Shown here: piece after piece, positions 1 to 64,000 of the stretch
How positions within the stretch are numbered: position 1 is the first letter of the stretch
Layout: each line of letters starts with the position of its first letter
Virus record (IMG/VR): IMGVR_UViG_3300028624_000009
Coordinates: 5,329 to 69,328 of that record
DNA from: a virus
Taxonomy: Duplodnaviria; Caudoviricetes
DNA length: 64,000 nucleotides
Strand: one strand, 5' to 3'
The notes under the pieces: generated by a model
What the model saw: the letters and a program-made list of their open reading frames with translations, nothing else
The model's database searches: none
Told to the model about the DNA's origin: nothing
Made by a program: the position numbers and the translations under genes

Positions 1-2
1 CG

Positions 3-3000
3 ACAATCACGACCCCAGCCGAATATTATACACCATCTCCCGCGACCTATGCACCAACCGAATACTATCCATCACCGGCGGCTGCTTATACCCCATCAAA
101 TATTGCACCGACGCAATCAGAGCTTTCAAAATTATATGATGATATGATTGCCGCTGCTGCATCTAAAGAAGAAGGTGCGGAAGCTGTTGCTGATGCATGG
201 ACCAGATTCACCAAGACAGAAGATTTCGGAAAATTTGTGGAATCCGGGGATGCAAGTCTGCTTGCCAAAGCTAAAAATGGTGACGTCTTAACCGAATCGG
301 AAATCGACAGGGTTCAGTATCTCAGATCTCAGATGAGTGACGCAGCCGGATCAACATTTGACGAGGCAATGGGTACAGTACCAATCAACACCATGCCACT
401 TTCTGAGTTCCAGAACCAGATAACTGCGGCCAGGGACAGTGTAAAGAACCTCAGCAATGCGGATATTAAAGCCAGCAATCTTGGTCCAGAAAAAGAACTC
501 ATAGTCCACCAGACCAAGGCCGAAGCGAACATGGATGATTTCTTCCAGTTCGAAGAATTCAAGGGGGCTTCGGATGTAATCCTGGATGAAATGAGATATT
601 ATCTTGGAGAACCGACAACCACACCAGGCCTACTTGGAAAGTTCAGTGCCGTAAAAGCAACGTGGACTGCAAAAGCAACAATGGCATGGGACAAGATAGT
701 TGAGGCTCTGAAATCTGCCAAGAACCTGATATCCCAGATGCCTGCTTCGTGGCTGGATGCAAATGAAGATTACAGCATGGCCGAACTTATACTGGGAAAC
801 AGCAAGTATAGCGATATTCTTTTGGTCACTGGAACAAAAGGACCAACAAAAGCATCTATGGCAAAGGCATTTGAAAAAGCTGCGAACGAAGGAACAACAA
901 TCACGGGTTCGAACGGATGGCAGGCAGCGACTCATAATTTCAAGAAGTCAGGAGGATGGGTAGTAAAATCGCCAGAAGGAGATTTCCAGTTCATACGCAG
1001 GAACGAAATGGTTCCCTCTGCGGATGAAGCAATGAATGTTGCTGCAACCCCTGCCAAAATGTTCTACTGGGAGAAACCAAGCAATGTCCCAACCGAATTC
1101 AAAGTTCCAGAAAATGCAAACGGCAGTCGAATAGTTGCTGTCAACCGGGCAGATCCATATTCGGTCGATGAATCTATTTGGAAAGGATTGACTGAATCAG
1201 GCGGCCTCACCTCCGACATGTCAAAGGAATTTGTCAAAATTGATTTGCTAACTGATGACGGAATATTGTGGTCTACTGTTCGGGAAGCAGACAAAGCCGG
1301 GCCATTCCAAATAGGCAGGACAGTTGAAATAGTTGAAAAAGATGCTGTCAGAATCAATGGATTATCCGGTATCGATCTTCAGCGCATGAATGCCCGTGAG
1401 TTTGCATCCCTGGTTGGTGACTCAGATATTCAGGCAGCTATCAGGGCAATTCCGGGGGAAGATATACAGCACCTGACCAAATATCTGGATGAAACCAGAG
1501 TCAAGATGATTGAAGATGCTCGAACGTCTACGCCCAGGATAGTAGAGGCAGTCCCGCCGGAAACCCCGACGATTAGGACCCCAGAAACAACTCCTGGCCC
1601 CGAGGCGGTCACACCTGAAGAATTGGCATCTGAGTACCAAAAAGCACAGCAATTGGTCGATGCAAAGACAACAGAACGGATAGCCATAGAAGATGAACTG
1701 TCCGAACTCGGTCGTCAGATCCAAGAACTCGGCGTCAAGCTCGAAACCGCCCCGGTAAAAGAGAAAGCTGCTATAAAATCACAAATCGATGGATTGAAGA
1801 CCCGGGCAGATGCTCTTAAAAACAAAGGACGCAGGCTAAATCAGGAAGTCTACGATGCCAGAAATGTAAAACAGGCCAAAGGAACTCAGATAGTCAACGG
1901 ACAAACCACGGTTGATGATCTCCTCAATCAGTTGGACGGTTTATCTGTTCGGGATGGCCGATCTGCGCTGGACGAGGCCCTGGCCAAAAGTGAGGACCTT
2001 AAAACATATCTCCGAAACACCTCCCGAGAAGAGGCCGAGCAATTGGCCATGTCCATCTCTGAAAAGCTGGGCAGCGACAGGTCCGCCGCAGAAAAGATCA
2101 TGGGGTTCCATTACCAGGGAGCAGTTGGCCGTATCGATGATGTGACCAGGGCTAAAATGTCTGCAACTGACCAGGAATACATTCGCAGAGCCATGACCCG
2201 GCAACTTAATCAAAATGATTATCAGCAAGTGACGAGGATTGTTGAGAACGCCGGAGCATATCAGGGAGTATCGGTCGGAGCGGATCTGGGACGACTCAAG
2301 ATAGATAACATACTTGATTCCAGCATGGCCGGAAAGACAGATGAACTTAAGAAACTGCTCACTGATAAAGATGTCAGGGCTGCATTGAAAGACGAAGCGT
2401 TTGCAGACGAGGCATTTGGAAAAATCTACGACGTCGATCCAAGTGTGGCATCTCAGTATCAGAAGGCAGCCCAAGATCGCATAATATCCGACATGAAGGC
2501 CGATCCCAAGTACAACAATCTGTCGGCTGGCGATAAGAAGTTCATAGATGAGTTTTATTCAAAGAGGATATATACTCGTGAAGATATGGAACGATTGGCC
2601 AGAATCCGGCAAAGCATGCCTTCTAGTAAGTTCAGCAGGTTCCTTAGAGGGGGTGCCATAGGTAGCAAAACAATGATCAGGAACATGATAGACCACCCCC
2701 TGTCTACCTTAACAACCGCCGCAAAGAGAACCTTTAAAGCGGTGGCTTTAGTATATGGATTTCAGTTCCTATATTTTGCAGTCGAAGAAGGGTTCCAGAC
2801 CGTGATTCAGATGACTGGATGGAATACGCCTACAGACGAATATATGGAATATATGTCTAATAATGGTATTCCATGGTATGAAGGATCTGATAAAATATTA
2901 GAACCCTTTAATTGGGTATTGGACCATGTTCCTTATAGCGACGTAATATTTGGAGTAGCCGCTGGTTTCCGATGGTATATAGAAAATGCTGCGGTTGGAC

Positions 3001-5270
3001 AAATGGAAAATAAAGTAAGCGTGGGCATACGATCCGGGTTGTGGGTGCCCGACGAAGGTTGCAAGTTTGGTCCAGGTTGCTGGGGCCACATCCGGCCAGA
3101 GTCTGAGAGACCTGCATACTGGGCGCAACATCCTGAAACCATGGCTCATCTCGACGGTGATACGCTTCGCAGAATATATGACATTCAAGGAGACGGCAGC
3201 ATAGGTCCAAACAACCTAATAGCTAAGGGCCTTGGTATTACAGACCCAGAACTTGCAAAGCAGGTCGGACTCGGGCACTTTATCAGCGCCAGCAACCAGG
3301 GTGCAAAGGATACTCTGACCAAAGAGTTTGGAGGTGCCTATGATCTGCTGGTTAAAGGAGGTGCAATTTCCGAACTGGCAAATAAGGCATATCTTGAAGC
3401 CAAAGGCCAAACAAGTACCATGACCATCGACCCCAATGCTCAATACATCGATCAAACTGGAAAAGTCATATTGGGAAAAGATGTCACGGACCCCAGCCAA
3501 ATCATAGGTCAAGTAATGGCAGACGGTACTGTCCGGCAATTCTCGACTATCGGGTCAACAACTCCGGGAATGACTGCTGAGGAGGTTACTGCGCAGCAAA
3601 GAGCCGTCCTCGCGATAGCACCTACATCTATGGAGGCATTGACTAAATATGCAACCTACGGTGGCACCGCAACAGCGGCAGATGCGCAGACATGGAGATC
3701 CATTTTTATAAGCCCAGATGGAAGCCTTGACGTCAGCAAACTGAAATCAATGTATCCGGATATGACAGCCGCTCAGATGAGTGCGATATTTCCAAAAGAA
3801 GCCATCAATAAAGCCATTCAGAACGACCTTGCTTCGGCCACTGATCCAGTTGAGTTGTCCCGAAAGATTGCTGAGTATAAAGCTTCTGGCATGATTGCCG
3901 AAAGCGCCCGGATAGAACAATATATGCCGGCGGACCAGGCGGCAATTTTCACCGCGAGACAGAATAATCCAGCAAACTTCAAGGCAACCGCGAGTGGAAA
4001 TACATTATCCTGGATTGATGATACTAGGTATCCCCACACGGCCAATATAATTCAATCTGGCAAATTGTTTAACCCGACCACTGGGCAGTACGACATCGAT
4101 CAAAAAAAGACAGAATCTGATGGGAGCGAATTTACTATCGACACCGGAAAATATGCCGAATTTATCAACAGTGGCAGTAAAGATATTGCAGCGTTCCTTG
4201 CTGATAAAGAAAATTATATTCAGACGTGGAAAGGAACCGGGTCTACCAGTAAGACCAGCTCCGGTGGAGGCGGTGGAGGCGGCGGAGGAAGCAGCAGTTA
4301 TCCCAGCAAAAAGAGTACCACGCCGTCAGAACCCAAGGTATCTGGACTCTTCATAGATACTGCTGGATTAAATGCCGAGGTATACGAAGATGGAAAGTTT
4401 ATCGGCATGACAGATGAAATACTGAATTTGGAACCGGGGGTGCATACTATAACCATCAAAAAAGATGGCTATAAACCATATACCATGCCGGTCCAGATAT
4501 ACAACGGCAGCATCGCTCGGAAATCTGCAACCCTGTACCAAGACACATCAGCAACCAAGAAAACAGGAGAGGCTGACGAAACCGGGCTTTTCATAGACTC
4601 TGACGGATTAAATGCCGAGATATATGAGGATGGTAAGCTGATCGGAACCACGGACGAAAAAATAAAACTGGAACCAGGACCCCATACCATAACCATGAAA
4701 AAAGAGGGTTACAAACCATATACCACAACCGTTCAGGTGTACGACGGATATGTTGCTCAGAAAACAGCAACCCTATACAAGGACACATCACCGACTCAAA
4801 AAGTCGAGACTGCCGAAGAAACCGGGCTCTTCGTTGATACCGGCGGGCTGGGTGCAGAGATATATGAAGATGGAAAATTAATCGGCACCGCCGACGAAAC
4901 GATAAAACTTGAGCCAGGGACCCATACCATAACCATGCAAAAGAAAGGCTATAAGCCATATACGTTCTCGGTTACGGTATACGATGGCCATGTTTATAGA
5001 AAAACCGCAACCCTGTATCCAGACAAATCGACAACCAAGACTGGTACAACGGCAACAACCATAACATCCAGAGTTGAGAAATTCGTAGATGCGGTGGGCG
5101 GAGAAGAAGCCATTACGCCAGATCATATAGTATATGCTTATGCAATTGCTAAGAACAAACCCGATCTGGCGGAATCAGCAAGGAGTGAATCTTCACCCCC
5201 AATTGCTGGAAACTGGACTTTTGCCGAGGACGACGTAAAAGAACTGATCTCATTATACAGGGGGTCTTAA
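3..5270 (+). CDS. Giant (>1750 aa) putative virion/membrane protein, 5'-truncated. Pro/Tyr-rich N-terminus, coiled coil, hydrophobic segment, poly-Gly linker, three C-terminal PEGA-like domains
   Basis: Frame is open from base 3, upstream of ATG144. Hydrophobic AVALVYGFQFLYFAV segment; three GLFxDxxGLxAExYEDG...GxHTIT..KxGY repeats. Confidence 0.75.
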   Translation, partial: TITTPAEYYTPSPATYAPTEYYPSPAAAYTPSNIAPTQSELSKLYDDMIAAAASKEEGAEAVADAWTRFTKTEDFGKFVESGDASLLAKAKNGDVLTESEIDRVQYLRSQMSDAAGSTFDEAMGTVPINTMPLSEFQNQITAARDSVKNLSNADIKASNLGPEKELIVHQTKAEANMDDFFQFEEFKGASDVILDEMRYYLGEPTTTPGLLGKFSAVKATWTAKATMAWDKIVEALKSAKNLISQMPASWLDANEDYSMAELILGNSKYSDILLVTGTKGPTKASMAKAFEKAANEGTTITGSNGWQAATHNFKKSGGWVVKSPEGDFQFIRRNEMVPSADEAMNVAATPAKMFYWEKPSNVPTEFKVPENANGSRIVAVNRADPYSVDESIWKGLTESGGLTSDMSKEFVKIDLLTDDGILWSTVREADKAGPFQIGRTVEIVEKDAVRINGLSGIDLQRMNAREFASLVGDSDIQAAIRAIPGEDIQHLTKYLDETRVKMIEDARTSTPRIVEAVPPETPTIRTPETTPGPEAVTPEELASEYQKAQQLVDAKTTERIAIEDELSELGRQIQELGVKLETAPVKEKAAIKSQIDGLKTRADALKNKGRRLNQEVYDARNVKQAKGTQIVNGQTTVDDLLNQLDGLSVRDGRSALDEALAKSEDLKTYLRNTSREEAEQLAMSISEKLGSDRSAAEKIMGFHYQGAVGRIDDVTRAKMSATDQEYIRRAMTRQLNQNDYQQVTRIVENAGAYQGVSVGADLGRLKIDNILDSSMAGKTDELKKLLTDKDVRAALKDEAFADEAFGKIYDVDPSVASQYQKAAQDRIISDMKADPKYNNLSAGDKKFIDEFYSKRIYTREDMERLARIRQSMPSSKFSRFLRGGAIGSKTMIRNMIDHPLSTLTTAAKRTFKAVALVYGFQFLYFAVEEGFQTVIQMTGWNTPTDEYMEYMSNNGIPWYEGSDKILEPFNWVLDHVPYSDVIFGVAAGFRWYIENAAVGQMENKVSVGIRSGLWVPDEGCKFGPGCWGHIRPESERPAYWAQHPETMAHLDGDTLRRIYDIQGDGSIGPNNLIAKGLGITDPELAKQVGLGHFISASNQGAKDTLTKEFGGAYDLLVKGGAISELANKAYLEAKGQTSTMTIDPNAQYIDQTGKVILGKDVTDPSQIIGQVMADGTVRQFSTIGSTTPGMTAEEVTAQQRAVLAIAPTSMEALTKYATYGGTATAADAQTWRSIFISPDGSLDVSKLKSMYPDMTAAQMSAIFPKEAINKAIQNDLASATDPVELSRKIAEYKASGMIAESARIEQYMPADQAAIFTARQNNPANFKATASGNTLSWIDDTRYPHTANIIQSGKLFNPTTGQYDIDQKKTESDGSEFTIDTGKYAEFINSGSKDIAAFLADKENYIQTWKGTGSTSKTSSGGGGGGGGGSSSYPSKKSTTPSEPKVSGLFIDTAGLNAEVYEDGKFIGMTDEILNLEPGVHTITIKKDGYKPYTMPVQIYNGSIARKSATLYQDTSATKKTGEADETGLFIDSDGLNAEIYEDGKLIGTTDEKIKLEPGPHTITMKKEGYKPYTTTVQVYDGYVAQKTATLYKDTSPTQKVETAEETGLFVDTGGLGAEIYEDGKLIGTADETIKLEPGTHTITMQKKGYKPYTFSVTVYDGHVYRKTATLYPDKSTTKTGTTATTITSRVEKFVDAVGGEEAITPDHIVYAYAIAKNKPDLAESARSESSPPIAGNWTFAEDDVKELISLYRGS
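4344..5020 (+). repeat. Three tandem 240-nt PEGA-coding repeats
   Basis: Units start at 4344, 4584 and 4824 with clear DNA and protein similarity. Confidence 0.9.
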
Positions 5271-6467
5271 ATGCCTATCACCGAAGCCAGGAAGGGCTAC
5301 TTATCAACCCATTTTTTTTCGGGCGGAATTATAGACTCTGATGGATTGATAGATGCAATACTTGCCGACTTAAATGGTACAGAAGACGTAACGGTTGACG
5401 ATGTGGTGTGGATGTTCCTGTCACTTGGAACCAGATATAGTCCACCAGATATTGGTTTCGAGATCACCGCGAAAGTAACCGCAGTTAAGGACGGATCAGC
5501 AATAGAAGCACTGATGGAATGTGTCCCCGGCCAGGTCTGCGATTTAACTCCGAAAACAGTCATACTTTATGGGGTGTTTCCACGCAGCAGAGACGCAGAA
5601 GCCAAAGAATGGTTGATGCTCCATTTGCCAATTGGTTCAGAAATAACCCTGACACCGATGGGAAATAATTATATCGTGAACAAGAATGGAGAAGTTATAA
5701 ACGATTCCTTGAATAAATATATAGAAAATCTCGGGCAGGTTACTGAGATAACTGGTTACGATACGATGGCTTCCGTGATGGAGATCATCGATGGAGATAC
5801 TATTCAAGTAATCCAGCAATGCGCTCCCGGCCAGCTCTGTGACATAACACCGGTTAGTGTGAGATTGCAGGGAGTGTCGTCGTCTGAAATGAGTTTCCCG
5901 GCAGGACGAGCTGCCAAATCATGGCTTTATGAGCAGATTCCGCCCGGGACTACGGTCAAACTGGCAGTGAAAGGCAAAGATACATACGGCAGATTGATAG
6001 CAGATATATATTATCCAGCCAATAGTACTACTAGCATAAACGACAAAATGATACAGGCCGGGAAGACAGTAGGCTATAATCCAACTGCCGAGTCGATAGA
6101 TTCAAAGGTTGACGTAAAATATGTAGGAGGCGTTGCAAATTCATATCCTGCTGCATGCACTTCAACTGTATCTAAACCATCCGCAGTACTCAGTCTCATA
6201 TCCCCGGTCTGCAATGTGGTGAAAAAGGATGGATCTGAAACATGGTTCGGATATACCGTGAAAAATGTTGGAGACAAACCCTGGAAAGGCTGGATGGGTG
6301 TCGTGCTTACTGATAACAATACTAGGAAAACATATCAGTATACTGGCGACCCGCGAAAATCCAGTACAATAGCCCCAGGCGAAACCAAGACGCTGTTTAC
6401 GAAATTCGTAGTGCCGCAAGAGTTCGGAAATAAGATATCATGGGAGGCTCTTATAAATAGCCTCTAA
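5271..6467 (+). CDS. Thermonuclease (SNase)-family protein: degenerate plus intact SNase domain and an Ig/CARDB-like C-terminus
   Basis: IIDGDTI...VRLQGV..SE...DTYGRLIADIY motifs; duplicated CxPGQxCDxTP insert. Confidence 0.8.
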   Translation: MPITEARKGYLSTHFFSGGIIDSDGLIDAILADLNGTEDVTVDDVVWMFLSLGTRYSPPDIGFEITAKVTAVKDGSAIEALMECVPGQVCDLTPKTVILYGVFPRSRDAEAKEWLMLHLPIGSEITLTPMGNNYIVNKNGEVINDSLNKYIENLGQVTEITGYDTMASVMEIIDGDTIQVIQQCAPGQLCDITPVSVRLQGVSSSEMSFPAGRAAKSWLYEQIPPGTTVKLAVKGKDTYGRLIADIYYPANSTTSINDKMIQAGKTVGYNPTAESIDSKVDVKYVGGVANSYPAACTSTVSKPSAVLSLISPVCNVVKKDGSETWFGYTVKNVGDKPWKGWMGVVLTDNNTRKTYQYTGDPRKSSTIAPGETKTLFTKFVVPQEFGNKISWEALINSL

Positions 6468-6531
6468 TTTTCTTTTTCGGTTCAACCAAAACGTATTTCA
6501 AGTCGGAAACCTATTTTAAAATTGTGATACG

Positions 6532-6768
6532 ATGGCGACCCTAGAAGATTTGCGAATAGTTTACGGGGCATTGACGTCCTGCAAGACTGCTGATGAAATT
6601 GCGCATAACGTAATGCTACCAATGGATATTGTAACAGAATGTCTTGACACTCTTAAATTAATGGGCGTGATCAGCAAAGACAGCTATTCAGATGTTTACT
6701 GTCCCATAGAGGAGGTTGCAGGAAATATATGCAAGCAATGTAATGAGATAATAGAAAACCTAAAATAA
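6532..6768 (+). CDS. Small wHTH-like protein with C-terminal Cys cluster
   Basis: TADEIA...V..CLDTL...GVI pattern; C...CxxC. Confidence 0.5.
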   Translation: MATLEDLRIVYGALTSCKTADEIAHNVMLPMDIVTECLDTLKLMGVISKDSYSDVYCPIEEVAGNICKQCNEIIENLK

Positions 6769-6779
6769 TAGGATAGTCG

Positions 6780-7541
6780 ATGTACTCTATTTTTTTTGAT
6801 AACAACGAAAAGCAAGGTAAGCGGCCTGACTTTTTGGACGAAGCCTGGACTTATTATAAGAAAAGAATAAATAAGCCAGAACCAGCAAACCTAGACTTCG
6901 ATCTTATGCTGGTAGATGAAGAATCCGGTAAACAGGTTGGAGCAGAGATTAAGGAACTCGACGATTTTTGGGGCAGCCTTCCACCAAGGGGTCGGCTAGG
7001 TCGGCAATGCATGGATATAGCCCTAAAATGTGACTACGGATATCTAAGCATACTTGGTAGTCTGTCGGAGCTGATCGAGTCTATTCCTCCATACTACAAG
7101 ACTGACGAGGGAAACATAATAGAAAAACCAGAAGAACGAATGACACTAGATGAGAACATGGTATATGCTGTTCTCGGCGATATCAAATCTCTAGGAGTGT
7201 TGCCGGTTTTTCTGTCGCGAAACCCAATCGATTCGTTTCGGTTGCTGATTAACTATATGATCCACGATGTCATCAGTGACCCGCCTATAACCTTGTGTAG
7301 CAAGCCTCGTAAAAACATGCATGCTATAAACGTACTCTGCAATCTACCAGGAATCGGGTGGGAAAGAGCAGAAGCTATATTGGAACAGTATGGCTCTGTC
7401 TCCGAGTTCTTACAGGAAGCGCAGGTCTGCCTAGACAGCGGCAACTTGGGGCCTCTGGAAAATCTCAAGATAAACGGCAGGCGATTTGGTAAGTCCGCGC
7501 ATAAGATGTTTCAGGTAGATGGTATCTGGGGAATTTCATAA
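6780..7541 (+). CDS. ERCC4/XPF-like nuclease with helix-hairpin-helix
   Basis: D....AEIKELDDF..SL..GRL..Q core; LPGIGWERAEAILEQYGS HhH. Confidence 0.75.
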   Translation: MYSIFFDNNEKQGKRPDFLDEAWTYYKKRINKPEPANLDFDLMLVDEESGKQVGAEIKELDDFWGSLPPRGRLGRQCMDIALKCDYGYLSILGSLSELIESIPPYYKTDEGNIIEKPEERMTLDENMVYAVLGDIKSLGVLPVFLSRNPIDSFRLLINYMIHDVISDPPITLCSKPRKNMHAINVLCNLPGIGWERAEAILEQYGSVSEFLQEAQVCLDSGNLGPLENLKINGRRFGKSAHKMFQVDGIWGIS

Positions 7542-7609
7542 ATACATATTTTTTTTTAGTATTAACGAAAACCCATATATAGTAGATAATATAGAGAAGA
7601 GTATAAGGG

Positions 7610-8410
7610 ATGATAAAAATGCTGACACGACTTAGGAACAGTATCATGCGTCCAGTTGATGCATGGTGCATGAAAAGATGTACCAGGTCTTTATCTGCAA
7701 CACATGGTGATTTCATATATTCGCCCGTATTGCCGCCAGTTATACAATTTGCATCGGACGATTTCAATGCAGCCTGGGAACAGGCCCTCTCAAATGTGAT
7801 ACTAAGAGGCAAACCAATCACATTCGGGGGTAAAGATGGCGCGAAACAGGCAATGGATACCATGCAGACCATCGTATTGGGTAATCATGCAGTTGAACAG
7901 ATACTGGGAGAGCATCTGCATCCCAAGTTCCCGTTTCAACTGGTAGACCAGTATTTGGAGGAATTCACACCCGAGTATCTTGAAAAATACCGAAGCCAGG
8001 GCTCCGAAGGATTTGATTATATTTATTACGATAGATTCGATAGAGATGATCAAATACTCTATATGAGACAGGGCCTCCGAGAGCAAATTGAGTCAGGAAT
8101 TCAGTCAAACCGGAATCAGATGATCACATGGATACCCAGGATAGATCAGACTAAAACAGCAACACCTTGCTTACAGAGAGTGGGAATTCGCTATGAAAAG
8201 GATGACCGCGTATCAGTTAACCTCAGCTGGAGGTCAAGAGACCTCTTTGGAGCCTGGCAAATAAATCTCGTCGGTATTATAAATACATTATATCGGGATA
8301 TAATTGATCCCAATCATTGCGAAATTGCCAGAATCGTTGACAGAAATGACTCTCTGCATATTTATAAGAGCGATATGATATCAGCAATTGGGGTAATCAC
8401 ACATGCTTGA
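7610..8410 (+). CDS. thyA: Thymidylate synthase, archaeal ThyA-like
   Basis: PCLQ catalytic Cys, RSRDLFGAWQIN, SLHIY motifs. Confidence 0.85.
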   Translation: MIKMLTRLRNSIMRPVDAWCMKRCTRSLSATHGDFIYSPVLPPVIQFASDDFNAAWEQALSNVILRGKPITFGGKDGAKQAMDTMQTIVLGNHAVEQILGEHLHPKFPFQLVDQYLEEFTPEYLEKYRSQGSEGFDYIYYDRFDRDDQILYMRQGLREQIESGIQSNRNQMITWIPRIDQTKTATPCLQRVGIRYEKDDRVSVNLSWRSRDLFGAWQINLVGIINTLYRDIIDPNHCEIARIVDRNDSLHIYKSDMISAIGVITHA

Positions 8411-8753
8411 GAGAACCGTCAGAACTCTGCACATGCTCGAAAAAGACAAAAAATCTCCAATAGATCGCATAGTAATCCTGAACAAAGAGATCGCTCAGGT
8501 AGCTTATGAGTTGCTTCAATGTAGGATATTTCCAGGCGAGGCAAAAGCGCACATGGCAAACGCCAAGTTGGAGCTTGGAGATGCATTAACCCAGCTTAAT
8601 ATGTTGTGCCTAGATATGGAATTGGTGCCAGAGGAGATCCTGAAATTGGGTATCCAGCATACCTATGAAAGATTCCAGGATTTCGCAGAGAGGGGATGGG
8701 ATAAGAGACAAATGGAGACGCTTTCATGCAGAAGCAAAGAACTGAATGCATAG
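8403..8753 (+). CDS. MazG-like NTP pyrophosphohydrolase
   Basis: All-helical; KEIAQV...ELGDAL motif; adjacent to thyA. Confidence 0.55.
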   Translation: MLERTVRTLHMLEKDKKSPIDRIVILNKEIAQVAYELLQCRIFPGEAKAHMANAKLELGDALTQLNMLCLDMELVPEEILKLGIQHTYERFQDFAERGWDKRQMETLSCRSKELNA

Positions 8754-9760
8754 ATAAAATTTTTTGTGGAAACACGACAGACATTTTAAAAACGCTTCCA
8801 AGCGACTTAGTAGACTGTTGTGTTTGCTCTCCGCCGTATTACGGTTTGCGGTCGTATTTGCCGGAAGGACATCCAGACAAGGCGTTGGAGATCGGCCTGG
8901 AGGAGAGCCCGGAGGCTTACGTGAGCAAGCTGGTGGAGGTCTTCCGGGAAGTCCGGCGGGTGCTGAAGAAGGAAGGGACGCTTTGGCTGAATTTGGGAGA
9001 TTCCTATGCAGGCTCTTGGGGCAACTCCGGCCACAGACCGGAGCTGGACCATACATCGAGCTATCAGAGAGGAAAGAAAACTGAGTATTTCTCGAGGGGT
9101 GGCTGGGATCAGAGGAGAGAAGTTCCGCCCAATCAGAAGGTAGCTGGATGCAAGCCCAAAGACCTGATCGGGATTCCCTGGACGGTCGCATTTGCTCTCC
9201 GGGCCGATGGGTGGTGGCTACGATCCGACATAATCTGGCATAAGCCCAACTGCATGCCGGAAAGCTGCAAGGATCGGCCCACAAAGAGCCATGAGTATAT
9301 GTTTTTGCTGAGTAAGGGGAAGAAATATTATTATGATGCTGAGGCGATTTCAGAAGATGCCATAAACACCAAAATGCCCGGAAAAAACATGCGGGATACC
9401 AGAGAAACATATGGGCCACAAAATGGCGGTAACAGTGGATTAAGAGATCTAAAGCAGCGATATAAAAGCGGTGATTGGCCTACAAAACGCAATAAGCGCA
9501 CCGTCTGGACCGTTGCCACCAAGCCATATAGCGAGGCACATTTCGCGACCTTTCCCCCAGCGCTGATAGAGCCTTGCATCCTGGCGGGATGCCCCGAAGG
9601 TGGTATCTGCCTTGATCCATTTTTCGGGGCTGGTACCACCGGCCTGGTGGCGAAGAAGCTCGGGCGGCACTTCATCGGTATAGAGCTGAATGAGGCATAT
9701 ATAGGCATGGCGCAAAAGCGCATAGCCGCCACACCTGTGCGATTAGATAACTGGATGTGA
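8726..9760 (+). CDS. Site-specific DNA methyltransferase, beta class, probably N4-cytosine
   Basis: SPPYY catalytic motif precedes DPFFGAGTT SAM-binding motif; IIWHKPN, HFATFP. Confidence 0.95.
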   Translation: MQKQRTECIDKIFCGNTTDILKTLPSDLVDCCVCSPPYYGLRSYLPEGHPDKALEIGLEESPEAYVSKLVEVFREVRRVLKKEGTLWLNLGDSYAGSWGNSGHRPELDHTSSYQRGKKTEYFSRGGWDQRREVPPNQKVAGCKPKDLIGIPWTVAFALRADGWWLRSDIIWHKPNCMPESCKDRPTKSHEYMFLLSKGKKYYYDAEAISEDAINTKMPGKNMRDTRETYGPQNGGNSGLRDLKQRYKSGDWPTKRNKRTVWTVATKPYSEAHFATFPPALIEPCILAGCPEGGICLDPFFGAGTTGLVAKKLGRHFIGIELNEAYIGMAQKRIAATPVRLDNWM

Positions 9761-9764
9761 ATTT

Positions 9765-10451
9765 ATGAATGTAACCACGCCAAATGTAGACACCATCATC
9801 TGCGGGGACTGCCTGGAGGAGATGAAGAAGCTGCCGGACATATCCAGGAATAGCCGCCGCGAACAGGCAAAAATATTTTGTGTAGAGGAGATATTACCAG
9901 ACGCTTTAGACGAAATCGAGCGGCTGCGGCCTTACGAAAAGGTGGCCGCTGATCTGGCAGCGTGCGGGTCGTATGTAGGAATCGGTCCGGGTGAGGGGGA
10001 ACTGCCCATACCGGAGAGGGTCCGGCGATGTGTAAACCGACTCAAAGAAACCCAGCACGAATACGAGCAAAAGATCATCTCCAAGGATGCCCGGATCAAG
10101 GAGCTTGAGGATGCTCTGGTGGAAGAGTTGGCCAGAGGAGACTATTTTGATGAATCCCAAGAATGTGAGGGCTACTGGTGGGATCGAAAAAATACGTCAG
10201 ATTGTACACAAAATGATTATCGCAGAAATGCCCGCCTAAAGCTCCAAGCAAAGGGCAAGATCGGGCCGGATGCGGATGCCAAGCCACGGGTCTGGCAGAT
10301 CACGGGGGACAGAATTACAGCAATAGACCAAGGACTGCGGTTCTTGGAATGGAGCAACGCAAAAACTGGCCATGTAGAAACAAAGAAACGCATTGCAATA
10401 CTTAAAACGATGTTGGAAGAGGCTAGTGATGAGCATGGTTTCGAAAGATGA
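9765..10451 (+). CDS. Hypothetical coiled-coil protein starting with an MTase N-terminal remnant
   Basis: Begins DTIICGDCLEEMKKLPD, then unrelated sequence. Confidence 0.55.
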   Translation: MNVTTPNVDTIICGDCLEEMKKLPDISRNSRREQAKIFCVEEILPDALDEIERLRPYEKVAADLAACGSYVGIGPGEGELPIPERVRRCVNRLKETQHEYEQKIISKDARIKELEDALVEELARGDYFDESQECEGYWWDRKNTSDCTQNDYRRNARLKLQAKGKIGPDADAKPRVWQITGDRITAIDQGLRFLEWSNAKTGHVETKKRIAILKTMLEEASDEHGFER

Positions 10452-10643
10452 AATAAAATGCACATCGAGACGATTTGCCAAGAGAAGTTGCGAAAAACAT
10501 ATCAGAAACAAGCAAGATTGGATTACTGGATTTAATATGGGATACGAAGCAGCAATGCGGTTGAAATATGTAAAAACGAGACAAGATATGCACAATTTGC
10601 TAAGAATAATGTATAAACGAAACGATGTACTGGAGGACACCAC

Positions 10644-10841
10644 ATGAAACCGCCTAAAACCCGAAAAAGAGGAAGACGTGTAGGTTCTCATCCAATACCA
10701 GAGAAATATTATACCGAAATCACCAGACGAGCAAAAAACGAACTCCTGTCATCAATTGCCAAGGATTTCGATGTATCGCCAACAACCATTGGGCGAATAG
10801 TAAGAAAAGTAGAAAACCGGTTTAAATCTATGTGCAGGTGA
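10644..10841 (+). CDS. HTH DNA-binding protein
   Basis: LSSIAKDFDVSPTTIGRIV. Confidence 0.75.
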   Translation: MKPPKTRKRGRRVGSHPIPEKYYTEITRRAKNELLSSIAKDFDVSPTTIGRIVRKVENRFKSMCR

Positions 10842-10846
10842 TATAA

Positions 10847-11011
10847 TTGGCAATATATAATGTCTTAGTGGATATAGTCGGCACCGCCAGCGTAATGGTA
10901 GAAGCAGATAACGAAGCAGATGCCGAAGAGGTAGCAATAGAAGCAGTTAACGATGGTGAAGGCGAAATCGATTATGAACCCCTTGGCATATGCGAGATAA
11001 CACCACAATGA
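10847..11011 (+). CDS. Small acidic protein (54 aa, not in the ORF track)
   Basis: TTG start after GGTGA; MAIYNVLVDIVGTASVMVEADNEADAEEVA. Confidence 0.55.
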   Translation: MAIYNVLVDIVGTASVMVEADNEADAEEVAIEAVNDGEGEIDYEPLGICEITPQ

Positions 11012-11115
11012 CTCCGCGTCTGAGAAATATAGATTATACGAGCCTATCAAAAGCATCCGCCAAAGAATCAGATGAACTCGACCCAGAGGATTTCGAATGA
11101 CGCGAATTATAACCG

Positions 11116-13683
11116 ATGCCAAGATGTCGGTTTCAGGGGGCTATACGAACGGAACTCCAAATAATTGATGCAACATATGGTTATGATGCGGATGGGCTCC
11201 CCGTCATAACTCTTTTCGGCCTGACAAAAGAAGGAGATCCTGTCACAAAGTATGTCACGGGGTTTCTTCCCTACTTCTACATAGATTCGGACAACGTTGA
11301 GGGAATAGACCAGCTATTAACGGGCATCGCCGATTCTATCGGGATCATGATAAAAACCGATGTTGTAGATCGTTTCGGCCCCCTGGGATATCAATCCAGA
11401 CCACGAAAAATGATAAAGGTAACGACCCGCAATCCGAAAGATGTGAAAATCCTCCGGGAATTTTGCGAGCAAAGCCACTACACTACCCATGAAAGTGACA
11501 TTTTTTTCAAGGATCGCTTCATGGTGGATCATGAGTTGTCGGGTATGAGTTGGTGTATAGTTCCGAAAAAACAATACATCCATCATACGGATATTATTCC
11601 CCAGGGAGATCGAACCAATGCACCATTGAGGATAATGGCCATTGATATCGAGGCTATACCAAAAGAGAACGGTGGACTGCCAACCTCAGATGAAGATCCG
11701 ATAGTTTTGATCAGTCTGGCCTTTGATCCACCGTGGAGAGGGCAAGAAAACGTTGTCATGGTGGCCAAAAACATCAAATGCACCCGAAAAGACGTGATTC
11801 CATCCGAGGGGGAAGATGACATGCTTCACAAGCTGGGATTCATCCTGGATGAGTATGATCCAACCGTGATAGGAGGATACAACTCAAACGGGTTTGATAT
11901 CCCGTATATAACCGATAGGGCCAAAAGGCTGGGAGTTTCCCTCTCAATGTCCAGGGATGGGAGATCTGCGTGGTGCAAGAGTTATATGGGCAAGAGCACC
12001 GTCTCACTGAACGGACGAATTTCACTTGACATGCTTCCAGCAGTTAAAGCATTGGATAAATACCGATTGAAGAGTTATCGTCTGGCAAACGTGGCCAAAG
12101 AAATTTTAGATATCGAGAAGCTGGATGTTAAACCGGGTGAAATGCGAGAATTGTGGTCCGGACCAGGAATCAACAAATTCATCTCATATTCAAGACGTGA
12201 CGCATTGCTGGTCTTGGAGCTGATCAAAAAAACAGGAGTCCTTGAAAAGTACATCGCTCTGGCCAAGGCAAGCGGGGCATTCCTGCAAGTCGTAGTTAAT
12301 GGCGGCCAAAGCAGTATGATCGAGGCCAAGCTCCTTCGGGAATACAATGCAGAGGGCTATGTAATGGGCACTAAAATGGCTCTGGAAGATGATGATATAG
12401 CCCAGGTTGAAGGTGCAATTGTTCTCGATCCAGAAATCGGCCTAACCGAGAATGTGGTTATACTCGATTTCAAATCACTATACCCAACAACCATGATCGC
12501 CAGGAACCTATGCTACACGACCGAAATCAGAGACGAATGTCCAGACTGCAACATCACGATATCTCCCAGCGGCGGACGATTTGTACCCCCGGAAATCAGG
12601 CTGGGCATAGTACCAAGGGTATTAGAAAAGTTGCTGGACGAACGCATAAAAGCCAAAAAAGCAATGAAGGTCCCTGGGATATCCGAAGAAGAAAAGCGAC
12701 AACTAGATGCCAAGCAATATGCTATGAAGATATTGCTGAACAGCTTCTATGGCTACTCGGGATACGCTCGAGCAAGACTGTATAGCCCAGTGATTGCCAA
12801 CTCAGTAACAAGCTACGGGAGAGAGAATCTGATCAGAACCAGAAAGATAGTTGAAGAACATGAACTATTCATGCTAAACGATGAATCATTTAAACTAAAA
12901 ACGATAGCAGGCGACACCGACAGCATTTTTATATCTATAACTGGAAATATTGACTTTTATAAAGCTAAACAAATAGGAAAAAAGATCGCATCCATCGTTA
13001 CAGCAGACCTACCAAAGCCAATGGAACTAGTTTTCGAAGCATTTGCCAAAAGAATACTCATTTTGGCAAAGAAACATTACGCGATGTATAGATTCGAGTC
13101 AGAAGGAAAAGGCGAAATAAAAGCAAAGGGAATAGAGACGGTTCGGCGAGATTGGTGCAATTTCACTTCAAAGGCGCTTACGAAATGCCTGGAAACTATT
13201 CTGATTGACGGAGATGTTGATGCAGCTCTGGCTCAGGCCAGAAAAACCATAGCCTCCATAAAGAACCCAACCCCGGACATCTTTAACGATCTGATTATGT
13301 CAAGAACATTGACCAGAAAACCGGAAAACTATATGCAACCGCAACCGCATGCAGAACTTGTCAAGAAACTTGAGCATCGAGGGGTTTTCAAATATGCAAT
13401 CGGAGATAGAGTTCCTTTTATCATCATCGCGAGCCAACGAAAAGCAGGCCGCCGAGCAGAAATGATGACATTGCGGGCCGAAGATCCTGAGTACGTAGTC
13501 GAAAACAACCTAAAAATAGACACGGACTACTATCTATCCAAGCAACTGCTTCCTCCCTTATTAAGGATGTTCGAAAGCTTTGGGATAAATGAGCTAGATC
13601 TGCTGCAACCATCTAGACAGCAATCCCTAACAAAGTTTGAAATAGAAAAAAGACATCACATCCAACAGGTGTGCACAACATGA
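11116..13683 (+). CDS. polB: Family B DNA polymerase, RNA-primed archaeal type, with C-terminal PIP box
   Basis: DIE exonuclease motif, GYNSNGFD, DFKSLYPT, KILLNSFYGY, GDTDS, KGIETVRRD; QQSLTKF. Confidence 0.97.
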   Translation: MPRCRFQGAIRTELQIIDATYGYDADGLPVITLFGLTKEGDPVTKYVTGFLPYFYIDSDNVEGIDQLLTGIADSIGIMIKTDVVDRFGPLGYQSRPRKMIKVTTRNPKDVKILREFCEQSHYTTHESDIFFKDRFMVDHELSGMSWCIVPKKQYIHHTDIIPQGDRTNAPLRIMAIDIEAIPKENGGLPTSDEDPIVLISLAFDPPWRGQENVVMVAKNIKCTRKDVIPSEGEDDMLHKLGFILDEYDPTVIGGYNSNGFDIPYITDRAKRLGVSLSMSRDGRSAWCKSYMGKSTVSLNGRISLDMLPAVKALDKYRLKSYRLANVAKEILDIEKLDVKPGEMRELWSGPGINKFISYSRRDALLVLELIKKTGVLEKYIALAKASGAFLQVVVNGGQSSMIEAKLLREYNAEGYVMGTKMALEDDDIAQVEGAIVLDPEIGLTENVVILDFKSLYPTTMIARNLCYTTEIRDECPDCNITISPSGGRFVPPEIRLGIVPRVLEKLLDERIKAKKAMKVPGISEEEKRQLDAKQYAMKILLNSFYGYSGYARARLYSPVIANSVTSYGRENLIRTRKIVEEHELFMLNDESFKLKTIAGDTDSIFISITGNIDFYKAKQIGKKIASIVTADLPKPMELVFEAFAKRILILAKKHYAMYRFESEGKGEIKAKGIETVRRDWCNFTSKALTKCLETILIDGDVDAALAQARKTIASIKNPTPDIFNDLIMSRTLTRKPENYMQPQPHAELVKKLEHRGVFKYAIGDRVPFIIIASQRKAGRRAEMMTLRAEDPEYVVENNLKIDTDYYLSKQLLPPLLRMFESFGINELDLLQPSRQQSLTKFEIEKRHHIQQVCTT

Positions 13684-15188
13684 AAAAGATATTGGGGTTT
13701 ATATTCCTATTGCTGTTTGTGTCTAGCGTGGCCGGTACATATCCAGCTCCCTACCAATTTGCAGGTCCCGTGACTCCGCCCATATCAATGCCGGAGCTTC
13801 AGTCGATCAATATATCGCGCAACTTTGTGTTTCCAGAACCAAAGTTTGTCGAGCTTGAGCTTGATCCGAATGCATTCCAACTTGAAAATATAAGTGAAGA
13901 TGACATCATAGAAACCGAAAATGAGCCAGTTGCTGGAACGGATGTTTTAATTGAAAATGATAGCGAAATATTCACACCAGCTGCCGATGAGTTGGTCGAA
14001 TCATCTGAAGATATCCAGTATTCTGCCGATGTCATTGTCTATCAGCAAGGCCAAAACATCATAGCCGAAACCGCAGATGGCAAAGAACTAGCAACGGCTC
14101 CAATATCATCGGATGTGTCCGGTCTGTTCAAGATTGCTGTAGATGCCGTGCCGGACGGTGGTAGCCTGCATATTGGCTCCGGCAAGTATAGCGTATCTGC
14201 ACCTTATGAGTTTGCACTGAATCCGGATGGCACAAATATCTTCTATAATGCTATTCAGGTTCTCGACAAGGACATGCATATCAGCGGCGATGGGGTGGAT
14301 GAGACCATCATCCAGCTACTTCCAGGCCAACGCAGCCCTGCAAGGCATGTGGCCATGGTCCTCATCCGGGGCACCAGGGGATTTGATCCTGGATATGACG
14401 AGTTCTCTGTCGCCGATCTGACTTTGGACGGCAATAGAGGCAGTCAGACAGATGGTCAACCTCATGACGGCGAAGGCCTGATCCTGGTAGGGTCTGAGAG
14501 GACGGATGGTTATTATTACAATCTTCATCTGGAGAATTCCTGGGGGTCGGGCATCTATCTGGGTAACAATGGCGCAGGCAACAGCGGGACCAATGAGACG
14601 GTCTCCCATGTCGTGGCTCGGAACTGCGGTGCAGAAGGGATCATCCTCGATACCTGCCACCATAGCAGAGTGATTGATTGCGAAGGCTGGCAGTGTCGCG
14701 AAGGTGTCGTCCTCTACGGCAACGATGATTGGAAAAGCCGGACCCCGGACGACGTGAGCGCATCCCGATTCAAGACCGATAGTCAGGTCACGGTCTGGCA
14801 GGTCAATGATTTTAAACTCAGTGAAATTGACATGGACTGCACAAATACCATCGGATCGTATGGCCTGATGATTCGCGACGGAACCGGAACGGTCGAGAAC
14901 TCTGTTCTGGTTAGCAGCAAGGATCGAGCAGATTCTACTGGCGGGGCGACCTACATCATTGAAGGGTCAGACGTCAAGATCATCGATAGCCGACTGGAAG
15001 GCTATTTCGGCGTCCACGCGATAGGCCGTGCTAAGGTTGAGGTCACGAACTGCCGGATAGATGCTCCTGGTGGATGTTTCTGCACAACCGACCCAGCTCC
15101 TGTTCAAAGCACCATAATCGTGAAAAACTGTACTTGCTCCGGGCTCAGGGCCGCGATGCAAACAGGTGCCATGCTGATAGAAGGATAA
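13671..15188 (+). CDS. Secreted right-handed beta-helix (pectin-lyase-like) protein
   Basis: Signal peptide MKKILGFIFLLLFVSSVAG; GxGxDxTII, LTLDGN, PbH1-like repeats. Confidence 0.8.
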   Translation: MHNMKKILGFIFLLLFVSSVAGTYPAPYQFAGPVTPPISMPELQSINISRNFVFPEPKFVELELDPNAFQLENISEDDIIETENEPVAGTDVLIENDSEIFTPAADELVESSEDIQYSADVIVYQQGQNIIAETADGKELATAPISSDVSGLFKIAVDAVPDGGSLHIGSGKYSVSAPYEFALNPDGTNIFYNAIQVLDKDMHISGDGVDETIIQLLPGQRSPARHVAMVLIRGTRGFDPGYDEFSVADLTLDGNRGSQTDGQPHDGEGLILVGSERTDGYYYNLHLENSWGSGIYLGNNGAGNSGTNETVSHVVARNCGAEGIILDTCHHSRVIDCEGWQCREGVVLYGNDDWKSRTPDDVSASRFKTDSQVTVWQVNDFKLSEIDMDCTNTIGSYGLMIRDGTGTVENSVLVSSKDRADSTGGATYIIEGSDVKIIDSRLEGYFGVHAIGRAKVEVTNCRIDAPGGCFCTTDPAPVQSTIIVKNCTCSGLRAAMQTGAMLIEG

Positions 15189-15227
15189 GGCACCTATCTT
15201 TTTTTTATCATCGGCCAAAAGCTTTAT

Positions 15228-15533
15228 ATGTTATTTGATACATCTCCATGTCGGGTGAGATACATGTTTGTATCGTTGCTAGGTAATAAACACGTAATCC
15301 GGATCTTGGATTTCATGATCTGCAATGCTCCAAGACATTTCAGCAAGAGCGAGATGATTGCGGCAATGCACATGGGACGACCAAGTTTCTACGAGGCATG
15401 GAAAATGCTTGAGGATCTGAATATAGTTAAGGCAATAGATTCTGAAAAGAACTTTAGATATTATGTTCTAAATAAAGAAAACTCCATAGTAAAGACAATT
15501 CTAAAATTGCATGCACAGCTTATGGGAGATTGA
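15228..15533 (+). CDS. Archaeal wHTH regulator
   Basis: IRILDFMI...FSKSEM....GRPSFY...L...NIV...Y.LNKEN. Confidence 0.7.
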   Translation: MLFDTSPCRVRYMFVSLLGNKHVIRILDFMICNAPRHFSKSEMIAAMHMGRPSFYEAWKMLEDLNIVKAIDSEKNFRYYVLNKENSIVKTILKLHAQLMGD

Positions 15534-17137
15534 TAGCCGTGGAGGGAACTAAACTAGAAATGGTCACGGCTACCAATAATAACAAGCCATGCCAGGATTT
15601 AAAGATTGTGGACTTGAATAAATATAACGTATATCCTTCATACAGAGTAGGACAGAAAGAAGCAATTGAATCAATATTAAGTACATATGAAAAAATAAGA
15701 TCTGGAGAAATAAATTCAAAAATAGTTGAATTGCCAAGCCCAACCGGATCGGGCAAGACCATAATTAATCGTGCAGCTGGAAAAGCGTTGTTGGAATTAT
15801 ATCCAGACGAAATTAAAAAAGTGGTATATACCACCCCGCTTAAAGCCCTGGTCTACCAAATTGAGGAAGATGAGCAACTGGGCATTCCCGTGGTTCTTGG
15901 AAAAAGCAACTATGATTGCCTGTTGCTGGAAGGTCTAGACGCATCAGATTGCCCATTCCGATCCGCAAGTCTTGCAAGCAGAAAACCAAAAATCTGCAAT
16001 AGGTGCCCATACACCCGAGCTAAGTATGCTTTTAGGGATGCAGATCTAGCAGCGTGCACCTTGGATTTCTTCATATATAACCGGGCCGCAACAGACGTTC
16101 TCATAATCGATGAATCGGCAAGCCTTGAGGATAAACTCCTAAATCACTTCGGTATAGCTCTGCCAGAGAATATTGATCTTGAGAACCTGACCGACTCGAT
16201 CCATGGATGGATGATATCGCTAGAGGAGGAATCCGAGAACTACACCGAGATGCTTGAGAGTATGAACCTGAGTTCAACCAGCAATACAAACCTCTTGAAT
16301 GATATCCGGTATCTGACCACCAAGTTGACCAAGATCGAACGGCAGGTGGCCAAGTGCGGAAGGATATTGCAGGTCATTTCCAGCAATGATAAAGCATATT
16401 TCATTGACAAGGATAGAAACTTGAAACTGGTTCGCGGGGAATACCCTTTCAATTCCATGGCCAGCCGAGTAAAATTGGTTATAATGAGTTCTGGAACCCC
16501 AACAACATCGCTCATATGTCGAAACTATTCGCGAGTCGAAGCAGTTCATCCTATTCCTAAGAAAAATAGGTTAATATATTACGAACCTATTGGAAAGATG
16601 AGTCGAAGCAATATAGATAACACCGTGCCAAATATGGCGCGGCGTATATTGGAGATACACAGGGAATACCCGAGACAAACCATAGTGCATTGCCACTCAT
16701 ATGGCATTGCACAAAAATTGAAGGACAACATGAGGCACCCGAAGGTTCTACAGCAAACCCCCGGACATCGCGAGGATGCTCTCCGGCAATTCATGAGATC
16801 CAAGGAATGTATTTTCCTATCAGTGAACTACGCTGAGGGAATCAACCTGAAAGGAGAAAACTTCCAACGAAACATCATCGCGAAGGTTCCATATCCATCA
16901 CTTGGTGATGAATGGGTTATCAAAAGAAATGAAACTGACAAGGCAGAGTTAAACATCGACAAGTGGTATAGATTGACAACAGCTGTAGCAATCCAACAAG
17001 CAGCTGGGAGAACAACCAGAGACCCTGATGATTTCAGCAAGACATATATTCTGGACTCAAACTTCGGGTTTTTTTATTCGCAGAACAAGAATCTATTGGA
17101 ACCGTGGTTCCGAGACGCAATAGTGTGGAGGAAATAA
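15530..17137 (+). CDS. XPD/Rad3/DinG-family SF2 helicase with Fe-S cysteines
   Basis: SPTGSGKT, IIDES, SGT, EGINL, QQAAGRTTR; four Cys after motif Ia. Confidence 0.9.
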   Translation: MIAVEGTKLEMVTATNNNKPCQDLKIVDLNKYNVYPSYRVGQKEAIESILSTYEKIRSGEINSKIVELPSPTGSGKTIINRAAGKALLELYPDEIKKVVYTTPLKALVYQIEEDEQLGIPVVLGKSNYDCLLLEGLDASDCPFRSASLASRKPKICNRCPYTRAKYAFRDADLAACTLDFFIYNRAATDVLIIDESASLEDKLLNHFGIALPENIDLENLTDSIHGWMISLEEESENYTEMLESMNLSSTSNTNLLNDIRYLTTKLTKIERQVAKCGRILQVISSNDKAYFIDKDRNLKLVRGEYPFNSMASRVKLVIMSSGTPTTSLICRNYSRVEAVHPIPKKNRLIYYEPIGKMSRSNIDNTVPNMARRILEIHREYPRQTIVHCHSYGIAQKLKDNMRHPKVLQQTPGHREDALRQFMRSKECIFLSVNYAEGINLKGENFQRNIIAKVPYPSLGDEWVIKRNETDKAELNIDKWYRLTTAVAIQQAAGRTTRDPDDFSKTYILDSNFGFFYSQNKNLLEPWFRDAIVWRK

Positions 17138-17284
17138 CATGATAAAAGAGGGGGCTACATCGCTCGAAAGGACTAAACGTATGTTGGAAACGTTGCGGAC
17201 CATATATGGCAGATCAAAAATAGCGTCTGAAACAAAGGGACAAAAAAGACTCAGAGATTTTGAGAAGAAGGAGGGATAAGATCC

Positions 17285-17536
17285 CTACCTCTTCAGAGCA
17301 CCAGACATGCAGGCAGACTTAGCCTTAGCCCTTTCCATACCGGTCATTCCGCGAGTTGCAGCAGAGCACTCCTTGGAAGCGGTAGAAAAAGCAGCCTGGT
17401 ATGCCTTCAGATGTTCAGGATTATATCCTTTCGCATAGCTTGCTCTCTTCAGGTACGGCTTGCCGTACCCGGACATCACGAGACCAGCATTAGCGGTCTC
17501 TCCGAGGGGTATAAATGCCATATTTGTATCCTCCAA
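17285..17536 (-). CDS. Small basic protein with PsiF-like Cys pair
   Basis: ASKECS...GMTGMERAKAKSACMS; own TATA-like promoter upstream. Confidence 0.55.
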   Translation of the reverse strand: MEDTNMAFIPLGETANAGLVMSGYGKPYLKRASYAKGYNPEHLKAYQAAFSTASKECSAATRGMTGMERAKAKSACMSGALKR

Positions 17537-17608
17537 GATGGAAGACGTTCATCAGGATACTTATATGTTTTCGTAAAAAAAAAAGTTGACGTAAAAAGGA
17601 AAGTGTAC

Positions 17609-17713
17609 CTAGCCCTGGCCTGAGAAAGACTCAGACAGAATGCCAGCCCCGGCCTGCACCAGCGGCAGGAGAACGATGATGAGCCACCACACTTTGGTAG
17701 GATCTATTTTCAC
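17609..17713 (-). CDS. 34-aa membrane peptide (not in the ORF track)
   Basis: GTG start after GAGGT; MKIDPTKVWWLIIVLLPLVQAGAGILSESFSGQG. Confidence 0.55.
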   Translation of the reverse strand: MKIDPTKVWWLIIVLLPLVQAGAGILSESFSGQG

Positions 17714-17722
17714 GAAATTACC

Positions 17723-17926
17723 TCATTTAGATTTTTTGGCCGTCTTCTTCGTGGACTTGGCGGGCTCGGCTTTCTTTTCCTTCTTGGCTTTCTCGGATGC
17801 CACCAATTCATCCAATGCCTGAAAGTCCTTGTCGAGAGGAACTTTGGCAGCCTTCGACAGAGCGGTGATCTGTTTTCTCAGTGCCGCTATCTGGTCATCG
17901 ATGCTGATCTTGTCGTCATTTCCGCC
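17723..17926 (-). CDS. Coiled-coil/Lys-rich protein lacking an in-frame start (probable 1-nt deletion)
   Basis: DDKISIDDQIAALRKQITALS...KKTAKKSK; ATGAC appears where ATGGAC would restore the frame. Confidence 0.5.
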   Translation of the reverse strand, partial: GGNDDKISIDDQIAALRKQITALSKAAKVPLDKDFQALDELVASEKAKKEKKAEPAKSTKKTAKKSK

Positions 17927-18505
17927 TCACGAATTGAACGGCTGAACCTTGCAGGTCACCGTCGCGCCATCATCAGTCTTAGTTGCTACGATCTTGATGT
18001 AATCAGGGATATTAGAGATTACAAAGAAGCCGCTGATATCGGTAGTGATTTCGCTTGCTGCCAGACCAGTTGCCTTATCAAGCAACGGCACGAACGTCAG
18101 CCCGCTGCCCATCGCGCCCAGAACGCTGATCGTCCAAGTCTTGTCGTTCGCGTCACTGACAAAATGCACCAGCAACGAATTAAATCCTCGGCAATCGATT
18201 TCTGCGCTAGTGGCCGTATCTGTAATCGCACTGTGAGCGGTTGTTATTGCGCCCTTAGTCATCTTGTCTACGTCTATTGAATCTAACGAAGAATCGAGTG
18301 GCAGCAACTTTATACCAGTTGTCCGAAGCAACGTTTCAACATCTGCGAGATCAGCTTTCATGAGGGCGATGTCAGCCGACATACTGGCAAGATCACCCGA
18401 GGCAGTATCGGGAGTGGCATCGGCCAGGGCTTTGACGGCGGTCTTGATATCTCCGGCGGTGGCTTCGGTCGCCAAATTCACAGGATGAATTACAACTCGG
18501 ACCAT
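17927..18505 (-). CDS. Putative virion fibre/spike-type protein, paralogous in part to 47790..48806
   Basis: Shared ATEATxGDIKTA, PDTAxGDLA and ADIALMxADLA motifs; beta-rich C-terminus. Confidence 0.55.
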   Translation of the reverse strand: MVRVVIHPVNLATEATAGDIKTAVKALADATPDTASGDLASMSADIALMKADLADVETLLRTTGIKLLPLDSSLDSIDVDKMTKGAITTAHSAITDTATSAEIDCRGFNSLLVHFVSDANDKTWTISVLGAMGSGLTFVPLLDKATGLAASEITTDISGFFVISNIPDYIKIVATKTDDGATVTCKVQPFNS

Positions 18506-18524
18506 GAAGAGTAACTATGCAGTA

Positions 18525-18558
18525 TTGATAAATAAAGATTGCTGGAAAAAAAGAAGAA
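18525..18558 (-). promoter_or_regulatory. 34-bp T-tract plus TATA-like promoter block, copy A
   Basis: Exact reverse complement of 47724-47757. Confidence 0.75.
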
Positions 18559-18815
18559 TTAGATCTGAACTACATCCAAAGATTCATTCCACGCAATTAA
18601 AGTGTTATTATAATCTATGATATATATTTTATCATCATCCATAAAAACAGCCCTGGCATGAATGATGATAGGTTGCGGTTCGGACGGTTGCGTAGTCAAC
18701 GATGGAGGGGGGTATACGTCCTCGCCTGATAGATAGCTGGCTATCGTCACTACCCGGCAAGGACTGACACCACGCTGACAAGTACAGCCAGGATTTTCTG
18801 GAAATCGGTAGTCAT
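18559..18815 (-). CDS. Membrane-anchored protein, apparently frameshifted at a G-run
   Basis: MTTDFQKILAVLVSVVSVLAG joins VVTIASYLSGEDVYPPP if one G is added. Confidence 0.45.
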
Positions 18816-18898
18816 CGCCTTGGCCAAAAAATGTAGATAAATAAAAATAGCATGATCCAGAAGCCCAGCGTGGCACCCAGGGCTTCTAGCTCGTACAT
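18812..18898 (-). CDS. 28-aa transmembrane peptide, in frame after the TAG of the upstream gene
   Basis: MYELEALGATLGFWIMLFLFIYIFWPRR. Confidence 0.5.
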   Translation of the reverse strand: MYELEALGATLGFWIMLFLFIYIFWPRR

Positions 18899-18901
18899 GC
18901 T

Positions 18902-19609
18902 CTAGGCCTCGATGTCCTCAACCGTCACTACGTGGTTTTTTGTGACAGTGATGACCTCTCCGGGTGCTAGTGTAGTCTGCGGCAATTCCAGCTCGCCAAG
19001 CTTGTCATCTATTGCCTTGATATCATAGAGAGTCCGGCTACCAACGTTCTCGATGGTGAATGTGTAGACTACTTCCTTCCCAACACCAACAGAGCTTACG
19101 TCAGTGAGTTTGGTGATCTTGATGTCAGGAATGGCCTCGATCTCGAACGCTGCGCTAGCATTGAGGGTGATGGTCTGACCTGCCCCATTCATGGTAGCAA
19201 CCGCATAGTTGATAATAGGACCAGGGAGCATAGCTTCAGTGACTGGCATCTGAGCAGTTCCTTCAGCATACTCGCCAGGACCTATCTCGGATACATCCAT
19301 GTTTATAGGCCCGAGCAGGTCGTCAACTACCTTGATACCAGAGAGCTTTGCAGTTCCGGTATTAGATAGCCTGAAAGTGTAATTTGCCATCTCACCTGGC
19401 TTGTAGGTCTTCTTCTCAACATCCTTCAGGAAAGCGCCGGATGCCGTCTCATTGACTACGATGGACGCGGCAGACTGGTTGCTTACCATCCCACCAGTAG
19501 AATCATTACCAGTGACGGTAACAGTGTTCTTCAGCTCTGCGGCAAGGGCAGAGCCTCCTACGATACCAAATATCGCGAAAATCGCGACCAACAGATATAT
19601 CTGTCTCAT
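18902..19609 (-). CDS. Secreted protein with two DUF11/DUF7507-like Ig repeats
   Basis: Signal peptide; two YTFxxxNxGxxxLxxIxxxDDxLG...LxPGE repeats. Confidence 0.8.
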   Translation of the reverse strand: MRQIYLLVAIFAIFGIVGGSALAAELKNTVTVTGNDSTGGMVSNQSAASIVVNETASGAFLKDVEKKTYKPGEMANYTFRLSNTGTAKLSGIKVVDDLLGPINMDVSEIGPGEYAEGTAQMPVTEAMLPGPIINYAVATMNGAGQTITLNASAAFEIEAIPDIKITKLTDVSSVGVGKEVVYTFTIENVGSRTLYDIKAIDDKLGELELPQTTLAPGEVITVTKNHVVTVEDIEA

Positions 19610-19676
19610 TTTTTATCCTCCGAGGATACTTATTCTAGGTATTAAGCAGGTATAACCTTTTCGGTCAGAAGATTGT

Positions 19677-20543
19677 TTATTTGGCGGCCCTCTCTTTTCG
19701 GGCCGCCGGTGCTGCGTTTTCGGATTGGGTCCCATTCTCGGATACTACCTCCAAGACAGGCTCGCCCTGGGAGATGTTCAAGCCCCGAATTATCTTGCCA
19801 TCAACCAGGGTGTAATTGTACTTGCTATCGTTGGCTGGCAAGATATATAACCCATCCGGTACTGTCGGATCGAGGATCATGTCACGATTGAGTTCTTCGC
19901 ACGACCCGAGCCAGCTTTCAGGTACTATGGGCTCTTTGCTGACATTGAGGTGAGTATTCAGCAAATATCTACCAACCTGATCAATTTCCTCGATAGTAGC
20001 TGGCCTTCTGCCATCGTAGTTATAAACACGGCCACGGATGGTTGCTAATCCGTCTCTGGTATCTAACCAGAACATGGAATCTAGGCTCTCATCGCCTGCT
20101 TCGGTGGCTGACATGGAAATCTCTGAAGCAAACGAGGCATTGCCAGCTATCTTGGTGGCCCTATACTCTACTTTATGACCAGCTCTCGAACCCTTGACCA
20201 AATACTGCGTTTTGTATCCTCCGTTCGCAGAAGTCACAACAAACTGACTTTTGGCCACTTCGATATTATCATTGTCATCCCATGACCGAGAATAATCATA
20301 GATGATAGAAGCATTTTCGGCCATAGCCAAGTCGGCGCTGTGTTCGGAATCGTGTCGGATACTACCAGTACCAGTACCCACGATGGATGTGTCCAACACG
20401 TTTCCTGATCCGCCGGTGCCAACGATGTAGAATATCGCAATTAAAGCAAGCCCCGCAAGGAGGCATGAAGCATAAAAATACTTTCGTATGTCTTCCGGAG
20501 TAAATAGTTTAGTCATCGTTGCCTCCTCGTGGGCAAAACGCAA
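19677..20543 (-). CDS. Membrane-anchored beta-rich exported protein
   Basis: N-terminal TM helix LLAGLALIAIFYIV. Confidence 0.6.
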   Translation of the reverse strand: MRFAHEEATMTKLFTPEDIRKYFYASCLLAGLALIAIFYIVGTGGSGNVLDTSIVGTGTGSIRHDSEHSADLAMAENASIIYDYSRSWDDNDNIEVAKSQFVVTSANGGYKTQYLVKGSRAGHKVEYRATKIAGNASFASEISMSATEAGDESLDSMFWLDTRDGLATIRGRVYNYDGRRPATIEEIDQVGRYLLNTHLNVSKEPIVPESWLGSCEELNRDMILDPTVPDGLYILPANDSKYNYTLVDGKIIRGLNISQGEPVLEVVSENGTQSENAAPAARKERAAK

Positions 20544-20813
20544 TCACGGATTACCATTAATAGCATCCGTACAAGAATTCAACGCTGCTCTGGTCTTTTC
20601 CAATTCCTCTCTGGTAAGCGTCAAATCGTCCCGTGTCTTCTGAAGCTCAGCCAAAAGGCGTTTGTTCTCGTTGCGGGTTTTTTCCAGATCAACGACAAGT
20701 GACACATTAGATCCCCTGAGATCTGCCATCTGGTAGCCACAAGTCCGGAACTGATAAGCCAGGTAAAGTGAAGCTCCAAGGAAGAATATTAGTACTAAAA
20801 TTTCGATTATCAT
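20544..20813 (-). CDS. TM plus coiled-coil protein
   Basis: Hydrophobic N-terminus; heptad repeats LEKTR/LQKTR. Confidence 0.65.
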   Translation of the reverse strand: MIIEILVLIFFLGASLYLAYQFRTCGYQMADLRGSNVSLVVDLEKTRNENKRLLAELQKTRDDLTLTREELEKTRAALNSCTDAINGNP

Positions 20814-21241
20814 TTACTTTCCACCCCGTCGATAGATTTCTGCGCAGCGGGAACCAATTGCTGGAGATCGCCTATGAGTTCTTCAATATCGGGATAGAGA
20901 TCTGCAATGTTCTGCGCAGTTGGTTTCTTTCCCTTCTCAAGTTTCGATACGATTACTCGTGCTTCTGGTTCCATTCCCTTGATATCTGTTATCACCTCTG
21001 CAACAAGAGGCTGGATGTTTTTTTGGGCTTCGATCAAGGATTTCTGCTGGTGAGTGGTGATGTATCCTACCGAGACCAATCCCACGATCGCGAAACCAAC
21101 AAGCTTTGCAGCATCGGACATATTCTGGCCAAATGCGATGGCCAGGCCGAACACAACGATAAGGGCAACGACGACTATCGGCCCTTTCATAGATTCTAAA
21201 GTATTGTCTGTCATAACGTTCCTCGGGATATGCGGATACAC
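20810..21241 (-). CDS. Two-TM membrane protein (holin-like topology)
   Basis: Two hydrophobic segments followed by a charged tail. Confidence 0.55.
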   Translation of the reverse strand: MYPHIPRNVMTDNTLESMKGPIVVVALIVVFGLAIAFGQNMSDAAKLVGFAIVGLVSVGYITTHQQKSLIEAQKNIQPLVAEVITDIKGMEPEARVIVSKLEKGKKPTAQNIADLYPDIEELIGDLQQLVPAAQKSIDGVESK

Positions 21242-21329
21242 AGCTTCAAATACTTGAACCTGACCGCATTTTTTGACATGGACTATAACTAGAAACCCAG
21301 TATATATAAAAGTTGCATCAAGAAAAAAA

Positions 21330-21767
21330 TCAGGTCTGGCGGAGATCTATCGGCACTGGGTATCCCGGTCTCCGCAACAACCAGGCATCCCGTTCATCAA
21401 TTTCCATATTATTCCACCAATCGACCTCGAAATACGGAATACCCTGTCTCATGGCATCTGTAGAATTTCGGAAAACCTGGCTAAAATCAGGTCTAAACGG
21501 TATAATCTCCATGGTTGTGGCTTCTACTGCAATCACTCTCTTCTCGGTAACAACCAGAACCCAAGCATGTCTCGGATAGGTATTGCAGACAGCAACCTGG
21601 GCATTATATCCCATTTCCTCCAATTCGTGCTGAGCAAAAAAAGACATCTCGCTGCAATCCCATTCGTTTTCGATATACGGAAAAATAGGTATGCTCGCTA
21701 GATCTGAATCTAATGATCCACAAGACAGGCTTACGAGCAAAAATAAAATAAAAAACTGTTTAGTCAT
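21330..21767 (-). CDS. Secreted transglutaminase/papain-like Cys-His protein
   Basis: Signal peptide; WDCSEMS...HAWVLV...VEAT. Confidence 0.65.
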   Translation of the reverse strand: MTKQFFILFLLVSLSCGSLDSDLASIPIFPYIENEWDCSEMSFFAQHELEEMGYNAQVAVCNTYPRHAWVLVVTEKRVIAVEATTMEIIPFRPDFSQVFRNSTDAMRQGIPYFEVDWWNNMEIDERDAWLLRRPGYPVPIDLRQT

Positions 21768-21768
21768 T

Positions 21769-22032
21769 TCAGCAGCATCCCATCGGTTTTGCCGGTTCTC
21801 TTTTGCTCCACCACCAATCCGTGATTACAACCTCATATACCTGATCAACAACTACAGGTTTCTTATCTATGATCCTGATAACATCTCGTTTCTTCAGGGT
21901 GGCCTGGGATTTTGGAACCCAGTACGGAACCTGGGCCCCGTCGTCCATCAAAACCAGTAGTATGGCTCGCTTAGTCTGCTTGACCATGTAGTTGCAGTTG
22001 GGTTTTTTAACCGGAGAAAGGACGAATTTCAT
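21769..22032 (-). CDS. Small beta-barrel hypothetical protein
   Basis: TKRAILL...WVPKSQ...ITDWW motif typical of viral proteins. Confidence 0.55.
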   Translation of the reverse strand: MKFVLSPVKKPNCNYMVKQTKRAILLVLMDDGAQVPYWVPKSQATLKKRDVIRIIDKKPVVVDQVYEVVITDWWWSKREPAKPMGCC

Positions 22033-22399
22033 ACTCGGACAGCTTCTTGTAGTTATCCATCATATCTCCCCATTCCTTCAGCTTTATTTGCCAGAAGTGG
22101 TCTATTATGTCTGATAACGGGACGGCCAAAGAATATTCGTTGTTATATTGTCCTTTCTTACCAGGAACTACGAGCTGTTCTGCATTGATGAATCCAAGTT
22201 TCCTCAGCGTACTTATGGCAATGCTGACCTCCGGTTGCCGAATCATCGCGGTAACTTCAATATCCCTAGAAGTTCCTACCTCTTCAACCCTGAAAAAGGC
22301 TAAAACTGCGGCTTGCCGTCTTTCAACACCGATGTCCTGGAGGCACGTCATGAAGTCTATGTCATCCTGGTCAAACACTTTTACATTCTTGGTCTTCAT
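22007..22399 (-). CDS. Methanogen-type wHTH transcriptional regulator
   Basis: TSRDIEVTAMIRQPEVSIAISTL; start MKTKN after GAGGTGA. Confidence 0.8.
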   Translation of the reverse strand: MKTKNVKVFDQDDIDFMTCLQDIGVERRQAAVLAFFRVEEVGTSRDIEVTAMIRQPEVSIAISTLRKLGFINAEQLVVPGKKGQYNNEYSLAVPLSDIIDHFWQIKLKEWGDMMDNYKKLSEYEIRPFSG

Positions 22400-22520
22400 A
22401 TGTTCACCTCGTTGTGATATCATATTACAAATATAGCATAGTATATAAGCATGTTGGTGAATCACCGGTTGTGAAAATGTATTACACGCGCAAACTTAAT
22501 ATACTCCAAAATACAACCCA

Positions 22521-22727
22521 TTGGTTATGCGCAACAAATTAGAGAAAACCATATGCGTTCGGTGCGATAGCGCGACGCACCAGATAATACAAGACATAGC
22601 GCAGGCAGAAGACAAAGTAGCCGGTGAAGTAATCCGTAGAATGCTCATCGATGGCATCCGGGCTCATAATAAGAGAGTATCCCGGAGAGTTGGCCGGAGT
22701 CAAGCGATAAACCCCGGTCACAAGTGA
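22521..22727 (+). CDS. Ribbon-helix-helix-like regulator
   Basis: TICVRCD..THQIIQDIA......GEVIRRML; divergent from the wHTH gene. Confidence 0.6.
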   Translation: MVMRNKLEKTICVRCDSATHQIIQDIAQAEDKVAGEVIRRMLIDGIRAHNKRVSRRVGRSQAINPGHK

Positions 22728-22802
22728 TCAAGCATGAAGAAGTCATTGATTACTTATAAGCGTTTCGGAGGGATCTGAATAGACCCAGCGTTTGAAAGAG
22801 CG

Positions 22803-25505
22803 TTGAATAAAATACCTCCGCAGCTACGGAAAGAAGGATTTAGGTTTGTCCCGATTCTAAACGGTACCAAGAAGCCCATAGGTTACAAATGGACGACCGA
22901 CGCAAATTACGATTATAAGCATCCTGTAATGGCCGGATATCTTGCTGAAGGACATAATTACGGCGTTGTCACTGGAATAGGTCATTTAATCGTCTTCGAT
23001 GTGGACGACCTGCCAAGATTGGAAGAATTAAATATCATAAATCAGATACCAGAAACTTTTACGGTGGAAACAGGACGCGGAGGAAAGCATTTTTATCTGC
23101 TATGCAGGGGTTTCAAAGATAAAATGGTACTCGAAGACCCTGAGTTGAAGGACCTCGATGGAGATCCCCTGCATTTGGGGGAGATACAGGCGCTTGGTGA
23201 GCAGGTCGTTGGCCCAGGATCGTTACATCCTAATGGTAATTATTATAAAGTGATTGCAGATGTTCCTATTGCTACCGTAGATAAAGACTTTCTACTAGAA
23301 CTGATCAAGCCATTCGTGAAAAAAGAAGATCCACGGACATCCAAAAAATGCAAAACACCGCACGGTGGATCTTCAATCGGCAATCTCATTCCGATAGATC
23401 AAGTTGCATGGCCACTAAGGATCAAAGAAAGGAAAGGCTCCGAGGTGTTCGGGAGTCATCCTAAGCATGATTCTAAACATGGAAAAAACTTTTCAGTCAA
23501 CACATCAAAAAATTGTTGGCATTGTTTTAGGCATAAAAGCGGTGGCGGCCCACTCGAATGGTTGGCAGTTGAAGAGGGGATCATTACCTGCAAAGCGGCG
23601 GGACATGGATGCCTAAATGGACAGCAACTTGCCCAAGTGATTAACATCGCGAAAGAGCGCGGATTCAATATCCCGGATCGACAAGAACCAGTGGTTGTGA
23701 AAAAGATGGACGACGACATTGCACCAATTATACCAGAAAACGTCCGAAGATGGTCAGACGACCTACCTTTCGGCATGCCGGGTGTTGATTCTGATCTAAG
23801 AACCTATCAAAAAGTCCTGAAAAAAGGCAAGGAGGACAAACCAGTAAAAGCAATAGTCTGTGATGGATATTGTGTCATAACAGAGGAAACCAGGGACGAA
23901 AGTGGAGAGGCGACGTTTACCCTTGAAGGAGCTGGCAGCAATGATGGCCATAGGTTTAGATGTACTGTTTCTGGTCGTGATTTTGCAGATAAAAGAAAGC
24001 TGCGCGGCATTTTGATGTCTCATTTCGGCGCGAGAAACAAAATTCGCGATCTCTGCGCTGAGATGATCCAAGACCTGACCATAGATGTTAAAAAACTGAT
24101 ATCAGTAGACGCGCCAATGTGGGTGAATGACCGGCTTGCGATACCTGGGTTGGATGATACTGGTTTTAAGTTTAACCTATCGCGAAGGGTCCCAGCGGAT
24201 CTATCAACCGGCAATGAACAACTCGGCATGTCTGCCCTGGAATTGATCTTCAAGACATGGCCACCAGACAAAGCAGCAATCCTGCTCACAACCAGTTTCG
24301 CGTCGCCAGTGTGCGCAAGATGGTTTCCAGGAGATCGCTTTGGAATAGCATTGATCGGCACTACCGGGCGAGGGTTAAAGACAGAAGCCTTGAAACATGC
24401 CATGGCTGTCTATGGAGCAGGTTTCCTGCGTGAAGAGTCATTGCTTCGGTGGGGTGAAGGAGCAACCATCACCGCAGCTCAGATAATTGCAACGTCCTTC
24501 GGATGTTTGCCGACTGGAATCGATAACTACAAAGGTACTCAAAAAGACGGACCCGCCAAATTCGTGTCGTTGGTTCATGTACTTCTCGAAGGTCGTGAAA
24601 GAGAAAGAGCAAATCGAAATGCACACCTGCAAGATAGCAAAGAATATGCAACGACCCTCATTGTTACAGGTGAAGACTTGCCGGAAGAGGCTTCAACCAT
24701 GGCCAGACTTATTCCAGTTGAATGGTCTACCGAGCCAAATAAAACCAACTTGACTAAATTACAGGAAATAAATAAAAACCTACCTGCAATTGGGAGAATC
24801 TGGTGTAATTACATATCTGGTATTGATATAGATATGGGAAAATGGGTAGGAAGTAGATCAACTATCGTGAACCTGGCCAGCGAGGCTGGATGCATTAACT
24901 CTGGCCGGGTAGGGACAACAATCTCGATTCTAAGGCTCATATGGGAGCTGTTGCTGGAGTCTCCGCTGAGACCCGTGATTAAAAAATACACAAAAGATTT
25001 TGAAAAAGGTCTTACCGCATTGCTCGTGGAAACTTCAATTGCAACAGAAAAAGCTACCGAAGCAGTACAGTTTGTTGAAACACTGCGAGAGTTGATATCG
25101 TCCGGCAAGTGCACTATTCTGGATAGACCAGTTCAAAACGAGAGTGAGCTAAACATCATAGGATGGAGGCTAGGCGAAAACGACTGCGACGTTGGGAAGA
25201 TTGCTGTACTACCCGTATTGGCCCGAGATGCGGTCCGGCGGGTGTTAGGCCCTCAAGCCCAGTCAATCTCTTCTACGTCGTTATATAGACAGCTTCACGA
25301 GGGAGGCTACATCACGGTTGGAACTGATGGCAAGAGAGTAAAGACAAAACGTCGTGGGAACAAGACCACCCGCGTGCTGGTGTTTAATGAAGGAGTACTG
25401 CTTGATGATAGCGTTCATGGTATGATAGATCTAAGCCACCCTACACCAGAAAGGACAGAAAACCTTCTTGAAGAAAAGATATATCAGGCAATTCGTATCC
25501 CTTAG
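22803..25505 (+). CDS. Bifunctional primase-polymerase (Prim-Pol) plus Zn-finger plus helicase-like replication protein
   Basis: NYGVVTG..VFDVD, TGRGGKHFY, VVGPGSLH; WHCFRH..GG Zn finger; degenerate P-loop GTTGRGLKT. Confidence 0.85.
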   Translation: MNKIPPQLRKEGFRFVPILNGTKKPIGYKWTTDANYDYKHPVMAGYLAEGHNYGVVTGIGHLIVFDVDDLPRLEELNIINQIPETFTVETGRGGKHFYLLCRGFKDKMVLEDPELKDLDGDPLHLGEIQALGEQVVGPGSLHPNGNYYKVIADVPIATVDKDFLLELIKPFVKKEDPRTSKKCKTPHGGSSIGNLIPIDQVAWPLRIKERKGSEVFGSHPKHDSKHGKNFSVNTSKNCWHCFRHKSGGGPLEWLAVEEGIITCKAAGHGCLNGQQLAQVINIAKERGFNIPDRQEPVVVKKMDDDIAPIIPENVRRWSDDLPFGMPGVDSDLRTYQKVLKKGKEDKPVKAIVCDGYCVITEETRDESGEATFTLEGAGSNDGHRFRCTVSGRDFADKRKLRGILMSHFGARNKIRDLCAEMIQDLTIDVKKLISVDAPMWVNDRLAIPGLDDTGFKFNLSRRVPADLSTGNEQLGMSALELIFKTWPPDKAAILLTTSFASPVCARWFPGDRFGIALIGTTGRGLKTEALKHAMAVYGAGFLREESLLRWGEGATITAAQIIATSFGCLPTGIDNYKGTQKDGPAKFVSLVHVLLEGRERERANRNAHLQDSKEYATTLIVTGEDLPEEASTMARLIPVEWSTEPNKTNLTKLQEINKNLPAIGRIWCNYISGIDIDMGKWVGSRSTIVNLASEAGCINSGRVGTTISILRLIWELLLESPLRPVIKKYTKDFEKGLTALLVETSIATEKATEAVQFVETLRELISSGKCTILDRPVQNESELNIIGWRLGENDCDVGKIAVLPVLARDAVRRVLGPQAQSISSTSLYRQLHEGGYITVGTDGKRVKTKRRGNKTTRVLVFNEGVLLDDSVHGMIDLSHPTPERTENLLEEKIYQAIRIP

Positions 25506-25593
25506 ATACCCGACTTGCCGATATCTGTTTTTTTCCCTATTTTTACCCTATGGTCTACTGCATTTGATTTTATGGTAAATATTGTAAAAATAC

Positions 25594-25939
25594 GTAACAG
25601 GAGTAACAGTGGTGAAACGTAAAAACCGATAGCTATAGAGATACTGTTACACTGTTACATGTGTTACACTTAATTACATACATATATATATGTATGTAAC
25701 TTAACTCTCTAGTGCGTCTATCTTCTCTCTCAAAGGTAGTTTAATATCAATATAGTAGTATAATAACACTAATATATCTCAATGATAATCTATCATGATT
25801 CTACACAACTTTTACCCCCATATATCTCTGTATAGTTTGACGTGAAACAGGTGAAACAAGGTAACATTGCTCTCCTATTATCGATTTTATGTTACATGGA
25901 TGTTACCCGAAAACACCCTTTTTGGTCACTTTGGTTACA
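25594..25939. promoter_or_regulatory. Putative replication origin: convergent GTAACA/TGTTAC iterons and a 26-bp palindrome
   Basis: Non-coding, AT-rich, directly downstream of the primase-helicase; perfect palindrome at 25674-25699. Confidence 0.6.
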
Positions 25940-26200
25940 TCATCCCCAGAAATCCCAAAAAAATCTATCACGATTTGTCATGTTTTCCTCTCTCATGATT
26001 GCAGATTTCCCCAATCTCGTATCATCCAGTAATACTATTCATCGTATATCGGTTAACCAAAAAGCTGAAATGCCCCAAAACCCCAGTATATCACTGTCCT
26101 TGTCTGGACATATCGCACCAAATGCAGGATCGGGTATCTCTCCTAACCCGATCCTCTCACACCTCTAAATTTAAATATGTTGAACTCTTCTTAAGTCACC

Positions 26201-26449
26201 ATGAAAGCCACGATAATCTCAACTCCATCTGACATTCCCAAGATCAAAACAGAAGCTGTCATCGTATCATTTCGACCCAGTTTCAACGATGTTCTTGCAA
26301 TAGCGAACAAGAAGGTCAAAGTAATTCAGGTCAACAATGCTACCAACAACAGCCTTAGCGACAATTCCAGGAACATCATATCTAATTATGGCATCGAATT
26401 GCGGGTTGGAAATATTCAAGGATTGAAGAAAGAAACCCTTGTCATCTAA
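26201..26449 (+). CDS. DUF1699-like small archaeal protein
   Basis: VIVSFRPS..D......KVIQV......S......I......L..GNIQG. Confidence 0.55.
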   Translation: MKATIISTPSDIPKIKTEAVIVSFRPSFNDVLAIANKKVKVIQVNNATNNSLSDNSRNIISNYGIELRVGNIQGLKKETLVI

Positions 26450-26527
26450 CCGATATGTTTATTATCAGGCAGGACCAAATATATACCACATGACAGAAAT
26501 CATGATGATAGAATCTGGTGATGTCAA

Positions 26528-27469
26528 ATGAGTCGTACAACCTCTTTCGGTCCATCGGTCTCGATTAGACCCTCAAATTTAGCTCGTGCCGTCAAAGTCA
26601 ATACCCCGGCACCTGCTGCAACTCCAAAAACATCAACTCAGAGGCCACCATTTACATCATATCGCGGAGGAAACATATCTCCTGTCACCGGATGCCCGGC
26701 AGGCCAGATCTCAATTGCCGGTACATGCGTTGCAATTCCAACATATTCAACACCGGCTTCCAACTCTCCTGCAGCTGCCATGCAGACTATCCGAGACAAA
26801 ATTTGCGCAGATCGGCCCAATGATCCAATTTGTAAGCTTACTATCCAGACACCTACCGAAACGATTGCAAAAATTCGTTCGAAAGTTAAAAACATAGTGA
26901 AGCCAGTTATAAATTCCATACCAACACTTCCAGTTACCAAACCAACCCCCGTCGTCAAACACGCTACAGATCACATACAGGAAATCCGAGACAAAATTTG
27001 CGCAGAAAATCCAGAAGCTTGCAAGCCCTATCCCATTAACGAGCGTGGACTCCCAATTGCTGCAAAGAAATTGCAGCGTAAGTATTGCGAAGATCACCCC
27101 GACTCTGAACTTTGTAAGATAGGTGATAGGCCTGTAAAAACACTTCCAGTTACCAAACTAACCCCCGTCGTCAAACACGCTACAGATCACATACAGGAAA
27201 TCCGTGACAAGATCTGTAACGACAGCCCAGAGCTTTGTGAATTTGTTAAGCAGACCCCAACTCCAACGCCTTTTGCAAATCGCGAAGAGATACTCAAACG
27301 CACCGCAGAGGCAAGAAAATACTGTGTAGAACATCCAGACACCCCGGTTTGCAAGATTATTTTCAACCACCCTGTATCTCCAGCATCAGAGCAACCAAAC
27401 AACGAACCCGGAACACCGGCCAATACTAATCCGCCTGCGAATGTCCCGGATTCCAGTGCATCAGGTTAG
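26528..27469 (+). CDS. Pro/Thr-rich protein with five C-x3-P-xn-C repeats
   Basis: ICADRPNDPIC, ICAENPEAC, YCEDHPDSELC, ICNDSPELC, YCVEHPDTPVC. Confidence 0.7.
   Translation: MSRTTSFGPSVSIRPSNLARAVKVNTPAPAATPKTSTQRPPFTSYRGGNISPVTGCPAGQISIAGTCVAIPTYSTPASNSPAAAMQTIRDKICADRPNDPICKLTIQTPTETIAKIRSKVKNIVKPVINSIPTLPVTKPTPVVKHATDHIQEIRDKICAENPEACKPYPINERGLPIAAKKLQRKYCEDHPDSELCKIGDRPVKTLPVTKLTPVVKHATDHIQEIRDKICNDSPELCEFVKQTPTPTPFANREEILKRTAEARKYCVEHPDTPVCKIIFNHPVSPASEQPNNEPGTPANTNPPANVPDSSASG
26923..27204 (+). repeat. 66-bp direct repeat (26923-26988 and 27139-27204)
   Basis: One mismatch; encodes TLPVTKxTPVVKHATDHIQEIR. Confidence 0.9.
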
Positions 27470-28155
27470 AGTTTAAACACCTCTTCCTCATCTATTTTTC
27501 TGCCCTTATTTTTATACCTTGTTTCCGCATCACAAATCCTCAAATATAGCTGCTCGGTGGCCAAAACATCTCCAATATTGTGCTTCCTGATCTCATCCAT
27601 TTCTCCTTTTTCAAACCACCCAGGAACATCCCGACCACTCCCATATAACAGCTCTTTGAACCCGAGCATTGCCGCAAACATCTCCAAAGTAGCCGATTGC
27701 TGCTTATTCCACTTCCCCTCCACCAGTACATCATAAACATCATACAATCTTTTATCATATTTTCCAACCGGCAATATATTGATGAAAGGAATATCATTAA
27801 CCATACCCCTCATCTTCAAATGAATCAAATCAAAATCCTTGATATTGAAGCCAATCCACTTTGACGGCCTAATCTCATTCAAATACTCATAGGCCTCCTC
27901 CAGGACCTTGACCTCATCCCTTTCGCAGAAACATACCACGTCCATATCCACCGGCTTAGCCGTAATGCAAATAGTCTGCGATGTATGCCATCTAAGGGCA
28001 GCCTGCTCATCACATTCTGCACAATAATCCTTTTTCTGCTTCGGATGATCTGCTGGATTATGATCGCACCGTGCGCACTTCACATCTTTATACGTTTTAA
28101 TCTGCTGCGCAGTGCCCGGTATTGTCTCGATGTCAATAACAACTGGGTCTTGCAT
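27466..28155 (-). CDS. DEDD 3'-5' exonuclease (PolB-exo/RNase H-like) with Zn-finger insertion
   Basis: VIDIET, GFNIKDFDL, HNIGDV; CARC...CAEC. Likely start is MQDP at 28155, not 28539. Confidence 0.85.
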   Translation of the reverse strand: MQDPVVIDIETIPGTAQQIKTYKDVKCARCDHNPADHPKQKKDYCAECDEQAALRWHTSQTICITAKPVDMDVVCFCERDEVKVLEEAYEYLNEIRPSKWIGFNIKDFDLIHLKMRGMVNDIPFINILPVGKYDKRLYDVYDVLVEGKWNKQQSATLEMFAAMLGFKELLYGSGRDVPGWFEKGEMDEIRKHNIGDVLATEQLYLRICDAETRYKNKGRKIDEEEVFKL

Positions 28156-28374
28156 AAAGTCTTCTCTATGTCCCTCCTGTATAACTCTTTTGCATCCTAT
28201 GAAAAGCCTTAAATATGTGTCCCACTTACCATCTTCTATGCCATTGAGTGCTAAAGTGAAGAACCGGTTAGAAATCACGTTCTTCAAAGGAGAGGTAATA
28301 CCACCAACCGTAACCTCATATCTGATTACGACTGGCCGCCTATCTCCGGAGGATGTAGAACTGGGGGAAGAGGA

Positions 28375-29013
28375 TTGCAGGTGAACTATGCCGGTCGTCA
28401 TGAACTGTCCACTATCGACTGGCCGGGGCACGCTTCCTACGTAGTCTTTCTCAGAGGTTGTCCCATGTCCTGTCCTCACTGTCATAACGAAAAAATACGC
28501 ACCGGCGAACGTCTTGTAGATTTCAACGACATAGCCCAAGAAATCCTAGCCGCCCGACGTTACGTATCGGCCCTGGTCATCTCAGGCGGTGAACCTGTCA
28601 TGCAACCAGAAGTATGCCTTGAATTGCTGATCTGGGGTCACGCCCTTGATCTTAAAGTCGGCCTGGAAACCTCAGGTTGCAGACCCATTCCGGAAGGTTT
28701 CGACAGAATCTTCCTCGACATCAAAACATCCCTGGAAAGCTGGCTATATAACTCCTACACAGGAGATAACAAGGCATTTGATAATGTAGTCCAGAACCTC
28801 GAAAGACTCGATCCCAACGTTACTGAGATACGCTATGTAGTCCACGAATCAGACCCTCCCATAATCGACCCATTTTCACCCATAATCGACATGGGCTTTT
28901 CCATTAGACTGCTCAGAGGAGACCACACAAGTCAAGACTATTTCACCAATTTCCAGAACTCGGTCATATCCGATCTAAACCTAAAACTCGAAAAAGGAGT
29001 ATTGAAGAAATGA
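28375..29013 (+). CDS. nrdG: Radical SAM protein, anaerobic ribonucleotide reductase activase-like
   Basis: STIDWPG...VVFLRGCPMSCPHCHN, SGGEP, ETSG, DIK. Confidence 0.85.
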   Translation: MQVNYAGRHELSTIDWPGHASYVVFLRGCPMSCPHCHNEKIRTGERLVDFNDIAQEILAARRYVSALVISGGEPVMQPEVCLELLIWGHALDLKVGLETSGCRPIPEGFDRIFLDIKTSLESWLYNSYTGDNKAFDNVVQNLERLDPNVTEIRYVVHESDPPIIDPFSPIIDMGFSIRLLRGDHTSQDYFTNFQNSVISDLNLKLEKGVLKK

Positions 29014-29955
29014 AATACAAATACATCGCATGGCGTGCATTTCGAGATGTTAGAATTATCGACATCATATCAGAAACAGATCACTATGTTACGGATAGCA
29101 ATGGACGAAAATATAAAAAGATTTCCGATGACAGATCTATATTCGACACATTTGAGGAAGCAAAGCAGTGGTTGCTGGACAAGGAAGAGGCAGACTTACG
29201 GAAAGCCACCGAGACCATTTCAAGTATAAAGGAACACATCAAACGCATTGAAGCATTAGACAAAGCATCTAAAAAACGGTGAAAAAACATGGCCCCAAAA
29301 ATCGTAATAGAAATAATATCAGATAACCAGGGAAAAAAGAAGTATATGGTTACCCGGATTTCTGGTTTTCCGACAACGGAAGAAATCTTAAAAACATGCC
29401 CAGAATATTTAAAAGGTGACCATATTTGCATGGATGAAAGCATCCCTTGCAACGTACTATGTATTCGAAGCAGCTTTGTCGACATAGACATTCGAGAACA
29501 CACTGAATTGATGGTATTGAACGAAGACGCCCTTCGAAAACTAATGTCCCATATCAGTAGCCTCCTGAAAAAATGGAGATCTATGCCAAGTCGCTACCCA
29601 CCGGAGATCATGACAATTGATTTTTCTGGCGATGGATGCGTATATGGGCACGGAGGATGAGATGAACAGCTACCTAGTCCAATACGAAGTCAAAACCATC
29701 ACCATCGAGAAAAGCATCATCATTGCCGAAACGGTGGACGACGCAATCAAGGAAGCCCTAAAAAAAGACAACGTGATCAAGGTCGTAAAAATCAATAAAC
29801 TCGGTGTACCATCATTGCCGTCATTACGAAAGCCAAGTCGTCACCCTGCTGTCAAAATGGCAAAGCTTTACACAGAACTCGATCGCACTGACGACCCGAC
29901 AGAACGTGCTCAAATAATCGCAGAGTTAGACCGGATAAAAAATGGAGGAGATTAA
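29010..29955 (+). CDS. Three tandem small hypothetical proteins (29010-29282, 29289-29660, ~29662-29955)
   Basis: Tightly packed co-oriented ORFs with ribosome-binding sites. Confidence 0.55.
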
Positions 29956-29957
29956 AC

Positions 29958-30212
29958 ATGTCAGCAGATATAGATTACAGGCTCTACAAGAAGATAAACG
30001 AAAAACCGGGATCAAGTATCCGTGAGCTGTCAAAAGAGTTAGGATGGTCCATAGTTGAGGTATTCAAATCAGTTTGCCGCTTGGAAAAGGATGGTTGGAT
30101 CAAGTCCGAAAGAGACGGCAATCTTGTCAGATTAACCCCTGTCAAATGGCATGAGTTTCTAACTCCAGAAGAGATTGAAGAGTTCAAGAAACCGAAAGGA
30201 GTTGGTGATTGA
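29958..30212 (+). CDS. wHTH DNA-binding protein
   Basis: PGSSIRELSKELGWS...V...V.RLEKDGWI. Confidence 0.8.
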   Translation: MSADIDYRLYKKINEKPGSSIRELSKELGWSIVEVFKSVCRLEKDGWIKSERDGNLVRLTPVKWHEFLTPEEIEEFKKPKGVGD

Positions 30213-31517
30213 ATGTCAACAGATAGACAACCATGTGATATTTGCATGCGCATGGCCATCAACGATGGAACAAGATGGCTGAAAGAAAACAGAGCTATTG
30301 CCACGGGAAAATCTTTCGAGGATGTTGAAAAGATATACCGTGCAAAGTACCCAAATTATACAGCATCTTTCAAAATAGCATGGGCTAACATGTTTGGAGA
30401 GGATCAATGTTGAATGACCTAGTAGTTGCCGATATCCTGGCCAACGGAACACCGAACCTGTATTTCGATGCGAGGGTATCAACCGCAGACCAGATAGTCC
30501 AATATTTGAGAGGACTTGTTGATCAGTTGTACATGCTATATTACGACGGATACATAAGCCATTTCTTCTGGGAGGGCTGCCATGAGAGATCCCTGTATTG
30601 CAGAGTGCCCTTTTTGCTACCTTGTCCGCCAGAAGCTTTTGTAGAGTATTGCAAACTGGTTGATGCGTTCATAAAATACCTCAACGACAATCTTGCGATG
30701 GCTATCCGATGTGAGATAGCTCTCGGAGTTTTGACTAAACATTATCGACTGACATATGAGGTCACGACAATCTCGAAGATGATAGTTGACGTATTTGCCA
30801 ACAATTGGTTCGAGGCCAGGTACGAATCACTTGATGCGGTTTTTTCGGATCACAATATGGTTAATTATGATTTGATTGCTGTTGATCTAGCTGAAGAAGA
30901 GTTCAGAAAAAGGTGCGATGCTTGTGCATGCGATCATATATGCTAGGAAATTGAACAGGCAGCCGCATGGCTCCGAGATCATGAGCAAGACATTGCTGGA
31001 AACTCTTTGAAAACGTTGAGCCAATGTACATAAGAGGGCATCCTGGTCATTTTCAACCATTCATGATGGCCTGGTGCGCTAAGAATGGAGGAATTTGATG
31101 AATAACTACTGGTCTATGGGCCTTCCTTCTGGTAAGGTCCCTCAATTTGATTTTCCGATGCTGAAGATGAGCATGACGAATTTGCAAAGCAGTACTGACC
31201 AAAAGACTGTGGATGGGGGGCAGATCATCGGCAACTCCATCATAGCTGGAGACTACAGTGAGAATAGGGAATTGCCGAGTTATATGGAGCACCTTGTGGG
31301 CAAGATTGGGGTATGCACGCGGCCTAAAACCCATCTTGTCTGTGGGCAAGAACGCAGGGTACGGGGCAGTGGAACCTGGATCATAAACATGGTCGTTTGC
31401 GGTCGAGACAGGGTTCGCAAGGGGTTTTCCGAGCCCATGGTAAGTCCGTTTATGCAGGACTTCTTTGCCATTAAGGAACCTAAATACGACGATGAGGAGA
31501 TGACTTTTAAACTATGA
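30213..31517 (+). CDS. Hypothetical proteins (30213-30413, 30407-30946, 31095-31517)
   Basis: Co-oriented ORFs with GGTGA/GGAGG sites. Confidence 0.5.
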
Positions 31518-31644
31518 GTGCGTCGGGCCTGGTTATGTGCATATGCTGCAAAACTATGAAATCTGCGATTCATGCGTTGGTTGTTAGAAGCCGCAACGGT
31601 AGGTTGTGGATTGGTCGAGACATGGCTTATTATGAGTTGACGTA

Positions 31645-32124
31645 TTGCCCGTTTTGTGGAAAGGAGGTTGGGGTATGAATTGGAAAGAGCGTGCTATTAG
31701 ACAAATCTTTTTCGAGTGTAAGAGATGTGGGACATGTTGCCAGGAACCGAAAATTGTTGACATATATCCCAGGGATGCGCTTAGAATTGCAAGAAGGTTT
31801 AGGATTTCGATGAGACTTGCGGCTAAACGTCATTTCATGAGACATCCAAATGATGATGAGAGGTTGACGTTGCGGAATGTGGCTCCATGTGAGTTTTATC
31901 AAAATGGATGTCGGATATATCGGAGTAGACCTTTGATTTGTAGGATGTATCCTTATTTGGCCGGGCCGACGATTTATTGTGAGACACCAACGGGCGAATT
32001 GCCGGAAATGGATGACCAGGACGTGATTATTAAGTTGGCAAAGGTGACTAACCTGCGCATACTTGAGCTTGAGGATTATCTGAGGTATATTGGGGCATGG
32101 AAGGATGGGAGGTTCACGTCGTGA
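31645..32124 (+). CDS. YkgJ-family Cys-cluster (Zn/Fe-chelating) protein
   Basis: FECKRCGTCC...PCEF...CRIY.SRPLICRMYP. Confidence 0.9.
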   Translation: MPVLWKGGWGMNWKERAIRQIFFECKRCGTCCQEPKIVDIYPRDALRIARRFRISMRLAAKRHFMRHPNDDERLTLRNVAPCEFYQNGCRIYRSRPLICRMYPYLAGPTIYCETPTGELPEMDDQDVIIKLAKVTNLRILELEDYLRYIGAWKDGRFTS

Positions 32125-32400
32125 TTTCCGAGGTGATTAATGGGGTTCTTGTGTTTGGACCTGATGATATGACAGAGGAAGAGTATCTGGCTTGGAGAAA
32201 GAAGAAGGTTGCCGAGACTGATTTGTATTGGGAGGAGTTGAGGATGAAGTATAGAAATGGTGGCAACGAACGTCGAATAATGAACAAAGTGCGCGACTGG
32301 TTGCGATTTGTGAGAAATCGATTACGGTGGATATGATGTCAACTGATATTTATTTTTCAAAATCGATAACTGTGAAAATTTTTGAAATTTTTCGAAAATA

Positions 32401-32640
32401 ATTCAATTTTCTATTATAGAGAGGAGATAGGATAGATATAGAGTAAAGATAAGGATAAGATAATAGATGAGAGTAAGAGATAGATAAGTAAGATAGGTAG
32501 TTGGATATAGTAGATAGATAGTGTTAAGATAGTGGCTGGTAAGATAGTGATGAGATATATGGTATAGGTTATAGGTATTAGGTTATATAAGTGCGGTTAG
32601 TGGTTTTGTTAGGTAGGTCTAAGTGATCCTGATATTAAGT
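32401..32640 (+). repeat. Low-complexity GATA(G/A)-rich, almost C-free tract
   Basis: Repeated gatag/gataa/ggtat units. Confidence 0.8.
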
Positions 32641-32690
32641 CTGTTTCCAACCTGCAACCTATCTACCAACTAACTACTCCCTCCCCTCAA

Positions 32691-32729
32691 TCCCCTCCGC
32701 CGGAGGGGAAGGGCGCGCTAATGCGCGCC
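32691..32729. other. Two adjacent perfect GC-rich hairpins
   Basis: TCCCCTCC-GCC-GGAGGGGA and GGCGCGC-TAAT-GCGCGCC. Confidence 0.85.
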
Positions 32730-33724
32730 TATTCGTCGCCCTCTCTCTGCTATTGTCTGTCCTTGTCTCTTGCTGTCTCTTGTTTATTATCTTCTGGAAT
32801 CTATCTCTCTTGCTGGTCTTGAAAATCTCTTATTACTACTCTCTGTCTCCTGCTGTCTGCTCCTGTGGCCCAATGCCCAAAAATGTACATCAATGCCTGG
32901 TCTTGTCTAAAGATACCGCCGTGGGGTCATCAATGTACAAAATCGATCACTAGTGATAAGCTAGGTGTCATATGACCTTGATATGGGCGAACTGCTGGAT
33001 ATTGGGTCCGGGCCAGGCCTGGCGGAATGTGGGTCTTCAGCCATGTCCAGATATGTCCATCAGGCTGCACATATAACCCAAGACGGCTAGATATGTACAT
33101 TGGTGAGTCAATAGTTCCGTAGGCGGGTTGAGGCGTTTCTAGGGTTATATTACTGCCAACGCCAAAATGTACATATTCGTACATCAATGCACATCTCCGG
33201 GTCCCAATGCATATCTTCAAGCACCATTGCCAACCTCCCGCCGCCAATGTCCATTTCTGTGCACTGGGGTTCGGCCCCTCCCCTTGTCGCTTTATATCAG
33301 GATCGGTCCTATAATAGTAAATTGAATTAATTTAATTTTATCAATTTTCGTTTCATTTCTTTTATTTTTATTTAATTTCGAACATATCACATATACTCCA
33401 CATATAACCCATATATCGCTATCAGTAGCCACCATTGACCGCATATATCCCATATAATCGATAACAGGCAGCAATATCTCCCCTATATATAGATATACGC
33501 GTGCGTACATGATATATACAGCCGCCGGTTGCCGATTTTCCCGCCTTTCGTCGCCACCCCGCCACATCAAACCGATATCAAGCGACATTATCGCGGAAAT
33601 CGACCGCTCCAACCACCCCTCCCAATGTACAAATATGTACATCAACGTACAAGATATCACCATATCGATCACAGTAGGGCATAGTTGTTCAGCAAGCTTT
33701 ATATCCTCAAGGCCTAAGATAGGT

Positions 33725-34675
33725 ATTGTGCGAAGGCGAATAACCAAACACCGGAGCACAAAACCAAAATCCCAAATAGAGCAGGCAGGCCAAAACCGGC
33801 GATCTCTCCGAATTCCGGGGAAATGAGATCTTCATTGCTGGGCGGTTTGGGGTTAGTCAAAATCAATATCACAATGTATAGGCTCAATGAACTCAAATAG
33901 GCATCAATCGAGGTGATTCAGAGCAATTTCCAGGCAGGGAATACGGAGCAGGCATTTGATGGCAAACCTACTCCCGATTTTCTCAGAAGTCCCGAAAAGC
34001 CAAAAGCAATCAATCCACGTTAATCGATGGTTAGCCGTCCTAATCGCAAATCGGTCTCAATTCCGTAGATTAGGCTTAATATCAGGTTGAAGACTTGATA
34101 AACGGCATTGGCTCCACCTAAAAGCCAGAAGTTCAAAGATCAGGCCAGCCCTTCAGAGTCAGCCGGAGCAATGGATCAGTCCAGAGTGACGAGCCGAGAG
34201 AGGAAAAAATGATCACGGTTTGCTATCCCCTAGCAAATGCCGACGAAAAAGATAACCTCTCGCCTAACCGACTGACCAAACTCTGATACGGCTCAACTGA
34301 TCGATTCCGGGAATTTGACTGGCCCGGATGCGGCGGCTAGTGTAAACCAGAATTAGAGACGCCATCTCACCAAAATTCTGGTTGAACCATAGGGTAGCCG
34401 CCAAAGGCCAAAAATGCCCTTACTTCCGATCTAGCCCATATGCCCAAATAGCCGACAGCGAAAGGGCCTGATATGGGCAACGCACAGACAACGACGATGA
34501 GCCTTGTGTCTAGGGGAGACTCAGGGCTCCGGCAAAATGCAGCAGTGCAGGTTTGATTCCGGTTCGATTCCGGACACTGCTATTGGCGGGATTGCTGAAC
34601 TCCCTTCACAACCCGTCAACAGTGGGCGACACTTTTTCCATTGGCCTCCTAACCTTTGGGTGCGTCCACTGACCC
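33725..34675 (+). ncRNA. Candidate large structured non-coding RNA (boundaries approximate)
   Basis: No credible ORF; many nested helices; TTTATA box at ~33698; tRNA-like element near the 3' end. Confidence 0.55.
34541..34582 (+). ncRNA. tRNA-like minihelix (acceptor stem plus T-arm, no D or anticodon arm)
   Basis: AGCAGTG/CACTGCT 7-bp stem; TCCGG-TTCGATT-CCGGA T-arm; discriminator A. Confidence 0.65.
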
Positions 34676-34741
34676 CTAATTACCCTGATGAGTTAACCGA
34701 GTGTGATTTTCTCCAGGAAAGTAATAAAGGAGTGATACCAA

Positions 34742-35158
34742 ATGAGCAAAATAAGCATACTTAGAAAAAAGGTAGTTGAAACTGTCGAAAAAATAGATGA
34801 TGAGGCCATCTTAACCTCAATGCTTGTATTTGCGAGCACCGCGACTCAGACCCCCATCCAGACACAGCCCAAGACCAAAAAAGCGAGAACCCCCAAACCC
34901 ACCGCCGAAAAGACAAGCAGCAAATTGCTGATCGTCCGCTACGAACACAAGGGCAAAGCAATGATTGCGGTTCAGACCGTAGGCGGCAAGCCTGATGAGG
35001 CCATTCTCACCAAACTCAGGGCCTTCAAAGAGGCCAAGAAGCTCAGATTCTACGTAAACGCACCTCAAAACCCGCTTCCAGGAAACAACCCATTCTGGGC
35101 CGGACCCTATGATGAGGCCATAGTTGAAGCATTTCCCAGTGCGAAGGTTGTGGCCTAA
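34742..35158 (+). CDS. Basic hypothetical protein, first gene of the early-type cluster
   Basis: Strong GGAGTGA site; Lys/Thr/Pro linker. Confidence 0.75.
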   Translation: MSKISILRKKVVETVEKIDDEAILTSMLVFASTATQTPIQTQPKTKKARTPKPTAEKTSSKLLIVRYEHKGKAMIAVQTVGGKPDEAILTKLRAFKEAKKLRFYVNAPQNPLPGNNPFWAGPYDEAIVEAFPSAKVVA

Positions 35159-35283
35159 ATGACCACAACCACCTGCGACGGAATCACCTATTACGAAGAA
35201 TCGGGAGAGCTGATAGGCATCTCCGTGGAGGCAGAGGCATGAAGCAGATTGGTGCACGCAAAGCGTGTTAAGAACCGAGGCGA

Positions 35284-38200
35284 TTGCTGATGAAAGTAAA
35301 AGACATCCCAGGAGATGCGATGTTCATCTCGGACAGCCAAGACGTATCCCAAATTCTGGCCGATTTTGGAATTGTTGATGACGATATCGGAGCCATCTTT
35401 ATAACCCGAGACGGCACAATTTACGGAATTTCCGGCAATATCCCATACCTTGAAAAGCAAGTCTTTAGGCTTGGCCAGGACATAAATTATGCGGCGGATG
35501 ATTGAAATGTTAAGCACAGATGTAAAGGCTAATTACCTAAAGAATGGTGGTAATCGTTGCATATACTGCGATTCTGAAGAAATTTGGTCGGAGCATATAC
35601 GCCATGATGACGAGCTGTGGACTCTCACTCACTGCGAGCGTTGTGAAAAACTTTGGAAAGACCTTTATAAATTATCAGGAGTTGAAGAATACCATGCCGA
35701 CGAAGAAGAATAAACCCCACTATATCGCCATGAGTGGGTCTCATGGATGTCTCCCGGATCATCTGGCGTGCTTCAAAAAATATTCCGAAGCAGTCCGGGA
35801 TCTGATAGACGTTTTTCAATTACCCCGTGATGGGGTAAAAGCCACGGAATTGCGGAAATGCGGTTATGTTGAGCTGGATGAAGCGGACTGGCCGGGGAGA
35901 AATGAACATCGTTATGGGGCCGAGTACGCTGAAATTCAAAAGTGTAATTGCGATCATCCAAAGATTCATGATGAGGATTTTCAGGAGGGTTGATAATGCA
36001 AAAGAGATTGTGGCACTTCAGGATGCCAGGAATGGGCCTTTACTGTAATGATCTTGTATTTGATAAGCCAGTCTCAGAAAGACAAGCAAGAGCAGAATTA
36101 AGATTGAGAGACGGATACAAGCGACTTCCAAACGACACAGAATTTTGGTGAGGTCAAGGAGGTGGTGAGAGATGACAACCTGGGTTGAAATAAGTTCAGT
36201 TGTTGATGGAATGGTGATGGTAGAAGAGATCGATGAAGAGGTCGAGGAGATGGCCTGAGATGACCTGCAAACACCTAGATACTCTACCATGCGGGGATAG
36301 CCAGAGCATGAGCAGATGCCATCTCCATCCGGAGCTAGGCAGGTTCCAGACCTGGAGTAATTGCCAGGTCGACCGGGGTGGATGCGATGATTACGAGGAG
36401 GTGGCCTGAGATGGTCAGATTGTCTGGTATATGGTGGTTGGAATGGGAAGGATTTTGATTGAAAATGGCAAAATAACTCCAGCCTGCAAGGCTTTCAAAC
36501 CTAAAGGCGACGGCATAACAACTTGTGTTTGTTGTGGCAGGAAACTGACTCATCCCGAATCCGTTAAAGATGGGATGGGTCCGATTTGCTCTGGAAAAGC
36601 ACGTAGATATGGAGGTTATCATGAAACAAATTGTAAAGATTGATGAAGTCCTGGTTGACCAGATCATAAATGAGATGATCAGTATATTGGATAGTGATTA
36701 TTGCTCAGTAAATCGCAATAAAGTTGTATCTGCTGAACTGAGAATAACATCGGAATATCTTTCGCTGATACTGAACCTAACTGACGGTCTGATTGTAACA
36801 GTTGAAGAGATAACATATGAGCCAGATACATGGGATATTACAAGCTGGGCAGAGCCGGTTTTGACTAAGTTTGTTGAAGCATCAATCGACAACATAAAGG
36901 AGGAACAACGATATGAAAAATACTGAAACAATCGAAGAGACCAACGCACAGCCAACAACCAAAATCGTCTACAGGGATATCAAAAATCCAGGAACTGCCG
37001 CCGTATTAAGCAAAGGAACCGTGCCGTACCTGGAGAAGATTGCCGATTATCTAGGAATTTTAGGAGAATAAAATGACAAATATGTTAATAAGGTTTATAG
37101 GGTTCCTTATTGCCCTTATTGGTGCAACTGGTACACTCATTGGGGCGATTGGTGTTTTCGCAAGTGAAAATGGCCTAGAGGTACTATTCGCTGGCCTGAT
37201 ACTTGTAGTATCATTAATAAACCTGGGAATAGGATTAATCGCAGCAAAGAATTAGAGGAGATAAATATGGGCGAACTACCAATTATAGTAGAAGGAAATA
37301 TTGATGACTCTGATGAAGAATTGATTGCACAAGTTAACACATTGTTAAGTGATATTCTAGGAGAACCTGGAAGTCTAACAGTTGGCCGAATAACCAGAGT
37401 GACTGAAGAAATTCAAGATGGTGTTAAGGAACCTGGCTTTGTATGCGTATGGATTGATTGAAATAAGAATCAGGTGATAAAAAATGCCATACTTCGTAAA
37501 TTGCCAACATCAGTTCTATTCTGGTAGATATATAGTGGAAATAGCATATCCAGGAATCGATTACGCCGGTTCGGATATGCTCGCCACGGATTATCCAGGT
37601 GAAGGAGAATACGACGACCCAAGAGAAGCCTTGGACGCAGCGATCAAGGTCAGAGAGGCATTGCAGGCCGATCACCCCGATGAGGAAATAGGGATTGCGT
37701 TTGGCCATTTTGACATGGTAGAGGGCGAACCTCAAGATATTGATGAACTGAGAAAGGATATCGAGAAGCACTACGAATCATTGCCAAAATGTGATCACTG
37801 TGGCAAACCGAGAGATGACAAAGAGTTTTTCGTAATCTACGGAGATCCTGATTACGGAAAATTCTGTTCGGAATCTTGCGCAGAAGAAGCATTTATTGAG
37901 AATGAAGAACAAACGGAGGAATGAAACAATAGCCGCTAAGGTATTATCCCGACGAAAACTCAAAAAACTTCGAAAACTGGGCAATTGAGTTGGGATATGA
38001 TATTGATTCAAGAAGAGCTGAGACAATATATCACAATGTGAAAGCTGTGTCTTTGAACCTGAAAAATTTCTTGGGAAAAGAAGCTTACGAAACCTTGCTG
38101 AGGGAACCGGAGAGAATGTAAATGGTGATCGAAAAAGCGATACAACAACGCGATAAATGAGGTGGCGGCCATGGAAAAAGAGGCAAAATTGCGTATAGTT

Positions 38201-38671
38201 GATATATTCTTAAAATACGAAATTGATGATGACAGTTACATGTTAAACGACTACGGAAAGTTGTCAGATCACTGGGAAACAAATGCATTAAAACTTGGTC
38301 AACATTGGTTAATACCAATTCAAAAATGGCACGATCTAAAGGGAAAAGAACGTCGAGACGCATACCGATACGCAAACGAAGACAAAAAACGCGTCGAAGA
38401 TTGGCTAGACAATAAATGGTACTACGTGAGAGCCATCATAAAAATTGACTTGGAAATACGGATAAACAAAGAATCCTTAAGCACCTCAATATATGAATCA
38501 GCGTGGGGAATCGAGAGTGATGATCCAGACATGGGCTGGTATCACAGAGAGCTACTGAACGAAACCCGCAAAAGATTATCCAACATCGGATTCAGCATGC
38601 TGGAACTGGATACAGCATTCGAAAAGTATGCAAAGCTATCAGACAAAGAATTGCAATGGGAGGTAACATGA
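35284..38671 (+). CDS. Run of small co-oriented early-type genes, several with Zn fingers
   Basis: Overlapping or abutting ORFs with GGAGG/GGTGA sites; CxxC pairs in 35489-35713 and 37484-37924. Confidence 0.6.
36431..36643 (+). CDS. DUF6011-like Zn-finger protein
   Basis: CVCCGRKLTHPES...GMGPIC. Confidence 0.75.
   Translation: MVVGMGRILIENGKITPACKAFKPKGDGITTCVCCGRKLTHPESVKDGMGPICSGKARRYGGYHETNCKD
37073..37255 (+). CDS. Two-TM small membrane protein
   Basis: Two long hydrophobic segments. Confidence 0.7.
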   Translation: MTNMLIRFIGFLIALIGATGTLIGAIGVFASENGLEVLFAGLILVVSLINLGIGLIAAKN

Positions 38672-39441
38672 TACCAAACACAGATCCGAAAACAGGTATC
38701 AGATACGGAGTAATATCATTACACGATCTGGACCCATATTTTGCATATGAAGAATTTTATGATAACTCGGAAAACCTTGCAATAAAAGAAATCGAGCTTG
38801 AAATTGACGAATTGTTCGAACCAATAAAAGAGTTCGCAAAAGAACGAGGATTGGATAAAGAAACCGAAATCGAGAAATTAAAAGAATCAATCGCAGAAGA
38901 AATGTTCGAAAACTGGGACGAAAGTGAAGATTCGAGGATATATGAGCACGATGGATACAAAATACAATTGATCGATAATGATCTATTCATCGCAAAGTCG
39001 CCATACGTTACTTTCGGTCCTTTGTGCTCACCATGTGCACCAAATGCAGTGTATCTTGCAGATGCGGATGGAGAGAATGGATATATGACATATTGTCTAC
39101 CAAGTGATTTTTTTCCAGACGGAAAGGCTCCATACAAATATATCACTGTTGATGAAGTATATAACAGGACATGGAAGGCCCTATATCCAGACGACAAAAT
39201 GCCCGAATTGATCCAAGAAATGAACGATCTGAAGAAGTTCATAGATGAACAATTAGCAATCGAGACTAACCAAGACATTTTACATTGGATCAGAAACTTA
39301 CAAACAAACGTGATATTACTGATCGAAGCCCTATTCGCCGATCCAGATAGAGACAGAATAAAATTTTATCTAACATCGGTAAGGATGCAAATAGGAATGG
39401 TAAACGAAATGAAAAGGAGAGTTGAAGATGAAAACTATTGA
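38656..39441 (+). CDS. Virus-type hypothetical protein
   Basis: NTDPKTGIRYGVI and KSPY...CSPCAPNA motifs. Confidence 0.65.
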   Translation: MGGNMIPNTDPKTGIRYGVISLHDLDPYFAYEEFYDNSENLAIKEIELEIDELFEPIKEFAKERGLDKETEIEKLKESIAEEMFENWDESEDSRIYEHDGYKIQLIDNDLFIAKSPYVTFGPLCSPCAPNAVYLADADGENGYMTYCLPSDFFPDGKAPYKYITVDEVYNRTWKALYPDDKMPELIQEMNDLKKFIDEQLAIETNQDILHWIRNLQTNVILLIEALFADPDRDRIKFYLTSVRMQIGMVNEMKRRVEDENY

Positions 39442-39802
39442 GAGGGCTTAAAATGAGATATTTGGTTGTTTTGAAATCTGGCATTAAAATAACTATAAAT
39501 GAACTCACAAAAGATGAACTTGAAAATATCAGAAACAACCATGATAGCAACGTCACGGTGGGGTTTGGTCCAAATGGTTCATTTATAGAACGATCCGAGA
39601 TTGCAGCTATTGTGGCAGATTCAGTATTTACGGGATGAATTGTCGTGAAACCTTTTACAATAAGTGAAGAAGAATTAGTCAAATGCACAGCGTTTGCGCA
39701 TAGTCAGAAGGATTTTAGATATTGGAGCAATGAATTCGATATGTGTACCACTTTCAAAACCACACATTTGATCTGGGTTATGCGACGCATGGTGGGGCTA
39801 AG

Positions 39803-40246
39803 ATGAAATTCATTTGGGTTATCGCATTGCTGTGTTTGACACCAACAGTCATTGCCGGCAATCTTGAGGAAGTTGAAGAGCTGGTCAACTCTCATCATTT
39901 TACCCAGCCCTGGGAGGAGGATGTCTTTGATTGCGCGGACATGGCCTCTGCCAATTGGCAGTTCTTCAAGGACCACGGATATAACCCTAAAATCGTGGTT
40001 CGAACTGATCCCGGCCCTGGAGATCATTGCTACATAATAATCCCGATTGAAGGCGGTTTAACGGTGGGACTGGACACCTCGATAAGAATGGGGGCCAACC
40101 TTTCCAAGAATCTAGGGGCGATCAAAACGAATTTCGTATTCTACAGGTCATTTGACAACCCTGGGGAACTGGCACAAGCAGATAGAAGCATTGCTGAGAA
40201 TCGCAGGGGTCCATACCGGTTTCAAGGTGTTATCAATGAAAATTAG
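39803..40246 (+). CDS. Secreted transglutaminase/papain-like Cys-His protein, paralog of 21330..21767
   Basis: Signal peptide MKFIWVIALLCL; FDCADMA...HCYI. Confidence 0.65.
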   Translation: MKFIWVIALLCLTPTVIAGNLEEVEELVNSHHFTQPWEEDVFDCADMASANWQFFKDHGYNPKIVVRTDPGPGDHCYIIIPIEGGLTVGLDTSIRMGANLSKNLGAIKTNFVFYRSFDNPGELAQADRSIAENRRGPYRFQGVINEN

Positions 40247-40997
40247 AAAAGTTCCGCCAGGAAACGCAAATTGGCATCATGGGGCCAAGTTTGATGTTGC
40301 GTTTGGGGATGTTTATACCCTGAATGCAATGGGGGACCGAACAAAAATTGATGTTTTTATCAGGGACCGAACGAGCGGAGAGATCCAATACCGGGTAGGC
40401 AATGGCCGACAAATCGGCAACTTTCACCCGGTCTGGATCAGCTGGAACGGGAAAAAGATAGCAGTTGAAGAAATGTTGAGGTGAGATAAAATGGAAATAA
40501 CATTGGTAGACGGAATTAAAGACGGGCACAAATATGAGTTAGTGCTCGTTGATGGTAAAGAAACACCTATGTACGTTGCATCAAGACTGTTAACAAACAC
40601 TGATAGAGAGCGGGGTCTAGGAATATTTAATGGCGGAAACACCTGGTTTGAAAAGGGAGATATGCGTGCAACATTTGAATTTGAATACGCAAAATTCGGA
40701 ACTCCGGAATATGTAGATGTTTTGAGAAAAAGGATCGCAGAAGTTCGCAATTGGGTGCAGAATTTAGACTACGAGCATCGCATCTCATTTTTGGTCCCAG
40801 ACCCATGAGATGCATGCGATTTACAGTATCTTTTGATCTGGATTATGTTGATGAGCGGACCGGGAGCAAAACAGCCAGGTTGCTCGGGCAACATTCCAAT
40901 GACAAGGACTTTATTTTGGGATTTCTTCAGCACGTACCGTCGAAAGTAAGTATCGCAGAATGGACAAAAGATTTGGAAGAAAAGGAGTTGAAATAAG

Positions 40998-41411
40998 ATG
41001 AAAACAATACTTGGTATGTTATTGCTGATCGCAGCAATCGGGATAACCACGGGAACAGACTACAGCGAAATAGAAATGATAGGAGAAGATGTATTAGAAG
41101 ACGGTGCAAATGACATATACAAAGTAGACATCGACGTATCATCAAGTAGAGTATTGATCGATTATCGAACCGGCACCGTCGACGCAGACGAAATAGCTGA
41201 AGATATTGGAGCAGTGATCGGAACATATGTCTACATAGTACAATACTATGGAAACGTCGGAGACCTAATCGCAAAAATCAGAGCACCAAGCGGAGAACTT
41301 GTAGCAACATATAGTTGCAAAAGCAGATGGGTAGACGATCTAGATCCGGCTGATAAAGAGATGATGGCCGATATCTTACTGAAAGTAATGAACACAATCG
41401 AATTGGCATAA
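40998..41411 (+). CDS. Secreted or membrane-anchored acidic protein
   Basis: Signal peptide MKTILGMLLLIAAIG. Confidence 0.65.
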   Translation: MKTILGMLLLIAAIGITTGTDYSEIEMIGEDVLEDGANDIYKVDIDVSSSRVLIDYRTGTVDADEIAEDIGAVIGTYVYIVQYYGNVGDLIAKIRAPSGELVATYSCKSRWVDDLDPADKEMMADILLKVMNTIELA

Positions 41412-41552
41412 AAAAAGGAGAGTGTATTATGTACACCATGGAGGAACTTGCTGAAAATGTCGATCGTCAGTGCAAGATGATGAGAGAATATGGACAGCGA
41501 TTGAAAAGCAAGCGCGATGAGAAGCAAAACAACGAAAAAGAGAGTGACGAAA

Positions 41553-42086
41553 ATGGGTCTTGATATGTATTTAATTGCGAAAAAATTCGTTTGGCACGAT
41601 GATAGCGAATTGGCTAATGCAATCAGAAATGCAGTACCGTGTCCTTTCTCGGACAAACCACGATATATAGAATATACAGCAATGTACTGGCGCAAAGCAA
41701 ACGCGATACATAATTGGTTCGTGCAAAACGTACAAAGTGGAAACGATGATTGCGGTCATTACTATGTTTCAAAAGATGAACTAATCGCACTACGAGATTT
41801 GTGTAATATGGTAATAGCAACCGCAAAACAAATTCCAGGACAAGTGAAAATCGGGGAAATATCAACGGACGGTAAAGAATTTATACCAAAATTTGAAGAT
41901 GGAATGGTCATAGAAAATCCAGAAGAAATTGAATCATTGATGCCGACGACAAATGGATTCTTCTTTGGATCAACGAATTATGACGAATACTATCTAAACG
42001 ATATAAAAGAAACCAAACAGGTCATTGACAAGATACTAAACAGTGACACGACAGGCTGGGAGTTCGAATATTACTCAAGTTGGTAA
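41553..42086 (+). CDS. Widespread phage-type hypothetical protein
   Basis: MGLDMYL...YWRKANAIHNWF...GFFFGS...YYSSW. Confidence 0.8.
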   Translation: MGLDMYLIAKKFVWHDDSELANAIRNAVPCPFSDKPRYIEYTAMYWRKANAIHNWFVQNVQSGNDDCGHYYVSKDELIALRDLCNMVIATAKQIPGQVKIGEISTDGKEFIPKFEDGMVIENPEEIESLMPTTNGFFFGSTNYDEYYLNDIKETKQVIDKILNSDTTGWEFEYYSSW

Positions 42087-42102
42087 AACGAGGTGAACAA
42101 AA

Positions 42103-43074
42103 ATGTTATCAAACAAAGATGCAGTAATCGCATTTGCGCGTCAAGAAAGAGGAAACAGCAAACATATTTTTCATGATGACAATCGAAAATTATACAGCTA
42201 CGGGCATCATTTCATCCTAGCAACGAGACTAGATACCGGCGAATATCTGATCAACGGGGATACTTATAGTTCATCAACATCAAGGCATACATCGTTGTGC
42301 ATCAGACATTTGACTCCAAATGTGATAATCCCATTTTCGGCATTGAACCAGGTAACAACGGAGTACTCAGCTATCAAGATGGTTGACAGATCATCAGACA
42401 TATACATTCCACGAATTCGACGAGATCCAAAAACAGGAGAAATAATTGAGTACAATGAACACAGGCTGGGGTCAGCCGTAATCGAGATAGAAGGTAAACA
42501 CTACTTGTCATCAATTGATGCAGGTGCCAAAGATCGAGGAGGATATTTTTTGGTGGAATTGCCCGAGAATGTAACCTCGGTTGATGAGGCGTTTGATACT
42601 CTGTTTCCGGAAGATCTGGCCCGAGACGCACCGCATGTCAGACAAGGAGAATTTTTCTTCGAACCGACAAATATGCAAACAAAAGAACTTTCACCAGTGG
42701 AGCCATTGTATGAATGGGGTTGGTATGATTACAATGTTCAACATGTTTATCAAGCGAGGTTTGCAACAAAAGAACTTGCAGACAAACATCTGAGAAGACA
42801 CATAGAATCATGGGGGCAGATCGAAGATAGCTCTGGTAGAATGGTTCACAGATTCCCGATTAAAGACCAAAATAACCTGGCACGATATTTTCCGAATGCC
42901 GGAACAGGTCATGCGCACATAGTAACAGAAATCAGACAAAAAGATGGAGATATTTATGTCAGAGGAACAATTAGGCACCCTGAACATAAGATATTGGTAT
43001 TAGGCAAAATTTGGCATCGCGTTTATGTGAACAGGGCCGTAAGATCATTTTCGGCGGGTGGTAACGTTGATTAA
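42103..43074 (+). CDS. Phage-type two-domain hypothetical protein
   Basis: LYSYGHHF...YSSSTSRH; RQGEFFF...GTIRHPEH. Confidence 0.75.
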   Translation: MLSNKDAVIAFARQERGNSKHIFHDDNRKLYSYGHHFILATRLDTGEYLINGDTYSSSTSRHTSLCIRHLTPNVIIPFSALNQVTTEYSAIKMVDRSSDIYIPRIRRDPKTGEIIEYNEHRLGSAVIEIEGKHYLSSIDAGAKDRGGYFLVELPENVTSVDEAFDTLFPEDLARDAPHVRQGEFFFEPTNMQTKELSPVEPLYEWGWYDYNVQHVYQARFATKELADKHLRRHIESWGQIEDSSGRMVHRFPIKDQNNLARYFPNAGTGHAHIVTEIRQKDGDIYVRGTIRHPEHKILVLGKIWHRVYVNRAVRSFSAGGNVD

Positions 43075-43516
43075 GAGAATAAGTTTATCAGAACTATCCG
43101 AACAGGCATTGGAACAAACATTAAATAAATATTCAGCAGCACTAAGCGGATGTCCATTGTCATGGACATGGTGTGGAATATGTATAGAAATAGAATACAA
43201 TGCAGACACCGATATGACTCAATATGAACAATGTGCAATATTATGTCCACTATATCCATCGGAATGGTGCAGAAACGACAAACTAGAATCACGATTATAT
43301 GACGCATATGCAGCAATGGACACAGCAAGCTTTCGCGAAAAAGAATACGAGAGATGGAAAACAGACGTGAACAACTATCTATGGTGGATTACGACCGAAT
43401 TAGAACTGATGAGGTCCGACTACGAAAAACACTGGAGCATTGGATTTTGAACAGCTTGTCGCGGAAAATGGTTGCAAAGAAATACCCTGAGATTTTTCGG
43501 ATTTGAGGCGATAAAG

Positions 43517-43755
43517 ATGAAACTATATGAAGTCAAGATACGGGCGGGCACAGTTCCGTGGATGTAAATTATCACGAATCGTATGTGGTGGCCTCTTCAA
43601 CTGACAGCGCATATATGCAAGTAAGAGAATACCTGGACAAGAATGATCTGTGCTTTGATCACGAAAGAGAATTAGAATCGATAACTCTGATTGCAGAAAT
43701 GAGCAAATATCCGCTATGCGGGACGATGATGTTCATCGAGGGAACGCCATTGTAG
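43517..43755 (+). CDS. Small protein with an apparent frameshift in a G-run (~43541-43548)
   Basis: MKLYEVKIR joins GGHSSVDVNYHESYVVA if one G is added. Confidence 0.5.
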
Positions 43756-44346
43756 ATTTAAACGGTGATAAAATGAGTGATGCATGTGACAAGTGCCTTA
43801 ATGCTCCTTTTTGCGAGCAGCGGACCAAGTGTGAATCTGATGATGGATGTTACGATTTCGTGGAGGCAGTAAAAATCGATGCCAAGCTTTGAGCAATTGG
43901 TCGCAGAAAACGGTTGGGAAACGGTGTTGACTTCTCTCCGAGAAGAAGCCGCTCGGCAACTGGTTCTGTCGGGTGATCCAACCTCGCGAAGAGTATTTAA
44001 CGTATTACAAGCATGCTTAGAGGAGGTTTGCCGGGACTGCTAACGGCGAGGTTTTCGGTCATGATTCAGCCGGCCCTCCTTCCTCGCTGGCAGACATCCC
44101 GGCAGCCGGGAGATTTTTATCATGGATAAAATAATAATTCGTCAACGATGCTCACCTTTTAAAGCTTTCAAGGTGGGTGACTTCGATGAAGCCAATTTTC
44201 ACATGGGGTATAAAAAGGCTGAGAAGTTGGTACAGGCTAAGAACAACTATCCGGGAGAGTATGCCATCGTTGTTGAGAAGCTTGACGACGACGAGGTTTT
44301 CGATCTCGGGTAGAAAGATATTTACCCTGGGAAAACGTTTGAACAT

Positions 44347-45587
44347 GTGATCAACATGGGAATCATAGAAGAGATCGCTGGGAGGGGCATCAACCGCGCC
44401 CTTCAAGTCGCTACCGCTAATGTGACTGATGAGAAGTATGCCGAGATGATTGAACTTCTATACGAAACAGGAGGTGCTATTCAGGATATTGCCGATATGC
44501 TGGCGGACAAAAAGCTCTCCGCTGAGGAGATTGACAAGCTGGCCAGAGAACTGTATGAAAACGCGGACGGCATTCAATTGGAGGCTGTGAAGTCTGCAAT
44601 TGACAGAATCGTTGCTGGAATAGGTAGATAGATTAACACCATTGTTTTTTTTGAGGGAACTTTTATGGATTTCGAAAAATTAATAGTTGCTTTGGTTGAC
44701 GATGGAGTGCCCATTGCAAACTTACTGAGGCTAAACGAACAATCAACGTCAACCGTATCAGCAATCATCTCAATGCTGATGAAAGGAACCGCCACGACGC
44801 CGGAAGAACAACAGACCATGGTTGAAGATGCTCAGTCTACTTTGGAGATGTTGAAGATGGCAGATATCCTTACAGTGGATGGTGAAAAAGTCACTCCTGG
44901 CAAGGTATTTTCGGATTTCAAGGAATTTGCCAGTGACTTCTTCAATTTGGACAACACTATCATGCGCTCGTTGAAGATCTCACGGCAGGAATTCGATGAG
45001 ATCAAAAGAGAATATATGGAGGTCACAGGCAAGTCGAGAGAGTTCGTTGATATTCTGACGGCTTGGTCTGACCTGCCTCCGGAGGCCAAACTTGGTATTG
45101 TGCGAGGTATTTTTGTCCAGCGCGGCATTATGGCCACAATTGTCGGTAATGCTGTAAAGTCTCTCAGAAACGTGTCGAATCATTGTAATATGAGTGCGGA
45201 ATGGCTGAGCCAATGGACGCAGGAATAGATGTCGAAGATAGGATGAGGAGATTCGCAAAATGTGATGGATCTCCTCAATCCATTTCGAAGGTGCTGTGTG
45301 AAGGTTTGACGGATCGCGAGCAGGAGGTACTTGCACTTGGAATCAGAGTTGGCAAGCATTCCGCTGCGGTTACGGTCATGCGCGAGATAAGGTCTGAAAT
45401 AGGGGATCTCGTCGCGCAGAAAATCGATCCCCATATAAAGGTTCTGAAACGTCCGGTAAAAGCCTGTAACAACCAGGTTGCAGATGGTGGCGTTTTCAGA
45501 TGCAAGAGAGGCGGCCTGTGTAATCCTACAGAATGTTCGTATTTTGAGCCACGGTCTAATTATGTCAAATGGCCGAAAACTTTTTAA
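44347..45587 (+). CDS. Three hypothetical proteins (44347-44631, 44665-45228, 45201-45587)
   Basis: Co-oriented ORFs; the last has a C-terminal four-Cys cluster. Confidence 0.6.
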
Positions 45588-45620
45588 GTCTCTTTTTTAA
45601 GCATTGGATGAGGGAACACA

Positions 45621-47075
45621 ATGAGAGAAGATTTAGTCGATATAATCTCCAGGTATTCCGACGAGTTTGGTGTCACGGTAGAATTTACTGATACCGCCGC
45701 TAAGTTTGTTACGGATGATGGAGAAATTGTCCTTGAGGAAAAGGGCGGGGAAGCGAATCTCAAGAGAGTAGAACCTCTTGATGAAACGGATGATGACCAA
45801 ATAATGCGCTTGTCAAAGATTCGGCGACACTTTTCGGGATATCTCAGAACATCTCTAGAGGCCAATAAGAAGGCCTCCGAACCAGTTGCTGAACCAGAAC
45901 CTCCAAAGAAGAAGGCCGGGCGTCCTCCGAAAACAGAAAAGACAGAATTGCCGACTGGAGAGGAGGAACCTCCGAAACCAAGAAGGGCTCCCAGAGGCAC
46001 GAAGGCCGCCGAAGATGCGGAAAGAGCTAAGAAAGCTCAGAATGACCCACCAGATGCCCCGGTCGAACAGCCTCCTGCTCCCACCGAAGATGAAGAGGAA
46101 GAATTGCCGGATCTTCGGCCTGAGTGTGATAAAACTGGCAAAGTTCTCCCGGAGATATACAAGCTAATGAAACTTCGAGGCAGTAAACAGGGACTTGAAG
46201 TTGTCGAGGAAAACCTCGATCATTTAGTTCTGAGAGGCGAGTTTGGCGATGCCGAGGTTCTTGCCAACGGAGAGATTTTGTCCGAGGTAGCGGGTTATAT
46301 ACGAATCCTTGGCGGGCAGCCTGTCAAAGAGCCTACTTCTCCGGTTGCCAAGACCGCGCCGGCCAAGGTTGCTGCTTCGTCTCCAACAAAGTCGGCCCCT
46401 GTGAAGGAAAGCATCTTTGACCAGATCATTGCTCATTTCGGGCCGGATCTCATGGAGGTCTTTGGAGAGACCGGGACAATGAAGTCGCAGGGAATGGTGG
46501 CGCTGGCCAAACAGTGTGCTGAGGCTGGTAGAAAAGTATATTATTTAGACACGGAAAATAATATATCGCCTCCAGATGTCGAAATGTTGAGAAATCTGGG
46601 AGTAAATTATCATTATACCCCGGTTCTCAAGGAGATTGACGAAATCTTCGACAAGAACATACCAGCAATCAAGGCCGATGTCATTATTGTGGACAGCGTT
46701 GGTATGCCAGTGTTGAGGAAGTTCTCGGCGATGAGCGCCCACGATAGAGGGAGCGCGCTTCTGGACATAATCAAGTGGTTGGGAGTATTGAAGGAGTGGA
46801 CCTATCTCAACAAGTCCATAGCTTTCGTCACAAACCAGCCACAATCAGAGTTTGGCAAGTCCTCGTCCCAGGAAAAAGGCGATCATCGCATGCCATTTGG
46901 GGATAAGAGCAATTTTATTCCAGGAGCACTATTATTGTCCAAAAAGTCATTGGATTCCCCGCAGGGTTCCAAAGCAGCGTTCCAAGTTTTTAGACTTCGA
47001 AGCCATGCCTGGGGAGAAAAGATATTCGAGGTAAATGTGGATAAGAATGGACCCTCGATAAAATTGGTGATATAA
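45621..47075 (+). CDS. RecA/RadB-like ATPase with a long disordered N-terminal half
   Basis: EVFGETGTMKS, YYLDTE, IIVDSV, FVTNQ; KKAGRPPK AT-hook-like motif. Confidence 0.8.
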   Translation: MREDLVDIISRYSDEFGVTVEFTDTAAKFVTDDGEIVLEEKGGEANLKRVEPLDETDDDQIMRLSKIRRHFSGYLRTSLEANKKASEPVAEPEPPKKKAGRPPKTEKTELPTGEEEPPKPRRAPRGTKAAEDAERAKKAQNDPPDAPVEQPPAPTEDEEEELPDLRPECDKTGKVLPEIYKLMKLRGSKQGLEVVEENLDHLVLRGEFGDAEVLANGEILSEVAGYIRILGGQPVKEPTSPVAKTAPAKVAASSPTKSAPVKESIFDQIIAHFGPDLMEVFGETGTMKSQGMVALAKQCAEAGRKVYYLDTENNISPPDVEMLRNLGVNYHYTPVLKEIDEIFDKNIPAIKADVIIVDSVGMPVLRKFSAMSAHDRGSALLDIIKWLGVLKEWTYLNKSIAFVTNQPQSEFGKSSSQEKGDHRMPFGDKSNFIPGALLLSKKSLDSPQGSKAAFQVFRLRSHAWGEKIFEVNVDKNGPSIKLVI

Positions 47076-47480
47076 ATGAAGAAGAAAAACAGCAAAGCCA
47101 GGAAGGTTGCTGCGAAAAAGCAGCCTGCAAAAGTCGAAGGCGCAGAAAAGCGGAATTTTATTCTGCTTAGCTGGGATGGAGATGAGATCGGAAAATACAC
47201 AGGGCGAGCACCTCGTCAGGCCGCATTAAAAGCTGCAAATCGTGGAGTGCGGGACATTATCTTCCGGGAAATAGGAAAAAAGAAGGTAGTCATGCGCAAA
47301 AAAGAGAAGGTCACGTACGTAAAAATCCACAGATTCACCGGATCAATTAAAACCCGCCCGAAGATCAAGAGTGACCCAGAGTGGATGAAAGATCCAGTAT
47401 CCATACCAGTAGTGACCAAAGTATGCAGCGCCTGGATGCCAGCGAAAGAGACCGATTTAGCGGCTTATGTCGGTGACTGA
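47076..47480 (+). CDS. Non-histone chromosomal protein MC1 homolog
   Basis: RNFIL...DGDEIGKYTGRAPRQAALKAANRG..I.FRE.G...KIHRFTG...PEWM. Confidence 0.92.
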   Translation: MKKKNSKARKVAAKKQPAKVEGAEKRNFILLSWDGDEIGKYTGRAPRQAALKAANRGVRDIIFREIGKKKVVMRKKEKVTYVKIHRFTGSIKTRPKIKSDPEWMKDPVSIPVVTKVCSAWMPAKETDLAAYVGD

Positions 47481-47482
47481 GC

Positions 47483-47716
47483 ATGCGTCTCATAACAGTA
47501 GTTGCCGGTCCAAAACCCCTCCGTCTTACGTCTTCAGGCACGACCAAACGCACTTTCGAAGTCAAGTGCCAGGGCATATACGAAAATGACATGGGTCGTT
47601 ACAAGGCTACTCTGACCATCACCGGCCCTGATGAAGAGCTGGCCGAACAAATCTTGGACACCCTGGAACTGGGAGAAGAGTTTGAGTTGAAATGCATGCC
47701 CCCGAAAAAGGGATAG
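47483..47716 (+). CDS. Small beta-rich hypothetical protein
   Basis: ORF after a GGTGA site. Confidence 0.55.
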   Translation: MRLITVVAGPKPLRLTSSGTTKRTFEVKCQGIYENDMGRYKATLTITGPDEELAEQILDTLELGEEFELKCMPPKKG

Positions 47717-47723
47717 TCGAACC

Positions 47724-47757
47724 TTCTTCTTTTTTTCCAGCAATCTTTATTTATCAA
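47724..47757 (+). promoter_or_regulatory. 34-bp T-tract plus TATA-like promoter block, copy B
   Basis: TTCTTCTTTTTTTCCAGCAATCTTTATTTATCAA, identical to the reverse complement of 18525-18558. Confidence 0.75.
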
Positions 47758-47789
47758 GATGACTTAGTTACCTTTCATGGTGATTTAAA

Positions 47790-48806
47790 GTGGTAGAAGT
47801 TACGAGTCACAACATCAACCCACCAACAGAGGACACCCTAGCGGATATCAAAATCCTTATTAATAGCAGAATTCCTCTATTGGTCGACGGCAAGGTCCCG
47901 GTTGATATATCGACGTCCGTCGGTTCTATGAATGTCAATGCATTTCCGACGGCCAACCTTGGGCAGCAACCCGTAGCAAATTCCTTGTCAGTGACGCCTG
48001 CTTCGGATATTGCAGATCCAACCTATATCGGTGACATTCGGTTTGGTGAGGCATTGCCGGTTGGAGACAATGTAATAGGTAAAGTCAAGATCGACCAGGC
48101 CATTCCCGGTACAACTAATCTGGTTAATGTCAATGGCGGGGCCTCGCAGACGGCTGATATCAAGGTCACACTGGATTCCGAAACCATTGCAGTAACTGGT
48201 CCTCTGACAGATGCTCAATTATCTGCGCAGTCGTTGGCAAAAGACAGCTCGTTGACAAACATTCTAAATAAGATCATTGCCGAACCGTCCACCGAAGCCA
48301 AACAAGATCTGATCCTGACCGCCCTCGGGTTGATTGCGACCGAAGCCACAACAGGCGATATCAAGACTGCCACAGAAGCCTTAGCAGCACTAATATCAGC
48401 TGGGGCTCTGGCGGTTTCCCTGACAGAGTTGCCGGACACTGCTGCTGGCGACCTGGCAGACATTAACACCGCTTCTGCAAGTATCGATGGCAAGCTCCCG
48501 GCCATCGGGCAGCAGCTCAAGGCAGCGTCTCTGTCGATTGTACCTGCATCGGACGCGGATGATGTCAAGGTCACCCTAGACTCGGAATCTGTAGCAGTAA
48601 CAGGTCCGCTGACCGACACCGAATTAAGAGCATCCGATATCAAGGTAACGCTTGATTCTGAGTCAGTTGCAGTAACCGGGCCACTCACCAACGCGGAATT
48701 GACTGCGCAGGCATTGGCCACGGAAGCAACTCTCGGTACAATGCAGGCAGACATAGCCCTCATGAGAGCCGATCTTGCAGCTATCTTAGCCATCCTGGAG
48801 AGCTGA
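47790..48806 (+). CDS. Putative fibre-shaft protein with DxKVTLDSExxAVTGPLT repeats
   Basis: Three internal repeats; directly upstream of the Mtd-like gene. Confidence 0.65.
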   Translation: MVEVTSHNINPPTEDTLADIKILINSRIPLLVDGKVPVDISTSVGSMNVNAFPTANLGQQPVANSLSVTPASDIADPTYIGDIRFGEALPVGDNVIGKVKIDQAIPGTTNLVNVNGGASQTADIKVTLDSETIAVTGPLTDAQLSAQSLAKDSSLTNILNKIIAEPSTEAKQDLILTALGLIATEATTGDIKTATEALAALISAGALAVSLTELPDTAAGDLADINTASASIDGKLPAIGQQLKAASLSIVPASDADDVKVTLDSESVAVTGPLTDTELRASDIKVTLDSESVAVTGPLTNAELTAQALATEATLGTMQADIALMRADLAAILAILES

Positions 48807-48808
48807 AC

Positions 48809-49960
48809 ATGGGATTTCTGAATCGCCTTCCAGCCAGGCAGGACGGCTACTACAACCGCAACCGGATGTGGAAGAACAAGGGCAGCGACACGGCGGCCAA
48901 TAGGAGGACCCTGGTCAGCCCCAGCCATATGCTCGTGAACATTGGTGGAGCCGGTGCTCATGCCTACGAGCGGGAAGCCGCCCTGGAGATGGACCTGAAC
49001 GAGTCTTGGGTCTGGGATACTCAGACTCCCACCGACTATACCGTAGCGGCCAACCGTGCAGGCAAGGACTTCTACGTCTATGCACTCCTTCCGAGCAGCG
49101 GGTTCTCTCCTGTACTGGTTCTGAGCGCTGCAACCACCTATCCAGCTGGCTACTCCGCAGCAGACAGCCGCAAGATAGGGGGCTTCCATTGCGAATGCGC
49201 GGATGTTGGCACGATATCCGGCCACCCCCTCACAGGCTACCTGGCAGGAGATATCATCCCTCGGTCTTGCTGGGATCTGCTACATAGATCTGCGGGTGCC
49301 CAGGCGGGGATGGTCTGGGCCGGGAAGACAGATTTTGATAGCCTGACAGGCCCTAAGATATGGGTTGCCATCTACCTGGCCAGCGGCACGGGATCAAGCA
49401 CGGTTTCTGCCAACGGGGCCACGATCTCAGATACACGAGACTGGATGAGTTTCGTGGACGACTTCGCGGCCATAGGCTGCAGGATGCTGGAGGACGACGA
49501 ATTCCAAGCCATCGCCGCCGGATCGAACGAAGAGACGAACATCGCCGGATTAGACGATCCAGTCACTACTGGCGGACATCTCGACACTGCTGGCAGACGG
49601 ATGGTCAGCAACATCGGCTGCGAGGACTGCTGCGGGGTATTGTGGCAGTGGCTCAGGACTCAGAGCTATCGTTTCGATGGGGCGGCGAACCATACACATC
49701 AGGTGGTGGTGTCTGGCGATCCCGAAACGGTGACTTCTAGCAATCCATCTGGCGATGTCGCTCCGGCATTCGCATACTACGATCTCCCCGGAGCGAAGGG
49801 CAGCCTCTACAAGCAAGGGACTTACGGCGATGTGAAGCTGCTCGGCGGCGGCGCTTGGGATAGTGCGTCGTCTTGCGGTTCGCGGGCGCGTTATGCGGCT
49901 AACCATCGCTGGAATACGGGTTCGAATATCGGCGGTCGCTTTGTCGCGGAGCCACACTGA
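48809..49960 (+). CDS. Major-tropism-determinant (Mtd)-like receptor-binding protein with FGE/C-type-lectin fold and DGR-type variable region
   Basis: AGKDFYVY, SRKIGGFH, GCEDCCGVLWQW, LLGGGAW...CGSRAR...RW...NIGGRF. Confidence 0.88.
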   Translation: MGFLNRLPARQDGYYNRNRMWKNKGSDTAANRRTLVSPSHMLVNIGGAGAHAYEREAALEMDLNESWVWDTQTPTDYTVAANRAGKDFYVYALLPSSGFSPVLVLSAATTYPAGYSAADSRKIGGFHCECADVGTISGHPLTGYLAGDIIPRSCWDLLHRSAGAQAGMVWAGKTDFDSLTGPKIWVAIYLASGTGSSTVSANGATISDTRDWMSFVDDFAAIGCRMLEDDEFQAIAAGSNEETNIAGLDDPVTTGGHLDTAGRRMVSNIGCEDCCGVLWQWLRTQSYRFDGAANHTHQVVVSGDPETVTSSNPSGDVAPAFAYYDLPGAKGSLYKQGTYGDVKLLGGGAWDSASSCGSRARYAANHRWNTGSNIGGRFVAEPH

Positions 49961-50084
49961 CGCCAGAACAACTTTAGTGATATGTGGCCTTGCGGTGCTC
50001 CATATGCAAAAATCGTGGCTACCGAGGATGCAGATGGTACGAACTGCACAGTAGAAGTTGTTCCCTTTAACCGATAGAAAAAAC

Positions 50085-50118
50085 TCCCGGCCCGAAGACC
50101 GGGAAAAATATTTTTTTT
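50085..50118. terminator. Hairpin with A/T tracts between convergent genes
   Basis: TCCCGG...CCGGGA flanked by A-runs and a T8 run. Confidence 0.5.
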
Positions 50119-50366
50119 CAGTCTCCTACATATTCTATTGAATCGATGTCCAGTTCCATTAGACTGTCATTTGGTCCAATTAGCACAAGTACCTCCTGGT
50201 TATCTACATATTCTTTAGTTGCTGCATCTTTAGGTTCGATAGGATCACCAAGATCCATGAGTCGGTTGAAATAGACTGACTGATCTCCGTCGAGGGTTTT
50301 CTTATCTCGGACACCTATCTTTTCCTGCCATTTCCAATCATGTAATCTGATATTGGGTCTATCCAT
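50118..50366 (-). CDS. Short protein consisting of the spike N-terminal attachment domain
   Basis: RLxDWKWQEK...LDGDQSVYFNR..LGDP.EP.DAA.K.YV shared with 50403..52532. Confidence 0.75.
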   Translation of the reverse strand: MDRPNIRLHDWKWQEKIGVRDKKTLDGDQSVYFNRLMDLGDPIEPKDAATKEYVDNQEVLVLIGPNDSLMELDIDSIEYVGD

Positions 50367-50402
50367 AATATGTTCACCAGCCTTTATTTTATTTCAATCT
50401 TG

Positions 50403-52532
50403 TCAGGACTCCGAGACAAACGTTAGGAACATGGTCAGGTCAGAGGCATTTCCAATTGTACCTTTGGTAGTAGTAATCTCGATAGTATCGCCTGCGGTAA
50501 TTCTATATCTGGCAGGATCAATATTGATAGTTGTCGATTGCACGACCGATGCTACCTGCAAACCATTTCCTGTTATGACTTTGTTACCGTTTATTGCTAC
50601 GTTTACATACGGCTGTGCACCTGAACTATCCAGGGTGTTAACAATACAACCGACTGCAACCAAATATGCAGGTGGTCCTCTCCATACACTATGCGATTTC
50701 TTGAACGTTTTTATTAGCGTATTGCTGATAGCAGATGCAAATGCGCCTGGAATTAAATAATCAACCTGATTTATCATTTCAGGTACGCCAAGATACAGGC
50801 CTTCGATATCACCTGTTATGGGCGGCCCGGAAATCGTGATAGTGTTGATTGTGACATTTTTCACTGTGCCTATGTACTTGACTCCCGCAACCTGATAACA
50901 TATTGGAGTACCCAGGACTATTGCACCTGCACGGTCTACTAGTGTAGTTATGATCGAAGTAGATGGTGGGGTAGCTAGATATGTACCGTCTTCTTTCCTC
51001 CACCGGGAATTATGCCCTTCCAAACCCGCACCAGTGCAATCTCTGATGAAGTAGTTGCTGCCTTCAGCCATTTGGACATATCCTGTTTTAGAAGCGAAAC
51101 ATCTATCCATTTCAACATATCCACCAGGTGCGACATCCAATAATAATGTCGGGTCCGGTTCTTCGTCATTTGGCTGAAGAGCCAACAGCTCAACACCGAT
51201 TAGATATAGTTTACAGGCAACTGGACTTTTTACTCCTTCCACAATTTCGCCTACCATATATACGCAAGATTTGTGGCCCCATATACGACCGCCATGCATC
51301 GTAACTTTGGCTTCACCAAGAATCCTGAATGCATAAGATCCTTCGAAATCACAGTTATTGAAGAATACGTCACAGGGGCCATCTTCCATATAAGTATTGG
51401 CATCAATGAACGTCGAATACTTGAAATTCGTATTGTGCAAAAATTTGCTGGCACTGATCATAACCCGGATTGCGCTATGAATGATGAGGCCATACTGCAT
51501 TGGTGCTCCGGTGCAATCCATGTAGACGCTGTTCATGGTAACATCATTGACAGTCCACAGGGTAATTCCGGCACGATGACATATAGTATCCGAAATAACG
51601 ATGGAATCCCTGTCTCTGGTCAGATAATCGGGCTGATTACCAACACATTCAATTCCGCTGTTGCAATCTTCAATTAGGCAGTTATTGATAAGCAGACCAC
51701 GAACGGTATCTGTCATGATTGCTGTTTTATAACAATTGGTGGCACGAATATCACTAAACACCAAACCGGCGACAGGGCCACTACCATTATTGCCGCAATA
51801 TACTCCATATCCAAAGCTGTCCTTGATCCAAAGCCTCTGGAACCTGAAATTGCTGGCTATGCTTCCGGTAAGGATGATCCCGGACCCATCGTAGTAATAT
51901 TCTTCTTGCTCGGCTCGGTTGCCATCCAACGTCATGTCAGTAACCATGAACATGGTAGCGCCATCATTCCACCAATGAGCACGATTGATGATCATTACAG
52001 CATGGTGATCTGCGCTATGCTGCCCTGGGGCCATTTTGAGTATGGTTGACCCTACACCAGATCCACAGAAATTGATATTTTTTCCGTCCAAGACGCCAAT
52101 AGCATAGTAGAACGGGTTTGACTGGGTTTCCTCACTATCGCCAGTTAAATAAAATACTTTATTGGCCTCAAGGGTGAAAGTTCCCGGACCGATGAACAGC
52201 TTCCCATTATGCGGGCAACTATCCACAGCCGTATCGAAACAACGAGTATCGTCAACCCCAATAGTACCGGTGTCAAGGATATACCATTTATTATTGACCA
52301 CCTTGATTGTTGTTCCTTCCAAGAAGATAGCCACATCAAAATCTGATATTCCTCCGCCGGTAAAGCTCTCAACATACTTTTTATTGGCAGCATCATATGG
52401 TTCTACAGGGTCGCCTAGATTTGTAATCCGGTTGAAATAGACTGACTGATCCCCGTCAAGGATTTTATTACCATGGAAGCCTGTTTTTTCCTGCCACTTC
52501 CAATCCCGCAATCTGGATTCGGGTCCGCTCAT
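50403..52532 (-). CDS. Spike-like right-handed beta-helix protein
   Basis: DAANKKYV neck motif; GSGVGSTIL, MTLDGN; paralogous to 13671..15188. Confidence 0.8.
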   Translation of the reverse strand: MSGPESRLRDWKWQEKTGFHGNKILDGDQSVYFNRITNLGDPVEPYDAANKKYVESFTGGGISDFDVAIFLEGTTIKVVNNKWYILDTGTIGVDDTRCFDTAVDSCPHNGKLFIGPGTFTLEANKVFYLTGDSEETQSNPFYYAIGVLDGKNINFCGSGVGSTILKMAPGQHSADHHAVMIINRAHWWNDGATMFMVTDMTLDGNRAEQEEYYYDGSGIILTGSIASNFRFQRLWIKDSFGYGVYCGNNGSGPVAGLVFSDIRATNCYKTAIMTDTVRGLLINNCLIEDCNSGIECVGNQPDYLTRDRDSIVISDTICHRAGITLWTVNDVTMNSVYMDCTGAPMQYGLIIHSAIRVMISASKFLHNTNFKYSTFIDANTYMEDGPCDVFFNNCDFEGSYAFRILGEAKVTMHGGRIWGHKSCVYMVGEIVEGVKSPVACKLYLIGVELLALQPNDEEPDPTLLLDVAPGGYVEMDRCFASKTGYVQMAEGSNYFIRDCTGAGLEGHNSRWRKEDGTYLATPPSTSIITTLVDRAGAIVLGTPICYQVAGVKYIGTVKNVTINTITISGPPITGDIEGLYLGVPEMINQVDYLIPGAFASAISNTLIKTFKKSHSVWRGPPAYLVAVGCIVNTLDSSGAQPYVNVAINGNKVITGNGLQVASVVQSTTINIDPARYRITAGDTIEITTTKGTIGNASDLTMFLTFVSES

Positions 52533-52535
52533 GGA

Positions 52536-52931
52536 CTATGCCTCCATCAATTCTATGTACTCATCTTCAGTCCAGATCCCAGGTATGGCTATTATCGAGA
52601 ACGTGGTATCAGGGTCATCAGAGAACATGCTGATAACTGCGATATATATGCCATCGTGGACAGCATATCCCTTGTCCTGGCTTGGATCAATACCATCCAC
52701 CACAGATATATCTCTTCCATTTGAAGATATCTGATAATATAATATGCCCGGCCCGTAGTTGAGGATCGTAATGGCTTTTGCAGGTACTCCCAGACCTGCA
52801 AGTCCATTCTCTCCATTCACAATGTCATATCTTCTGAGACCAGCTTCGCCTATTCCACCGAAGGATTGATGAAACACAGCGAAAGGAACATGCCGATATT
52901 TAAGCATGGCTCCTCCCTCCTTACATTTCAC
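52536..52931 (-). CDS. Small beta-sandwich putative structural protein
   Basis: Beta-strand pattern; lies in the structural cluster. Confidence 0.55.
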   Translation of the reverse strand: MKCKEGGAMLKYRHVPFAVFHQSFGGIGEAGLRRYDIVNGENGLAGLGVPAKAITILNYGPGILYYQISSNGRDISVVDGIDPSQDKGYAVHDGIYIAVISMFSDDPDTTFSIIAIPGIWTEDEYIELMEA

Positions 52932-53994
52932 CGATATAAATCAGATCATTGAGCTGATATTTCTCAATCAGGGCGTTTGCTGCTGCCTGTTCAACATCAG
53001 TTGCATATGGCATGCCCCATTTCTGGTGATCAACAACTGTCATTTTTCTGAGACCATATCTGACTCTCATCCGGAGATTTGGTTTTACTGCGTTCGTGGC
53101 ATGATTGTTTATGATCTCAACCTGGAACTTCTGGCACGCCGGAATATACATTCTCATATCGACATCGGGTGCTCCTGTATCCCCGGAAGGCATTGCCACT
53201 GCATCCATCCTGACATAGTTCATCAGGTCATCTCGGCTGACGAATATATAACAAGCATCGAATGGGTCCGCCCCTCCTTCATCGAGGTTATCCTGAATCT
53301 GGGCGGCATCAACACCAATACCCAGAATAACCGCTACATAACCCGGTGGGACCCTGGTCCAGGCTCCTGACAGAACATGTGACCCCCCGCCAGCAGCCAG
53401 TCCTGGTATCTGCCTGGAAATCTCCTTGACCTCTTCGAACTGCTCTTCAACCGAGGGATTCAAAAGGTCCTGGTGAATCGGAAGATTGCCGATCAGTGCT
53501 CTTTCCGTAAGATTCGCGGTCTCCAGTATCCGGGCCTTGGAAGCATCATCCAGTCTGCTTTCAACCATGCTCAAAGCTGTCTGGGGATCTCGTATTCCCC
53601 ATCTGTAGAGATCGAGCATGTTATAATTTCGAACAACTACATGATATCTTGTAATGATGTTTGGCTCGTTGCCGCCTATACTCCGCTGCCGTATATTTGC
53701 ATATGAGCTGGCTATGGTCTTATTGCTGATTGCCGCAGTGTCATCATACCAAACATCTGCCTGTGCTGCTGAGTACAGTTTCAAGGCCTCGTCAGACTTA
53801 TCGGTAGATACGACAGTTTCAACAGGATAAGTAGCTGGTCTTGTGGAAACCACGTTCCTAATCTCAACCAATCTTTTTCCGAAATTGGTATATTTAGCAA
53901 CTTCCACGCCACTCGTTGGTACATTAACCCGGAATACTTCTGGCAGTACCTCGGTGGGATATCTGGCATATGCCAGGTTTGCGAATGCTGTCAT
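52921..53994 (-). CDS. Putative capsid or structural protein with two beta-rich halves
   Basis: Alternating hydrophobic strands, helical linker, own promoter. Confidence 0.45.
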   Translation of the reverse strand: MTAFANLAYARYPTEVLPEVFRVNVPTSGVEVAKYTNFGKRLVEIRNVVSTRPATYPVETVVSTDKSDEALKLYSAAQADVWYDDTAAISNKTIASSYANIRQRSIGGNEPNIITRYHVVVRNYNMLDLYRWGIRDPQTALSMVESRLDDASKARILETANLTERALIGNLPIHQDLLNPSVEEQFEEVKEISRQIPGLAAGGGSHVLSGAWTRVPPGYVAVILGIGVDAAQIQDNLDEGGADPFDACYIFVSRDDLMNYVRMDAVAMPSGDTGAPDVDMRMYIPACQKFQVEIINNHATNAVKPNLRMRVRYGLRKMTVVDHQKWGMPYATDVEQAAANALIEKYQLNDLIYIGEM

Positions 53995-54122
53995 ACCGAA
54001 TATGTAAGATAGATTAATATAAAAACAAATGCGGAATAAAGTAGTACAATGTTCAATCGGATAAATTTTATTAAATTAGCGTGTTCAACAAGTACATATA
54101 TCAGTAACAAAGTAGTACAATC

Positions 54123-54347
54123 ATGCCTATATTCAGGACAGTTAAAGCAATCCCAAGCGGAGGATCTAAGAGAATAACATTACCGGCTGCATGGACGAAA
54201 CAACATGGCGTGAAAGCAGGCGATGATCTGCAATTGCTGGATCATGGTGTTTTGATAGTGTTCCCGCCGAAAATAAGCAGCAATCTGAATATTGATGATT
54301 TAACAAGAGATATAAGAGCAACGTTATTCAATTTTGTCAAAAAATAA
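54123..54347 (+). CDS. AbrB/MazE/SpoVT-family DNA-binding protein
   Basis: GGSKRITLPAAW....GVKAGDDL. Confidence 0.9.
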   Translation: MPIFRTVKAIPSGGSKRITLPAAWTKQHGVKAGDDLQLLDHGVLIVFPPKISSNLNIDDLTRDIRATLFNFVKK

Positions 54348-54365
54348 AGAGGGAATAAATCCCCT

Positions 54366-55142
54366 CTAATTGCTGCAAGTTGGGTCTTCATCCGGGCTGA
54401 TGTAATAAACCAGCATTGCGGCGTCACCGTAGTATGCAGAATCAATGGCGCTCGACAGCCTGAAATAAACGTCGTCCTTGACGAAATCAGATATCGTGAG
54501 CGGTGTAAACTTGGTCACGGTATGGGTAGCCTTGAAATCATCTATGTTGACTACACATGCGCCAATATCTTTAGCATACTTGATGCCAATGCTTGCGATT
54601 GATATGTCCAGTCCTGGATTGGCCAACGCAAGCCTTACATGGGTCCAAGAATTCATTGTAAGGGCAGGGACGTTCAGGGTTTCAAGCGGAGAAACACATT
54701 CGGCGGTGTTGTCAAGCAGAATCTGGAGATCTCCGGCATTGGTATTAACAGTGGACTTTATCCAAAACTCGATATGAGTATATCCCAACAGAGATATGGG
54801 AGAAGCAATAGCCTCAGATAATATAGCGCCCTCCGATGCACCAGCGGCAATGTCCAACTTTACGGAGCTAGTTCCAACTTTTTTGTCCGCAGAATCTGCC
54901 GAAACGCTGATATTGGCTGGAGCAGTCTCATTCCAGGCATCCTCGCAGTCTTCAAGCACGATGGAATAGTTTGTTTCCAGTGCCATCATTACCGCACCCT
55001 TGCCGTCTGTTGCAGCAGGGGCTCCATCGGTATAGATGTCACGAATTGGTTTTGAACCGACCGGAAGTTTAACCCAGTATCCAGGAGTACCCTGTATTGT
55101 GGATAATCCAACCGATCCGATAGGGAAAAATGCAAATGCCAT
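54366..55142 (-). CDS. Putative structural protein with an inserted carbohydrate-binding-like domain
   Basis: LEDCEDAWNE...GTSSVK...EFWIKS...WTHVRL...IDDF. Confidence 0.6.
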   Translation of the reverse strand: MAFAFFPIGSVGLSTIQGTPGYWVKLPVGSKPIRDIYTDGAPAATDGKGAVMMALETNYSIVLEDCEDAWNETAPANISVSADSADKKVGTSSVKLDIAAGASEGAILSEAIASPISLLGYTHIEFWIKSTVNTNAGDLQILLDNTAECVSPLETLNVPALTMNSWTHVRLALANPGLDISIASIGIKYAKDIGACVVNIDDFKATHTVTKFTPLTISDFVKDDVYFRLSSAIDSAYYGDAAMLVYYISPDEDPTCSN

Positions 55143-55152
55143 TTTTTATCAC

Positions 55153-56352
55153 CTACTGTAGCGTGTATTCGTATCCCCACAATGCGATCTCAAAGCCTCT
55201 GACACCAGCAGCCCAGGCAGGAATAGATACACCATTATCTGTAACCTTCACAGATCCAATGCCCTTCATGAGAGTATATGCTCTGGGTAGTTCAGTGGGG
55301 CCTCCACGTCTGGTATCCGAGACAAGCGAATGCTGAGGCATTATGAACGGATTATCGTTGACCTCACAGTTGAAGATCATCGGATATCTGGAATTGCCGT
55401 TATCAAACTTCACCTGGAACATGTTGGGATGGGGAATTATTCCGCAATGCGTGAACCTGTAGAACTTCTTCTCGGTAGAAACCCACCTAAAGTTCTGGAA
55501 AGGAACCTGCACATACTGGCCGTCACGAACAAGCTCCATCTCCTGATTGGGAGTGGTTGCCTGATTGTTCTTGCTGTACGTGATGATTCTCTTGATCTGG
55601 GGATCATCTGCATTAAGACCCATGTTGAGGCTCGACCACCAATCCATGGTTGCAGGAACTGATCTGTCGATAACCTGCGGTCCAATTACATCAGAGATCT
55701 CAAGATCTCCAAGGACCTCGTACTGTCTGATCTGGTTGTTGGCTGCGGCAGTAGCGACCTCGGCAACAGGGGATGATCTCAGAGCATTCAGCATCTGATC
55801 TTCGCCCTTCGCGAAGGCAATATGGGCTTTGATTTCGATGTCACTTTCGATTGTAGCATCTCCGCCATGCGCGACTGTCGGGAACTCGATCTTGAAGTTG
55901 AGAGTATCAGAAGGTCCTAGCTTTATGGATGTAGTGTTTGCGCCGCCGCCCATGAGCAGGGCCTTGCCGAAGTTGATGCAAGCCAGGCGATCTCTGAACG
56001 GATAGCTGGGATCGTTGGGTCCGTCGCGTAGTGCAGGAGCCATGTGCTCGTTGATGGAAATGTTCTCGCCAATATCGTTTCCACTTATCACGGGAACAAT
56101 CCTCTTGATCGGCACACGTCGTCCTTCACTATTGACGCCGCCCATGACTTCGATGCCCTCTAACTCGGCAACCATATCGGGTGCCGCTTCCCAGGGTTTG
56201 CTATATCTTTCCAGCCCATGCTCCCACACATATGCGGTATCATCCCCGCACTGAATGGACGCTCCGGCTGTAGCACTCGTCTCCGAGAACGGGTACTTAA
56301 AATTCAACGTCATTCGTCCGAAACCTTTTACCATATGTTTCATCCTGGTCAA
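55153..56352 (-). CDS. Candidate major capsid protein (jelly-roll-like)
   Basis: 399 aa, two beta-rich domains, ends IALWGYEY; strong TATA-like promoter. Confidence 0.45.
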   Translation of the reverse strand: MTRMKHMVKGFGRMTLNFKYPFSETSATAGASIQCGDDTAYVWEHGLERYSKPWEAAPDMVAELEGIEVMGGVNSEGRRVPIKRIVPVISGNDIGENISINEHMAPALRDGPNDPSYPFRDRLACINFGKALLMGGGANTTSIKLGPSDTLNFKIEFPTVAHGGDATIESDIEIKAHIAFAKGEDQMLNALRSSPVAEVATAAANNQIRQYEVLGDLEISDVIGPQVIDRSVPATMDWWSSLNMGLNADDPQIKRIITYSKNNQATTPNQEMELVRDGQYVQVPFQNFRWVSTEKKFYRFTHCGIIPHPNMFQVKFDNGNSRYPMIFNCEVNDNPFIMPQHSLVSDTRRGGPTELPRAYTLMKGIGSVKVTDNGVSIPAWAAGVRGFEIALWGYEYTLQ

Positions 56353-56441
56353 TTGACCGATAAATAAAACAAGTTTTTTATATATAAGTGTTTTTTGTCA
56401 TTTTACGAAAGGTATATATTCTAAAAGCCCAATTGCATAAT

Positions 56442-56606
56442 ATGAGAATAACCTTTGAAATACCAGATGATATGGGGCTTGAATTCCATCAACGTTGTAT
56501 TACCAGAAAAAAGAAAATGAGCGTGGAGTTAAGGATCATGGTGGATGCCTGGCTCAGGGCCAACCCGGAAATGCCCAAACAAAAAATGAAACTGGCCCTA
56601 GAGTAG
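56442..56606 (+). CDS. Ribbon-helix-helix protein
   Basis: RITFEIPDD....F...C......MS..LR.MV..WL. Confidence 0.75.
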   Translation: MRITFEIPDDMGLEFHQRCITRKKKMSVELRIMVDAWLRANPEMPKQKMKLALE

Positions 56607-57980
56607 TCGTTGGATAGCGTTCGCTGCTCGTCCGGCCATAACCTTGGCTTGCTGCAAGTCTCCATTGTTGGCGAAATACAACGCGGTCTGTAGCTCACTA
56701 ATACGGAGCCCATTTGCAGCAACTGTTTCATTTGCTCTTTTTATATCTGAAGCGGATATATTTTTACTCCGCAGCAATGCCGTTATTTGATTTATAGCAG
56801 TTTTATCCATGGTAATCAGTCGATTGCTCGGCCTCCTCCCCGTTGCAAAGGAGCTATTGATGCTCTCCCTGCAAATTTGGCATTTGCCACTGCTGACCCA
56901 CTAACTTCGAACCCATGCTCCTTCGCGAGCTGACCAAAGTTCTTAATAGTACCGGTTGCAAGAGCACCCAATATATTCTTCTTATCCTTATCAAGAGCCT
57001 CTTTAATGGACAGTACGTTTTGCTGGAATGCTGGGATATCGGTCGGGCAAACCTTGTACTCGCTCACAATGTCTTCGGATATTTTTCTCCACGCATCCTG
57101 GGTGCCACCTTCTGCCGCCCAGCCCGCCGCTATCGAGGACAATCCGGAAATACCAATCTTCAGGAGAGCTTCGCCCAGGGGTTGACAGAATATTTTTGAA
57201 AAGACATCAACAGCAGTAGGTATCACGCTTGGAGTAATCACATCGCCGAGATCAAGTTTTTTCGGTGATCCGACGGGTCTCTGATATTCATTGATAGCCG
57301 GAAGCTTGTTAACCAGTTCTTCTCCGGCGTTCCTGGCCTGACAATATGAACATGTCTGGCCGATATTTCCCAGAGTTGGTATTGCAAGTATATCATCATC
57401 AGTATATGCATCGGCATCATAATAAATCTCAAACGGCACGAACTTTCGGGTTGCCGGATTTTTTGCCAATTGCAGATAGGTTAATGGTCTTTTATTCGCG
57501 TCAAACGATAATGGTTGCCTATAGTCCTCCAACGCATACTCATCAAGTCCAACTCCTTCGGGAACTTCATAAACCCGAAATGGCCGATTAACCAGGCCAT
57601 ATTTTTCATCCGATATATTTTTAATCCTGAGCGCCATTTCGTATCTCCTGGATCAGTTTTGATATGATTTTTCCCGCGTGCATCGTTTTCTTTGGAGACG
57701 CCGCTATGGAATCTATGAGCTTGGGATATAATGTTTCCATCACGTTAAATATCCTTCCGGCTATTTCAGGATTTTCTTCAACTGGGATGTCCTGTATGAC
57801 GTTATATAGGATTGGTTTTGCAATCGGCCATACATTCATCGATTTTATATATTTTACTGTATTGTCGGACCCTGCAACCATCGATTGCTGAAATGCCGCC
57901 TTAACGTCGGATTCGTCCGGGAATTTTTTGATCACGCTGAGATGTGTCTCGATGGCAAGATCCAAATCAGCAAGACTCAT
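56598..57980 (-). CDS. Three hypothetical proteins (56598-56810, 56816-57637 with CxxC and an amphipathic segment, 57621-57980)
   Basis: Co-oriented operon. Confidence 0.65.
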
Positions 57981-59176
57981 TGCACTGCACCCGCCAGCTT
58001 TTTCACAGATTCACTTGAACTTTTTACATCCTTTGCCTCGCGACCTGAAAACAGCTCCTTACCGACGGCAACTGCAAGTGTTTTGATCAGCTCTTGCTGG
58101 GACTGGGCCTGGGCTTGTTTTGCTTTCGATGCTTCAATCTGGGCTTCTGCAATCTTGTCTTCCCGTTCTCTGGCCAATCTCAATTGTTCCATCCTGTATT
58201 CATGATCATTTGCTATTTGCAGATCGGTAGAATCTCCCACATGAAGGTTGGCCCCGGCATCCTTTGCTTGCTTTATAATATCATTAATATTCATCTGGAA
58301 CCTACTGTTTTGCTGTAATTGGGCTTCCATAGATTTTACTTTTGTCTCCAGTGCCTGATTCTGGATATCAAGGTTTTTCTGGGTGAGTTCGAGGATTTTG
58401 GTTTCCAATGCACCGGAACTATCCCCGCCACTCTTTTTAGCCTCAACAAGCTCTTTGATCATTGCTCGGTTACTCTCAAGTTCATTCCGCAACATCTCGA
58501 TCTGAAGCTTATATGCCTCAACCATGGGATCTGGACCTGTCTCTCGGACTTCTCCACGGGCTTCTCGAAGCTCCTCAACACGCCTTCGGTGTTGATCTTC
58601 AAGATATTGCTGCTGCTGTCGCCATTCCTCAGACTTCTTCTGCTCCAACTGCATGCTCATCGTCATAAGACCCATCATACCTTGCATCATATCTGCAAAA
58701 GACATGGGTTGCTGCGTTTGTGTCTGAGTTGCAGCCACTGGTTGTGCAGTTGGGGTTCTCTGCATAAAAGCATTTATTAGACTATTGCCGCTGGGCATAC
58801 CCAGTGATTGCCGTATGAAAGCCTCACGTTGTTCCTCGGGAAGAGCACTCGCAATCTCGCGAATATCTGCTGCCGTAAATCCTGCGGGCAGTGAGCGAAA
58901 TCCCTGGTTTGTTGGTGGAGTTGTTTTGCTTTTCATGTCAGCATATTCTTCTTCAGCTTCTCTTTTTGCTTCTAGGGCGGCCTTTTTAGCATTTGTTGCG
59001 GCGGCTTTTAATAAATCAGTTTTTGCAGATTGCGTTAAAATAGCATTGGCCTCTTTCAGCAATCTTGCTGTTTCATTATCATCTGTCTGCACGTCAATCT
59101 TAGAAGCATCATTGGCCTGTCTCACCGATTCAGTAGCTATTTCATCGGAAGATGGCCTACCTGGTTTCTTTGCCAT
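57977..59176 (-). CDS. Long coiled-coil, Met/Gln-rich protein
   Basis: Heptad repeats; MMQGMMGLMTMSMQ. Confidence 0.75.
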   Translation of the reverse strand: MAKKPGRPSSDEIATESVRQANDASKIDVQTDDNETARLLKEANAILTQSAKTDLLKAAATNAKKAALEAKREAEEEYADMKSKTTPPTNQGFRSLPAGFTAADIREIASALPEEQREAFIRQSLGMPSGNSLINAFMQRTPTAQPVAATQTQTQQPMSFADMMQGMMGLMTMSMQLEQKKSEEWRQQQQYLEDQHRRRVEELREARGEVRETGPDPMVEAYKLQIEMLRNELESNRAMIKELVEAKKSGGDSSGALETKILELTQKNLDIQNQALETKVKSMEAQLQQNSRFQMNINDIIKQAKDAGANLHVGDSTDLQIANDHEYRMEQLRLAREREDKIAEAQIEASKAKQAQAQSQQELIKTLAVAVGKELFSGREAKDVKSSSESVKKLAGAVQ

Positions 59177-59233
59177 GCTAAACTACGCGTGTGGAAAAGT
59201 ATATAAATCATTTGTTGCTAGTTTACGCGTATA

Positions 59234-60303
59234 ATGTGGGCTAATGTAGACCGCCGATCGAATACGCTAATGTTAAGAGGCAGCGCCCCGGCTGAACTAC
59301 TGGATGATCTTTTTGAGGCTTCTGAGTTCGCAGCAAGACTCCGACTAAGCAAAAAAGACGGTGAGTGGGCTTACATATCATTCTGTGTCAAGTTCACAAC
59401 GGAGGAGCTATTGAAACTGAAAAGACAGATGGAGGAGCCGGATGCCACAGCATGAGATACATTACAACATAGACGATATTCTTATCGGCAGAAAATTTCC
59501 ACATGTTCATCAAATGATGGACATAATGAGCAAAGAGGGGCCTAACCACAGAAGGTTTTTTCACGACGACAATGTTGTGGACGATATGCTAATAGCGACC
59601 GGAGATTTCGCGGCTGCTTGGTCCGCCAGGTATCATCTGATTGCTGATCGTATTATCCGAGATGGAGAAGCCCCGCAAGAACTGCCTGGTAATGTAAGGC
59701 AGGAGGCCATCATTGCCGAACTACTGGATCTGATGGCAAGAGGCGAAGTAGAACTGGTGGTATTTCCGGATTCCATGCTGGCCAGGCTCATAAGCTCGAT
59801 CAACAATGGAACTGCTATCCTGGTCGAACCCGAAGCATTGCCGCCCCTTCGAAAGAATTATTATATAAAAAGGTGAAGGTGATCGTATGACAGAAGCCGT
59901 AGACTCTGGTGTAGCTAATACACCTGAACAGAAAGAAGAAAAGCCCTGCGTGCAATGCCTGGTCCCAGAGATCATGACCGCCTGGAACTCGGCTAGGGGG
60001 GCTTGTGAGTTCGTCCCTGACGAAAAGGGCCGCAATGAGTGCCGCAAAGAAATGGAGGAAATTGCGAAGGACGTTAAGTCCATAAAGAAGGGCTCTGAAG
60101 TTATATACAAGGCAATAAAATCGTCCAGTAATCCGTCTGCCTTTATCCAGGCCCAGATAGAGTTTGCTAAGACACATAATGCCGCCAATACAGAAGCCAT
60201 CCTTAAATGGGCAGATGAGATGGAGCAAAGTAGCCAACCAATACCCGAAGATATTGCCAAGATAGTAAAATTTTATCGAATACAGGCAGGTTCGCAGATA
60301 TGA
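59234..60303 (+). CDS. Three hypothetical proteins (59234-59455; His-rich 59442-59876; Cys-containing helical 59887-60303)
   Basis: H..H...VHQMMD...GPNHRRFFHD...H suggests metal binding in the second protein. Confidence 0.65.
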
Positions 60304-61142
60304 GCAAAGCACAAGAACTAATTGATTTTGCCAAGAATAACGGTATTTTTATTCACGGCAGAACATCTCCCGGGGAATGGGAACAGTTGCTTGCAGAGAA
60401 TGATGGAAAATGTCCCTGCGGCCATGCAGAATCTTGTCCCTGCGATCTGGCACTGGATAAGATAAAAAATTCTCCAGATCCTTCAGACCAGATGTGCGGC
60501 TGCGTGTTTTATGTATCGAAGGCATATCTGGATCATTACAAAACCAAGGCATGGAATGAAGATACTCCAGTCGCATCGGCCCCACCAACAAAGGAAAAAG
60601 ATGCACCAGAACAGGAAGAACCAGTTGCATATCAAAAGACCAGGAATGTAGCACCCGACATTGAGGACAAATTTTTGAGAACCGCTGAAGCATATATAGA
60701 TGGCTTGAAGCTTATCAAGGACGGCAACCTGGAGAAGTTTGTAGACAATATTCGCATGGAGGAGGTTTCCAACCCATGCAATATCTGCAAGGAAGATGCT
60801 GACCTGGTGGCTTCACATGGTGATTATGTCAGGGCATTATGTAAAACAGGTTCTCCGGAATGCGAGATTGAAGCAAAGAAGCTAGTTATCAGGACCATGG
60901 ATATAATTGATGAGAACTTCATGAGTGCCGGATACGACAAAGTAAAACAAGCAAAACCAGCAACCGAGGGAGACAAAAAGCCAGGAAAAAAGAATGCCTG
61001 GATCGAATTTAGTTCTCAGATCATGGCAAATCCTATACTGGATGGTCTGCCGCAGAAGAATAAGATGAAGATTGCAGCCGCCGTGTATCGTGGAGAATAC
61101 GACTCGATTGAAGCAGCTAAGGAGGCGTTGGCGCATGAGTAG
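60300..61142 (+). CDS. Protein with a ferredoxin:thioredoxin reductase catalytic-subunit-like N-terminal domain
   Basis: CPC...CPC...CGC.FY motif triad. Confidence 0.55.
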   Translation: MSKAQELIDFAKNNGIFIHGRTSPGEWEQLLAENDGKCPCGHAESCPCDLALDKIKNSPDPSDQMCGCVFYVSKAYLDHYKTKAWNEDTPVASAPPTKEKDAPEQEEPVAYQKTRNVAPDIEDKFLRTAEAYIDGLKLIKDGNLEKFVDNIRMEEVSNPCNICKEDADLVASHGDYVRALCKTGSPECEIEAKKLVIRTMDIIDENFMSAGYDKVKQAKPATEGDKKPGKKNAWIEFSSQIMANPILDGLPQKNKMKIAAAVYRGEYDSIEAAKEALAHE

Positions 61143-62128
61143 GATACGGAGAATATTATTTGGCGAACCGAAAGCAAATAAACAGTGGTCTGTATGGTAT
61201 TATGATAACAGTATATCATCTAGAATATTAAAGTTTCTTTTTGGTATTCGTGGCTGTTATAGAATCGACGCCGATAACATCAATTTTCAGATGTCGTTGA
61301 CAGGTTTCTTTTTGATATATAACAAGGATACCAATTCATCCGACTATGTATGGACTATGCAGATCGAGAAATATAAGATGAACTTCGGGTATGCAGAAAG
61401 CCTGCATGAGATGAAGCAAAAGTTTGAAGAGATGAAAAAGAATGATGTAGAGACATATATGAAAGAACTTGCCAAGGTTGTACCGCCGAATCAGACAGCT
61501 ACCCAGGATATGTTTGGATAGACCATGTTCGATACTGAGCTTGATATAGAAGTCAGAAACATGCCAAAGAGACGGCGAGCAATGCTGGCCATACTGGATA
61601 GCCCTAAAGGATATGGACAATATCAAGCCCAGTTAGCACAAAATCTTTGCCAGATATTGATTGCAAACGGGCATCCTGTATGCGCTTATGCAATAGTCAT
61701 GCGATTATCGGGTGTTCGGGTTCGGATGATCGGATCGGAGGTGCAGGTTATTGACGGGCCGCAATTGGGTTTTGAATGAGGCAGACGTAAAAGCCATCGA
61801 AATACTGGAAAAAGGCGAACCCAAATCGCTAACAGAACTGGTCCAGGAGATCTATGGTATCGAATCAGATGCAGATCGACATAGAAAAATAAATGCTTTC
61901 AAGAAGCATCTGGATCGCTTAGTTGCCGATGGGTTCTTATCAGCAACACAGGGTAAAAATGACATGAATCGCTCTGTGACGGTCTATATGATATCTAAAA
62001 ACGTTATCATCGGTAAAGGCGGATTGCTGATCATAAACGAAGCAGGCATGGATTTTACAGAACTTGGAAAAATGATAAAAGTTGTGAAGGAAGATGGAAA
62101 AGATCTGGTTCTTCCTCTCACAATCTAG
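61072..62128 (+). CDS. Three hypothetical proteins; the last (61751-62128) is wHTH-like
   Basis: SLTELVQEIY...HLDRLVADGFL. Confidence 0.6.
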
Positions 62129-63351
62129 GTTTTTTCTAGCGGATCAAATGTTACAGTTACAGTCCTGCCAGCAACTGGGATAACCTGTTCTGTCTTCGAA
62201 ACATAACCTTCCTTTACTGCTGTTATATTTAGCAGTTCATTGGCCACTTCCTTCAATCCGATTATGGGGGCAACTCCTTGGGGCATGTCGTTTACTATGA
62301 TGTCGCAGTCCGGGGGTGTCGTGAATATGTTGATATTCCCGATTGCAGTTGGAATAGGTTCCAGAACCTTGTAGATCACGTTTTTGCCGCGAGATACATT
62401 TATGGTTTCATGATGAGAACTGCAACCATCAGCAACTATTGCTATTTCATGTTCACCTGGTGTCATGTCCCAGTAATCTGGAGTTATACGGTGAGTGTCC
62501 TGGCCGTCCACGAAGATCATGGCGTGAGTTGGTTTGGACTTGAATTCAACCCGAACCATGGTGGGAAGATCAGCAATCTTGCATTTTTCATAGGCGGCTT
62601 TAATCTCGCCATGATCGATATACATATTCCGGCCTTTATCATTCGGTTTTGATAGACATTCATCTACCATTATATAATTTATAAAAATGTCTTTCCAGTC
62701 GTCGCGCCGATATAGCTCTTCTTCATCTCCATTGCCGAGATACACCGCGCCCAGGACTCGCCGATACATTTCCATGGGAGAATGCGGGTCAAAATAAACC
62801 GTGATCATCTTTCCGAGAACCAGTTCCTTCATTCGCTCAGTTGCAGATCTCGATCCGCTATATGTTCCTTTCTCAGTAGAATCGATACCCGCGAGACGGA
62901 TCTCCTTGCCATTTACGAAAATTGTGTCTCCATCATCAACCTTGTCGCAAATACCTACAATTCGCCCTCTATCCAACTCTTCCTGTACCAGTGCGGGCGG
63001 CTTTGCTACATCTGAATATGCTTCATAATATTTCATATAAGCATCGTAGTATTGATAATATGAAGAATTTAATGGAAATCCATTGTCATCGAGATATCTC
63101 TTGAATTCTCTAAGATCTGACATTATTGCTTCATAATGAGGCAATATTCCTTCATAGACCTTGAGAGGGTTGTAATGTTGATCGTTAAACCATGTGACTC
63201 TGGTTCGGACTGCCGCGTCGAACTGCCAGAAATTGGTTTGAATTCGTACTAGCCACTGGCGAGCCTTGGCATCAATAGGATTCTCAATTTCTAATAGATC
63301 TGTCGGTATCCGAATCTGACTCAGCTCTTCCTCGTCCACCAAGTTCATCAC
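62125..63351 (-). CDS. Thermonuclease (SNase) with two C-terminal PEGA-like domains
   Basis: VDDGDTI...IRLAGIDSTE...YRRVLG; SKPTHAMIFVDG; TTPPDCDIIVN. Confidence 0.88.
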   Translation of the reverse strand: MMNLVDEEELSQIRIPTDLLEIENPIDAKARQWLVRIQTNFWQFDAAVRTRVTWFNDQHYNPLKVYEGILPHYEAIMSDLREFKRYLDDNGFPLNSSYYQYYDAYMKYYEAYSDVAKPPALVQEELDRGRIVGICDKVDDGDTIFVNGKEIRLAGIDSTEKGTYSGSRSATERMKELVLGKMITVYFDPHSPMEMYRRVLGAVYLGNGDEEELYRRDDWKDIFINYIMVDECLSKPNDKGRNMYIDHGEIKAAYEKCKIADLPTMVRVEFKSKPTHAMIFVDGQDTHRITPDYWDMTPGEHEIAIVADGCSSHHETINVSRGKNVIYKVLEPIPTAIGNINIFTTPPDCDIIVNDMPQGVAPIIGLKEVANELLNITAVKEGYVSKTEQVIPVAGRTVTVTFDPLEKT

Positions 63352-63481
63352 CTCCAGGGATTCTCAATAACGGAGATTCTAATTCTTCTATTAATCCGCA
63401 ACTTACCCTAATTTGCATGGTGGTCTTATTTACCCCCAATGTATAAATCCTTGGTCATTCATTATAATATCCGTGGTTCGC

Positions 63482-63586
63482 ATGATGAGCAAAGAAGAAC
63501 TGGAGAAAAAGGCGAAAGAAGCCCAGAAAAACGTTGACAAGATGTTCATGAAAGCTATTAAAAAGATAGAAGAAGGTGGTAAGTAA
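63482..63586 (+). CDS. 34-aa charged peptide
   Basis: MMSKEELEKKAKEAQKNVDKMF; stop overlaps the next ATG. Confidence 0.45.
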   Translation: MMSKEELEKKAKEAQKNVDKMFMKAIKKIEEGGK

Positions 63587-64000
63587 TGGTTCGACTTGGA
63601 TCATCATCAAAACCCGCAACTGTAAGTATCGGGGGTAGCAGCGGAAAAACCACTACAACCCCGGCCAAAAGTTCCAGTAGCACGTCCTCAACACCAGCAC
63701 CGCAGGCAAAAGCGCCGGCACCAGCTCCAGCTCCAGCATATATAAATCCATATGATAAACCGATATCCCAGACACCTGCCGCTCAGCAGGTCATAAAGCC
63801 TACACCGCCACCGGCGGAGTATGAGTTACCCAGCACACCGCCTCCAGCTCCAGCTCCAGCATATATAAATCCATATGATAAACCGATATCCCAGACACCA
63901 GCTGCTCAGCAGGTCATAAAGCCTACACCGCCACCGGCGGAGTACCGTTTAGAACCCCCAGTTGTTAACATCTACAACCCAGCGACGGGATTGCTCGAAG
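63586..64000 (+). CDS. Pro/Ser/Thr-rich ORF, 3'-truncated; probable N-terminus of the giant protein at the window start
   Basis: Open to the window end; PAEY motifs resemble those at bases 3-100. Confidence 0.7.
   Translation, partial: MVRLGSSSKPATVSIGGSSGKTTTTPAKSSSSTSSTPAPQAKAPAPAPAPAYINPYDKPISQTPAAQQVIKPTPPPAEYELPSTPPPAPAPAYINPYDKPISQTPAAQQVIKPTPPPAEYRLEPPVVNIYNPATGLLE
63721..63944 (+). repeat. ~101-bp direct repeat, period 123
   Basis: PAPAPAYINPYDKPISQTPAAQQVIKPTPPPAEY twice. Confidence 0.9.

Follow-up and report, generated by a model that had tools for sequence, protein, structure and literature searches.

The window analysed here, a stretch of 64 kb, comprises bases 5329–69328 of the record of a double-stranded DNA virus; the record is 69,328 bp long, has direct terminal repeats and is rated complete. 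Its proteins include a family B DNA polymerase, a primase-polymerase, a helicase and a tail-like protein, and one further protein is homologous to MC1, a chromatin protein of archaea (Pfam E 2e-19). MC1 occurs in Methanosarcina/Methanothrix-type methanogens as well as haloarchaea. Because the virus carries this homologue together with a conserved TATA box (see below), the host is probably an archaeon, methanogenic or related. The region from 32340 to 34741 is without a long conserved open reading frame. Its left part (32340–33700, ~1.4 kb) is non-coding DNA with repeats and AT-rich runs and lies directly beside a gene for a structured non-coding RNA of ~750 nt (33737–34489, + strand), which stands at the head of the early gene block and is defined by RNA-library contigs, covariation, tests of coding capacity and the lack of an Rfam match. 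Just upstream of the promoter of this gene and outside the RNA is a cluster of TGTACA-type repeats (33622–33661, repeat families D1, D3 and D6 and palindrome I19). Nine of 10 aligned sequences carry this cluster almost unchanged, the divergent relative L028 has it in part, and it may bind a regulator.

Relatives of the locus were fetched through the 138-amino-acid protein encoded downstream of the RNA and through its alignment, which yielded three and then four IMG/VR loci and 17 metagenome loci; a search of species genomes with the protein alignment returned nothing. The whole region is covered by 10 distinct sequences. Eight of them are 84–97% mutually identical and visibly mosaic, and L018 and L028 are ~76% identical to all others. 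A further sequence, L030, came from scanning species genomes for a motif; this 2.4-kb contig belongs to a bin labelled Alphaproteobacteria, and over 2,063 bases it matches the window at 87% identity. Given this identity, it was taken as a mis-binned viral contig that gives no clue to the host. Motif scans of IMG/VR with conserved blocks of the RNA recovered the same three or four contigs only and no new carriers. Covariance model R1, built from the central domain of the RNA (34131–34306), found exactly one copy of the RNA per genome in five of five virus records.

Part of the interval 33300–35300 is contained in 20 public runs, five of which are recorded as activated sludge metatranscriptomes, and the contigs of four of these metatranscriptomes were placed on 31500–37500. 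The four runs belong to four coded studies of a single year and habitat and may therefore represent one campaign. In all four, RNA contigs at a word depth of 40–220 cover only the interval from 33737/33738 to 34416–34490, compared with a word depth of 2–10 for early-gene RNA contigs (34736 onward); as the data are assembled contigs, they give hints of the start, end, strand and level of the RNA and not proof. One contig (X9) holds all 752 bases from 33737 to 34488 in one piece, and the contigs of the four runs are without joints or skipped segments. A transcript was thus found for the RNA that the sequence-only reading had proposed, at ~0.75 kb instead of the ~0.9 kb it had estimated. The flanking intervals 32505–33710 and 34515–34715 are without RNA contigs in all four runs, which does not show that transcripts are absent there.

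A putative promoter precedes the RNA. The sequence-only reading had pointed to a TTTATA box at ~33698, which is present at 33698–33703 and forms part of an archaeal-type TATA box (33698–33705, + strand) recognized by sequence, conservation and spacing. Its core, TTATAT, is kept in 10 of 10 sequences and lies 32–40 bases before the first RNA contig base. The 5' ends of the contigs agree with this box, which would put the start near 33728–33737, and the true 5' end may lie up to ~10 nt further left than 33737. No sigma-70-like site was found in 33500–34900. At the other end, contigs X9 and X10 run into sequencing adapter letters directly after 34488 and 34490, respectively, which we read as many inserts ending there and hence as the terminus of the RNA. 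Since neither a U-tract nor an intrinsic terminator is present near 34489, the 3' end is probably made by processing.

The coding capacity of the region was assessed across the relatives. No open reading frame is conserved within 33737–34489, and the open frames that exist differ between relatives. Pairwise indels relative to the window are not multiples of three in 58 of 61 cases, and substitutions are spread evenly over the three codon phases, with no 3-base period. None of these patterns is that of a protein-coding gene, and together they indicate that the RNA is untranslated. The stretch had earlier been described as free of open reading frames; two mechanical ones, 33292–33759 (− strand) and 33509–33826 (+ strand), overlap the 5' edge of the RNA only.

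Comparison with known RNA families placed the RNA in none of them. Across the whole 64-kb window, none of the 4227 models of Rfam 15, among them GOLLD, ROOL, OLE, HEARO, RNase P, SRP, tmRNA, group I and II introns and small ribozymes, matched at its gathering score. When 32300–34800 was searched at E <= 10, only three chance-level matches were returned (E 5.1–9.1; 14.7–19.5 bits versus gathering scores of 58–64), and none of these is on the + strand inside the RNA. ARAGORN reported no tRNA or tmRNA genes in the window, and a distant blastn search of 33700–34740 against a phage collection gave no match. The literature listings searched contained no description of a large structured non-coding RNA from an archaeal virus.

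Folding energy is more favourable than that of shuffled sequence on the + strand only. For the 951-nt stretch singled out by the sequence-only reading, the + strand gave z -3.39 (0 of 20 shuffles as stable) and the − strand z -1.13 (3 of 20); for 33737–34489 with 100 dinucleotide shuffles, the values were z -2.61 (1 of 100) and z -1.21 (11 of 100), respectively. With z between -2.6 and -3.4 and 1 of 100 shuffles, energy by itself is only modest evidence. Covariation is strong. A first RNAalifold model of 10 sequences contained 177 pairs, 42 of them compensatory, with 97.5% of cells paired, as against 18.5 +/- 2.7 compensatory pairs in shuffles (0 of 500 reached the observed number) and 2–10 when partners were slid by 1–3 columns. 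The model was then refined by confining it to the RNA seen in libraries, forcing the GAGAGG/CCTCTC helix and adding L030, giving 11 sequences. The refined model has 165 pairs in 30 helices, 98.2% of cells paired and 44 compensatory pairs, compared with 20.2 +/- 2.8 in shuffles (0 of 500) and 2–10 in slid controls; all 12 sequences used in this work come from one narrow virus group and, being few and related, overcount compensatory events when counted by cells. At least one compensatory pair is found in 17 of the 30 helices, and the other 13, with no compensatory change, are unsupported. Among relatives, some hairpins (34081–99 and 34219–37) exist in four or five versions, each differing in sequence and fully paired. 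When read on the − strand, the model has 91.6% of cells paired as compared with 98.2% on the + strand; there are 135 G·U cells, and six pairs are G·U in every sequence. This lower pairing and the G·U cells identify + as the folded strand. Judged by these comparisons, selection maintains the fold, which comprises some 30 helices grouped in six domains.

The domains follow one another along the + strand. Domain 1 (33768–33854) is a long stem with nested hairpins (helices 1–5), in which helices 1, 4 and 5 have 5, 1 and 3 compensatory pairs, respectively, and helices 2 and 3 have none. A long-range helix predicted by RNAalifold between 33876–83 and 34416–23 (helix 6; span 33876–34423) would enclose the central domains; it is invariant in the 11 sequences and for that reason neither supported nor refuted by covariation. 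Domain 2 (33910–34032) consists of hairpins 33910–30, 33937–84 (with an inner stem at 33945–74) and 33998–34032. Helices 8 and 9 have 1 and 3 compensatory pairs, and helices 7 and 10 show one-sided variation or none. Domain 3 (34034–34127) combines a three-way junction (34034–34106) with a hairpin (34109–27); helices 12, 14 and 15 have 2, 5 and 1 compensatory pairs, and it is here that hairpin 34081–99 is found in its five paired versions. Domain 4 (34138–34302), the most conserved core, is a multi-helix junction closed by pairing of 34138–43 with 34297–302. Its 43 pairs include 15 compensatory ones, with 98.6% of cells paired, versus 7.4 +/- 1.6 compensatory pairs in shuffles (0 of 500). The next interval (34303–34402) holds a hairpin with an invariant UUGACU loop (34303–31) and domain 5 (34332–34402), which has an invariant inner hairpin; helices 24, 25 and 26 have 2, 3 and 4 compensatory pairs, and helix 27 is invariant. 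Domain 6 (34434–34478) is the terminal hairpin, supported by 2 and 1 compensatory pairs in helices 28 and 29 and followed by a tail of ~10 nt to the end of the RNA. Throughout, the RNA is rich in invariant unpaired stretches and A-rich junctions. Two further candidate helices were rejected: a terminal closing helix (33726–32/34481–87) pairs in the window and not in relatives, and an RNAalifold helix (33751–57/34524–30) is 87% paired without compensation and has its 3' strand outside the RNA seen in libraries.

All 22 motif strings on which the sequence-only reading had drawn are present where it had placed them, and its 11 proposed helices were tested on 10 sequences. Compensatory change was found in five, and two are contradicted. 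The former are GAGAGG/CCTCTC (three of six pairs compensatory), TTTGCTA/TAGCAAA (six of seven, after realignment), GGCGGCTA/TAGCCGCC (three of eight), AACCAGAATT/AATTCTGGTT (four of 10, with 80% of cells paired) and GCCCATAT/ATATGGGC (two of eight). CCGGA/TCCGG (80% paired) and GAGCCG/CGGCTC (75% paired) are broken by substitutions. The proposed pairing of GATCAGT at 34174 with ACTGATC has mismatches and no compensation, and the partner of CTGATC is instead GATCAG at 34138. Similarly, 34158–66 pairs with 34268–76 (four compensatory pairs) rather than with 34306–20. Part of the helix arrangement proposed for the central domain is wrong. AGTCA/TGACT and the pair CAGAGT/ACTCTG, from which a pseudoknot had been suggested, hardly vary and so carry no information. 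The alternative long-range pair 34162/34526 is 91% paired with one compensatory pair, but the RNA seen in libraries does not extend to its 3' strand.

The fold can be followed into a more distant relative, L022, whose homologue of the 138-aa protein is only 51% identical. The alignment profile matches L022 (nhmmer E 1.6e-6), as does covariance model R1 (21.2 bits, E 2.4e-4). Among the 26 aligned model pairs, 20 are standard in L022 and nine differ from the window on both sides, in an alignment that was itself fitted to the model. The inner hairpins of L022 are replaced by others with a similar layout. Taken together with the expression and coding data, these results make it very probable that the locus encodes a genuine structured non-coding RNA that is expressed and belongs to a new family. 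The core of the sequence-only reading, namely that an archaeal virus carries a new class of large structured RNA, is supported: folding against shuffled sequence, covariation among homologues, a transcript and the comparison with Rfam each came out in its favour.

The segment between the RNA and the first early gene begins with a spacer (34490–34540, + strand) that contains a hairpin at 34499–34529, recognized by alignment and fold; no RNA contig was seen over the spacer, which by itself proves nothing. The spacer is still homologous in the divergent L018 and L028, though outside the RNA seen. It is followed by a tRNA-like minihelix (34541–34583, + strand) made up of a 7-bp acceptor-like stem and a 5-bp T-arm with a TTCGATT loop. 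The element corresponds to an acceptor arm and T arm only and is not a tRNA by ARAGORN. Eight of the 10 aligned sequences carry it almost without variation, L018 and L028 have a replacement, and L019 lacks it. Two hairpins come next (34584–34619 and 34621–34672, + strand), the loop of the second containing a T5 run. They are invariant in seven of their eight carriers, and the changes in the eighth, L015, keep the pairing through G·U; like the minihelix, they are replaced in L018 and L028 and missing in L019. The 3' hairpins that had been proposed earlier thus exist in the fold, with no RNA contig over them or over the minihelix. In place of the minihelix and the two hairpins, L018 and L028 have a shorter segment, in which a TATA-like TTATAT run immediately follows the RNA and two different hairpins are present. 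L019 lacks 34499–34718, which brings the RNA gene directly against the early gene and leaves no space for another promoter between them. The minihelix and the two hairpins behave like an exchangeable cassette lying between the RNA and the early genes. A hammerhead reading of CUGAUGAG at 34688 was rejected, as it misfits in helix II and GAAA spacing and has no Rfam match. Bulge-helix-bulge splicing at the L019 junction is not supported, with no complementarity seen and no joint in RNA contigs.

Before the early genes stands a conserved block that begins CCCCTAATTACCCTGA (34673–34692, + strand) and has changed little across 10 of 10 sequences; a role as a weak promoter element is possible. The first early gene (34742–35158, + strand), always directly downstream of the RNA, encodes the 138-aa protein used to collect the relatives. 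This protein has 29 homologues at 59–99% identity, none of them named, and belongs to no Pfam family. Fold comparison returned eIF1/SUI1 domains at the top, below significance (Foldseek best E 0.013; VIA-align best Z 6.1).

As to what the RNA does, we hold with moderate confidence that the locus is a gene for a stable folded RNA of ~750 nt (about 33730–34489, + strand) with its own promoter, the product of which would act in trans as a folded particle. The RNA would be transcribed from its own archaeal TATA promoter at 33698, and its 3' end would be cut or trimmed back to ~10 nt behind the last hairpin. Binding components of the host or the virus, the folded particle would then serve as a scaffold, as a decoy or as a body that assembles itself, as has been proposed for GOLLD and ROOL, and would not be a leader, an antisense RNA or a primer. 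The trans-acting reading is favoured by the six domains with invariant A-rich junctions under selection and by a word depth far above that of the neighbours; the trans-acting function is suggested by analogy.

The main rival, which we regard as unlikely although well ahead of the others, is that the RNA is the processed 5' part of an early-operon transcript from the 33698 promoter and is either a by-product or a cis leader that outlives the mRNA. Several features of the downstream segment fit such a scheme. No convincing TATA box lies between 34490 and 34741, the intervening tRNA-like minihelix resembles a processing signal, and the abutting of the RNA gene and the early gene in L019 favours co-transcription. 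In addition, early-gene RNA contigs start at 34736–34739 in four of four runs and metagenome contig L009 at ~34734, as would be expected at a cut site. However, no contig bridges 34490–34735 in any of the four runs and depth differs 10- to 100-fold across the gap, both being weak, contig-based indications because contigs cannot show absence. The TATA-like run after the RNA in L018 and L028 would, moreover, give the early genes of these relatives their own promoter, and a selected fold of 165 pairs exceeds the usual needs of a leader. Even under this biogenesis, the product could act in trans.

A role in replication is much less probable. The RNA would in this case be a pre-primer, comparable to RNA II of ColE1 plasmids, or an origin-activating RNA beside the repeat region 32340–33700, and it does adjoin 1.4 kb of repeat-bearing, AT-rich non-coding DNA and has a defined 3' end without a terminator. 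Transcription runs away from the repeat region, however, a primase-polymerase and a family B polymerase are encoded by the virus itself, and six covarying domains are unneeded in a primer. We consider it equally improbable that the RNA is a large ribozyme or self-processing RNA, intron-like or RNase-P-like, that perhaps acts on the tRNA-like element. The size, the invariant unpaired stretches, the A-rich junctions and the adjacent tRNA-like helix would suit such an RNA, but at E <= 10 there was no match to ribozyme models, whether of group I, group II, RNase P, hammerhead or another type, the RNA contigs show no joints or skipped segments and no catalytic core motif was recognized. Neither of these two readings has positive evidence. 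That the pairings are chance complementarity or a DNA-level element such as a packaging or recombination site would suit the only modestly unusual folding energy and the failure of several proposed helices, but is close to refuted by compensatory changes far above both controls, by G·U pairs that mark one strand and by a high word depth in RNA libraries compared with the low depth of adjoining genes.

GOLLD and ROOL are the closest known kind, and our best guess is that the RNA forms a trans-acting particle comparable to them. A preprint describes these as large ornate RNAs of phages and prophages, often beside tRNA genes and with tRNAs sometimes inside the GOLLD linker, that form cages (bioRxiv 10.1101/2024.12.08.627333). 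The RNA described here is likewise virus-encoded, falls in the range of several hundred to >800 nt and has multiple domains, many conserved junctions and no known protein partner or function, and a tRNA-like helix lies ~50 nt downstream of it. It is a member of neither family, however, having no model match at E <= 10; its host domain is probably Archaea and not Bacteria, and its neighbour is a minihelix, not a tRNA, and is absent in two of 10 relatives. It also resembles structured 5' leaders in lying directly upstream of an operon on the same strand, but differs from known leaders in ending ~250 nt before the start codon, in its far higher word depth than the operon and in being larger and more elaborate.

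The downstream element invites a second comparison. In the eukaryotic MALAT1/mascRNA system, a long RNA is followed by a tRNA-like element that directs 3'-end formation, an arrangement that has no known counterpart outside eukaryotes. Here too, downstream of a long stable RNA comes an acceptor/T-arm helix, a potential target of RNase P and RNase Z. Unlike in MALAT1, the contigs end at 34488–34490, ~50 nt before the element starts at 34541, although trimming after a cut is possible and contigs cannot settle ends; L018 and L028 also carry the RNA without the element, and no small RNA was seen. Combining both analogies, one may speculate that this is the first large 'ornate' RNA machine of archaeal viruses, an RNA-only cage or scaffold or a catalyst that would be made in bulk at the start of infection and the 3' end of which would in most lineages be set by a tRNA-like processing signal in MALAT1/mascRNA fashion. 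We offer this fuller picture as a long shot.

Large structured non-coding RNAs are rare, and several have proved to be ribozymes or RNA-only assemblies; to our knowledge, none has been described for an archaeal virus. With a defined gene, a putative promoter, approximate ends, a covariation-backed fold, natural variants and a clear presence in environmental RNA, the RNA is suited to in vitro transcription, probing and cryo-EM. It also provides a marker for a poorly known group of viruses of methane-producing digesters.

By sequence comparison, an exchangeable cassette separates the ~750-nt RNA gene (33737-34489, plus strand) from the early genes. In the window it spans 34499-34718 and contains one hairpin, a tRNA-like minihelix (34541-34583) and two further hairpins. 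The cassette is near-invariant across eight sequences, whereas the adjoining RNA differs by up to 16%. In the related contig L019 it is missing (L019:100-135), while the divergent relatives L018 and L028 carry in its place, immediately 5' of their 138-aa gene, a segment that is shorter, unrelated in sequence and includes a TATA-like run.

Relatives were also found to be mosaic along the RNA itself. In the alignment of 33500-34741, blocks alternate among two or three sequence types, with combinations differing between relatives, and this block switching points to frequent recombination between co-occurring viruses. The UUGACU hairpin loop (34314-34320) is invariant in 11 sequences and was found in the distant relative L022 as well, making it a candidate tertiary contact; a covarying partner of this loop was sought and none was found. 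One further relative, L030 (a species-genome contig of 2,375 bases), has 87% identity to window positions 32931-34980. The genome bin holding it is labelled Alphaproteobacteria, a placement that most likely reflects a binning error and not a host signal.

The non-coding region upstream of the putative RNA promoter (TATA box at 33698-33705) contains at least seven dispersed copies of a AATGTACA-like motif with a palindromic TGTACA core (32872-33661). Because a tight group of these copies at 33622-33661 lies immediately 5' of the promoter, the arrangement suggests that this cluster is a candidate operator for a viral regulator. Farther upstream, positions 32400-32860 comprise a GATA-rich tract almost without C (32400-32640) and, 3' of it, a pyrimidine-rich tract; the two are connected by the imperfect inverted repeats I2 and I15.

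Early-gene contigs assembled from the four sludge metatranscriptome runs share a common start, with the first base at 34736 in three runs and 34739 in one; the metagenome contig L009 begins at the equivalent of ~34734 (L009:1). These starts (34734-34739) lie just 3-8 bases 5' of the start codon and 3' of a Shine-Dalgarno-like GGAG, and could stem from RNA processing at this site, from a very short leader or from the assembly itself.

The first early protein (34742-35158) has a C-terminal domain (residues 59-138) whose top fold matches by two methods were eIF1/SUI1-type domains, all below significance (Foldseek, E 0.013; VIA-align, Z 6.1, 5.2, 5.1, 4.8 and 4.7). If real, this predicted likeness would place a ribosome- or RNA-binding fold adjoining the RNA gene.

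What the first reader, a model, noticed from the sequence alone, without database searches (positions are those of the whole stretch)
34541..34582. Isolated tRNA-like minihelix (acceptor stem plus T-arm only) near the 3' end of the structured region
Seen: AGCAGTG-caggtttgat-TCCGG-TTCGATT-CCGGA-CACTGCT-A. This is a perfect 7-bp acceptor stem, a 5-bp T-stem and a canonical TTCGA loop, with only 10 nt replacing the D and anticodon arms. Known: RNase P, RNase Z and the CCA-adding enzyme recognise this 12-bp coaxial stack, as in mascRNA. Inference: it is a processing signal that cuts the large RNA from the downstream early mRNA, or a decoy for tRNA-targeting defence nucleases.
Basis: partly seen in the sequence, partly recalled or inferred. 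Interest (0 to 1): 0.75.

Follow-up and report, generated by a model that had tools for sequence, protein, structure and literature searches.

The report
tRNA top-half processing signal, archaeal virus
A 42-base RNA fold that copies only the upper half of a tRNA sits just behind a very abundant 800-base non-coding RNA of an archaeal virus, and it most likely tells the host's tRNA-trimming enzymes where to cut that RNA free.

Summary
Window 34541-34582 (+) has a 7-bp acceptor stem, a 10-nt linker, a 5-bp T-stem with G53-C61, a TTCGATT loop and discriminator A. It is not a tRNA. Chance expectation is about 0.001 per 64 kb.

It lies 8 nt after the closing helix of a covarying ~806-nt RNA in a complete 69-kb virus that encodes the archaeal chromatin protein MC1. 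Nine of 10 related sequences carry it. In the 8 aligned carriers all 32 helix, loop and discriminator bases are invariant, while 5 of 10 linker columns vary (p = 3e-4). The one relative without it has a T5 run 11 nt after the helix instead.

RNA contigs from three metatranscriptome runs cover 33735-34543, 33735-34518 and 33737-34488 at depth 41-70. None enters the T-arm, while a DNA-like run reads through.

Best reading (0.55): a viral t-element, where RNase P forms the large RNA's 3' end. Cleavage itself is not shown. The decoy reading has no support.

This scan noted similar top-half minihelices in other archaeal viruses before. My searches found none in print.

The parts
33698..33704 (+). 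TATA-like promoter motif TTTATAT of the large RNA
   Evidence: The motif starts 37 nt before the RNA 5' end. The same YTTATAT motif lies 29-36 nt before the start codons of three minus-strand genes.
33735..34540 (+). Abundant structured non-coding RNA (~806 nt). Its closing helix pairs 33751-33757 with 34526-34532, and an 8-nt single-stranded tail follows at 34533-34540.
   Evidence: RNA contigs span 33735-34543, 33735-34518 and 33737-34488 at depth 41-70, with an adapter directly before 33735 in X6. RNAalifold on 7 sequences gives 222 pairs, 32 of them with compensatory changes. There is no Rfam match.
34541..34547 (+). Acceptor stem, 5' strand (AGCAGTG). The predicted RNase P cut is between 34540 and 34541.
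   Evidence: Invariant in 8 of 8 aligned carriers.
34548..34557 (+). 10-nt linker replacing the D arm, anticodon arm and variable region
   Evidence: CAGG and the last T are conserved. 5 of 10 columns vary among the 8 carriers, giving four versions.
34558..34574 (+). T-arm: TCCGG / TTCGATT / CCGGA
   Evidence: Invariant in 8 of 8 carriers. G53-C61 and T54-A58 match the tRNA consensus.
34575..34582 (+). Acceptor stem 3' strand (CACTGCT) plus discriminator A. No CCA is encoded. The predicted tRNase Z cut is after 34582.
   Evidence: Invariant in 8 of 8 carriers.
34583..34619 (+). Hairpin A, directly after the discriminator (34583-34590 pairs with 34612-34619)
   Evidence: Present in the minimum-energy fold. 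One pair changes on both sides and one on one side among 5 distinct rows, which is not significant.
34620..34671 (+). Hairpin B (34620-34628 pairs with 34663-34671), with the first T5 run after the large RNA (34633-34637) in its loop
34742..35158 (+). First downstream gene (138 aa, no family match), preceded by AAGGAG at 34727-34732
   Evidence: RNA contigs here reach depth 2.2-2.6 only.

Best explanation
The element is a viral t-element, a cut-down tRNA top half. It is transcribed as the 3' extension of an abundant ~806-nt structured viral RNA from the promoter at about 33698. Host RNase P recognises the 12-bp acceptor/T-arm stack and T-loop and cuts between 34540 and 34541. This gives the large RNA its 3' end without a terminator. 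Host tRNase Z probably cuts after A34582. That would release a 42-nt minihelix, a substrate for CCA addition, and leave any read-through RNA beginning with hairpin A. Shown here: the fold, its tRNA hallmarks, its conservation, its position, the existence and abundance of the large RNA, and that assembled RNA stops at the element. Inferred: co-transcription, the two cleavages and the enzymes.
For: (1) The top-half geometry and T-arm consensus are canonical.
(2) The element begins 8 nt after the closing helix of the large RNA. The first T-run of 5 or more after that helix lies 98-100 nt downstream in all 6 full-length carriers, so a 3' end near 34540 needs processing.
(3) L008, the 1 of 10 related sequences without the element, keeps the large RNA but has T5 11 nt after the helix. 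This looks like a natural swap of terminator for minihelix.
(4) In 3 of 3 RNA runs laid, contigs of depth 41-70 start at 33735-33737 and end at 34543, 34518 and 34488. None covers 34544-34735. The flank 33400-33734 has depth 0 and the downstream gene has depth 2.2-2.6. The DNA-like run X15 reads through with contigs 33776-34585 and 34556-34824.
(5) 0 of 32 stem, loop and discriminator columns vary against 5 of 10 linker columns in 8 carriers (Fisher p = 3e-4). The large RNA itself diverges with 32 compensated pairs.
(6) There is precedent in archaea. [quoted passage not shown] In plant mitochondria, RNase P cutting at a downstream t-element forms mRNA 3' ends (PMC1920247, abstract and passages).
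Against: No read-level ends were seen, only contigs, and contigs cannot fix an RNA end. The three RNA contigs stop at three different places. The longest reaches 34543, 3 nt past the predicted cut, and one stop (34488) is an adapter junction. The minihelix pairs never vary (12 of 12), so there is no covariation for the fold itself. The covariation of the neighbouring hairpins is not significant (88 of 500 shuffles reach it). The 110 nt downstream are also nearly invariant, so part of the conservation may reflect a young or recombining block. A processing signal read by shape should tolerate compensated changes, so full sequence invariance hints at an added constraint. T5 is not an absolute terminator here, because L003 and L012 have one inside the RNA. 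Whether RNase P and tRNase Z of the unknown host accept a minihelix with a 10-nt bulge was not tested.
Confidence: 0.55

Rival explanations
1. The excised minihelix is itself the product. It would be a stable 42-45-nt top-half tRNA acting in trans as a mimic or sponge for a host factor that reads the acceptor end, or for a defence enzyme that attacks tRNA acceptor ends. Candidate host factors are the CCA-adding enzyme, an aminoacyl-tRNA synthetase, an initiation or elongation factor, or a T-loop modifier. This can coexist with the processing role.
For: All 32 helix, loop and discriminator bases are invariant in 8 of 8 carriers, while the linker and the large RNA vary. This is more than shape recognition needs. 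A1-U72 with A73 is the acceptor-end signature of archaeal and eukaryotic initiator tRNAs (recalled, from no call).
Against: No small RNA was seen, though these libraries would not hold one. There is no anticodon loop, so the element cannot decoy anticodon nucleases. L008-type relatives do without it. No tRNA-related enzyme family appears among the 25 families shown (of 28 found) for 68 scanned ORFs.
Confidence: 0.15
2. It is a decaying remnant of a viral tRNA gene that lost its D and anticodon arms by deletion, and it has no present function.
For: It clearly derives from or copies a tRNA. It occurs in only one sub-lineage of the virus group. tRNA models find no tRNA gene in 5 of 5 related records.
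Against: A remnant should decay evenly, yet 0 of 32 structural columns vary against 5 of 10 linker columns. It sits exactly at the 3' edge of the abundant RNA, where RNA cover stops.
Confidence: 0.1
3. It is a structural module of a longer RNA. The T-loop hairpin would serve as a tertiary-contact or protective 3' cap of the large RNA, or as part of the leader of the downstream mRNA together with hairpins A and B.
For: The minihelix, hairpin A and hairpin B fold as three adjacent helices (z -4.49). Each hairpin shows one compensated pair.
Against: No RNA contig of the 3 RNA runs includes it, although the large RNA is at depth 41-70. L008 keeps the large RNA without it.
Confidence: 0.07
4. It is an attachment site that copies the 3' end of a host tRNA gene for integration.
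For: Integrating elements of archaea often target tRNA gene 3' ends (established knowledge).
Against: No tyrosine integrase was found in the complete genome (PF00589, 0 matches at E <= 1). The genome has direct terminal repeats. The 21-mer of T-arm plus acceptor 3' strand occurs in 1 contig among 185,579 species genomes, and that contig is this virus mis-binned. An att core does not need the 5' acceptor strand.
Confidence: 0.03

Closest known systems
t-elements of Haloferax volcanii: the tRNA-like structure upstream of 5S rRNA, and its use to flank crRNAs
   Same: They work in an archaeal setting. A tRNA-like fold is co-transcribed with another RNA and cut by RNase P on its 5' side and tRNase Z on its 3' side, giving the neighbour exact ends (PMC4326828 and PMC4946936, passages).
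   Different: Those are cellular, and the natural one defines a 5' end (5S rRNA). Here the element is viral, lies 3' of a large non-coding RNA, and is reduced to acceptor stem plus T-arm with a 10-nt linker. I could not see the Haloferax element's structure: Holzle 2008 and 2012 appear only as references, and PMC2327364 is not held. No sequence similarity was tested.
t-elements of plant mitochondria
   Same: These are non-canonical tRNA-like folds with the GGTTCRANYCC T-arm. RNase P cutting at a downstream t-element forms mRNA 3' ends (ccmC, nad6), and the excised element gets non-encoded C/A (PMC1920247, abstract and passages).
   Different: They occur in organelles, not viruses, flank mRNAs, and are mostly fuller cloverleaf-like folds.
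MALAT1-mascRNA and NEAT1-menRNA of vertebrates
   Same: An abundant long non-coding RNA gets its 3' end from RNase P cutting just before a tRNA-like element (PMC8457004, search listing and start of abstract only).
   Different: Those are cloverleaf elements of eukaryotic nuclei. No Rfam family matches here, so this is a parallel, not a relative.
Synthetic acceptor/T-arm minihelices used as model substrates for RNase P, the CCA-adding enzyme and synthetases
   Same: They share the 12-bp stack plus T-loop (PMC4033280, passages). I recall, from no call, that human RNase P needs a bulge after the acceptor 5' strand (Yuan and Altman 1995).
   Different: Those are laboratory constructs, whereas this is a natural, conserved genomic element.

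Membership tests
canonical tRNA gene | Cloverleaf with D arm and anticodon arm, detectable by tRNA models | tested here: not met
   ARAGORN finds 0 genes in the window. RF00005 has no match at E <= 10 in the whole virus record, and Rfam at E <= 10 on 32000-35500 gives none. Only 10 nt lie between the acceptor 5' strand and the T-stem.
canonical tRNA gene | 7-bp acceptor stem stacked on a 5-bp T-stem, G53-C61, T54-Psi55-C56-R57-A58 loop and a discriminator base | tested here: met
t-element (tRNA-like processing signal) | Non-canonical tRNA-like fold that keeps the acceptor stem and T-arm | tested here: met
t-element (tRNA-like processing signal) | Lies within a longer transcript and has no promoter of its own | tested here: inconclusive
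   It begins 8 nt after the closing helix of the large RNA, and no YTTATAT motif lies between 33698 and the element on the + strand. No RNA contig bridges 34540/34541 by 31 nt or more.
t-element (tRNA-like processing signal) | Ends of neighbouring transcripts coincide with the ends of the element | tested here: inconclusive
   RNA contigs end at 34543, 34518 and 34488, against a predicted end at 34540. Contigs cannot fix ends.
t-element (tRNA-like processing signal) | Cleaved by RNase P and tRNase Z | not testable with these tools
   This needs an enzyme assay or read-level end mapping.
mascRNA/menRNA family (Rfam) | Match to the family's covariance model | tested here: not met
   Rfam 15 at gathering thresholds gives 0 matches in the window. 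At E <= 10 there is none at this place.
tmRNA (one-piece or two-piece) tRNA-like domain | Detected by ARAGORN or Rfam tmRNA models, with a tag reading frame | tested here: not met
tRNA-gene attachment site of an integrating element | An integrase in the element and sequence identity with a host tRNA 3' end | tested here: not met
   (no PF00589 match). (the only genome hit is the virus itself).

The most novel reading that the evidence does not exclude
The virus makes two products from one transcript, as MALAT1/mascRNA does. One is a highly abundant ~806-nt structured RNA whose 3' end is set by RNase P. The other is a stable, CCA-tailed 45-nt 'half tRNA' whose acceptor end (A1-U72, G2-C71, C3-G70, A73) copies that of the archaeal initiator tRNA. 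This small RNA would act in trans on the host translation-initiation or tRNA-maturation machinery, or on an acceptor-end-directed defence. That would explain why every helix and loop base is frozen while the linker drifts.
Probability: 0.12. Interest if true: 0.85.

Novelty: new variant of a known kind. Interest (0 to 1): 0.62.

Why it matters
tRNA-like processing signals are known from a haloarchaeon, plant mitochondria and vertebrate long non-coding RNAs. My five literature searches found none described for archaeal viruses. They also found no natural element reduced to the bare acceptor/T-arm minihelix that biochemists use as a model substrate.

Here such an element is tied to an RNA that is abundant in community transcriptomes. 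It also has a natural control: a sister virus with a T-run in its place. The idea is therefore directly testable.

If confirmed, it shows that archaeal viruses borrow host tRNA maturation to shape non-coding RNAs. It would also give a compact, portable 3'-end-forming cassette for methanogen genetics. It points as well to the large RNA as a major unexplained viral product.

Tried and rejected
**Known RNA families.** Rfam gave 0 matches at gathering thresholds. At E <= 10 the only match was an SscA hit of 19.5 bits against a cut-off of 60, in an AT-rich stretch. This was rejected.

**Split, permuted or intron-bearing tRNA.** The 5' acceptor strand lies 10 nt before the T-arm. ARAGORN and RF00005 see nothing in the virus or in 4 relatives. 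Rejected.

**Circular RNA by bulge-helix-bulge splicing.** No back-joint appears in the RNA runs (table 5). Nothing speaks for it.

**Attachment site.** Rejected.

**Wider relatives that could give covariation.**
- Four DNA-pattern scans of viral contigs found only L002, L003, L004 and L008.
- The protein-based metagenome scan gave 6 close relatives with 92-99% identity. L011 and L013 do not reach the element and were dropped. L009 repeats L003 over the stretch seen and was left out of the alignments.
- A PolB-based scan gave 4 further records. 0 of 4 match the 966-nt query.
- The T-arm pattern hits 2 of 5 records, both inside coding sequence and without stems.
- The phage collection has no match to 33800-34760. 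With the 88-nt query it returns only short matches at E of 0.2 or worse.

**Host tRNA comparison.** I could not reach archaeal genomes.

**Parts without RNA cover.** 34544-34735 has no cover in X1, X6 and X10. This is no proof of absence, because a 42-nt RNA would not be in such libraries.

**Supplementary files.** None were opened. Supplements of PMC1920247 may hold further t-element termini.

Full report
**1.

Window 34541-34582 (+) reads AGCAGTG / CAGGTTTGAT / TCCGG / TTCGATT / CCGGA / CACTGCT / A. This is a 7-bp acceptor stem stacked on a 5-bp T-stem through a continuous 3' strand. The T-arm has the tRNA hallmarks G53-C61 and T54-T55-C56-G57-A58. A discriminator A follows, and no CCA is encoded.

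The fold is the minimum-energy structure of the 42-mer (-15.8 kcal/mol, z -2.70, 1 of 200 shuffles as good). It persists in a 145-nt context (-55.1 kcal/mol, z -4.49, 0 of 200).

A scan for this architecture finds 1 in the window. It finds 0 in 200 Markov sequences of equal length, where T-arms alone occur 0.47 times per sequence; the expectation is about 0.001. The three other T-arm-like hits in the window have AT-rich stems and no acceptor stem.

**2. It is not a tRNA or any catalogued RNA.**

- ARAGORN finds 0 genes in the window.
- Rfam at gathering thresholds gives 0 matches.
- At E <= 10 over 32000-35500 the only match is a spurious SscA hit.
- The tRNA model RF00005 has no match at E <= 10 in the whole virus record, and none at E <= 1 in 4 related records. 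This virus group therefore carries no ordinary tRNA genes.

**3. Setting.**

The window is part of a complete 69,328-bp virus record with direct terminal repeats. It encodes a family-B DNA polymerase and the archaeal chromatin protein MC1 (PF05854, E 2e-19). Other families found include Prim-Pol, PEGA and DUF1699, but no tRNA-related enzyme appears among the 25 families shown of 28 found in 68 ORFs.

A YTTATAT motif lies 29-36 nt before the start codons of three minus-strand genes, as expected of archaeal TATA boxes. I therefore take the host to be an archaeon, probably one with MC1. The host itself was not identified.

**4. The upstream RNA.**

The same motif (33698-33704) lies 37 nt before 33735. 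From there to about 34540 there is no credible ORF.

RNAalifold on 7 sequences predicts 222 pairs, 32 of them with compensatory changes. A closing helix pairs 33751-33757 (CCGGAGC) with 34526-34532 (GCTCCGG). The minihelix begins 8 nt after that helix.

**5. RNA evidence.**

Of 24 runs listed for 33700-34800, 20 hold at least half of the sampled words, and 11 of these are on record as RNA. Their shares, 0.68-0.72, are close to 806/1101 = 0.73.

I laid three RNA runs and one DNA-like run:

| Run | Kind | Contig(s) | Depth | Note |
|---|---|---|---|---|
| X1 | RNA | 33735-34543 | 49 | 0 differences |
| X6 | RNA | 33735-34518 | 70 | adapter letters directly before 33735 |
| X10 | RNA | 33737-34488 | 41 | adapter letters directly after 34488 |
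| X15 | DNA-like | 33776-34585 and 34556-34824 | not compared | reads through the element |

In the three RNA runs, 33400-33734 has depth 0. This rules out DNA carry-over as the source. Positions 34544-34735 are uncovered, and the downstream gene reaches depth 2.2-2.6 only.

So a roughly 806-nt RNA is about 20 times more abundant than the next gene. Its 5' end is at 33735. No assembled RNA enters the T-arm. The longest contig ends 3 nt inside the acceptor 5' strand.

Contigs cannot fix an end, and the three stops differ. This is a hint, not a mapping.

**6. Comparative evidence.**

Ten related sequences reach this place: the window, L002, L003, L004, L008, L009, L010, L012, L014 and L015. Nine carry the element. 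L009, a 2.4-kb contig binned with an alphaproteobacterial MAG, is this virus. It repeats L003 over the stretch seen and was left out of the alignments.

In the 8 aligned carriers, 0 of 32 stem, loop and discriminator columns vary, while 5 of 10 linker columns do (Fisher p = 3e-4). All 12 minihelix pairs are invariant, so they say nothing by covariation.

Hairpins A (34583-34619) and B (34620-34671), directly downstream, each show one pair changed on both sides. With 5 distinct rows this is not significant (88 of 500 shuffles reach it).

L008 keeps the large RNA and the downstream gene (76% identity) but lacks the element. There, 11 nt after the closing helix, stands a T5 run, followed by two unrelated hairpins. 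In the 6 full-length carriers, the first T-run of 5 or more after the helix lies 98-100 nt downstream, in the loop of hairpin B.

The element thus occupies the place where a sister virus has a run of T, the usual archaeal termination signal. As a caveat, L003 and L012 tolerate a T5 inside the RNA.

More distant relatives, with PolB at 62-81% identity, show neither the RNA by BLAST (0 of 4) nor a T-arm with a stem. The element is therefore confined to one sub-lineage.

**7. Mechanism.**

The best reading (0.55) is a t-element. The primary transcript runs from 33735 through the large RNA into the minihelix. RNase P cuts at 34540|34541 and so makes the large RNA's 3' end. tRNase Z probably cuts after A34582, freeing a 42-nt minihelix that the CCA-adding enzyme could extend. 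Any RNA that reads on would then begin with hairpin A.

Precedent exists in archaea. In Haloferax volcanii, a tRNA-like element upstream of 5S rRNA is cut by tRNase Z. RNAs flanked by such elements are released in vivo with exact ends by RNase P and tRNase Z (PMC4326828 and PMC4946936, passages). In Arabidopsis mitochondria, RNase P at downstream t-elements forms the ccmC and nad6 3' ends, and the excised elements carry non-encoded C/A (PMC1920247, abstract and passages). MALAT1-mascRNA is the vertebrate parallel (PMC8457004, listing only).

The cleavages and enzymes are inferred, not shown.

**8. Rivals.**

- **Trans-acting small RNA or mimic (0.15).** It is favoured only by the complete sequence invariance and by the initiator-like A1-U72/A73 end, a recalled feature. 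It can coexist with processing.
- **Decayed tRNA gene (0.10).** It does not fit the contrast between the frozen helices and the drifting linker.
- **Structural module of the large RNA or of the mRNA leader (0.07).** It does not fit the RNA contigs or L008.
- **Attachment site (0.03).** It fails on three counts. There is no integrase. There is no cellular copy of the 21-mer among 185,579 species genomes. The 5' acceptor strand is present, which an att core does not need.
It lacks a target, because there is no anticodon loop.

**9. Novelty.**

The mechanism belongs to a known kind, the t-elements. The viral and archaeal setting, the reduction to a bare minihelix and the link to an abundant large non-coding RNA are new, as far as my searches show. 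Searches returned no paper on tRNA-like or minihelix elements in archaeal viruses. The term 'archaeal virus' occurred in none of the tRNA-like-element papers listed, apart from one unrelated paper (PMC12109556).

Earlier notes of this scan report similar top-half minihelices in other archaeal viruses, without RNA data. They gave me the t-element papers, which I then read myself. This case adds transcript evidence and a natural minus-element control.

**10. Limits.**

- The RNA evidence is at contig level only.
- No archaeal genomes were reachable for tRNA comparison.
- There are few and close relatives, 5 distinct rows.
- No supplements were read.

Noticed in passing
window 33735-34540: This ~806-nt structured RNA has 32 compensated pairs and no Rfam family. 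It assembles at depth 41-70 in metatranscriptome runs of only ~50 million letters, about 20 times above the next viral gene. Its function is unknown, and it may be the more important object here.
   Followed up: partly
window 32340-33700: An ORF-poor stretch holds a purine-rich GATA/GATAAG repeat block (~32420-32560), a pyrimidine-rich CTGTCTC block (~32740-32860) and many copies of (A)ATGTACA up to ~33660. It is a candidate replication origin or set of protein-binding iterons.
   Followed up: no
window 34583-34671: Two hairpins lie directly after the minihelix, each with one compensated pair. The only T5 run lies in the loop of the second. L008 has two unrelated hairpins at the same place, before the shared motif CCCCTAATTAC.
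   Followed up: partly
L009 (SACF01000125.1, 2,375 bases): A contig filed under an alphaproteobacterial MAG carries the 3' part of the large RNA, the minihelix and hairpin A. It is a fragment of this archaeal-type virus, so it is a binning contaminant.
   Followed up: yes
L026 281-337 (Synechococcus phage S-CRM01, HQ615693.1 about 130273-130329): An unannotated tRNA-like element lies about 190 bases upstream of an annotated tRNA-Gly gene. It has a 7-bp acceptor stem (GGAAGTG/CACTTCC), a T-arm TCAGG-TTCGATT-CCTGA and only 28 nt in between. ARAGORN does not call it.
   Followed up: partly
window 54023, 56388, 59207 (- strand) and 33698 (+): The YTTATAT motif lies 29-37 nt before gene starts or the RNA 5' end. 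This is consistent with archaeal TATA boxes and mostly leaderless transcripts.
   Followed up: partly
L003 and L012, about 555 nt before the end of the closing helix: A T5 run lies inside the large RNA in 2 of 7 sequences, so T5 alone does not fully stop transcription in this system.
   Followed up: no
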